Shown piece by piece: positions 1 through 64,000 of a stretch of 64,000 nt of DNA; within the stretch, counting starts at the first letter, position 1; each line of letters opens with the position of its first letter. Location: positions 1,922,001 to 1,986,000 of the forward strand of contig CATNEN010000014.1 in the NCBI GenBank assembly GCA_950097015.1, read 5' to 3'. The position numbers and the translations under genes are program-made. The stretch is from Macrostomum hystrix (lineage: Eukaryota > Animalia > Platyhelminthes). The notes beneath the pieces were generated by a model. The model ran no database searches. It worked only from the letters and a program-made list of their open reading frames with translations, and was not told where the DNA came from.

Positions 1-117
1 TTTCCTGTTTGGGAGAGTGAGATCTGCTGCCATTTTGTGCCTCTTCTGTTCAATGCATCGGCCTCCCGGAAACCCTCTGCTGTCCGCAGTTCTTTTATAT
101 CACTCTCTGCAACTCCC

Positions 118-410
118 CAATGCCCTCTCCTCCTCTCTCCCCTCTCCTCCTCTCTGCCCTCTCCTCCTCTCTGCCCTCTCCCCCTCTCTGCCCTCTCCCC
201 CTCTCTGCCCTCTCCCCCTCTCTTCCCTCTTCCCCTCTCTGCGCTCTCCCCATCTGCCCTCTCCCCCTCTCTGCCCTCTCCCCCTCTCTGCCCTCTCCTC
301 CTCTCTGCCCTCTCCCCCTCTCTGCCCTCTCCACTCTCTGCCCTCTCCCCCTCTCTGCCCTCTCCCCCTCTCTGCCCTCTCCACTCTCTGCCCTCTCTCC
401 CCCATCTGCC
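118..410. repeat. CT-rich ~16-bp minisatellite (TCTCTGCCCTCTCCCC)
   Basis: Visible tandem units; source of the low-complexity ORFs at 17-536. Confidence 0.9.
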
Positions 411-697
411 ATACCCCTTCTATTTCTGCCTGCCCTTCTCACCTCAGATATTTTAATCAAGTACTTTTGTACTGCACTGGCTTGTCCTGCACTAAGCGTT
501 AATTCCCGACATACTATCTATCCATCAGCTGTATAAAAAGAAAATCTACTTTAGCTGGAAAATTCGGTCGTTGCCAGCCTCTTAGCCATGTAATTAGCGA
601 CTTGTCTGGCTTCCGACAAGCAACAGACTTTTACAGGAACCGACAGAATCTAAGATTTCACCCACCTGAGAATAGCTAATTCTGCCGCAATCGCCAG

Positions 698-2069
698 ATC
701 GAGCTGGTCCAGACCTGCCTGACATCGAAGCTGAGCAACTGCCTGCTGCGCATTGGTGACCAGCTCATCCAGCATGCCCGCCTGGAGGAGGACGCCGACA
801 ACGCCGCATCTGGTCCCAACTCTGCCGCTGCCGGTCTTGTCTCAGCGGCTGCTCAGGCTGTGAGTCTATCGGTGCTCAGTCTGTGATTCTATGGGTGCTC
901 AGTCTTTGAGTCTATTAGTGCTCAGTCTGTGAGTCTATGAGTGCTCAGTCTGTGATTCTATGGGTGCTCAGTCTGTGAGTCAATGGGTGCTCAGTCTGTG
1001 AGTCTATGAGTGCTCAGTCTGTGATTCTATGGGTGCTCAGTCTTTGAGTCTATTAGTGCTCAGTCTGAGTATATGGGTGCTCAGTCTGTGAGTCTATGGG
1101 TGCTCAGTCTGTGAGTCTATGGGTGCTCAGTCTGTGAGTCTATGGGTGCTCAGTCAGTGAGTCTATGAGTGCTCAGTCTGTGAGGCTATCGATACTCAGG
1201 CTGAGTCTATGGGTGCTCTAACTACCTTCCACTCGACGCAGGAGCGTTTTCTTCTCCCCGCGCGTCCCCAACTGGCCAGCCAGCAGCAGCAGCAGCACAG
1301 CCACCTGGCAGCCCGCATCGTGTCAGTGGAGTCGGCAGCCTACCTGGCTGAGCAGATCGAGTCCCTGCTTGTGCCGTACCTGGAGGCGCAGCTGCCGCAC
1401 GAGAAGCGACCATTCCTCGCTGCCTTCGTGTCTCACACGCTCTCCGCTGTTGGCGACCTGCGCGCTCCGGCGGCCTGCGCGGTGGCCGCCACCGGCCTGC
1501 GACTGGAACCGGTTCAAACCGGTATGACCGGCCCACAGGTGAACTGGGACGTGCGCGAGATTCTGTCGGAGCACAGCGCCTACGTGGACCTGCTGCTGTG
1601 CGAGCTGGCCAGATTCAGCGACTGTCTGGACCGGGCCGCTGCCGTGCTGGGCGGCAGCCTCCCCTGCGACTGGGCCGCCCGCCTGTGGCACTACGCCCTG
1701 CTGGTTGCCAGCCAGTGCCTTGTCGAAGGCTTCTCAGCCGCCAGGCGTTGCTCAAACGAGGGCCGCGCGCTCATGCAGCTGGACTTTCAGCACTTCCTGG
1801 TTGGCGCTGAGCGGCTGTCGGGGCTCCGGCCCGTGCCGCATCGGGACTATGTGGACCAGTTCATCAAGGCCTACTACCTGCCTGAGAGCGAGCTGCAGGA
1901 CTGGCTGCGTGACCGGCGCGACTACACGGCCAGGCAGAAGGCCGGCCTGCTGGCCTGCCTGGCCCACCTCAGCCGCAAAACCCGGCAGCGGCTGCTGGCC
2001 CTGCTGGACCTGCCGGCTGGCGGCCTGGGCGCCCTCGCCACCGCCGCCATCGGCGACTCGCCTTCCTGA
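698..2069 (+). CDS. VPS50: Syndetin / VPS50 (EARP subunit), last two coding exons (698-859, 1242-2069); 5' part lies outside the window
   Basis: Translation includes LVEGFSAARRCSNEGRALMQLDFQHFL...RPVPHRDYVDQFIKAYYLPE, matching the VPS50 C-terminus as I recall it. AG at 696-697, GTGAGT at 860, AG at 1240-1241, phase 0/0, stop TGA 2067-2069. Confidence 0.9.
847..1220 (+). repeat. 23-bp minisatellite straddling the VPS50 splice donor, ~16 copies
   Basis: Unit GTGAGTCTATGGGTGCTCAGTCT; the first unit overlaps the exon end (GCTCAGGCT|GTGAGT). Confidence 0.9.
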
Positions 2070-2164
2070 CGGCTGCCGGAGCTCAGCCGGTGATCCTCGT
2101 TCTGGCTATATAATTATCGAATAACTCATTAGCGACTGCAGCCTGCTGCCAGCGAGTAACAAAG

Positions 2165-2345
2165 TATTAGAGGATGGAGTATTAGTGCATTAGAGGATGG
2201 TGTATTAGTGCATTAGAGGATTGAGTATTAGTGCATTAGAGGATGGATTATTAGTGCATTACAGGATGGATTATTAGTGCATTAGAGGATTGTGTATTAG
2301 TGCATTAGAGGATGGAGTATTATTACATTAGAGGATAGAGTTTAA
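2165..2345. repeat. 23-bp degenerate minisatellite (TTAGTGCATTAGAGGATGGAGTA), ~7 copies
   Basis: Tandem units just downstream of the VPS50 stop. Confidence 0.85.
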
Positions 2346-2885
2346 CGGGGAGTACTAGGGAATTAGAGGATAAAGCATAGGGTTATTACTTCAAGTTTTT
2401 ACCCGCTGACTAGTCCGAGCAGAGTTGCCCTGAATTCTCAGACTTTGAGCAGAATCATCAAACTAAATCGAGCATTCCCTCTGCTGCACCTGTTGGCAAT
2501 ACTCATGGTCATTACTATTGCTACGCCGCGCTGAATCGCCTGTACAATAAGCGTGATAGTTGATTCAATTAGTGATATTGTAATTCTCCAACCCTGATTA
2601 CCCAACTTGTACTCAAGCCTGTTTGCAATGCGCTCCGCCTCCGCTGCACCCCTGTTTGAGCAGTGTTCTCATGCAGTGCCTAAAACTAACCTGTAATACC
2701 GACATTCCTGCAGCGACTGCGGACTGTGCCTTCCTTTGTTTTCCTTCGTTTTGGTGAGCTCAAGCTCGAGATTCGGTCAGAGCACTTGTAACACTTTTTA
2801 GCACTTTTAGTTTCCTTTGCACTCATTTCTCATTTCATTCCGCTGAGATGGACCTTGCTTGCTTAAGATTTTGTATTTTGCGACC

Positions 2886-3693
<808 letters not shown>

Positions 3694-4461
3694 CCAGCAG
3701 TACTATAATATTATGTATTCAGTGAGCCCCGGAACAATTTCTTGCCCGAGATTTTCTGTCATTATTCCAGCTTTCTTCCGCTTCACTTGCGCATCAGAGC
3801 TTGGCCTAATATTTCACTGTCAAGAGTTCCATATTATGCAAAATTGTGTTGCGCGAATAAAACCAGTTGCCGGCACCAGTCAGTGGGCAGAATTGTCTTC
3901 TACTGTGGATCAAATCTTGGAGTCTCGCAGCAGATTTTCAGGGGCATTTTTTCAACTCATCTTTCCTCGCGGAGTTGCTTCCAGAACTTGAAGCATCGCT
4001 TATCCCATCCGCCGTGGGGAAAAATAGCAGAAGATGAGAATTTATCCCGGCCCGGAATGAGGGGGCGGCCCGCTGCTGAAGTGCAATATGGCTGCTGGCC
4101 TGGCTAAGTGCAGGATATTCTCAACCCGATGAGAACAATATTGGCCCTGAGCTGCCCCCCGACCTCCCTGGCTAAAAGGCTGCCCCGAGCATCCGTGATG
4201 AGTCGCTGTTTTGAATATCTACTCAATTCTCTCTTAGACTCATCCGCAGCTCATTGTGTGCCCCCCGAGACTGAGGGGGGGGGATCGGCTGCGGCCGGCT
4301 GCAATATCATGCCGCGCACCCGGTCAGCTGCGTCGGCGCTCCCGCAGCGTCACGCAATGGCGATGAGCTCATTGTGCTTAGCTCGTCCAGCCCCGGACCG
4401 AAATGCCATCATTGCTTTGCTACTTGCGATCTGAGATCTCCCCTCACTGCGCTCCTGAAGA

Positions 4462-6870
4462 CAGGTGAAAGATTGGGATATTAGAAGACAAGTGAGATTG
4501 GGATATTAGAAGACAAGTGAGATTGGGATATTAGAAGACAAGTGAGATTGGGATATTAGAAGACAAGTGAGATTGGGATATTAGAAGACAAGTGAGATTG
4601 GGATATTAGAAGACAAGTGAGATTGGGATATTAGAAGACAAGTGAGATTGGGATATTAGAAGACAAGTGAGATTGGGATATTAGAAGACAAGTGAGATTG
4701 GGATATTATAAGACTAGTGAGATTGGGATATTAGAAGACAAGTGAGATTGGGATATTAGAAGACAAGTGAGATTGGGATATTAGAAAACAAGTGAGATTG
4801 GGATATTAGAAGACAGGTGAGATTGGGATATTAGAAGACAAGTGAGATTGAGATATTAGAAGACAGGTGAGATTGGGATATTAGAAACATTTGAGATTGT
4901 GATATTAGAAGACAGGTGAGATTGGGATATTAGAAGACAAGTGAGATTGAGATATTAGAAGACAGGTGAGATTGGGATATTAGAAACATTTGAGATTGTG
5001 ATATTAGAAGACAGGTGAGATTGGGATATTAGAAGACAAGTGAGATTGGGATATTAGAAGACAAGTGAGATTGGGATATTAGAAGACAAGTGAGATTGGG
5101 ATATTAGAAGACAAGTGAGATTGGGATATTAGAAGACAAGTGAGATTGGGATATTAGAAGACAAGTGAGATTGGGATATTAGAAGACAAGTGAGATTGGG
5201 ATATTAGAAGACAAGTGAGATTGGGATATTAGAAGACAAGTGAGATTGGGATATTAGAAGACAGGTGAGATTGGGATATTAGAAGACAGGTGAGATTGGG
5301 ATATTAGAAACATTTGAGATTGTGATATTATAATTCAGGTGAGATTGAGATATTAGAAGACAAGTGAGATTGGGATATTAGAAGACAAGTGAGATTGGGA
5401 TATTAGAAGACAAGTGAGATTGGGATATTAGAAGACAAGTGAGATTGGGATATTAGAAGACAGGTGAGATTGGGATATTAGAAGACAAGTGAGATTGAGA
5501 TATTAGAAGACAGGTGAGATTGGGATATTAGAAACATTTGAGATTGTGATATTAGAAGACAGGTGAGATTGGGATATTAGAAGACAAGTGAGATTGGGAT
5601 ATTAGAAGACAAGTGAGATTGGGATATTAGAAGACAAGTGAGATTGGGATATTAGAAGACAAGTGAGATTGGGATATTAGAAGACAAGTGAGATTGGGAT
5701 ATTAGAAGACAGGTGAGATTGGGATATTAGAAGACAGGTGAGATTGGGATATTAGAAGACAAGTGAGATTGGGATATTAGAAGACAAGTGAGATTGGGAT
5801 ATTAGAAGACAAGTGAGATTGGGATATTAGAAGACAAGTGATATTGGGATATTAGAAGACAAGTGAGATTGGGATATTAGAAGACAAGTGAGATTGGGAT
5901 ATTAGAAGACAGGTGAGATTGGGATATTAGAAGACAAGTGAGATTGAGATATTAGAAGACAGGTGAGATTGGGATATTAGAAACATTTGAGATTGTGATA
6001 TTAGAAGACAGGTGAGATTGGGATATTAGAAGACAAGTGAGATTGGGATATTAGAAGACAAGTGAGATTGGGATATTAGAAGACAGGTGAGATTGGGATA
6101 TTAGAAGACAAGTGAGATTGGGATATTAGAAGACAGGTGAGATTGGGATATTAGAAGACAAGTGAGATTGGGATATTAGAAGACAAGTGAGATTGGGATA
6201 TTAGAAGACAAGTGAGATTGGGATATTAGAAGACAAGTGAGATTGGGATATTAGAAGACAAGTGATATTGGGATATTAGAAGACAAGTGAGATTGGGATA
6301 TTAGAAGACAGGTGAGATTGGGATATTAGAAGACAGGTGAGATTGGGATATTAGAAGACAAGTGAGATTGGGATATTAGAAGACAAGTGAGATTGGTATA
6401 TTAGAAGACAAGTGAGATTGGGATATTAGAAGACAGGTGAGATTGGGATATTAGAAGACAGGTGAGATTGGGATATTAGAAGACAAGTGAGATTGGGATA
6501 TTAGAAGACAAGTGAGATTGGGATATTAGAAGACAAGTGAGATTGGGATATTAGAAGACAGGTGAGATTGGGATATTAGAAGACAAGTGAGATTGGGATA
6601 TTAGAAGACAGGTGAGATTGGGATATTAGAAGACAAGTGAGATTGGGATATTAGAAGAAAGGTGAGATTGGGATATTAGAAGACAAGTGAGATTGGGATA
6701 TTAGAAGACAAGTGAGATTGGGATATTAGAAGACAAGTGAGATTGGGATATTAGAAGACAGGTGAGATTGGGATATTAGAAACATTTGAGATTGGGATAT
6801 TATAATTCAGGTGAGATTGGGATATTACAAGACTGGTGCGATTGGGATATTAGAAGACAGGTGAGACGGG
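4462..6870. repeat. 25-bp minisatellite (TGAGATTGGGATATTAGAAGACAAG), ~95 copies
   Basis: Directly visible, with recurring variant units. Confidence 0.97.
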
Positions 6871-7622
6871 ATATAAAGGGACATTTCAGAGATGCTATCT
6901 GACTAAGATTGGGGTCTAAAAATGCAGAAGCGGCAGCTTGACAGGCCTGAGTCTGAGGTCATCAAGCTGTGCTGTCAAGCCCCCGCACCTGACACCTTTC
7001 CAGCCAGCAGCTGCAGTCAGAGCAGTCGCCCAACTCCCCAATAATCTTCTCAGTGCAGTCGGCTCGCCGCTGCGGATTCTCGCCATGTTTTTCCAGACTC
7101 CGTCAGCCGCGGGTGTCGAATTTTCCCCAGAGGGGGTGGGGCGGGGTAGTTATTAAAAGCTGCGGAGCAGTAGCGGCCCCGCTAATTTGATTTTCGCGAG
7201 TTCCCTTGGCGTGCCGGCAATTTCTCGGATTCCAAAGAGTTGGGCAAATATTCCCAATCCGGGACTTTGTCAAATCTGGCAGGTCTGAGCCTCTGTGGCT
7301 AATTTGATTCTGTGCTCAAATGCCCGCGTCTGAGCAGTGCTTTAGGTGTGTCACGGCCTCCTGCTGCTGACACACAGCCATTGGCCCCGTGCTTGCTCAG
7401 GGGATCATCTATGTCCAGTCTATGAAAGCATTTGCGAGAGGCCGTGCACAGCTGTTCAGCCCGAACCCGAATTTGAGCCCCAGCTGATGCTGGTACCCGA
7501 ATCACTGCTGGCTTAACTGAAGCTCTAGGGAATCAAGGACTTGATGGCCGGGGGTTCGATTTCCGGCTAATTTGGCAAGATTCGAACTCGCGACTACTAA
7601 GTCAGAATTTCGAAGCTCTAAC

Positions 7623-7698
7623 ATGGCTACCATTGCATGGCTACCATTGCATGGCTACCATTGCATGGCTACCATTGCATGGCTTCCATTGCATGGCT
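7623..7698. repeat. 14-bp tandem repeat (ATGGCTACCATTGC), ~5 copies
   Basis: Directly visible. Confidence 0.9.
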
Positions 7699-8303
7699 TC
7701 AAGCTGCGCACTACAGGCATGCCACTAGTTCTCCTGCTAATATTATTCGCCGCACTGAGAAGGTACAGTTTCGGTTCATTTTCGGTTCTATACCGCGGTT
7801 CTTCTCGAGACTTTCCGCCGGCGCTAATCTCCTGCTTTAGCCTTGGGAATTATTCTTCCAGGAAAGATTTATTTTCTCCCGAGTGACTTGCCGCTTTGAA
7901 GAATTGCCGCCGCCCCGCTCTGCGGCCATCTCAAATTGTGCTCAGTCAGGCGGCCGACTGGCGAAAAGCTATCGCAGCATGCAACCCGGATCACCGCTTT
8001 TATTCCCGCTGCGCTCCGCCCGCTTGTCCGAGCACCTGCTTTGCGGGGCCGGAGGTGGGCGCAATGTCAGAGCCTCGGATTAGCCTGACTGGAGTAGGGA
8101 CAGGGCTCAGAGAGGAGCGGATTAAGGGGCCGGATTAGTTGCATTGCGCGCGGGGCCAGCGCTCCGCCCAATGCTGCGCCCGTTACAAGTCGGCCCGCCA
8201 ATGGGAGCGCGCCCAGGCTGCAGCCAAGTATTTTTAGTAACCGGGGGCTGACTTTCGAAGCAGGAGAGACAGCGGACCAGAGACCAGGCCCTCCCAATCC
8301 GTC

Positions 8304-9992
8304 ATGCCCGCCAGCAACTGCACCGACGTGGACGTCGCCGCGATGCTGCGCGCGCCCGGCTCCATCTTGCTGGCAATCTTCCTGTGCCTCATCAACCTGT
8401 CCGTGCTGGCGGGCAACACGTTGGTCATCGCTGCCGTCCTCACCTACGAGAAGTTCAAGAAGAAGGGAGTGACAAATGTGCTCATCACCAGCCTGGCCCT
8501 CAGCGACCTGCTGCTCGCCACGGCCGTCCTGCCGTTCTCCATCGCGAACCAGGTGAGCAGCAAGCACTGGTTCATGGGCACGGCGCTCTGCCAGTTCTGG
8601 CTGGTCGTTGACGTCCTCTGCTGCACCGCCAGCATCCTCAACCTAGTGGTGATCGCCTTCGACCGCTTCTTCGCCATCAAGTACCCCATGCGCTACCCCA
8701 AGCTAATGACCACAAAGCACGCCCGGATCCTGGTGGCAGCCGTCTGGATCCTCGCCTTCACCATCAGCTTCCCACCGCTGCTGCAGTTCATGCCAGCGGG
8801 GGGCGGCCAGGCCGCGGACGGGCGGCGGGCGGAGGAGGACCGGCCGGCCAGCGCCAGCAACTGCACGGCCGGCAAGTTCATGATGTGCACCATCGCGGAG
8901 TCATCAACGGCTTACATCATCTACTCGGCCAGCGGCTCGTTCTTCCTGCCCTCTCTGGTGATGCTCTACTTCTACCTGGAGATCTACCGGACTGTCCGGC
9001 GAACGATTCGCAATATTCGGCGCGGCGAGATGCTGCTGAAGTCCACGCGAAAGGCTTCAACGGCTAGCGTGGCCGGCGGGAACGAAGTCTGCGGCCTGCG
9101 GGTGCACTGCGGCGGCGGCAGCGGCGGTGGCGGTGGCCAGCGGCAGCGAGCGATGTCTACCAGCGGCCTCTCAGTGGCTGTGGCAGCTGCAGCCGTGGCC
9201 GCTGCCGCGGCGGCCTCAACAACCGCTTCGAGACGGACTGGCTCGATAACCCGGCGAGCGTCGGCGGCCGGCGGAACGGGCAAGCAGCAGCAGCAGCATC
9301 CGACGGACCAGCAGAAGTCCTCAAACAATTGGTTGTCGCCGAATTATGTACCCGGGGGTGGCGGCGCCTCGTCGTCAGCCGGCGCCACCTCGCACGGGGC
9401 TTCGCCGGCCTCTGAAGTGCGCCGTCCGTCCCACAGCATTTTGCCCGGCCTGCGGAAGCGCGCCTCCTCCAACCAGCAGCTGAAGAACATCTACAACGAG
9501 ACGAAGGCCGCCCGCATGCTGGCCATCATCGGCATCGCCTTCACCGTCTGCTGGCTGCCGTTCTTCTCCGTCTACCTCGCCGGCGCCTTCTGCGACGCGT
9601 GCGTGCCGGGCCTGGCCTTCGATGTGTTCTTCTGGATGGGCTACTGCAACAGCGCGCTGAACCCCTGCATCTACGCCCTGCTCTCGCGCGACTTCCGCTG
9701 CGCCTTCCGCCACCTGCTGTGCCGCGGCCGACGGCGGCAGAACAACGCAAGCGGCGGAGGCGGTGGAAGCTGCGGGCAGTATTATCGCAGGTGCGCCGGC
9801 GGAGGCGGCTCGGCATCGCCGGGCACAGCTGGGACCTCGTCTGCCACCCCGGCGTCTGTCCCTCCGGCGGCTCCGAATGCCCCAGCTGCCACCGCCGTCA
9901 AGATCTTCATCAGCAGCGCATCCGACCACGGCTGCGGCGCCGGCGGCTTGCTGGGCGAGTCGGCAGCCAATAGCGGCTACGACTGCTACTGA
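8304..9992 (+). CDS. Class A biogenic-amine GPCR, most like alpha-adrenergic-type octopamine receptor (OAMB-like), intronless, 562 aa
   Basis: Seven hydrophobic segments; GN..VI in TM1, LALSDLL in TM2, amine-binding Asp in DVLCCTASILNL, DRF, TM5 YSASGSFFLP, ETKAARML..CWLPFF, WMGYCNSALNPCIY. Long Gly/Ala/Gln-rich third intracellular loop. The subtype call is from motif recall only. Confidence 0.9.
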   Translation: MPASNCTDVDVAAMLRAPGSILLAIFLCLINLSVLAGNTLVIAAVLTYEKFKKKGVTNVLITSLALSDLLLATAVLPFSIANQVSSKHWFMGTALCQFWLVVDVLCCTASILNLVVIAFDRFFAIKYPMRYPKLMTTKHARILVAAVWILAFTISFPPLLQFMPAGGGQAADGRRAEEDRPASASNCTAGKFMMCTIAESSTAYIIYSASGSFFLPSLVMLYFYLEIYRTVRRTIRNIRRGEMLLKSTRKASTASVAGGNEVCGLRVHCGGGSGGGGGQRQRAMSTSGLSVAVAAAAVAAAAAASTTASRRTGSITRRASAAGGTGKQQQQHPTDQQKSSNNWLSPNYVPGGGGASSSAGATSHGASPASEVRRPSHSILPGLRKRASSNQQLKNIYNETKAARMLAIIGIAFTVCWLPFFSVYLAGAFCDACVPGLAFDVFFWMGYCNSALNPCIYALLSRDFRCAFRHLLCRGRRRQNNASGGGGGSCGQYYRRCAGGGGSASPGTAGTSSATPASVPPAAPNAPAATAVKIFISSASDHGCGAGGLLGESAANSGYDCY

Positions 9993-10154
9993 CCGCTGAC
10001 CCCCTCAGTAAATTAGCACCTCGCTTAGCCTAGATACTGAGCACTGCATATCACTGAGCACTGCATATCAAATACAGCAGCCGCCTACAGCTCATGGAGC
10101 CAAAGCTTTGTTCCACACGGACCTTCCTTTCAGCCTTGTTTTGAATTCAGCCCG

Positions 10155-11125
10155 AGCCAACTTCCCTTCTCCCCGCTCTGTTCCCATCCCAACTTCCCTT
10201 CTCCCCTCTGTCCTCCCATCCCAACTTCCCTTCTCCCCTCTGTCTTCCCATCCCAACTTCCCTTCTCCCCTCTGTCCTCCCATCCCAACTTCCCTTCTCC
10301 CCTCTGTCCTCCCATCCCAACTTCCCTTCTCCCCTCTGTCTTCCCATCCCAACTTCCCTTTTCCCCGCTCTCTTCCCATCCCAACTTCCCTTCTCCCCTC
10401 TGTCTTCCCGTCCCAACTTCCCTTCTCCCCATTATCTTCTCATCCCAACTTCCCTTCTCCCCGCTCTCTTCCCATCCCAACTTCCCTTCTCCCCTCTGTC
10501 TTCCCATCCCAACTTCCCTTCTCCCCTCTGTCCTCCCATCCCAACTTCCCTTCTCCCCTCTGTCTTCCCATCCCAACTTCTCTTCTCCCCGTTATCTTCT
10601 CATCCCAACTTCCCTTCTCCCCGCTACCTTCCCATCCCAACTTCCCTTCTCCCCGCTCTCTTCCCATCCCAACTTCCCTTCTCCCCGCTCTGTTCCCATC
10701 CCAACTTCCCTTCTCCCCGTTATCTTCTCATCCCAACTTCCCTTCTCCCCGCTACCTTCCCATCCCAACTTCCCTTCTCCCGCTCTCTTCCCATCCCAAC
10801 TTCCCTTCTCCCCGCTCTCTTCCCATCCCAACTTCCCTTCTCCCCGCTCTGTTCCCATCCCAACTTCCCTTCTCCCCGTTATCTTCTCATCCCAACTTCC
10901 CTTCTCCCCGCTCTCTTCCCATCCCAACTTCCCTTCTCCCCGCTCTGTTCCCATCCCAACTTCCCTTCTCCCCGTTATCTTCTCATCCCAACTTCCCTTC
11001 TCCCCGCTCTCTTCCCATCCCAACTTCCCTTCTCCCCGCTCTGTTCCCATCCCAACTTCCCTTCTCCCCGTTATCTTCTCATCCCAACTTCCCTTCTCCC
11101 CGCTACCTTCCCATCCCAACTTCCC
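10155..11125. repeat. ~32-bp pyrimidine-rich minisatellite (TTCCCATCCCAACTTCCCTTCTCCCC...)
   Basis: Directly visible. Confidence 0.95.
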
Positions 11126-13034
11126 CTCGTGTTCGTCCTCGCTCACTTCAATTTTAACTTCTATTGACGTGAACCAGTGTACCCATGCGAACCATCCCAC
11201 TCATATAACATTCCCACATTGCCTACGAATTAGCCCCAAAAGTCTATTTCTTATCTGAGCTGTTCATGAACTGCTCATCCCCTATTTCTAAGGTCTCCTA
11301 AGGTCTTTCAGAGAATCCATCCTGGCCAACCCTCTAGTGATCTCACTTACTCCCAGTGCGTCCTTGACTTTGGGGATTTCTTAGCCTCTTAGAGCGCCTG
11401 CTCAGATTTCTGCTCAACGATAGGGAGATTTCCCAGGGAGTTTTCTTTCTACCCAAGTTTTCCCATTCTCAAACCCCATCCCATTTCATTCCTCCACTCA
11501 GCTGAGTGAGTCGAAAGCGCTCAGCTGAACTTCCTGAGCCACCGCCGCTGCTTCTGCTGCTGCTGCCCGCAGCCTGGAGTGGTCTCCGCCCGCCACGGGT
11601 CCACCCGACACGCCGGATGCCTCCGCAGCCGTCAGCGTGGCCGCTCCCCGCCTCTGCATCCCACTGCATGCCCGTCTCATCTGTTGCTTCTCATTTGAGT
11701 CTACTCCTGCTTTCAATAACATGTCCTTCTCCGCGATTCCCACTTCCCTCTCTCCCCTCCTCGCCTGCCATCTCTCTTTCGGACTATTCTCACCTTTCTC
11801 CGTTTAAATCTACTCTCTCCTTTCCGTATAATCTCTCCTCCCCTCTCCCCTCTCCTCTCTCCCCTCTCCTCTCCCCTCTCTTCTCCCATCTCTTCTCCCC
11901 TCTCCACTCCCCTATCTCCCTTTATTATTTCCAGTACGTTCTCTCAATTCTCCACTCAGCTCCCTTTCCCCCACTAAATCTGCTTCTTTCTCCCATTAGG
12001 TATTATTGCCGCAGCAGCAGAGAACGCGCGCTTCGTGACCGCTCAATGGCGGCCCGGCATTGATTCTTTGCCGCGGCTAAAAGCGTCATCGACCGCGGCC
12101 GTGTCGGCGGGCCTCGTCGGGCTTTGCTTCCGGCGGCCCTGAAAGCGATTCCAGTCAGGCAGAAGCTGGCAAAGGGGAATATTCTCTTAGCTCCCATCCT
12201 GGCCGGGTCTCTCCTGGGGCAGTTTCTCCCAGCCAAATCCTCTTCGTCATCACCTTCTGTGGGATAACAACCGCGGAATCCGCGGAAACTCAATTTCAGA
12301 CTGAAGGCAAAAAGTTGAAAGTTAGGAGCGAACGGGAGAGATAAGATACGCGGGCCATGAACCTCTCCTAATTGAATTCGGATTCGGGCAGACAGGCCCG
12401 GTGAGGGAAAAATGTTTCGAAAAAACCTCCCCTTCCCCCCTCCGCCTTTGAGCCTCTGCGGCCTTCGACTTTAAAGGCAGACTCATTTGATACTATCGCC
12501 GCTGCAGGCCTTCTTAAAGAAAGCCTTCCAGATTACAGCGGCGGCGCTGCAGCCAAAGGAGGCGGTAGCGAGTGGGGACAACTGCCCCGGGACAGCTCCC
12601 GCGATTCCCGATCCCATCCCTCTGAGCTTGGGGAAATTTCTCCCCGTCTTTGAAGCCCGTTAGTATTTGCCTTCGAGCCGCCCCACCTGTCTGAAGGTGA
12701 CAAAAAGGTAGCCTCATTTGTCATCTGGGTGAGCTGACCTTGCCGTTCTGTTTACTGGCCTGCGCTCTGCCAAAAGTGCACAGAGTTGCCCTGCACTGGC
12801 GAGCTGCGCCGGAACGGATAATTAAGCAAAGGAAAATGAGCTAAACAATGCGAGCTGAACAGCATCCGAGTTAATAAAATACCGATGAATCTCAGCCTAG
12901 AAGGGCATGGGGATCTGGGATCTGGGATCTCTGCGGGAGAACGGCACCGAATGCGAACATAGGGGGAAATAACAGTCAGTAAAGAGTGTGAGACATGATC
13001 AACGATCGGATTTAGTGAATAGACAGGGCAGAGG

Positions 13035-13300
13035 GTGGTAATGGAGAGGGAGGGGAGAGAAAAGGGAGGGAGGGCAGAGGGAGGGGAGAGAGAGAAGGGA
13101 GGGAAGGTAGAGGGAGGAGAGAGAAAAGGGAGGGAAGGCAGAGGGAGGGGAGAGAAAAGGGAGGGAGGGCAGAGGGAGGGGAGAGAGAAAAGCGAGGGAG
13201 GGCAGAGGGAGGGGAGAGAGACAAATGGGAGGGAGGGCAGAGGAAGGGGAGAGAGGAAAGAGAGAGATAAGGGGGAGGGAAGTGAGAAAAGGGAGGGAAT
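13035..13300. repeat. GA-rich low-complexity / minisatellite tract
   Basis: GGGAGGGCAGAGGGAGGGGAGAGA-type units. Confidence 0.85.
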
Positions 13301-13759
13301 AGGCAAAGACGATGCACAATAGAGAGTTGTAAAGAATGATATACATAATTTCATCTCAGGCGGATGAGTAGAGCCCTGCTAAAAAATGTTTTCTTTCCAA
13401 GTCAGTCATTATTCGTCACGTGCAGCAGCGATTAATTCGCATCAGTCAGGACGGCTGTCCAAACTTTGTCCGTTACCAATCCAATATTGAGAATGTTCTC
13501 AGTAAAAAATTGAACCGATAGCTCGTTTTAAACAAGTGTCACTCTATGGAACAAATCGGAAATTGAGCAGAAAGTCTCGTATTTGAGCACGTATTGAGCA
13601 CAGTAGTATGGGCCAGTACTTTATTAAACGTTCTGCGTGTCCAGCTGTCAGTTGCAGAGTCGATTCAAAGCTGGGAGGCGCCATCCACCTCCTTATGCCC
13701 TGTACGCTGAGCTACTTGTATCGATACGATTCGATAAATAATTCATAATTCTCGCCTTC

Positions 13760-13761
<2 letters not shown>

Positions 13762-13800
<39 letters not shown>
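13762..13800. repeat. (GCT)n microsatellite
   Basis: Directly visible. Confidence 0.9.
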
Positions 13801-13801
<1 letters not shown>

Positions 13802-14163
13802 AAGGTTCGGCTGTCCTTTGAGTAGCGGTAGCAGCTCAATGCGAAATGTAAAATTTTTCGGTTGCACTTTTCGGATGCACTTTAGGATAACACTGCACAG
13901 AGGACAGGAAACACTTCATCTGCCATTTCTGCTGCCTACTTGTCACGGACTTCTGGATCTAGCAGCGCAGGGCCATTAATTAGGCAATGATTTTATGCAT
14001 ACAGCCAGCAATGGTGCGAAATAACTAAAGCTAAAATAACAGTCCGTTAATTTACGAGCTATTAATAGGTTTGAATATGAAAGGGAAAATTTGGATTGCT
14101 AAACCCACCCAAGTCATTGGCCAAATAGACGTCGGTTCGATCCTAAATTTGGCATTGTGTGAC

Positions 14164-14508
14164 TAGTCTAGCAATCCATTCTTAAACTCTCATAATCTTC
14201 GGGCTAGTCTAGCAATCCATTCTTAAACTCTCATAATCTTCGGGCTGGTCTAGCAATCCATTCTTAAACTCTCATAATCTTCGGGCTAGTCTAGCAATCC
14301 ATTCTTAAACTCTCATAATCTTCGGGCTAGTCTAGCAATCCATTCTTAAACTCTCATAATCTTCGGGCTAGTCTAGCAATCCATTCTTAAACTCTCATAA
14401 TCTTCGGGCTGGTCTAGCAATCCATTCTTAAACTCTCATAATCTTCGGGCTGGTCTAGCAATCCATTCTTAAACTCTCATAATCTTCGGGCTGGTCTAGC
14501 AATCCATT
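14164..14508. repeat. 41-bp tandem repeat, ~8 near-identical copies
   Basis: Unit TAGTCTAGCAATCCATTCTTAAACTCTCATAATCTTCGGGC; no unique spacers. Confidence 0.95.
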
Positions 14509-14582
14509 CGTAAAACGCCCATCATCTGTGGGCAATTTTAATCGTCCTTTCGTCCTATCGGCGAGTAGCTGCTCCAGCTCGC

Positions 14583-14825
14583 TCAGCTCCAGGTCTCATC
14601 CCGTCGGATCTGCCAGTGTCGCCGCAGCTGCTGCATGGCAACCGCCTGGCCGCACCGGAGGCCCTCCTCAGCTATCCCTGAGCCACCGGCTCGCACCTGC
14701 GGATTCGATCTCGGGCTGCTTAGCCTTCTCAGGTTGCTCTTCTGGCCGGGGCCGGTGCTGCCTTCATGCTGGAGCTTCGCTCGACACAGGCTGGAGCACA
14801 GCTGGCTGCCCCTGGCTGACATGGC
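14583..14825 (-). CDS. Possible terminal exon of the second iGluR-like module
   Basis: GC-rich island between arrays; acceptor TTGGCAG at 14826-14827, phase 0 fits the donor at 17114; open to TGA. No recognisable homology. Confidence 0.25.
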   Translation of the reverse strand, partial: AMSARGSQLCSSLCRAKLQHEGSTGPGQKSNLRRLSSPRSNPQVRAGGSGIAEEGLRCGQAVAMQQLRRHWQIRRDETWS

Positions 14826-14844
14826 CTGCCAATTCGAAGTTATC

Positions 14845-16185
14845 CCAACTGACTCAAATCCCAACTCACTCGAATTCCAACTCACAGAATCCCAACTGAC
14901 TGAAATCCCAACTCACAGAATCCCAACTGACTGAAATCCCAACTCACAGTATCCCAACTCACAGAATCCCAACTCACTCAAATTCCAACTCACTCAAATC
15001 CCAACTCACAGAATCCCAACTGACAGAAATCCCAACTCACAGAATCCCCACTGACTAAAATCCCAACTCACAGAATCCCAACTCACTCAAATCCCAACTC
15101 ACTCAAATCCCAACTCACAGAATCCCAACTGACTGAAATCCCAACTCACAGTATCCCAACTCACTCAAATCCCAACTCACTCAAATCCCAACTCACAGAA
15201 TCCCAACTGACTGAAATCCCAACTCACAGAATCCCAACTGACTGAAATCCCAACTCACTCAAATCCCAACTCACTCAAATCCCAACTCACAGAATCCCAA
15301 CTCACAGAATCCCAACTGACTGAAATCCCAACTCACAGAATCCCCACTGACTAAAATCCCAACTCAGAATCCCAACTGACTGAAATCCCAACTCACAGTA
15401 TCCCAACTCACTCAAATCCCAACTCACTCAAATCCCAACTCACAGAATCCCAACTGACAGAAATCCCAACTCACAGAATCCCCACTGACTAAAATCCCAA
15501 CTCACAGAATCCCAACTCACTCAAATCCCAACTCACTCAAATCCCAACTCACAGAATCCCAACTGACTGAAATCCCAACTCACAGTATCCCAACTCACTC
15601 AAATCCCAACTCACTCAAATCCCAACTCACAGAATCCCAACTGACTGAAATCCCAACTCACAGAATCCCAACTGACTGAAATCCCAACTCACTCAAATCC
15701 CAACTCACTCAAATCCCAACTCACAGAATCCCAACTCACAGAATCCCAACTGACTGAAATCCCAACTCACAGAATCCCCACTGACTAAAATCCCAACTCA
15801 GAATCCCCACTGACTGAAATCCCAACTCACAGTATCCCAACTCACTCAAATCCCAACTCACTCAAATCCCAACTCACTCAAATCCCAACTCACAGAATCC
15901 CAACTGACTGAAATCCCAACTCACAGAATCCCAACTGACTGAAATCCCAACTGACTGAAATCCCAACTCAATCAAATCCCAACTGACTGAAATCCCAACT
16001 CACAGAATCCCAACTCACTGAAATCCCAACTCACAGAATCCCAACTCACTGAAATCCCAAATCACTGAAATCCCAAATCACTGAAATCCCAAATCACTGA
16101 AATCCCAAATCACTGAAATCCCAAATCACTGAAATCCCAAATCACTGAAATCCCAAATCACTGAAATCCCAAATCACAGATATCC
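14845..16185. repeat. 15/16-bp minisatellite (AATCCCAACTCACAG / AATCCCAACTGACTGA)
   Basis: Directly visible. Confidence 0.95.
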
Positions 16186-16577
16186 TTTTCTGGCCTAGCG
16201 CAAACCTAAAATGAACTCCGCACATTTAATCAAAATCAGTTTCGGATAGAGAACAGGAAAAGGGGAGACATTTTTGGCTATTTCTACTCACTTCTCTGGC
16301 CAGCTGCTGTTCTCAATTCCTAAATTAGCACGGCTCATTTGAGAAGCTTAAAACAGCTCAAAGTTGAGGATGACATGAGAGTTTTAGCAGTGCTGGGAGC
16401 TCTGAAGTATGAGCTGCAGCTCACCGCCACCTGGGGGGAGCTTGTCATTCTTCCAAGTTTATCTGACATCGAATAATCTGCCTGTGCAAGCCATTTAACT
16501 ATGCTACACTGGGACTTACGTACTCAAATCTAATAGATGTCACTATTATAATTCATAACCAGTCGCAATGTTACACA

Positions 16578-17113
16578 CCACGTCACTCTGTTCCGAACCA
16601 TGTCACTCTGTTCCGAACCATGTCACTCTGTTCCGAACCAAGTCACTCTGTTCCGAACCATGTCACTCGGTTGCAAACCATGTCACTCGCTTGCAAACCA
16701 ACTCGGTTGCAAACCATGTCACTCTGTTCCAAACCATGTCACTCGGTCGCAAACCATATCACTCGGTTGCAAGCCATATCACTCGGTTGCAAACCATATC
16801 ACTCGGTCGCAAACTATATCACTCGGTTGCAAGCCATGTCACTCTGTTGCAAGCCATATCACTCGGTTGCAAACCATATCACTCGGTTGCAAGCCATGTC
16901 ACTCTGTTGCAAGCCATATCACTCGCTTGCAAACCATATCACTCGGTCGCAAACTATATCACTCGGTTGCAAACCATATCACTCGGTTGCAAGCCATGTC
17001 ACTCTGTTGCAAGCCATGTCACTCGGTTGCAAGCCATGTCACTTGGTTGCAAGCCATGTCACTCGGTTGCAAGCCATGTCACTCGGTTGCAAGCCATGTC
17101 ACTCGGTTGCAAA
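16578..17113. repeat. 20-bp minisatellite (ATGTCACTCGGTTGCAAGCC)
   Basis: Directly visible; ends at the donor of the second M4 exon. Confidence 0.95.
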
Positions 17114-17114
17114 C

Positions 17115-17867
17115 CTTTGTCTTCGCCGCGTCGGCTTTGAAGCAGCGCTGCCAGGCGATTTCGACCGCCGCGGCCACGGGGCCAAGCAGCATGGCTGCGG
17201 CCAACAGCACGAAGGAGCCCAGCACGTGGTCCAGGGTGAGCTCGCTGTGTCGCAGCGGCTCGTTACGCTGCGGGCAGCGCTGGGCCAACCGCCTGAGGGC
17301 TGCCGTGCTGGCACCGGCGTGTCTGCAGGACTGCACAGTTCGTTGGCGGATCACTGGGTGAAAATCCTCCGATTGGCCTTATCCAGAATCTTAGAATTAA
17401 CCAAGCTTAACTTATATACAATTCACAATCAGCCTTACTTCTCTATCTTTCATTGCCTTCTGATTGGCTGGTGCTGAATGATTTCTAGCGCCCCTCAGAT
17501 AGCTGTTTTATCTTTACTCCTTACTCGCCTCTGATTGGCTGCTGTTTCACCATCATACCCAGAACTATCTAAATCTCTCTATCCCATGCTTGCCTCTGAT
17601 TGGCTGATGCATCTATTGGCTCTACAAAGTAATAGCAGTAAGGAATGCTAACTTTTACGGACGAAGCACCTCCCGCGCCGCCGCACTGGCTGTCATTGGC
17701 AACTCCTGAATCCTTGTTCCGGCGCGAACCATCGGTCCGGCCGAAGTCGACCAGGTAGTCCACAGCTCTGCGATCCACCGCCCAATAGTAGAGCTTCAGG
17801 CGTTCCAAGATCTGCCGATCCCTGAACTCCAGAATCTTCTTAGTCAACAAGTCCGTGTAGGGCGAGC
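17115..17867 (-). CDS. Second, diverged iGluR S2-end/pre-M4 exon (17653-17867) and M4 exon (17115-17330, or from 17353)
   Basis: GSPYTDLLTKKILEFRDRQILERLKLYYW aligns ungapped to exon 15 of the upstream iGluR (13/29 identical) with the same phase-1 acceptor. LTLDHVLGSFVLLAAAMLLGPVAAAVEIAWQ aligns to its M4 (10/31). Ends at donor AAG|GTTTGC. Confidence 0.65.
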
Positions 17868-18424
17868 CTGCTCGCGGAATTTAAAGTTCAGGGCCGCATG
17901 GTCGTTCCAGACACACAAAAACTGAGATTTCGGACAGGGGGAGAAAAGTGCAATAGATAAACATCATCCCGTATGATCTAGTGGCCACTTGCCCCCGCTG
18001 CAGCTGGAGTCGACCCAGCCGTAAATGTATGGCAGCAGCCTGGTTGTCACGTGACCTCCAGCCTCTGTTTATTCGCTGCACTGGGAGTGACAGCGGCCCC
18101 GGGGCAATCAAATAGAGAGCCGTATGGCCCGCTCTGAGCAGAAATTTCGGCCAGCAGGCGGTGTTTATGGCCGCTGGGGTAAAAGCTGTCGCCTACTAGA
18201 CCCCGCTTTTAGCCAGCATTTCTGCTTACATGGACTGGAATTTATCTGGCTAATGAGCAAGGCGTTCACCTTCTGTCGCATCAATACTCCACTTCGCAAT
18301 TGGTAAAGTGAGCTTCGTACTCTATTGGAGATGACACGGATAGAAAAGAACGTAAAAAAAACTTCCGCTTGAGGTGGGTGTTGGAAGACATGCTTCGTTA
18401 AGTTAAAGTCCAAGTCCAATTCCA

Positions 18425-18900
18425 AGTGAGATGGGTGAGTGCGATAGAGGAAAAAAAAACCAACGAGGGAGTGAGGTGGGTGTCAGTGTAGAAAAAAGAC
18501 AAACTATGAAGTGAGGTGGGTGCCGGTGTGGAAGAAAAAAAACCAGCTAGGGAGTGAGGTGGGTGCCAGTGTGGAAGGAAAACACAAGCTAGGGAGTGGG
18601 GTGGGTGCCAGAGTAGAAAAAACACCAACTAGAGAGTGAGGTGGGTGCCAGTGTGGAAGGAAAACACAAGCTAGGGAGTGGGGTGGGTGCCAGAGTAGAA
18701 AAAACACCAACTAGAGAGTGAGGTGGGTGCCAGTGTGGAAGGAAAACACAAGCTAGGGAGTGGGGTGGGTGCCAGAGTAGAAAAAACACCAACTAGAGAG
18801 TGAGGTGGGTGCCAGTGTGGAAGGAAAACACAAGCTAGGGAGTGGGGTGGGTGCCAGAGTAGAAAAAACACCAACTAGAGAGTGAGGTGGGTGCCAGTTT
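18425..18900. repeat. ~41-bp alternating (82-bp higher-order) minisatellite
   Basis: GAGTGAGGTGGGTGCCAGTGTGGAAGGAAAACACAAGCTAGG alternating with a variant unit. Confidence 0.9.
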
Positions 18901-19364
18901 GGAAACAAAGCACTAGGGAGTGTGGAGGATGGCAGAGTTGAAAGAGATCTACAACTGGAGTCACAAGGTTGAGAAATCTCAGCTCAAGGAGTTTCTAAGG
19001 GCGTTTTCTAATAAGAACAAAACTTTGCATTTGCTACTGTGTGGAGCATATAAATTATTTTTTCTGAATACATTTATAGCAGATACAAATTCATAAGCTA
19101 TCAACATAAAATCACATGCAGCAATGCTAGTTTTATAGCAAATATATTTTTATCAATGAGAAACAGTCTAGAATGTTCTAAAAAAGTATTCTATTTTTTA
19201 TAATATTAGGGGAGGAATCTAAATTGAACTAAATAAATATATTTGTACGGATTGAAATGTGGATGAGGTGTCTGCTCATGCAAACATGCTTGATGAAATT
19301 AAGCCATATGCTTATTCGCCGCAGTACACAGCAACTTCTCAATATGAGCCTCGAAAACGGCAGT

Positions 19365-29528
<10,164 letters not shown>

Positions 29529-29805
29529 CTGCGACTAGTTTTTGTCTTGACTGCCTGCAATGAAAATTAAATTGTGTTTCAGAATGACTAAAATGAAAAG
29601 TTTGTGAAAATTTGTGAGTTTTAATATAAAATATTGCTGGCAGTTTGAGCTTAACAAAACTGAGCACTTATTCCTAAGTGGGAGAACGCTACACTCGAGG
29701 CAACTGCTGCCAATAGTCTATGGCCTTTATCCTTCACGCCCTGTTCCTGTAGGCTAAGAGGCAGGAATTTGCGCATTTAGTTAATTGCTATTCCACCAAA
29801 GCAGC

Positions 29806-30012
29806 GGACAGACAGACAGACACACAGACAGACAGACAGACAGACACCTAGGACAGACAGACAGACAGACAGACAGACACCTAGGACAGACAGACAGACA
29901 GACAGACAGACACCTAGGACAGACAGACAGACAGACAGACAGACACCTAGGACAGACAGACAGACAGACAGACAGACACCTAGGACAGACAGACAGACAG
30001 ACAGACACCTAG

Positions 30013-30052
<40 letters not shown>

Positions 30053-30110
30053 CCTAGGACAGACAGACAGACAGACAGACAGACTGACAGACAGACATAC
30101 AGACAGACAT

Positions 30111-30165
<55 letters not shown>

Positions 30166-30228
30166 TACAGACAGACACCTAGGACAGACAGACAGACAGG
30201 CAGACAGACAGACAGACAGACAGACAGG

Positions 30229-30274
<46 letters not shown>

Positions 30275-30299
30275 TACAGAGAGACAGACAGACACCTAG

Positions 30300-30379
<80 letters not shown>

Positions 30380-30470
30380 TACAGAGAGACAGACAGACAC
30401 CTAGGACAGACAGACAGACAGGCAGACAGACATACAGACAGACAGACAGACTGGCAGACTGACTGACACA
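29806..30470. repeat. (GACA)n microsatellite with CACCTAGG interruptions
   Basis: Same family as 2886-3693 in the opposite orientation. Confidence 0.96.
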
Positions 30471-31469
30471 CAAGCTGAGAAGGACGGCCGCAGAGTTCAG
30501 AAGCAGAAGCGCCACATACTACTGCTGCTGAATTGCTACTGGCCAATCGGCTTAAAATGAAGACGCAAGCGAAGCGGAGGGGCTGCGTGAGAGGGCGGCT
30601 GCCAGTCAGCTGAAGGCAGCCAGCAGTTGCAATGAATTTAGCTGTGCAGTGCCAGACAATGCCCGCTGCCTCACAGCGCCAGCCAGTGCAGGTTGGGGGG
30701 AGGCATCGGCAGCCTTGCGTGGGGATTCGGAACAACGAATCCCCGCTCGGTGGGAAGTCGAATGCCAGGTCGAGTTTTCTGGGGGGAGGGGAGAATTTTC
30801 CGAGGATTTCTTTGCAGCGAGGACTAGGGGATTATTCAGGACGGAGCGACTAATTCGCCTCCCATTGCTGGGGCCGGTGGGGATTTTTTGTGTAGCCCTG
30901 GCGCGGGCCTATTTTTTTCCAATCTGCATTCTTCCCAATGCGAGCGCGAGGTCCCACGGCCAGCAGAGCTACCAGGGTGGTTGGATGGGATTTCTGGGAC
31001 TGCAGGGCTGCAGGGCTGCAGGTCTGGGCTGCAGGTTGGCCAACTGAAAGCTACTGACAGTCGGCTGCACCCCAGCTGCAGGCATTGCTGCAGTAGGTCA
31101 GATGCCCGGTCTTGGCTGCAGCTTTCCCACTGCCAGATTGTCCCAGGCGATAAGCTGTCTTCAGCGATAACCCTGGACTGAATTCGGCGGTGTAGAAAAG
31201 GCGCCGCAAATATTGAGACATTTCCGGGCGGGAAGATGGGATGGCTGGGGTGCTGCCAATGATGCCTCATTTGTTGCAGAAACGTTTTATTGCTTTAAGA
31301 TTGCTACTTTGGATCACAGAATATTCTGTAAACTTCTGTGAAATTCTGTGCTTCGGATATTTTTTCAATTTTTTTATGTTAATTTAAAAGCCTTCGGAAC
31401 TTGGCAATGATAATTTCATCAGTCAGGCTTGTTGGAGGGAAAGAACATGCGAGAGAAGAGAGATGGAAG

Positions 31470-32060
31470 TGAGTGTAGAGAGGAGTCAGAGATAAGAGGA
31501 GAGAGAGAGATAAGGATAGGAAGGGAGGACATAGGAGAGAGAGATTGGGAGTGAGGGTGGGAGAGAGAAGAGAGTGGAAGAAAGGAGAGGGTTAGAGAGA
31601 GGGAGAGAGGGAGAGAGAAGGAGAGAGAGGAGAGAGAGGGAGAGAGAGGGGTTAGAGGAGAGAGAGAGGGAGAGAGGAGAGAGAGAGGGAGAGAGAGAGG
31701 GAGAGAGGGAGAGAGAGGGAGAGAGAGGAGAGAGAGGGAGAAAGGAAAGATAGGGAGAGAGAGGGGTTAGAGGAGAGAGAGGGAGAGAGAGGAGAGAGAG
31801 GGAGAGAGAGAGCGGAAGAGAGGAGAGAGGACGCTGCCCATTGAGTTAATAAAAAAATCTAATGATGGAATCGATTCCGATATGTATCGAAAAAATTGAA
31901 ATCCGGATTCGAACCAAGGCGAATCCAGACGCGTTTCGCTCTTGTTGGAGCTCATCAGTAGAGTCTAGCCTTGCGCTTTAGCCATTCGGCTAAAGAGAGG
32001 GAGAGAGGGGGAGAGAGGAGAGAGAGGAGAGAGAGGAGAGAGGGAGAGAGAGGGAGAGAT
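31470..32060. repeat. GA-rich low-complexity tracts
   Basis: Directly visible. Confidence 0.85.
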
Positions 32061-32087
32061 AAAGTGAAGATGCGGATGCGGACTCAC

Positions 32088-32165
32088 TGTTAAACGTTGG
32101 TCAAGGTGAAGCCTCTAATCCGCTGTAGGCTGTCCCTGTCCTTCACCGTCGGTTGTCCGGTCGCC
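32088..32165 (-). other. Possible 5' UTR exon of the iGluR gene
   Basis: Flanked by acceptor TTTCCAG (32166-32167) and donor GTGAGT (32087). iGluR coding exon 1 is itself preceded by an acceptor at 29555-29556, so upstream UTR exons are expected. Confidence 0.3.
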
Positions 32166-32469
32166 CTGGAAATTTAGTTTTTATTTCAACTTGGCGAAGC
32201 CCGCAAAACTTGGCGGACGGCCCAGTTTCGGAATGCGGGATGAGTCTGGGTGAAATCTAGACTAGCTAGTCCGCTATGGCCCCGGCTACGAATTGGGGAA
32301 TGTTCCGTTTTGTAGAAGATTTTCGAGATAGCGAAAATGGCTGGGGCAACGACCTGGCTGCACTTTGCGAGCTGCTGGCCGCCTCTGGATTGGTCCGCCT
32401 GATAAGAGACCGCAGACTAGGAGGGGAGAGTTCGCGAACGGTTGCAGGAAGTCAGAGACTGTCAGAAGA

Positions 32470-33950
32470 ATGGGAGGTTGTGACAGGGAATGAGAGATTG
32501 TGACAGGGAATGAGAGATTGTGACAGGGAATGGGAGGTTGTGACAGGGAATGGGAGATTGTGACAAGGATTGGGAGGTTGTGACAAGGAATGGGAGGTTG
32601 TGACAGGGAATGGGAGGTTGTGACAAGGATTGGGAGGTTGTGACAGGGAATGGGAGATTGTGACAGGGAATGGGAGATTGTGACAAGGATTGGGAGGTTG
32701 TGACAGGGAATGGGATATTGTGACAGGGAATGGGATATTGTGACAGGGATTGGGAGGTTGTGACAAGGAATGGGAGATTGTGACAAGGAATGGGAGGTTG
32801 TGACAGGGAATGGGAGATTGTGACAGGGAATGGGAGGTTGTGACAGGGAATGGGAGATTGTGACAGGGAATGGGAGGTTGTGAGAGGGAATGGGAGTGTG
32901 AGAGGGAATGGGAGTGTGAGAGGGAATGGGAGTGTGAGAGGGAATGGGAGTGTGAGAGCGAATGGGAGTGTGAGAGGGAATGGGAGTGTGAGAGGGAATG
33001 GGAGTTTGAGAGGGAATGGGAGTGTGAGAGGGAATGGGAGTGTGAGAGGGAATGGGAGTGTGAGAGGGAATGGGAGTGTGAGAGGGAATGGGAGATTGTG
33101 ACAAGGAATGGGAGGTTGTGACTGGGAATGGGAGGTTGTGACAGGGAATGGGAGATTGTGACAGGGAATGGGAGATTGTGACAGGGAATGGGAGATTGTG
33201 ACAAGGAATGGGAGGTTGTGACAGGGAATGGGAGATTGTGACAGGGAATGGGAGGTTGTGACAGGGAATGGGAGGTTGTGACAGGGAATGGGAGATTGTG
33301 ACAGGGAATGGAAGATTGTGACAGGGAATGGGAGGTTGTGACAGGGAATGGGAGATTGTGACAAGGAATGGGAGGTTGTGACAGGGAATGGGAGATTGTG
33401 ACAGGGAATGGGAGATTGTGACAAGGAATGGGAGATTGTGACAGGGAATGGGAGATTGTGACAGGGAATGGGAGGTTGTGACAGGGAATGGGAGATTGTG
33501 ACAAGGAATGGGAGGTTGTGACAGGGAATGGGAGATTGTGACAGGGAATGGGAGATTGTGACAAGGAATGGGAGATTGTGACAGGGAATGGGAGATTGTG
33601 ACAGGGAATGGGAGGTTGTGAGAGGGAATGGGAGTGTGAGAGGGAATGGGAGTGTGAGAGGGAATGGGAGTTTGAGAGGGAATGGGAGTGTGAGAGGGAA
33701 TGGGAGTGTGAGAGGGAATGGGAGTGTGAGAGGGAATGGGAGTTTGAGAGGGAATGGGAGTGTGAGAGGGAATGGGAGTGTGAGAGGGAATGGGAGTGTG
33801 AGAGGGAATGGGAGTGTGAGAGGGAATGGGAGTGTGAGAGGGAATGGGAGTGTGAGAGGGAATGGGAGTGTGAGAGGGAATGGGAGTGTGAGAGGGAATG
33901 GGAGTGTGAGAGGGAATGGGAGTGTGAGAGGGAATGGGAGTGTGAGAGGG
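32470..33950. repeat. Compound 20-bp (GGGAATGGGAGATTGTGACA) and 18-bp (GGGAATGGGAGTGTGAGA) minisatellite
   Basis: Directly visible; G3 tracts. Confidence 0.96.
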
Positions 33951-34169
33951 ATCGAGTGCTGGATTTTCAAGGAAATCTGATTGCTGTGCATAATTAGATC
34001 AAGTGCAGCTCCCACTTATCTGAAGAGGAAGAGGACCCGTTATCTCAATCGATGGGAAATCAATTAGTAGAAAAATAGATGGAAAATTGATTGCATATGA
34101 ACTGGGGTTAAGCTGATATCAAGGGAAATTAGGCGAAAAAATCTACATTGACAACAATATATCCCAACA

Positions 34170-34805
34170 TTGCAGCTTTCAACAGTGTCAGCACAATCTT
34201 CAGCTGCAGTCACAGCAGTGTCAGCACAATCTTCAGCTGCAGTCCCAGCAGTGTCAGCACAATCTTCAGCTGCAGTCCCAGCAGTGTCAGCACAATCTTC
34301 AGCTGCAGTCACAGCAGTGTCAGCACAATCTTCAGCTGCAGTCCCAGCAGTGTCAGCACAATCTTCAGCTAGTCACAGCAGTGTCAGCACAATCTTCAGC
34401 TGCAGTCCCAGCAGTGTCAGCACAATCTTCAGCTGCAGTCCCAGCAGTGTCAGCACAATCTTCAGCTGCAGTCACAGCAGTGTCAGCACAATCTTCAGCT
34501 GCAGTCACAGCAGTGTCAGCACAATCTTCAGCTGCAGTCACAGCAGTGTCAGCACAATCTTCAGCTGCAGTCACAGCAGTGTCAGCACAATCTTCAGCTG
34601 CAGTCACAGCAGTGTCAGCACAATCTTCAGCTGCAGTCACAGCAGTGTCAGCACAATCTTCAGCTGCAGTCACAGCAGTGTCAGCACAATCTTCAGCTGC
34701 AGTCACAGCAGTGTCAGCACAATCTTCAGCTGCAGTCACAGCAGTGTCAGCACAATCTTCAGCTGCAGTCACAGCAGTGTCAGCACAATCTTCAGCTGCA
34801 GTCAC
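34170..34805. repeat. 33-bp minisatellite (CAGCAGTGTCAGCACAATCTTCAGCTGCAGTCA)
   Basis: Directly visible; a unit length divisible by 3 explains the ORFs. Confidence 0.95.
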
Positions 34806-35134
34806 ATCAATTTGTATTTGTTTTTCCACTATACTGCTCACAAAACGAGTTGGTCGCAGGGAAAGTAACGTGGCGGCAGATCTCATGATCCCATGATCCC
34901 ATGATCCATGATCCCATGATCCCATGATCCCATGATCATACGATCACATTAGCTAAAGCAATGAAGTCAGGTTTCGCAGATAATCCCCAGCATGTCATTA
35001 TCAAAGTCGGTCTGTGAGCACCCTGCTCAAGCCACATTGGATAGATGTCCTGCTTATATCAGAAGGCCCAAGCCTTCTACTGATTTTGCGTGACACGAAG
35101 GCCTGAGCTTCAGTCTTTACATTTGCGTGACAGA

Positions 35135-35430
35135 ACTCAGGCTAAACAGAACTCAGGCTGAACAGAACTCAGGCTAAACAGAACTCAGGCTAAACAGAAC
35201 TCAGGCTAAACAGAACTCAGGCTAAACAGAACTCAGGCTAAACAGAACTCAGGCTAAACAGAACTCAGGCTAAACAGAACTCAGGCTAAACAGAACTCAG
35301 GCTAAACAGAACTCAGGCTAAACAGAACTCAGGCTAAACAGAACTCAGGCTAAACAGAACTCAGGCTAAACAGAACTCAGGCTAAACAGAACTCAGGCTA
35401 AACAGAACTCAGGCTTAACAGAACTCAGGC
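35135..35430. repeat. 16-bp tandem repeat (AACAGAACTCAGGCTA), ~18 copies
   Basis: Directly visible. Confidence 0.95.
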
Positions 35431-35887
35431 CCAGCAAGCCTAATATGACGAGTAGATTTATGTGGTCTCATTGAAACAGGTTTCTAGTCTCTTCAATACT
35501 AAATCGGACGTTATTAATGCGCTGAGAAGATGTTGCTGAGCAGAAAAAGTGAGTACTGATTACCCGTGTCCAAGGTATGCAAAAGTTGCATTTAATTACA
35601 CGCTTTGCTCAAACTAATTCAAACTCAAATATCAGCTGAGGTATTATCTGTGTTCATCGAGTCGCATTATTTAGTTGCGATAATATTTCTACTCCAAAGT
35701 AGTAACAAGCGCGCATGCGACCACACGGATACAAAAAGCTGGCAAAAGCCACTCTCGAAGACAGGACGTGGACAACGAAGCATTCTATAAATCATTTGTA
35801 CTCCTTTACTGCAAGTGAAAATCAAATAAAATCAAGTTTCTATAATCAGGTCGACAATCAGAGACAGGAGTCAGTCAAGCGAGTCGC

Positions 35888-37343
<1,456 letters not shown>

Positions 37344-38927
37344 GCGGCTGTCTCTCCCTCTCGGCCTCTTCTAGTCTGACAGCACTCACGCGGCTGCGGC
37401 CCTCAGCCTCAATCTCTTCCCGACCTCGCGACAGTCGTCCGACCCGTCTCACCTCTTCCTCCCTCTCGGCTCCCATTTCCCTCAAGACCGGTCCGCGCGC
37501 ACGCGTCGGAGCTCTCCGCAAAAACAAAATCCCCTCCACCCCGTCCAATGGGATTTCTGAGAGGCTTGCCTCCTCATCTCCTCTCTTCCTCATTTTTTCT
37601 TGTTCGCGAGCGCGCGCCGGCAAAAAAAGGAGGAGAGAGTGGGATGAGATGGAATCCAGGGGCGACGGCTTTGGAGCGGCGCTAGCGCAGAAGAAAATGA
37701 GAAGGACAGACAGGACGCTGCCGAGATGGGAGAAAATACGAGTAGACACGGAGCTGCCTTGGCTCGCGTCACCGCAGCCCCCGACAGGGATTATCCGGCT
37801 GAGCCTTCCGCTCCCTCTCGTCGTCAGTGCCTGCAGCAGCTGGCCGTGGCCGTCCCCCGAGAGGCATGGCCATGGACTTGGTCGGGCACGGAGTCCCTTG
37901 CTTGAGTGTCCACTTGATGACTGCAGGCGGAGCTGACAAGCTTGCAAGCCTGACTCTATGCCCTGATACTGAACATTGGCGAACATTGGCGAAAGGCAGA
38001 AGTAATAATCGTAATTAACAAACAAGCAACTTTGTTAACAAGTCAGTTTGCCTGACACTCAAATCACTGCATTGCAAAAAGGGCAGCTAGTGTCGGCAAG
38101 TTGTACTTAGCCATGACTGCAGTGTACACAGCACTGTAAAGAGTTCGCACTGCATCTGCCACTGACTGCCAGCCTGCACCAACCCATGAAATCCTATATT
38201 GGGCGCACATCCTGCTGGCGTTAATCTGATTAGGACTCTGACGCATGCCTCGCTCATTTCCATATGTGAACTTCATGCACTGAGCTCATCGATTTGTGCA
38301 GCATCCGGGGACCTCATATCCCTAATAACTTGGGTTTTCAGCCTAGCACCCCTTCGAGTCCCGATGGACTGCAGCCTTTGAGGCACTTTTAGTACTTTTG
38401 CAGCGCTTGCGTATCTAAAGAAGAACCTATTCGCAAGTTTGGAAGATAATAGTTACATTTGTGTTTCTGAAATGATTTTTTGCGTACTATAAGTAAAATA
38501 TAGTGTGATAAGATTTTTTACATTGTGTGAAAAAACAATAACTAAAGTGAAGAGAAAAGCGAAATTCAACTTGCAGCATTTGATTTAATTAGAGTAACGA
38601 AGCGTTTCGCGCAACAGTGTGCGATTTGTTCCGGTGTGCTGCTGCAGTATAACAAATACTAAAAAGCTCACGACTCTTCCTAAAATTAATCACATAAAGC
38701 TTTTATATGCAAATAAAGAATCCTGTCGTTTTTTTATATTCCACAGGCCCTTGCAGCTTCTGGTCAACTTAATATTCTTGTTGACGGATCTGTTCGTTTA
38801 TCCTTTGACAGTGTACTAGCTTACTAATTTTCTAGGTCTTAAGGATCTCAATAATTTTCAATATCAATACTGTGATTAAGTAGCGCGCTTTTAAGTACAG
38901 AAATTACTAGTAAGTTGTATTTATATC

Positions 38928-41900
38928 ATGGGTGCTTCTACAAGGCGTCTTCAAAAGGTACGTTTTGAGGGAAGCGACAGCTTGGGCCTTTTTAGTTTGG
39001 TTTATATAATATATATAGTATAGTACAGTACCTTGTTTATGACCAGTTTTATTCTGGCAGATGCTTTCTCGTTTTTATTAACTATATTTTAGCTAGCATC
39101 ATTCAAATGGATAACAGCTTTAATATAAAAATGAAGAAAAAAAATTATTTTGTCTTTTTAAACTCTTAAAATATACATCTAGGCAATATATACGGAATCT
39201 TCCCATATTTAATTGGAACTTGGAAGTGCTTATTCCTACAGTCCCATGCTAATAATTTCAATTTTATCCACACGGATCCATGCCGATGATTCTCTGCCTA
39301 TCCACATGGCAGCTTGTTTTGCCGATAACTTTAAGAACTTAAAGCACATATTTTACAGGAACTGTGTAGCAATTTTCATGTAGGCCCTACTAGGCCTATA
39401 TTCTACAACTGGCCATACATGTTTTCCAGAACCTGCAGTACCTGTAGTAGTGCCTCTTTTAATTACAAGCAATGTACATGTTAAATTTCAAATAATCATT
39501 AATTTCAAATAATATGTAACGTTGCTAACAATCGCATGAGAAATCGCAAAAGATTTAGTAAGTTTTTATTGCAATAATTAAAAAAGATAGCATTAATGTT
39601 GGTTCATGAATGTGTAGGTCGAAATGTAGAACACTGTTGTAACACACTGGCAACTTTGTCAATCTATTGGCTCGAGGGTTCAACAAAATGTTCAAACCTG
39701 AAAGGGCCTTGTTTCAGGCCTAGGATATATAGGATTCATACAAGCTGCCATGTGGATAAGCAGAAAATTATCGGCACAGATCCGTGTGGATAAAATTGAA
39801 ATTATCGGCATGGGACCGTGGGAATAAGCCCTGCCTATTTAATCAGCTAGTCTACAGGCGCATTACCAAAAAAGTAACTGTGATGGTAGTAGGCCTATCG
39901 ATTGTAACTGACCACTTGGTAGCAAAATGAGTAACAAAGAACTGAGAATAGTAATGGTTGTTACTTTATGTCTTTTGCACTTTACCATAAATATCTTATT
40001 CTTTTATGTTTTTTGTAATTATTATAATTATTTATGTTTAGTCCCTTATATGACTCAAAATTTTAATCTAGATGAAGCCATAAAGTTAAAAGGGCCCAAA
40101 GTTAGGAGTTATGTGGATTTTAGAGTTTAAATCACAGGGCTTTTTAAACTTTAATCCTATGAAAAACCTTAGGTTTTCCATTCAACTTAAAACTTTAACA
40201 ATTGTCTTCTACTAAGACAGTGTATTGTTGACTGACTATCTTTTATAAGTTTGTAGCTTGCCTATGGGCCGTATCTTAAAAAACTATATGTAAAGCAATT
40301 AGTACAAATTCGCTTATATTTATACTTTTTGTGAGAAAAAAAGATTTTATTTATCATTATTCATCACAATAAGAGCTTCATTTCAAGAATGTAGTTTTTT
40401 GTTGTCATTATTTATCATTGTCTTTCTGAATAATTCAGATATATTTGAATGACCTCAAAAAGTCCTTAGACACTAAGATAGTCCCTATAATGAAATGTAT
40501 TAATATTTAATTGGTCTGATGTCTCAATTAAAGTTTAATCATTGTTATTTTTCACAATTTTTATCTGACCCAATACCTTTCAATCACCATGTCCATGTCC
40601 CACTTAGTGAGGTATTCCTATAATTGCAAAAGGCCTTGTATATACGTATCAGGGTCCCTACTAAAGCCTTTAGGCTAAAGGCCATCTAATTATAATTATG
40701 AGTAATCTTCAATAGGTCATTTATAGGCCTACTAAAACTGGAACTATTTTATATGATTAAAGAAGAAGCTCGAATCTCAGCCCATGCAAAACTATTATGT
40801 CCCTGAGCAAGAAAATTAATAGCTCGTAAACTTAACAAGCTTTTAAACCAGAATAAGGTGGGGTAAAAATTTGGATGATTGATGGCCCTCAGTCGATGGA
40901 CTGGATGGCTGTACTCAACCCATTGAAGTGCCACACATTAGCTGAACTAGCCATATGCCTATGCTCATTCTCATCATAGGAGCTGGCAGAGATCACCAAG
41001 TCCGAGGCGTTGCAGCGTGTCTTTCGCGATGTGCAAGCCAGCGAGACCAACATCCTGTCCTGGAGCGGCCTGATAGTGCCGGAGAATGCGCCGTATAGCA
41101 AGGGCGCCTTTCGCATTCAGATCGAATTCCCGGTGGAGTATCCGTTCAAGCCGCCCAAGGTCACCTTCAAAACCAAGATCTATCACCCGAACGTGGACGA
41201 GAAGGGCCAGGTGTGCCTGCCTATCATCAACCCGGAAAACTGGAAGCCGGCGACCAAGACTGAGCAGGGTGAGCACATTACCTTTTGATTGCCAAAATTT
41301 ACTGTGCTTTTGTCTTGAAACGCAGAAAATATGCACTTCACCTAAAAAATCAGTTTCTAGATCTGAGATAACAATTTCTATATCTCAGATAAAAAATTCG
41401 ACAGATCTAGGATTATGGTTTCTAGATCTAGGATTATGGTTTCTAGATCTAGGATTATGGTTTCTAGATCTAGGATTATGATTTCTAGATCTAGGATTAT
41501 GGTTTCTAGATCTGGGATTGTGGTTTCTAGATCTGGGATTACTTGTTTCTAGATCTGGGATTGCGGTTTCTAGATCTGGGATTGTGGTTTCTAGATCTGG
41601 GATTATGGTTTCTAGATCTGGGATTGCGGTTTCAAGATCTGGGATTACTTGTTTCTAGATCTGGGATTATGGTTTCTAGATCTGGGATTGCGGTTTCAAG
41701 ATCTGGGATTACTTGTTTCTAGATCTGGGATTATGGTATCTAATAGTAAGAAATTGGACAAGTGGATCCCAGATCTATTAATTAATAGTCTCTGAGGGTT
41801 TCTAGTCTCTGAGATTCAAATGATGGGATCAGTTTATAGATCCGGGATAGCAAAGATTTATTACTTGAGATGTTTTGCAATCGTGCTCACTCATGCTATC

Positions 41901-42066
41901 CCTGGCCCCAGTGGTGCAAGCCCTGGTGGCGCTGGTGCACGACCCGGAGCCAGAGAATCCGCTTCGAGGCGACCTGGCCGAGGAATTCCTGCGCGACAAG
42001 AAGAAGTTCATGAAGAACGCCGAGGAATTCACCAGGAAGAACGCCGAGCCGCGACCGTCAGACTAG
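38928..42066 (+). CDS. UBE2L3: Ubiquitin-conjugating enzyme E2 L3 (UbcH7), 3 exons (38928-38957, 40980-41268, 41912-42066), 157 aa
   Basis: [10 protein letters not shown]|ELAEI...[27 protein letters not shown]...[10 protein letters not shown]|VVQAL; catalytic Cys and HPN motif present; phases consistent. Confidence 0.93.
39228..39833. mobile_element. MITE-like element with 90-bp inverted repeats in UBE2L3 intron 1
   Basis: 39228-39317 versus the reverse complement of 39740-39829: 81/90 identical. Right end reads ...AAGCCCTG (hAT-like CAGGG terminus); left terminus eroded; no TSD found. Confidence 0.7.
41395..41740. repeat. 21-bp minisatellite (TCTAGATCTAGGATTATGGTT), UBE2L3 intron 2
   Basis: Directly visible. 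Confidence 0.93.
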
Positions 42067-43275
42067 TCGTCCGGGCAGACGGCGGCCAGGCTGGATGGAT
42101 TGGACACTTTTCTTACTAAATGAAATGCTTAACTGGCTGATTTTGTACAGCGGAACCAGGAACTGCCATTTCAGAATAAACTTTTGCTTTGGGGAGCGAG
42201 TCAAAAACCCGACTGCTGCACTTTGAGCGGTGTTCGGGTGTGTTGAATGTAATTTCCATAGCTTTAGGTTATATTCTTTTATCTGAAGGTTTGCCTTTCT
42301 TACCTAATAAGCTAATTAAATATACTTTTCGTCACACATTTCTCACATCTATTTTGTTGCTTGGGGACTATTGGCAGAAAGTAGGTTCTGATCTGGTCGG
42401 TTCAGTTTCAATCACAATCAACCTCGTTTGTTTGAATTTGCGCCACTATTTCGTTTAAACAAACAAGCAGGACCAGATGCGCTAATCTAAACAGCGACAG
42501 TGCGTCCCACAGATTAATGTTAGTCAGTGTGTTATTACCCAAATCTAACAATCTTCTGTCTTATTTTGTACTCCAGTTTCATTTTTATATAATAATTTTT
42601 TTATAATTATTTCAATTAACAAATTATTTGCTTTCGTCTGCTTCACCGGCGAAGCCAATTTAAAAGCGTGAATATTCCAAATTGTGTTCGACTCAACCAA
42701 GGCTAATATAGAAGCTGCGATTTCACTATTTGAAGATGGCACTCGTGCTGCCAGTCTGTTGGGCATAATCAACTATTCGATGCTGATGCTGCTGTTAAAA
42801 ATAATAAGTTCGTTGGGCTTTTCGTTTTCCGTGAATTCTGATTCGTTTCTGAGCTGTTTCATAGTGCTGACTAGCTGTCCTGCAAAAGGAATCAATCGGA
42901 GAAAATCTGAAACCTATTGACTAAGCCAGATTTAGTTCCAATAAAACAAAACTCATATAGCTTTCAAGAATTTTTTATTAGCTAAATGTTGCGTCATGTA
43001 CGATAATTTTTTTCGGCTTTTTTATTAGAAATAGAAAATCTATTTTTAAACAAAGCGAGAGTTATGTGCCACAGCCGCAGCCAATGGCACGCTCGCAAGG
43101 GGTAGAAAAAAAACCTGGCTGTCACAGCGCTCTGCATAAGCCTTACACAAGCAGCCCGGGCCCAGCCAATCGTGGCCAAGCGCGCGCCCGAGAGAGAATC
43201 GAGGGTATTCTATTGGCTACATGACGACAATTTGGAACAGGTGAAATTGCGGTCAAAGCTTATTATTCAAAAGCC

Positions 43276-45931
43276 TCAGGCCGCTCGTTGTACGGCCCTG
43301 AGCCAGTCCGCGAGTCTCCGCACAGCTGAGTGCGTCGGCTCGCAGTGCCTGGCCGTAAAGTCTGCCGGCAGTGGGTCTGACGGTGCCGCCTCCTCCAGCT
43401 CCAATACCGACCGCAGCGCAGAGGCGCCGTCGAACTCCACGAAGCAGAGCCGAACGGTGAGCTCCCGCTCGGGGCGCAGGAAGGCCGGCCCGGCCGGCAT
43501 GAGCGCCACCCCGGTGTCTGCCAGGATTCGCTCGCACATCGCCGCTCCCGTCGGCTCAACGTCGCCCAGCAGGCGTCGAAGACCCTCGCGAGCCACCTGG
43601 AAGGTGTTCGCCGAAAATTGGGACTAAAATGATTGGTTCCTTTTATGAGGCAAATACAGGATGGTGCTTGGAAACGAATGCTATTTGATTGCCATTTTTT
43701 CGTGAAAATCTGACTTAAATGAATTTTCCAAGAAACGAAGTTTCCCGTCCTAGTGGTCCTTGGCGCTACCTAAAGAAAAAATTCAGAAAAAAATTATCAC
43801 AATAGAAATGGAAGGAATTGGTCATGACAGCAGTGGAAGAGCTTTTGTCGGTTTCCACAGCAGTGGAAGAGATTGGTCATGACAGCAGTGGAAGAGATTG
43901 GTCATGACAGCAGTGGAAGAGATTGGTCATGACAGCAGTGGAAGAGATTGGTCATGACTGCAGTGGAAGAGATTGGTCATGACTGCAGTGGAAGAGATTG
44001 TTCATGACTGCAGTGGAAGAGATTGGTCATGACTGCAGTGGAAGAGATTGGTCATGACAGCAGTGGAAGAGCTTTTGTCGGTTTCCACAGCAGTGGAAGA
44101 GATTGGTCATGACAGCAGTGGAAGAGATTGGTCATGACAGCAGTGGAAGAGATTGGTCATGACTGCAGTGGAAGAGATTGGTCATGACAGCAGTGGAAGA
44201 GATTGGTCATGACTGCAGTGGAAGAGATTGGTCATGACTGCAGTGGAAGAGATTGGTCATGACAGCAGTGGAAGAGATTGGTCATGACTGCAGTGGAAGA
44301 GATTGGTCATGACTGCAGTGGAAGAGATTGGTCATGACAGCAGTGGAAGAGCTTTTGTCGGTTTCCACAGCAGTGGAAGAGATTGGTCATGACTGCAGTG
44401 GAAGAGATTGGTCATGACTGCAGTGGAAGAGATTGGTCATGACTGCAGTGGAAGAGATTGTTTATGACTGCAGTGGAAGAGATTGGTCATGACTGCAGTG
44501 GAAGAGATTGGTCATGACTGCAGTGGAAGAGATTGGTCATGACTGCAGTGGAAGAGATTGGTCATGACAGCAGTGGAAGAGATTGGTCACGACAGCAGTG
44601 GAAGAGCTTTTGTCGGTCCCAAGGATCGCCCATTCGAAGACCGTCACCTCGAAGTCCGGCAGCAGGTAGAAGCCGCCGCCGGCGGGAAGGACTTCAGCGC
44701 CGGCCTCCTCCAGCTGGCGCTCGCAGTGGCGCGCCAGAGCGGCGAGGACTCGGCAGCAGCGCCTGGAATGCGCCGCGGCTTCGGCCGGGTCTGCCAGCAG
44801 GGCCAGGGCGGCCTGCTGCACGGGGGCAGCGCAGCAGGAGTAGGTGTGCGTGGCCGCGCTGGCCACGGCTCGCCGCACAGCCTCCAGCTGGCGGGGGAAC
44901 AAAGCGTAGCCCAGCCGCCAGCCGCCGGCGCCGGCCCACTTGGACAGGCCGCTGGTCACAATGGTGGCCTCCGGGTAGTGCCGGGCCAGGCTGCGGTGCC
45001 CGGCCGGGTGGAAGTTCAGCCTGGCGTAGATCTCGTCAGACACCACCAGGAAGCGCTCGCGCCTCAGGAAGGAGGCCAGTGCGGCCAACTCGGAGCTGCG
45101 GGTCCGGAGCTGCGATTTTCAGTCTTTACCTGGCCATAGCATTTTCTGTGGAGGAACAGTAACTGGTGGATCTCATTATGTTGGTCAACAACAAATTGAT
45201 CTCATTGCGGTGGGTCAGTAACGGATAGATCTGAGTGATGGTCATTGCGTGAGATCCCAATTCGATTTGATCAAATTCTGGGTCGCTACTAGGTTTTTGC
45301 GGAAGTGTGAAAGTACAATCTCGGATAATGATTCACCATGCGTGTACATCTGCGAGGTCACTCACTCGCTGTACACCTGTCCCGTGGGGTTGTCCGGGTT
45401 GGTGATCACCAGCAGCCTGTGGGGGTCCGGGGTCAGCCTGGCCGCGATGATCTCCGGGCAGATCTTCCAGCCGGTTGCCGCCGTCAGCTCGAGCGGCACG
45501 CACGGCCGGCCGCTCAGCAGAGTCTGCGGCCTGTAAGTGGTCCAGCTGGGCGCCCCGATGTACACGGTGCCCCGGAACACCGTCATGATGAGGAAGATCA
45601 GCTCCTTGCTGCCGGGTCCGCAGACGACGGCATCGGCGGTGAAAACGCCTGGGTCCAGGTCGTCCAGCTGGTGGTGAAAGTCCGCGGCCGCCTTGCGCAG
45701 CTCCGCAATGCCGCAGGCCGGCAGGTAGCGGCCGTCCGCCGCGTGCTGCCGAAGACGGTCAACGGCCGGCTGCGGGATCGGGAAGGGCGACTGACCGAAG
45801 CCCAGGTTGACGATGGCCTCGCCGGCGGCCTGGCGCCCCCGGATGACGTCATTCTGGGACAGGTTGCTGGCCGGAGAGTAGCCGCTCAGCTCAGCTCGGA
45901 GCAGACCCTGCGCGGCGAGGGTGCATGGCAA
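43276..45931 (-). CDS. PLP-dependent class I/II aminotransferase, prokaryote-type aspartate aminotransferase-like, 3 exons (45366-45931, 44648-45095, 43276-43596), 444 aa
   Basis: Motifs LGFGQSPF, GPGSKE, PSWTTY, NPDNPTG, SDEIY, SGLSKW (PLP lysine), GWRLG, GGFY, VRLCF; GT-AG introns in phases 2 and 0. Confidence 0.88.
43820..44610. repeat. 25-bp minisatellite (GGTCATGACAGCAGTGGAAGAGATT), aminotransferase intron 2
   Basis: Directly visible, with a recurring longer variant unit. Confidence 0.95.
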
Positions 45932-47011
45932 CTGGCTGCTAAGGAAACGGAGGATGTCTGATGTTCTGAATTCGGGTGTGGGTGCTTGGACTTGGTGAGC
46001 GGCGGAGTCACATGACTGCCGAATAATCCTACCCCGCGGGACTATTACTGAATACTTAGCTGAGCAACTTGCAGAGCAGACAATTAGATGAAGGCCTCCT
46101 AATCTCGCCAGTGCAAGCTAATGACGCAATGGGCCAGATGCTAGGTGGGGATTGTCAATTGAGCTACCTGGGGACTCTTTACACTTTTGGCTTGGTCCAA
46201 AAACAAAATCACTCGATTCGGATACCACCGCGTCAAATTATTTTAAGTTGTCACACCTGCTGAGATATAAAAAAATTCAGTCCAAATTGAAAAGATGTGG
46301 AACTAATATTTGTCAAATTTCATAATGTTGTGAATTTTTATAGAACTTTCTACATACGGGTTCAGAAAAGTTTGTAAATCAAACTCATCGGAGCAGTTGT
46401 GAGTTCATTGTGTAAAAGACAATTGAACCAAATGAACTCTTCCCAGCCTGTAGCCAGGCAGCTTACTCACAGAACCAAAGTCTTGAAACATTTCGGCAGC
46501 GGTGGAGTCAGTCTCGTCAGGCCTGGTGTTGGCGAGAGGCTTCTCAAAATGAGCGGTGCTGAAGTGCAGTTGTTGCTCAGTGTGCCAAGTGGGCCTAAAA
46601 TACATGTGCCCTGCCACACCTTATCTCTTAATTATCTCCACCTATTCTGGCATATCCATGCTAGCAATGAACTCACGGGGGCTGCTCAAATCTAGGCTGA
46701 CTCAAATTGCTTATCAACAGGAAGAGCGACCACTGACGCCATTTTTCTACAGGTGTCACGAGCAAGCCAATGAGCTTTGCATTCTGCGACAAAAGAATTG
46801 AGTCTAAATTGATAGGAAAGACTCAGTTCGATATTAGGCATACACTTTACTTATTATTACCATCACGATTTCTCTGTTCTATTTGCTACAGTTAACATTA
46901 GGACGCGAAACATAAAATTATTATCAATTAGCGGTAATAAACAATAAAATCATTATTTGAATGTAAATTAATTTTACATTCCCAGCTGCAATTAACAATT
47001 AGCTGATATCT

Positions 47012-47420
47012 CTGTACTGACTGCAGAAATGACATGCTCAGGCCTGTACTGACTGCAGAAATGACACGCTCAGGCCTGTACTGACTGCAGAAATGACACG
47101 CTCAGACCTGTACTGACTGCAGAAATGACATGCTCAGGCCTGTACTGACTGCAGAAATGACATGCTCAGGCCTGTACTGACTGCAGAAATGACACGCTCA
47201 GACCTGTACTGACTGCAGAAATGACATGCTCAGGCCTGTACTGACTGCAGAAATGACACGCTCAGACCTGTACTGACTGCAGAAATGACATGCTCAGGCC
47301 TGTACTGACTGCAGAAAAGACATGCTCAGGCCTGTACTGACTGCAGAAATGACATGCTCAGGCCTGTACTGACTGCAGAAATGACATGCTCAGGCCTGTA
47401 CTGACTGCAGAAAAGACATG
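47012..47420. repeat. 32-bp minisatellite, ~13 copies
   Basis: Unit CTGTACTGACTGCAGAAATGACATGCTCAGGC. Confidence 0.95.
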
Positions 47421-47774
47421 TGAGTTCCACAGGAAGCAAACAGACAATATTGCGAGCACTGAAGAGTCGTACAGTATGTTCGAGGTTAAAATTTAATTCT
47501 GAATCGACACAATTAGTGAGGGGAGGTTGCGATAGTTAAAAAAGAGCTGGTAGGGATAAAAAGCAGGTCAGAAGTGGCTGACAGCGCACTGTGCTCAGCC
47601 AAGAGCAACTGCTCAGCCCAGTAACTACAGTAGATTATGTTTATTTGTTCATTGAAAGAGACGCACGAATTGAAGAAAATGTTCACTGCAGATGTACTTT
47701 TATCTACGGTTTAATATACAAGCCGAAAGCCGTTGGCTCCAGCAATTCTGGAGAGCCAAGAATCGGACAGCCAA

Positions 47775-48747
<973 letters not shown>

Positions 48748-50665
48748 TCAGTGACGGTGCTCCAGGTGCTGGCTGTCCCTGCTGGCTTGTGCTGTAATGG
48801 CAGAGGCTGGATCACTAGATAAACAAGCTTTAATTCAAACAGCCATGTTTATTGGCAGTAGTCACAAGCTGCATACTTAAATAAAAACTTACTTAGATAT
48901 ATAACAATGATTGCCACTTATTGCTGCTTATTTAAAAAAACATCTGAAAAATTGAAAAATGTTACATAAGCAGATAGCTGCAAATATATATTAATACAGG
49001 TACAAGCCTAGCACAAGCTAGATCTATAAAATTTCTAAAGCATTTAAATGTAAAACAATATATGTAGGGACAAGCTATCTAGCCATATCAATATAGCTTT
49101 ATTAATTGTTTAGCTACAACCTATATTCAATTTAAAGTACAAGATCTTTTGTCTATTGTTAACTGTATTGGGAAATTGCTTCTATAAGATTTAAATATTA
49201 TCTAAACAAGCTAAAAGAGTTTATTAAAGTTATAAGTTATAAGTTACAATAATTATTTTATAGCAACTACAAAGAACTATATTGCATGTTATTAACTGTG
49301 TCAGGAAATTGCTTCTTTACCTAATTGATATGTAACTAAACAAAAACCAACAAAATATTAGATGCTAGCTCTAAAAGTCAGGCAAGCAACATCAGATGGG
49401 GTGCTGCAGAGCCAACAGAACATGGTTCATGCCAGTGGCAGTGTCAGACACCCAGCATTGCCCAGCAAGTAGTTGACGTAGCAGGGGGTCCAATCCAGGC
49501 CATGCCTGAACAGGCCCTGTATGGTGAGCAGCAGGACATCATAGGCAGGCTGGTAGCAGTAACACAGATTGTAATATTACATTAACAAGCTAATATAGTT
49601 AACTTTTAGGACAATCAATGATAGAATGTTTTTGTCAAATCAACTACTTTTCATTCTTTAAACAATTATAATCATATTTTTTAATGCAAATAACTAAAAC
49701 TAAAAGCAAATTTGTAGTTATTAATTTAAATATATAAAAAAATTGTTAAATGCCTCAACCTTCATAGTTTAACTTTGTTGGCTAGGCAAAAAGTAATTTG
49801 GCCTAGCTATAATAGCCTTTTATTTTTTACTGGCATACTCATTATTTCTTTCTATGTATAATATTGACAATAGGCCAATAACATTTAGGATTTATTCTGT
49901 CTTTTGTCTTGCTAATAATTGTCTAGCTATCTAGTATCCAACTAAGCTTTTGACACAAGTTTCACATTTTTATTGAATTTTTTATATGTCCTGACCTGAT
50001 TGTATCAAGCAATTTTATATGTTTTCACATAAGACGTTTTTCTTTTATTTATTATAGCCACAGGTCTCGCTACTTACTTAGTAAAAATCACTTAGCTATG
50101 TTCAATCAAACCATCAGTCAGATTATTTTATCATATTTTAAGTAGTAAACAGCAATCGAATTGATTCCTTTTAAGTCTACTATGTAGCTTCCTACGTCCT
50201 AAGGCTAAGATTTAATAATTGCTGATAAATTCAAGGACCACTAGAAGAAGAGCTGGTGGTCCTTGTTCTTCTTCTTCTAGTGGTCCTTGGATAAATTACG
50301 TCGAAAATCGCGATAAAAAAGATATTTCGTTTTCCCGCCGTACAACAGCTGTTAAAAGTGGTATAACAATTTTAGAACTCTTTGACCTAACAAAAATACA
50401 TAATCCCAAATACTGGTAGCACTACACTAGTTTTAACACCTGTAATGAACCTCATTTGTAAAGCATAGGAAGGATTACGTATTTAGTATTACTTCACAAA
50501 GTCACAAATGCTCCTAAGGAGCATTTCGAAACGCGAGTTTTTTTATTCACTACTTTATTTACTAATAAATTCCCTGAAGAAGCAGGATGCGCTTGGCGCG
50601 TCCGCTGGCCAACCACTACCCTGCGTGTTTTGCGATAGAGCGACACTTCGACGGTGATGACGTCA

Positions 50666-51010
50666 TTATAGCGACGATAGCGGAGTAAGGAGTCTATGAT
50701 GCGCTCTGAACCATTCTTTGAGACCTTTTGCCTCTTCCAGAAAGTTCGGATTTAAAATACAGAGAGCAGTGCTGCAGGTGAGCGACAGCCCACCGTAATC
50801 GCACGCTCGTGCGCCTTTGATAGCCAGCACCTGGCCAATTGTCCAGCCAGTCACTTGTGCAGCGCTTTCACCCCAGAAGGTGCACTTCCGATCATGTCAA
50901 TATAATTTGCGATTTTCTACGCATCTCTCCCTTCCGCGTGGCTATGATCCTCGGCTGCGCTCCTCGGCTGCTCGACTTCAACTATGACGCCTATGATGTC
51001 GACTATGACT
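50666..51010 (-). pseudogene. RPA1: RPA1 (RPA70) DNA-binding domain B fragment, disrupted
   Basis: Across frames: IVDIIGVIVEVEQPR / IIATRKGEMRRKSQIILT* / CTFWGESAAQVTGWTIGQVLAIKGARACDYGGLSL...NPNFLEEAKGLKEWF, resembling RPA70 (VDIIG...TLWGE...VLAIKGARVSDFGGRSL...NPDIPEAYKLRGWF). A 13-nt duplication at 50948-50971, a TGA at 50892-50894 and a second frameshift disrupt it. Confidence 0.72.
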
Positions 51011-52004
51011 CGGATGTTGGGGGAAAACAGAGCTACACGGTAGAGAAAGTAAACACTTTGAAAACCTTCTGAAAACCTTTAAATTCTCTGTCTTGAAATT
51101 TAAAGCAACGTCGAGGACTTTGTCCCATAGCAAATTTAAAGACAACTGCCTTCGGCGACAATTGCAATACATTTATGCTCTTTCCTACGTGGTAGTAAAC
51201 GAATTTTATCAACCAAGAAAGTAGTATTGTACAAAAGTTTATTGTTGTTTTGAATTTTCAATTTACAAATAGTTACTATAGCTGTGCGCATGCCATTGTC
51301 GTGCTATCGCACCGGAAGGCGTCGGAGCATTTTTACGTATTATGCGATGTTGCGATCGCGCCGTAGCATCTGCGTCTGCGTCTGATTTTTTGCATCTGCT
51401 AATAATGGGTAGTTTCGAGACAAGAATTTTGCTCAATGCACGAGTCGCGTTTCAGATCTTCTCGAGCGCGAGCGCCAAGGCATCCCAAAAAATGCCTGGA
51501 ATTGCCAAAACCGACACGCCACGTCGAAAAATAAGATGCCAGACGATTGTCTTTGATTCTGATTGTCTATAGCGCGCTTACATTCCGCTAATTGAAAAAT
51601 TGTACCTGCTGTAATACGAAAGCATGGATGCTCATGGAGACGAACGAAAAGCTGTGCCCATCAAAGAGAGGACCACTCTCTGACTGGGACAGTCCAGGTC
51701 CTGAGTACTCCTGACCCATCTAACACTCTGGCGACGCTGCGAGAGTTCACTTGCGCCTCTCGCACCTCGGTCCCTAAGTTCGATTCCACGGCGCGGCCAC
51801 ACTTATTTGGGGTGCAGCCGCGGAGAGAAGGCTTGAGGGCTTGTCGTGCAATTTATGCCCTTGAGGGCCAACCTCCAAGGCACAGTGGAATGTACACTGC
51901 CTGACGATGAGAAAGTCAGGGCAGATGTACACACCTGTGTGAGCGTATGCCTGCGTACAGTATCTGTGTGCGTGTCTGCTCAGGAGTCAGCGAAATGGGT
52001 AGAG

Positions 52005-53422
52005 TTGCTGTAGATGTAAGCTGTAGATAGAAGCTGTAGACGGAAGCTGTAGATGGAAGCTGTAGATGGAAGCTGTAAATGGAAGCTGTAGATAGAAGCT
52101 GTAGATGGAAGCTGTAGATGGAAGCTGTAAATGGAAGCTGTAGATGTAAGCTGTAGATAGAAGCTGTAGATAGAAGCTGTAGATGGAAGCTGTAGATAGA
52201 AGCTGTAGATGGAAGCTGTAGATGGAAGCTGTAGATGGAAGCTGTAAATGGAAGCTGTAGATGTAAGCTGTAGATAGAAGCTGTAGATGGAAGCTGTAGA
52301 TGGAAGCTGTAAATGGAAGCTGTAGATGTAAGCTGTAGATAGAAGCTGTAGATAGAAGCTGTAGATGGAAGCTGTAGATAGAAGCTGTAGATGGAAGCTG
52401 TAGATGGAAGCTGTAGATGGAAGCTGTAGATGGAAGCTGTAGATGGAAGCTGTAGATAGAAGCTGTAAATGGAAGCTGTAGATGTAAGCTGTAGATAGAA
52501 GCTGTAGATAGAAGCTGTAGATGGAAGCTGTAGATAGAAGCTGTAGATGGAAGCTGTAGATGGAAGCTGTAGATGGAAGCTGTAAATGGAAGCTGTAGAT
52601 GTAAGCTGTAGATAGAAGCTGTAGATGGAAGCTGTAGATGGAAGCTGTAAATGGAAGCTGTAGATGTAAGCTGTAGATAGAAGCTGTAGATAGAAGCTGT
52701 AGATGTAAGCTGTAGATAGAAGCTGTAGATGGAAGCTGTAGATGGAAGCTGTAGATGGAAGCTGTAAATGGAAGCTGTAGATGTAAGCTGTAGATAGAAG
52801 CTGTAGATAGAAGCTGTAGACGGAAGCTGTAGATGGAAGCTGTAGATGGAAGCTGTAAATGGAAGCTGTAGATAGAAGCTGTAGATGGAAGCTGTAGATG
52901 GAAGCTGTAAATGGAAGCTGTAGATGTAAGCTGTAGATAGAAGCTGTAGATAGAAGCTGTAGATGGAAGCTGTAGATAGAAGCTGTAGATGGAAGCTGTA
53001 GATGGAAGCTGTAGATGGAAGCTGTAAATGGAAGCTGTAGATGTAAGCTGTAGATAGAAGCTGTAGATAGAAGCTGTAGACGGAAGCTGTAGATGGAAGC
53101 TGTAGATGGAAGCTGTAAATGGAAGCTGTAGATAGAAGCTGTAGATGGAAGCTGTAGATGGAAGCTGTAAATGGAAGCTGTAGATGTAAGCTGTAGATAG
53201 AAGCTGTAGATAGAAGCTGTAGATGGAAGCTGTAGATAGAAGCTGTAGATGGAAGCTGTAGATGGAAGCTGTAGATGGAAGCTGTAAATGGAAGCTGTAG
53301 ATGTAAGCTGTAGATAGAAGCTGTAGATAGAAGCTGTAGACGGAAGCTGTAGATGGAAGCTGTAGATGGAAGCTGTAAATGGAAGCTGTAGATAGAAGCT
53401 GTAGATGGAAGCTGTAGATGGA
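52005..53422. repeat. 13-bp minisatellite (GAAGCTGTAGATG), ~108 copies
   Basis: Directly visible. Confidence 0.97.
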
Positions 53423-53699
53423 ATTCGAGGAAGATCCATGAAACTATAGGCATTGGAATTATCACGAAAACGAAACGTCACCGGCGCATTAATACTTTTT
53501 TTCTACATATTCGCTTTTATATCTATAAATGTAGCGCCAATCAGCAGCATTTAGTGTCGTTAAAATAGTCCCATAAGCTGATTCGTTGAAAAAGATGTAT
53601 ACGCACGCAAGCAGGCTATATTATGTAAATGACATGATGCAAGGATCGACAGGTATATTGTAGAGCGCTGAAGAATCTGCATCTACAAATTAAAGCTCT

Positions 53700-53915
53700 C
53701 TTAAAAATACAGCTCGTAAAAATACAGCCCTCTTAAAAGTACAGCTCCCTTAAAAGTACAGCTCTCTTAAAAGTACAGCTCTCTTAAAAGTTCAGCTCTC
53801 TTAAAAGTTCAGCTCTCTTAAAAGTACAGCTCTCTTAAAAGTACAGCTCTCCTAAAAGTACAGCTCTCTTAAAAGTACAGCTCTCCTAAAAGTACAGCTC
53901 TCTTAAAAGTACAAG
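53700..53915. repeat. 17-bp tandem repeat (TTAAAAGTACAGCTCTC)
   Basis: Directly visible. Confidence 0.9.
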
Positions 53916-54072
53916 TCTCTAATCTCATTTAATGGTCAGTAAAAAAGTTTACGATTGTTTACATACGTATTATCTCAATCTCTTTGAAAACAACAGCGTT
54001 AATGTAATGTTGCTGTTAGGAGTTATAATGCTGAGCATGCTGATAATTGGGATCGTGATGTCGGCTATTGTG

Positions 54073-57000
54073 TCATCGGCTTGACAGTTCAGCCGCCTAC
54101 AAAGAAAGGATGAACAAGGAAATAATGATTAATATCAATATAATGATTAGATAGGAGGCAACAATGCGTAAAATTTCTCTGACTATAGCTGTGTCCTTTA
54201 CAGAATCCAGCCAGGTTGTCATGGCATTGTTAAGCGATCCTGTTATGTTGTTCTGTTCCCTTACAACATCCGTTGTGCTTACCTTCTGAGACAGAAGGTT
54301 GTCCGACTCGGCATTCAAATAGGCGGCAGATCGTAGTCTCGGGGACAGCCTAGAGAACTGGTCCGAACTCACGCAGCTGAGCGCGCACAGTAGCAGCTCC
54401 TGTCCGTCAACGTCCTCCCGCTTCAAGAGGTCTTCGACCCACTTTCCAGCAATTATTTCGGGATTCGAACTCAGCAGAACGCGCACGCACTGCAGCACGG
54501 CCTCGAAGTTGACATAGAAGCAGTCGTAAGCCACTTGCTGCAGGTTCACGACACAGCAGCTCGACAGCGGCTTGGGCAGAAACTGCAGAATCGGACTTTC
54601 TTTGAACTCGAAGCAGAATTTCCAAGCTGAATCGCGAGACTTCAGGTGCTTCCAAACATTCGCAGCCGTGGCATCGGTTATTGAGCTCCCGGAAGGCCAG
54701 TCAATACCCCTGCTCACTTGGAACCACTCGCAACTCGTGACAATCTTCAAGGCCGAGTCCGGATTTCCGATCTTCAGACAAGCCAGAGCCTTAAGAGCTT
54801 CTCGCGCTGAACGGGCGTACACAGGTAGCCTGGCAATAAGCCGCATGAGCGCATCCTGACATTCGGCACTGCAGTCCTCATGAGAAATCAGGCGAATGCT
54901 TTCCCGAACAACATCATAGACCTCATGGTACTCGAGACTACCTTTGCTTGACACAATTTTGTGGTCGAGAATCGGCAGGATGAGAAACGGATGGAAGAAG
55001 AATCGGCCTGACTCACTAATGGGCTGCAGGTATTTCTTGAAATCCTCCAGATGCTTGTGTAGATTGTCCACCACGTCGTTTAGTACGCATACAATGTGTG
55101 GCAACTCACTTCGTTCGGCCCCCTTCAGGTACAGAGCAGCTCTACAAAGGAAGAAGTGCTCCATTATCCCACCGTTAGAGTCTCCCTGGCTTTGTTGTCG
55201 GGTGCTGCTTCTCTCCAAATCGTTTATCAGCATTCTCAGTGCACGTCTCGCAAGGCTCACAAGGTTTTCCGACTGCCAGTCACCCGGCGGTGTCTCTTCT
55301 AACATGCGAAAAGTTATCGTTTTAGCGTGATAGGCCTTCATGCCGCTCACTCTGGGGCAGATCACCTTCTTTATTAGATACTTCAAGGTGACAAACAGCT
55401 GACCCTGCACAGTTGTGAGGCTCCGCAAGAGCGTCCTCTCCAGGAATGTGGTGCTCAAGCGAAGCTCTTCGCCTTGCCTTCCGGCAGAGGCGGCGTGTAC
55501 GGCGTGGCAGGGCGAGGTTTTCAGTTCATTGTTTAGCGAGGCCAAGACCGATGGCCGCATGCGCGACCTTGAAACTCGATCTGGCAGCAGTGGCGCGATC
55601 GAGGGGTAACAACAGAGGCGACATGCGAGTACGTGATCGACAGCGGGTCTCAGAGTTGTTCCGTTCGCTGTTTGAGCCGGATTAGACGCTGAAAGTTCAA
55701 TAGTGGCAGGTCTCGTTGCATTCTGCAATTAGCCTTGTGTGGCATTTGAATCATGGGTTTTACGCTCGTATAACCCGATTTGATTTAATTTACTTTGTAG
55801 CTTCTACGCACGATCAAACACTTACCGAAGCCTTTTACCAGAATGTGACCATTTTTGTAATCAACAGCGTCGGTAATTTTAACTTCGCTGCACTGGCAGT
55901 ACTTCTTGAGGTGGTAGAGCCGGCCAAGGATCAGCTGCATCACATCAATATCAGACTCAAGGTCCGTCCTGCCGTTGAGGGTCATTAGATTGTTGCCCCA
56001 GCCTTCTGAGTAGCTGCCAACAACGAAAATGATGTCGTGATCACCAATTCGCTTTCTCAGAATCTGCTGCAGAACGTCTCCTAGGGCACTCTGCAGCGCC
56101 GCTCTTGATTCGACGAAGCCTGCTTGGCAGAGCCTTCGATGCAGCTGCTCGCTGAGCTTCTGATCAGTTGTGTTTTTTGCCAAAATTCTGAAAGCAGCGG
56201 CAGCGCGAGCGGCGAACGTGATTTAATTTCCATTCAACATACCTACAACATACCTAAAATTCTTGCTGCGGTTTATGAATAAAATAGCTCCTTTTATACT
56301 CACTGAGAATCTCCAATTCTTGCTGTTGGTGCTGGGACAGGCGGCTTTCTATCGGCTTCCTTCAGAAAACTCACGATTCTGGCATGACGATTGCGCGATG
56401 CAAGATCAAGCGCTGACTCGCCAGTAATCGTTCGTATATCGATGTCGGCGCATGACTTGACAAGCAAGTCGACCACGCGGTAATGGCCATTGTTCGATGC
56501 AATGTGGAGAGACGTCTCACCTGTTTTCTTTCGAACATTAACATCTGCTTGCGCCTTAATTAGCAGATCCACTGTGTCATAATGGCCGTTCTGCGCCGCC
56601 ATGAAGAGCGGCGAGGTGCCGGTGCTGGTCCTCAGAAGATGAACATCTGCTTGCGATTTTATTAATGACTTAACAATGCCCGCGCGACCAAGTTGGGACG
56701 CAAAGTACATCGGTGTCGAGCCAGTGTCGTTCCGCAGATCAACGTCAGCTTGCGCCTTGACGAGTGCTTCTACGATTTGCATATGACCCATTTGTGACGC
56801 CGCATGCAGAGGCCCTGTTCCCGTTACCACCTGGAGGTTGATGTCAGCTTGGGCTTTGATAAGTAAGTTCACGATTCGTTCATGACCACCTGTTGATGCC
56901 ATGTAAAGAGGCGACGAGCCGGTGGTCCTTTGAAGATTGACATTTGTACCAGCTCTGATCAGCAGCTTGGCGACTCTTTCGTGCCCGAACTGTGATGCTA

Positions 57001-57751
57001 AATGGAGTGCAGATGAGCCGCCGTTCTCTTGAAGATCAACATCGGCTTGCGAATCAATCAGCGATTTCACAATACAAACATGCCCCTGCTGGGCAGCGAT
57101 GTGCAGCGGTACAACACCGGATCTTTGCCGCAGATTGACCTCAGCTTGGGCGCAGATGAGCAGGTCCGCAACGCCTACGTGACCGTTTTGCGATGCCATG
57201 TACAGGGGCGTCTCGCCACTGTCGCTCTGGATATTGATGTTGGCTCGTGCCTCGATGAGCGCACTGACGATGCGGTCGTGGTTATTCTGTGCCGCTATGT
57301 AGATTGGGGATTCTCCTTTCTTAGTCCGAATGTTCAAGTCAGCTTTCGCCTTTATAAGCAGCTCAACAATGCGGTCAAGTCCTTTCTCCGACGCAACATA
57401 AAGTGGCGACGCTCCCCGCTGTCTCTCCTGAATATCGACATTGGCCTGGGCTTTGATTAGAATGTCAAGCAGACTGTCATGCCCATTTCTTGACGCAATG
57501 AAGACAGGCGAGCAGCCGTCAGCTTGCTGAACGTTGACGTCAACTTGGCTCAGGACAAACCTGCGCACTGCTGCGGCGTCCCCGATTTCGCAGGCCAAAT
57601 GCAGAGGCGTCGTTCGGCCGCCTGGGACTGGAATGTGCCGGCCACCGTCCAGCTCTCTGCTCAGCAGGCAGCAAAGCTCATGCCGATTTCTGTTTAGCAT
57701 CGCATTCGCATATTCAGCATCCGCCTCTGAGCGCCCTTGCGATGACTGCAT
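54073..57751 (-). CDS. Ankyrin-repeat / cGAS-like (Mab-21, cGLR) nucleotidyltransferase fusion protein; exons 56304-57751, 55826-56187, 54283-55688, 54073-54096 (1079 aa), or 1133 aa ending at 54097 if the last intron is retained
   Basis: Three supplied ORFs join in frame via CA|GTGAGT...TTTCAG|A (56188-56303) and G|GTAAGT...TTTCAG|CG (55689-55825). 13 ankyrin repeats, then VVGSYSEGW..SDIDVM and VDHV, then Mab-21-type C-lobe (LKYLIK..MKAYHAKTITFRMLE..W..ENL..MEHFF). Confidence 0.82.
54900..56030 (-). other. Pol-beta-superfamily NTase core plus Mab-21 C-terminal lobe (spans one intron)
   Basis: GS, 20 residues, D-I-D, 54 residues, V-D after splicing; fits the cGLR active-site spacing. Confidence 0.8.
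56340..57620 (-). other. Ankyrin repeat array, 13 repeats (G.TPL..A...GH...V..L consensus)
   Basis: Counted in the 483-aa ORF 56300-57751. Confidence 0.95.
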
Positions 57752-59591
57752 CAGCGTGAGTCACGAAAGCGCTAATTAGTTGTTGCAAAATCGCTACGGC
57801 AACCGGTACAGGAAGTTATTACACGCGTGACGTCGTACAGTCAGGGCTCTGAATGTAATGGTTTAAATATACTATTGTAGAAGCATTTTACATACTCATT
57901 CCATTGATGACCAATTGCAAATGGCTTCTGACGCTAGGCTAGTAAATTTCTATAGGTTATGCATTGCTTGTTTCGAATCAACGATTTGCAAACTAGTCAA
58001 ATAAAGTTTGGCTGTGCTCATCAAATCGAAATTATAATATAGTGCTGATTTCTCAATAAATGCAACGATGGACCCAGTTTTGCGAGTGCATTTTGCATAT
58101 ATTAAAATACATTCTTTTCATCCTACTAATTTATATCAGGATTCTCTGGCCAGACCGAGCAAGAGATTATTAGAAGGTTTGACAAGAACCAGCAAGTGAA
58201 TTAAGTGTGTAATCTACAAAGTACAGCTTTATTTTGTGTCTTTTTCATAAATATGAGCTCATGTGGAAATGGGTGCACATGTGATGGTGTATCTTTAGTG
58301 GAGATGTTTTTGAATAAGTTAGAAATTTCATCGAAATACCAACCATTCCTTTTATTATATGACTAAAGACTTGCCTTGTAGTAGGGTAGCAGCATATACC
58401 AAAAATTCCAAATAAAAAACTTGCGTTTTTAATAGATGTAGTAGCTATTGAAACTGAAACAAACTAGCTATGAAACTTTTATTCTAGAAAGCCAGTAAAG
58501 TTTGTCTACAAAATATATAAAATCTCATAATAAAAATTTTCCTACTATTATAAGATAATATTACACAAAATAAACAGGATCCTGTAATAAATCCAACGAG
58601 CACAAAAGTAACTATTGCATTGGTATGTGTCAGTATACTTGTCATATTTTAATACCCTATTTAATTTCGACACACCACAATGGAAATAATGTATAATTAA
58701 CGAATGTGCTATAAATTTAAGCTTGATTATAATTAGTCATTATTGTCCAATCAATAATTTAATTTGTCAATGAGGCACAAAGTTTAAAAGTAGCAAGAAC
58801 AACAAAGCGAAAACGTAACCTTTTAAAATAAAGAATACGAAGAATATATTGTATTGTAAGAGATACATTTGTTTCGTTCTGTACGCTTAAAATGCTACAA
58901 TCTGAGCTTCAGAACAATCTACTCCAATTTTTTTGTTTGAACTAATGAAATTCCGAACATGTTATCCAGTCCGTACCAAAAAAGAACAGCTTTTGCAAAA
59001 GTACACTGTAGCTACATGACTGTAAGTACGCCGCAGCACACGATTTACGCTGGTTATTGGCTCATTATTAACATGCTCGATAAAGTATGTGTCACGACAA
59101 AGATCGCTGTAGTAAAACTACTAATACTGTGATTCCTGTCACCATCGACGACTACGATGCATGTCTACATACTGAAGCATTGTGTTGATATAGTTTATTA
59201 CATATTTAGCAGGGCGTCCGATTTGACTCATTTGCAGGTAGGATCAGCACAGATAATAGTGCAGATAGGGAGAGTACGAGGGATGGATCGTCTGAGAAAG
59301 CTGACAGGGACGGGGTCACGCGGCCGAAGTCCGCGGACAGGGTCCCCAAAGGCAGGGACGGCCAGGAGTCCCGAAGGCAGTGATGGGGTCGCCGAAGTCC
59401 GGGACGATCGAGAGCTCAGCTCCCATCGTTAGTTCTACGAACTGACGGAGACAGGCAGTGGAGTAAACATATAAATTTATTATTTTTTGCAAGAGATTCG
59501 TTGATAAACACACTCTACTAGATCTGCTGCTAATTCCGTGTGTCTGTGTGTGGATATGAATTGCATGTTTGTATGATTTGCCGATTGATAC

Positions 59592-59839
59592 TGATGTGCC
59601 TGTAGCTTGCGCCTCAATGAAGACGAAGTAATGCTTAATGGGAGTGTGACGTGAAGTCCCTTTTGGTGCGTGTAACAAGACTTTCTTTATATGTAAACAT
59701 GCTGAGGGGATCCACAGAGATGCATCTCTGTGGGCTGCGGAACATAGACAAAAGGAGCAGAGCGTAACTTAAGTGTGCGATGGCAGACAAATAAAAGTCC
59801 ATTAGCATTGGGGCTGGGATACAAGTTTAGCATGCAACA
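59592..59839 (-). repeat. 3' LTR (248 bp)
   Basis: TGTTGCA...ACATCA on the minus strand; PPT immediately upstream. Confidence 0.85.
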
Positions 59840-59985
59840 TGTCCCCTTCGCAAAGGAGACGGAAGCAGGTTAGTTATAACGGTTTGAGCACTTTAACTAG
59901 CGATGGGTACAAGGTGAGAATTGTCAGTAACGGTATAACATAGCAGTATTGTCAGTCATCTATAGATGCAAATTTGAGGGCTGTA

Positions 59986-62900
59986 TTACGGTACAAAGCG
60001 ATCCGGGGCACGTCGGATTCTTGAGCTTTGACGTGGAGAGGTCGCGGTCTTAGGCTCCGGAATTCCGTCGTTATGACACGCTGCATGCTCAGCGGTTGCT
60101 GCTGGTATCTCCGTCGGGGTGGAGGGCTGTTGAAAGGTGGCTTCTTCCGAATCTTCCTCTCCCTCGTCATCGTCGTGCGGAAGATATGACGGAGCCAGCT
60201 GAGTGGTGCTAGCCAGGCGCAGGCCCTCGTTGGCTACGATCCAGGCGGTGTTGTTTCCTGACGTCATAACATACGTGGCAGGATCTCCCCGAGTTGAAGG
60301 TTGCGGCTGATAGATGACCTCGTCACCTTGCTCGAACTGAGAGACAACCGGTACACGGAGACGTCTGCCAAGGACCAACTCTGCTGGGCATTTACCACGG
60401 CTGAGCGACGAATTGCGGTGATGCAAAAGAACCTTTTGAAGAAAGAACGGGAATTCCACGTGTGTTATTCGCTCGGACCAGGCTCGAAGAGCGGATTTGA
60501 CAGTCTGAACAGCTCGTTCAGCTGCACCATTAGCTTGCGGGCAGTAAGCCGGAGACTCCTTTTTCCTCGCGCCGTGGGCACGAAGCCACGAGTTCAAGTG
60601 ATCCCCAACGAACTCCGGAGCATTGTCCGTGACAACGAGCTCCGCTACGCCAAAACGGTAAAAGACGGTGCGTAGGCATTGAATAACAGACGTGGCCATC
60701 CTGTTCCGACAAGGGAATGCTTCTATCCACCCGGAATAGGCGTCTAGTATTATCAGTATGTCTCCAGCTTCCTTCACGTGCGCCCAGTCCATGTGAATGC
60801 GCTGGAACGGATATTCTGGGGAAGGCCAGCAGTCCCTATCGCGTCCTAAGCGTGGTCGCAGGCGACAACATTCCAGGCAACGGCTGACAAACTGAGCGAC
60901 GTCTTGTTGCATTCCTGGCCACCAGCAAGAGGCGGCTAGCAAATTGTACGAGGCATGCATCCCCGAGTGGGTGTCGTGGATGGCGTCGAAGGCGGCCCTG
61001 CGTAGTCGAGGCGGGATGTATACCCGCCTGTGCATATACAGAAGACCAGTTTCCAGCGTCAGTTTGTCGGCAACCTTCTTGAAGCCCAATTCGGCTTGAG
61101 AGCAATCATGCCAGTTGCCAGTGCGTACTCGCTTGATGATTTTCTGGGTGAACGGATCTACGTCAATCTCTGCTAAAATTCTGCCTGCTTCAATTACGGG
61201 CGCCTCAAATGCGACCGAGTTGATTGCGTTGAACATTTCTGGGCTATCAGTGGTGACGTTGTCAAACCGCAGGCGCGAGAGAGCATCGGCATGTGGAATG
61301 CTGCTACCTCGAACTTATTTGATCTCGAAATCAAACTGCTTTCCCTTGTCGAAATTGTAGAAGCATTCCCTTGTCGGAACAGGATGGCCACGTCTGTTAT
61401 TCAATGCCTACGCACCGTCTTTTCCGGCGAAGTTCGGGACGAGCCTCCCAAAGAAATTTACTAGTCCAAGAAAGCTGGCTAGTTCCGATTTGTTCGAAGG
61501 GACGGACACTTGCTTGACTTTCTCGACCAATCGTTCGTCGGGCTGAATTCCAGCGGCTGAGATTTTAAACCCTAGAAAGGATATGGAATCGCTGTAGCTG
61601 ACGCATTTCGACTCGTTGACTGTGACTCGCTTTTCGGCAAGGCGCGTTCGCACCGCGGACAGTCGCTTTTCCAGGGCAGCGGCATCTGGGGCATGAACCA
61701 GGATGTCATCCTGATAGATTAATAATCCCTTGATTTCGGCTAGGATGGCCTCCATGGTTCTCTGGAAGATGAACAAAGCGTTCTTCATCCCCATTTGCAA
61801 TCTGTTGACCCGATATAAACCGCGAGACGTGTTGATGATGGACAGGTCTCGTGCTGCTTCGTCCAGTTCAATCTGCCAATAGGCAGCGCGAAGGTCCACC
61901 GTAGCGAAGACCTTGGCGTTCTTCAAGCGAGAGAATATGACTTCTACATTCGGGATTGGGTGTGAGTCGGATTTGATTTTTTCAAATAAAAAATACGCTG
62001 TAGTCGGCGCACATGCGCAACGTCCCATCCTTTTTCTTTACCCATATGACGGGTGATGCGTTGCTCACGGGCCCCTCGATTGGTTCAATTATTCCTAGCT
62101 GTTGCAAGCGGTCCAGCTCCGCATTGACTTGCTCCTCTACGGCAATGGGTACTGCACGAGCCCGGCAGAACTTCGGCTTGGCACCTTCGACGAGTTCCAT
62201 GCGTGCCTTTATCCCTCTTATTGCAGGCAAGGGTTGTTGGCCACTGCGACTATGGCTTGAAGATGCAGGCGAGGCGTGAAACAGGCCATCGGAATCTAGT
62301 AAGTCGCGGCCAAGCAAGCCGTATGGCTTGTTCGAGGCGACTACGATCAGTTCTGCCGGATGCAGGCGACCGCGCGGCTCTACGGCAGCTGAGAGCTTCC
62401 CCAGCGAATGCATCACATGGCCGTCGAATGCTTCGAGTCGACGAGAGCACTTCTGGAGCTGCAGCCGGCCAAGTGACGTCCATTGGGAGCTTGAGAGCAC
62501 CGAGATGGAGGCTCCGGTGTCGATTTGCATGTTTACTGGCTTGCCGTCAATGGCTATGGGCTCGGTGACAACGCCGATAGCATGCACATAGTCCGCATCG
62601 CAGATGTGCATCAGGGGATCTGTGGCCCTTTCGTTGGGACTTGCGTCAGGATCCATTGAATTGGCGGCATAATGCACCAGACGAGAGGATGACGAGCGGC
62701 ATACATTGGCAAAATGGTTCTTCTTGCCGCACTTGGAGCAGTCTTTACCAAAGGCAGGGCACCGGCCATCAGAATGCGACTTCCCGCAGTAGCGGCAGTC
62801 ACTGACACGCCGAGTGCTGGCGTGTTTTGAATTCTGAGGTTGTTCGGGGTGCCGCGAGTGAGAAAAGTGCACTGTGGACTCGCAGTCCGGATTTGGTGAT

Positions 62901-63517
62901 AAGCTCGCTGATGAGAGCTGAGGGGGAGAGGCGCTTTCGGCGATCGGGCGAGCTTGATTAGTTGTCGAGACAAAGGATGACATCTGTTCCTGAGTACGAA
63001 TAAAGTCAGAAATTTCCAAGACTGTCATAGGCTTGATCTGCATAGCTTCGAGCACGCGTTGCTGTACGCGAGAGTCACAGAGGCCAGAGACTAAGGCCAT
63101 ATTTATTAACTCGTCAGAAGGACTACTAGCTGTCTTTAAGTCGTCAAACCTTCAGTCCTTCGCAGCCTGACGTAGGCGACTCACGAAGTCGGTAATGGAC
63201 TCTTTTGGTGCTTGTCGAACTGAGAAGAAGCGAACACGTTCGGCAATAGTACGTTTTTCTTTGGGTCGCAAATAATTTAGCAATTCCTCTTGAATTTCTG
63301 TGAATGCCAGATAAGTAAAGGCTCGCGGCGAGATTAGATTCTGTAACTTTTCCACAGCACTGAGGCCGCAACAGGCCAGGAAGTTGTCAGCAATGTATTT
63401 CCTGTCGCTCTTGTCTTCCCATCCTTTGGCGCGAGCTAACGCCTCGAAAGCGATGAGCCAAGTCTGCGCGCGAGCCGCATGTTCCAGAGGCAGTTCGCCA
63501 AGGCTACGCGACGCCAT
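59986..63517 (-). pseudogene. gag-pol, disrupted: gag with CCHC knuckles, protease DTGAS, RT YQDD, integrase HHCC/DDE
   Basis: In-frame TGA at 63152-63154, frameshift near 61990, RNase H core absent, TAA at 61317-61319; integrase 59986-61236 is open. Confidence 0.9.
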
Positions 63518-63737
63518 TGATGTGCCTGTAGCTTGCGCCTCAATGAAGACGAAGTAATGCTTAATGGGAGTGTGACGTGAAGTCCCTTTTGGTGCGTGTA
63601 ACAAGACTTTCTTTATATGTAAACATGCTGAGGGGATCCACAGAGATGCATCTCTGTGGGCTGCGGAACATAGACAAAAGGAGCAGAGCGTAACTTAAGT
63701 GTGCGATGGCTGACAAATAAAAGTGCATTAGCATTGG
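63518..63737 (-). repeat. 5' LTR, missing its first 28 bp
   Basis: Direct repeat of 59592-59811 with 2 mismatches. Confidence 0.9.
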
Positions 63738-63742
63738 TAGAT

Positions 63743-63838
63743 TTATGCTAGGCTTCCGAGTGCGTAAATAGTCTTTGCACGAGTGCGCGCAGCGCACGAG
63801 TGCCATAGACTATTTACGCACTAGGAAGCCTAGCATAA
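63743..63838. mobile_element. Small fold-back (hairpin) element with 32-bp arms
   Basis: 63743-63774 versus the reverse complement of 63807-63838: 31/32 identical; the loop contains GCACGAGTGC twice. Confidence 0.55.
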
Positions 63839-64000
63839 GTGCATTGATTTATGACCAAGTGTGTGTGCGCAAGACCAGCTCCTTCGGCCCATAGACAATA
63901 CCCGTCTGGGATTTACTGCATAGTAGCTCAGAAGAGGGATGGCACGGAGATCAAGTGGAGTATCATTTACCGCACAGTTGCGGAATTTACTGCACACTTC

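What the first reader, a model, noticed from the sequence alone, without database searches (positions are those of the whole stretch)
54073..57751. Spliced ankyrin-array + cGAS-like (cGLR/Mab-21) enzyme with intact catalytic motif
Seen: three ORFs that look separate join into one reading frame through two short consensus introns (116 nt, phase 2; 137 nt, phase 1). The product has 13 ankyrin repeats, an NTase core (VVGSYSEG, 20 aa, D-I-D, 54 aa, V-D), a Mab-21 C-lobe and ~250 aa of probably helical sequence. Established: cGLRs are animal cGAS-like receptors that make cyclic dinucleotides for STING, with active-site pattern hxGS-X8-20-[DE]h[DE]h-X50-90-h[DE]h. Inference: this is an active second-messenger synthase whose ligand-sensing or gating module is a protein-binding ankyrin array rather than a nucleic-acid surface, i.e. 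a candidate protein-triggered innate immune receptor. I cannot tell from here how often this architecture has already been described.
Basis: partly seen in the sequence, partly recalled or inferred. Interest (0 to 1): 0.85.

Follow-up and report, generated by a model that had tools for sequence, protein, structure and literature searches.

The report
Flatworm ankyrin-fused cGAS-like enzyme gene
This is a real, expressed flatworm (Macrostomum) gene that joins 13 ankyrin repeats to a cGAS-like signalling enzyme with an intact active site, but the ankyrin-cGAS-like design and this flatworm family were already catalogued in 2023, so it is a new member of a known kind whose trigger, product and receptor are still unknown.

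Summary
Assembled RNA contigs from four public runs (100% identical to the window) carry the M. lignano-type spliced leader and join exon 1 (13 ankyrin repeats) to the enzyme exons through the two predicted GT-AG introns (116 and 137 nt). They also show a third intron of 186 nt that removes a false membrane-like tail. The product is 1079 aa.

The enzyme part has the motif hxGS-X20-DIDV-X54-VDH. It keeps 35 of 36 family-conserved residues. It is 70% identical to an M. lignano protein whose AlphaFold model (pLDDT 90.8) matches human cGAS, MB21D2 and oyster Cv-cGLR1 at Z 19-20.

The last 250 aa form a confident helical domain that is TPR-like in shape only and is found by sequence only in Macrostomum.

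The architecture is not new. Li et al. 2023 list ANK-cGLR fusions, including M. lignano entries, and cloned five M. lignano constructs; none is among their 15 named active enzymes. This scan has also noted at least four other ANK-cGLR loci in the same genome.

Enzyme activity, protein-triggering and a STING partner are untested. The enzyme core is basic (pI 9.06), so nucleic-acid sensing is not excluded.

Verdict: real gene, new member of a known kind, moderate-to-low interest.

The parts
57752..57849 (-). 5' UTR. It begins at a spliced-leader trans-splice acceptor (cattacattcAG|) at about 57850/57849.
   Evidence: All four runs' contigs end at 57849 with loose letters whose reverse complement is TGCGAAGACTCAATTTATTGCAT. 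This is the exact 3' end of the published M. lignano spliced leader (PMC5173321).
56304..57751 (-). Exon 1 coding part: ATG at 57751 and residues 1-482 (plus 2 nt of codon 483). It holds 13 ankyrin repeats (residues 43-473, window 56333-57625), then a Pro-rich linker.
   Evidence: Pfam Ank E 5e-89 with 12 stretches. 13 repeats of 33 aa in register. RNA contigs cover it at 100% identity.
56188..56303 (-). Intron 1: 116 nt, GT-AG, phase 2. It lies in the linker between the ANK array and the NTase.
   Evidence: Sequence. Spliced out in RNA contigs of X1 and X4; the X2 and X3 contigs show the same junction, reported as a loose end or shifted joint.
55826..56187 (-). Exon 2: residues 483-604. It holds the N-terminal spine helices and the first half of the NTase core, with G540-S541 (56018-56013) and D562/D564 (55952-55950 and 55946-55944).
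   Evidence: Translation. Motif positions. These residues are conserved in 43-47 of 48 family members.
55689..55825 (-). Intron 2: 137 nt, GT-AG, phase 1. It lies inside the NTase core.
   Evidence: Sequence. Spliced out in all four runs.
55030..55688 (-). Exon 3, first part: residues 604-823. It holds the third catalytic Asp D621 (55638-55636) and the Mab-21 C-lobe.
   Evidence: D138 of the family alignment is conserved in 40 of 48 members. The A1 profile hits cGLR1 (8gjy) and cGAS in PDB at E 1e-6. The fold match to cGAS covers model residues 12-336.
54283..55029 (-). Exon 3, second part: residues 824-1072. This is the family-specific C-terminal helical domain, TPR-like in shape, with a small beta element.
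   Evidence: AF2 model of the window's own piece has pLDDT 89.7. No significant PDB Foldseek hit. TPR-like matches are only Z<=9 and TM<=0.55. Sequence relatives are found only in Macrostomum.
54097..54282 (-). Intron 3: 186 nt, GT-AG, phase 0. It removes the hydrophobic 'tail' of the long ORF.
   Evidence: Spliced out in all four runs. Frame checked.
53900..54096 (-). Exon 4: the last 7 codons (AAELSSR), stop TGA at 54075-54073, and the 3' UTR. The UTR runs on to about 53856 and overlaps a 17-mer tandem array.
   Evidence: RNA contigs. Translation. Tandem repeat at 53694-53913.

Best explanation
Shown: this is an expressed, spliced-leader-capped, four-exon gene of a Macrostomum flatworm. It encodes a 1079-aa protein with 13 ankyrin repeats, a Pro-rich linker, a cGAS/Mab-21-fold nucleotidyltransferase with the complete cGLR catalytic pattern, and a family-specific TPR-like helical tail. 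It belongs to a large Macrostomum-specific expansion of ANK-cGLR genes. Inferred: it works like other cGAS-like receptors, as a latent enzyme that on activation condenses two NTPs into a cyclic (di)nucleotide signal using G540/S541, D562, D564 and D621. Also inferred: the flanking repeat domains (the ANK array and perhaps the helical tail) act as the regulatory or recognition module that gates the enzyme by binding a protein or other non-nucleic-acid ligand, or hold it autoinhibited or localised. Product, ligand and receptor are unknown.
For: Gene structure and expression: the RNA contigs show all three introns removed, single contigs span ANK to NTase, and the spliced leader sits at the 5' end. 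Family: the protein aligns end to end (about 1030-1050 aa, 46-48% identity) with ~1100-aa M. lignano ANK-Mab-21 proteins. Its NTase-plus-tail part is 70% identical to the 604-aa protein P0001. Active site: hxGS-X20-DIDV-X54-VDH. GS, D, D, D are conserved in 40-47 of 48 family members, and the window protein keeps 35 of 36 near-invariant residues. Fold: the AF2 model of P0001 has pLDDT 90.8 and pTM 0.92. Foldseek puts cGAS and Cv-cGLR1 on top at E 1e-7. The Swiss-Prot AFDB top hits are all cGLRs or cGAS. VIA-align gives Z 20.3 to human cGAS, 20.1 to MB21D2 and 19.0 to Cv-cGLR1 over 267-290 residues. The family profile finds cGLR1 and cGAS in PDB sequences at E 1e-6. Paralogs P0043 and P0053 pass Pfam's Mab-21_C threshold. 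Regulatory role of the repeats: the domain boundary coincides with intron 1 and a Pro-rich linker, and ANK number varies widely among paralogs (proteins of 833-3379 aa). The M. lignano cores that Li et al. cloned (the two sequences seen start just upstream of the NTase core) and tested with pooled nucleic acids are not among their named active enzymes.
Against: There is no biochemical evidence for any member of this Macrostomum family, and the absence from Li et al.'s active list may simply reflect poor expression. The NTase core is basic (pI 9.06), as in nucleic-acid-sensing cGLRs, so the ANK array need not be the sensor. Variation among the 13 repeats is highest at hairpin positions 1-3 and 5 and at position 14, but also at outer-helix positions 17, 18 and 21, so it does not single out a binding surface. 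The fold model is of a 70%-identical relative, not of the window protein itself. STING is reported lost in other flatworms (Schistosoma, PMC4117786; Schmidtea, PMC13563047), and its presence in Macrostomum could not be checked here.
Confidence: 0.6

Rival explanations
1. It is a nucleic-acid-sensing cGLR. The basic back face of the NTase core binds dsRNA or dsDNA as in cGAS, Dm-cGLR1 and Cv-cGLR1. The ankyrin array and helical tail serve only for localisation, oligomerisation or recruiting downstream partners.
For: The NTase core has pI 9.06, while the C-terminal domain has pI 6.0 and the ANK region pI 7.7. Li et al. report pI >8.5 for dsDNA- and dsRNA-sensing cGLRs. The closest solved folds are DNA- and RNA-activated enzymes.
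Against: Five M. lignano cores tested with a pool of nucleic-acid PAMPs are not among the named active enzymes. pI is a crude proxy. The cGAS Zn-thumb was not identified.
Confidence: 0.22
2. It is a Mab-21-fold protein that does not make a cyclic-nucleotide immune signal. It could be a scaffold or regulator like MAB21L1/2 or MiD49/51, or an NTase with other chemistry such as linear oligonucleotides or protein nucleotidylation.
For: Fold searches cannot separate cGLRs from other Mab-21 proteins: MB21D2 scores Z 20.1, and MAB21L1/2 appear at lower rank. No product is known for any family member. Flatworms studied so far lack STING.
Against: MAB21L1/2/3 lack a predicted functional active site (Li et al.). 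Here the full GS/D/D/D set is kept in 40-47 of 48 paralogs, which argues for selection on catalysis. The family profile hits cGLR1 and cGAS rather than MAB21L in PDB sequences.
Confidence: 0.15
3. It is a chance juxtaposition, a pseudogene, or two neighbouring genes wrongly joined.
For: The ORFs are separated by stops in the genome. A retroelement and tandem repeats flank the locus.
Against: Four runs give spliced contigs joining all exons in frame with no internal stop. Full-length homologues with the same order of domains exist in M. lignano.
Confidence: 0.02

Closest known systems
ANK-cGLR fusions catalogued by Li et al. 2023 (bioRxiv 10.1101/2023.02.22.529553). These include M. lignano PAA45980.1, PAA86972.1, PAA67649.1, PAA58690.1, PAA68676.1 and PAA68216.1, and the Stylophora pistillata ANK-cGLR.
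   Same: N-terminal ankyrin array followed by a Mab-21/cGAS NTase with an intact active-site pattern. The Macrostomum family is the same one: PAA45980.1 is P0182, in the cluster of P0053, which is about 31% identical to the window's NTase part.
   Different: The window gene is a separate paralogue or orthologue. Its best match is 70% identical, and that match is annotated without ANK. It is only about 31% identical to the P0053/PAA45980.1 cluster that holds one of the tested constructs. Its splice structure, spliced leader and helical tail are documented here. None of the catalogued Macrostomum members has a known product or ligand.
Human and mouse cGAS; Cv-cGLR1 (PDB 8gjw); the cGLR1 entry 8gjy (species not given in the output)
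   Same: Bilobed NTase fold (Z 19-20, rmsd 3.4-3.8 over about 270 residues), GS loop and acidic triad.
   Different: Only 14-19% identity. No N-terminal ANK or C-terminal helical domain in those enzymes. No cGAS-type Zn-thumb was identified. Ligand and product are unknown here.
Cv-cGLR2 (Crassostrea virginica, 632 aa) and Sp-cGLR2 (Stylophora pistillata, 688 aa): cGLRs with long C-terminal extensions and an unknown ligand
   Same: The predicted structure of Cv-cGLR2 aligns to the model over residues 11-580, that is core plus tail (TM 0.53/0.51). Bivalve Mab-21 proteins give weak matches to the tail alone (TM about 0.5, E 0.05-0.25).
   Different: There is no sequence-profile similarity between the window's tail and a bivalve cGLR TPR tail (hhalign probability 0.2%). 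Those proteins have no ANK array.
Human MB21D2 (PDB 7lt1), an orphan cGLR
   Same: Equally good fold match (Z 20.1 over 290 residues). It is also an orphan with no known ligand.
   Different: MB21D2 is a single-domain protein without repeat arrays.

Membership tests
cGLR (cGAS-like receptor) family as defined by Li et al. 2023 | cGAS/Mab-21-type bilobed nucleotidyltransferase fold | tested here: met
   The AF2 model of the 70%-identical relative P0001 has pLDDT 90.8. It scores Z 19-20 to cGAS, MB21D2 and Cv-cGLR1. Foldseek top hits are cGAS and cGLRs. The family profile gives E 1e-6 to cGLR1 and cGAS sequences. The window protein itself was not folded across the exon 2/3 junction, because no reference exists for a spliced product.
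cGLR (cGAS-like receptor) family as defined by Li et al. 2023 | Active-site pattern hxGS-X8-20-[DE]h[DE]h-X50-90-h[DE]h | tested here: met
   VVGS-X20-DIDV-X54-VDH at residues 538-622. X20 is at the upper limit. The last 'h' is His here and is variable in the family.
cGLR (cGAS-like receptor) family as defined by Li et al. 2023 | [quoted passage not shown] | not testable with these tools
   This needs recombinant protein and TLC or LC-MS. The M. lignano relatives cloned by Li et al. are not among their 15 named active enzymes.
cGLR (cGAS-like receptor) family as defined by Li et al. 2023 | Ligand-dependent activation (pattern recognition) | not testable with these tools
   There are only indirect hints: core pI 9.06, and repeat variability that does not discriminate.
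cGLR-STING pathway | A STING (TMEM173) receptor encoded in the same genome | not tested
   No STING sequence was available by reference, so none could be used as a query. The scan's notes on this genome mention none. STING is reported absent from Schistosoma and Schmidtea. M. lignano is not in Li et al.'s Table S5 as held.
Ankyrin-repeat proteins | Tandem 33-residue ANK repeats | tested here: met
   Pfam Ank E 5e-89 and Ank_2 E 3e-80. 13 repeats in register.
TPR proteins (for the C-terminal domain) | Recognisable TPR sequence repeats, or a clear structural match to a TPR solenoid | tested here: inconclusive
   No Pfam TPR hit. The best shape matches are TPR, PPR or PlcR-like, but at Z<=9 and TM<=0.55, within the noise range for helical repeats. 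hhalign against a bivalve cGLR TPR tail is negative.
MAB21L1/2/3 (developmental Mab-21 proteins) | Mab-21 fold without a functional catalytic triad | tested here: not met
   The triad and GS loop are intact and conserved across the family.

The most novel reading that the evidence does not exclude
Macrostomum may be the one flatworm lineage that kept and massively expanded cGLRs, while parasitic flatworms and planarians lost both cGAS and STING. These receptors may be built as repeat-flanked enzymes (ANK array, cGLR core, TPR-like tail) that sense proteins rather than nucleic acids. If Macrostomum also lacks STING, they would signal through a so-far unknown cyclic-nucleotide receptor.
Probability: 0.2. 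Interest if true: 0.7.

Novelty: new member of a known kind. Interest (0 to 1): 0.3.

Why it matters
cGLRs are a recently recognised family of animal innate immune sensors, and most have no known ligand. Repeat-fused cGLRs are the obvious candidates for sensing something other than nucleic acid. Macrostomum is a transgenic, RNAi-amenable flatworm in which an expanded ANK-cGLR family could be tested in vivo. This locus adds a fully verified gene model: spliced leader, three introns, a 1079-aa product and an intact active site. A model of this quality is what is needed to clone the full-length protein, whereas the Li et al. constructs seen here start just upstream of the enzyme core. As a discovery it adds little. 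The architecture and the Macrostomum family are already in the literature, and this scan has already noted the same family at several other loci in this genome.

Tried and rejected
- Pfam on the separate exons gave only a sub-threshold Mab-21_C hit and nothing for exon 2. Single-sequence phmmer against PDB gave nothing relevant. Family profiles and folds were needed instead.
- The hydrophobic C-terminal tail of the long ORF looked like a membrane anchor. This was rejected because it is intron 3.
- The C-terminal domain was searched with Foldseek against PDB, VIA-wide, AFDB clusters, the ESM Atlas by shape and the Atlas by features, and with hhalign against a bivalve TPR tail. All gave only weak TPR-like shape matches and no family assignment.
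- Entropy across the 13 ANK repeats did not single out the canonical binding surface.
- I tried to calibrate species distance with a neighbouring ORF. It is an aminergic GPCR whose best M. lignano hit is a 46% partial match, so it is uninformative. The species within Macrostomum is therefore undetermined.
Literature and scan notes gave no answer for Macrostomum.
- The spliced product could not be handed to the fold tool by reference. A 70%-identical database protein served as proxy for the NTase, and the window's own exon 3 piece was used for the tail.
Full report
**1. Observation**

On the minus strand between 57751 and 54073 there are three long ORFs: 56300-57751 (483 aa), 55785-56183 (132 aa) and 54097-55728 (543 aa). 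The sequence shows a GTGAGT donor right after 56304 with a TTTCAG acceptor before 56187. It shows a GTAAGT donor after 55826 with a TTTCAG acceptor before 55688. Removing these 116- and 137-nt introns (phases 2 and 1) joins the ORFs in frame.

Public RNA assemblies settle the gene structure. Four runs of one study hold contigs 100% identical to the window, and these contigs lack exactly those two introns. They also lack a third intron, 54282-54097 (186 nt, GT-AG, phase 0). Two single contigs (3578 and 3457 nt) run from the 5' end through all four exons. The hydrophobic 'tail' of the third ORF is therefore intronic. The product is 1079 aa with no internal stop.

All contigs end at 57849 followed by 15-23 letters that are not in the genome. 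Their reverse complement, TGCGAAGACTCAATTTATTGCAT, is the exact 3' end of the published Macrostomum lignano spliced leader (PMC5173321). The mRNA is therefore trans-spliced, and the organism is a Macrostomum flatworm, either M. lignano or a congener. No spliced leader or transcript end was seen at exon 2, so there is no sign of a separate NTase mRNA.

**2. Domains**

- *Ankyrin array.* Exon 1 encodes 13 ankyrin repeats (residues 43-473; Pfam Ank E 5e-89). A Pro-rich linker follows, and intron 1 falls within it.
- *Pfam alone is weak.* It gives only a sub-threshold Mab-21_C hit (E 0.022) and nothing for exon 2.
- *Homologues.* Homology searches find a large family that, at close range, is exclusively M. 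lignano: 52 cluster representatives below E 1e-30. Several ~1100-aa members align with the window protein end to end at 46-48% identity over about 1030-1050 residues. A 604-aa member (P0001) is 70% identical over the whole NTase-plus-tail part. Some paralogues pass Pfam's Mab-21_C threshold. More distant hits are bivalve proteins with bona fide Mab-21 plus Mab-21_C domains.
- *Conservation.* In a 48-member alignment, the GS loop is conserved in 47 and 46 members, and the three acidic residues in 44, 43 and 40. The window protein keeps 35 of 36 near-invariant family residues.

**3. Fold of the enzyme core**

The spliced product has no reference, so I folded P0001 with the family alignment (pLDDT 90.8, pTM 0.92).

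| Search | Result |
|---|---|
| Foldseek vs PDB | Top hits mouse and human cGAS and oyster Cv-cGLR1, E about 1e-7 |
| AlphaFold Swiss-Prot | Top 14 are all cGLRs or cGAS |
| VIA-align | Z 20.3 human cGAS, 20.1 MB21D2, 19.0 Cv-cGLR1; 267-290 residues, model residues ~10-340 |
| Family profile vs PDB sequences | cGLR1 (8gjy) E 1.2e-6, cGAS E 2e-6 |

The cGAS/Mab-21 fold plus an intact active-site pattern meets the two sequence- and structure-based criteria for a cGLR. Product synthesis and ligand dependence cannot be tested here.

**4. The C-terminal 250 aa**

The window's own piece (residues 825-1072) folds confidently (pLDDT 89.7). It is a helical-hairpin domain with a small beta element.

- Foldseek finds nothing significant in PDB (best E 0.24).
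- VIA-wide and the ESM Atlas shape search give TPR, PPR or PlcR-like solenoids at Z<=9 and TM<=0.55, which is within noise for helical repeats.
- AFDB clusters return Macrostomum paralogues, plus weak matches (TM about 0.5) to the tails of bivalve Mab-21 proteins.
- Cv-cGLR2 aligns to core plus tail at TM 0.53.
- A profile comparison with a bivalve cGLR TPR tail is negative.

I call this domain TPR-like in shape only, and family-specific in sequence.

**5. What is already known**

Li et al. 2023 (bioRxiv 10.1101/2023.02.22.529553) list ANK-cGLR as one of the recurrent cGLR architectures, and they describe S. pistillata ANK-cGLRs. Their Table S2 lists several M. lignano accessions with Ank_2 domains. 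Their Table S3 shows five M. lignano proteins (numbers 89-93) cloned for the 140-protein screen. The two construct sequences shown (numbers 89 and 90) begin just upstream of the NTase core. One of the five, PAA45980.1, is in my family set as P0182.

The column that names active enzymes is empty for the two entries shown in full (numbers 89 and 90). No M. lignano enzyme is named anywhere in the main text. So no member of this family has a known product.

The same paper states that most platyhelminths have no cGLR other than Mab21-like proteins. Other papers report loss of both cGAS and STING in Schistosoma (PMC4117786) and Schmidtea (PMC13563047). Whether Macrostomum has STING I could not determine.

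This scan has already noted at least four other ANK-cGLR loci in this genome. One of them was followed up, with the same conclusion.

**6. Mechanism**

Shown: the gene structure, its expression, the domain order, the fold by proxy, and a conserved catalytic set.

Inferred: it is a latent cyclic-nucleotide synthase gated by its repeat domains. Four observations favour a regulatory or recognition role for the repeats:
- Intron 1 and the Pro-rich linker mark a clean domain boundary.
- The number of ANK repeats varies widely among paralogues.
- The family is a lineage-specific expansion.
- The cloned M. lignano cores were not notably active with nucleic-acid PAMPs.

- The core is basic (pI 9.06), in the range Li et al. 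link to nucleic-acid sensing.
- Repeat-to-repeat variability is high at the hairpin and inner-helix positions, but also on the outer helix.
- There is no biochemistry for any family member.

I put about 0.6 on 'active cGLR gated by its repeat modules', 0.22 on 'nucleic-acid-sensing cGLR with ANK as scaffold', 0.15 on 'not a cyclic-nucleotide immune enzyme' and 0.02 on 'artefact'.

**7. Verdict**

The novelty class is a new member of a known kind. Interest is moderate-to-low (0.3). The most novel reading still open is a protein-sensing, possibly STING-independent cGLR system retained only in this flatworm lineage. I give it about 0.2 probability.

Noticed in passing
window 59986-63100 (-): Three ORFs encode aspartyl protease, reverse transcriptase and integrase of a Ty3/gypsy-like LTR retroelement. 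They lie about 2.1 kb upstream of the ANK-cGLR 5' end. I only described them.
   Followed up: partly
window 52007-53423 and 53694-53913: A 13-mer tandem array (109 copies) produces spurious ~500-aa ORFs on the minus strand. A 17-mer array (13 copies) overlaps the 3' UTR of the ANK-cGLR transcript.
   Followed up: partly
window 8304-9992 (+): A single-exon 562-aa ORF is an aminergic (octopamine-receptor-like) class A GPCR. Its best M. lignano hit is only 46% identical over 41% of the query.
   Followed up: partly
window protein residues C582, C629, H665 (with C580, C626, C630, C664 nearby); exons 2-3: Cys and His residues are conserved in at least 90% of family members inside the NTase core. 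This could be a structural metal site, at a different place from the cGAS Zn-thumb.
   Followed up: no
window 57849-57850 (-): This is a trans-splice acceptor. The mRNA carries the M. lignano-type spliced leader, whose terminal ATG is out of frame with the main ORF (ATG AGC CCT ... TAA), so translation should start at 57751.
   Followed up: yes
same genome, about 156 kb before the window start and on other pieces: The scan's notes list at least four further ANK-cGLR loci. They include one with about 26 ANK repeats and one said to be disrupted by a SINE. The family is multi-copy and partly clustered in this genome.
   Followed up: no
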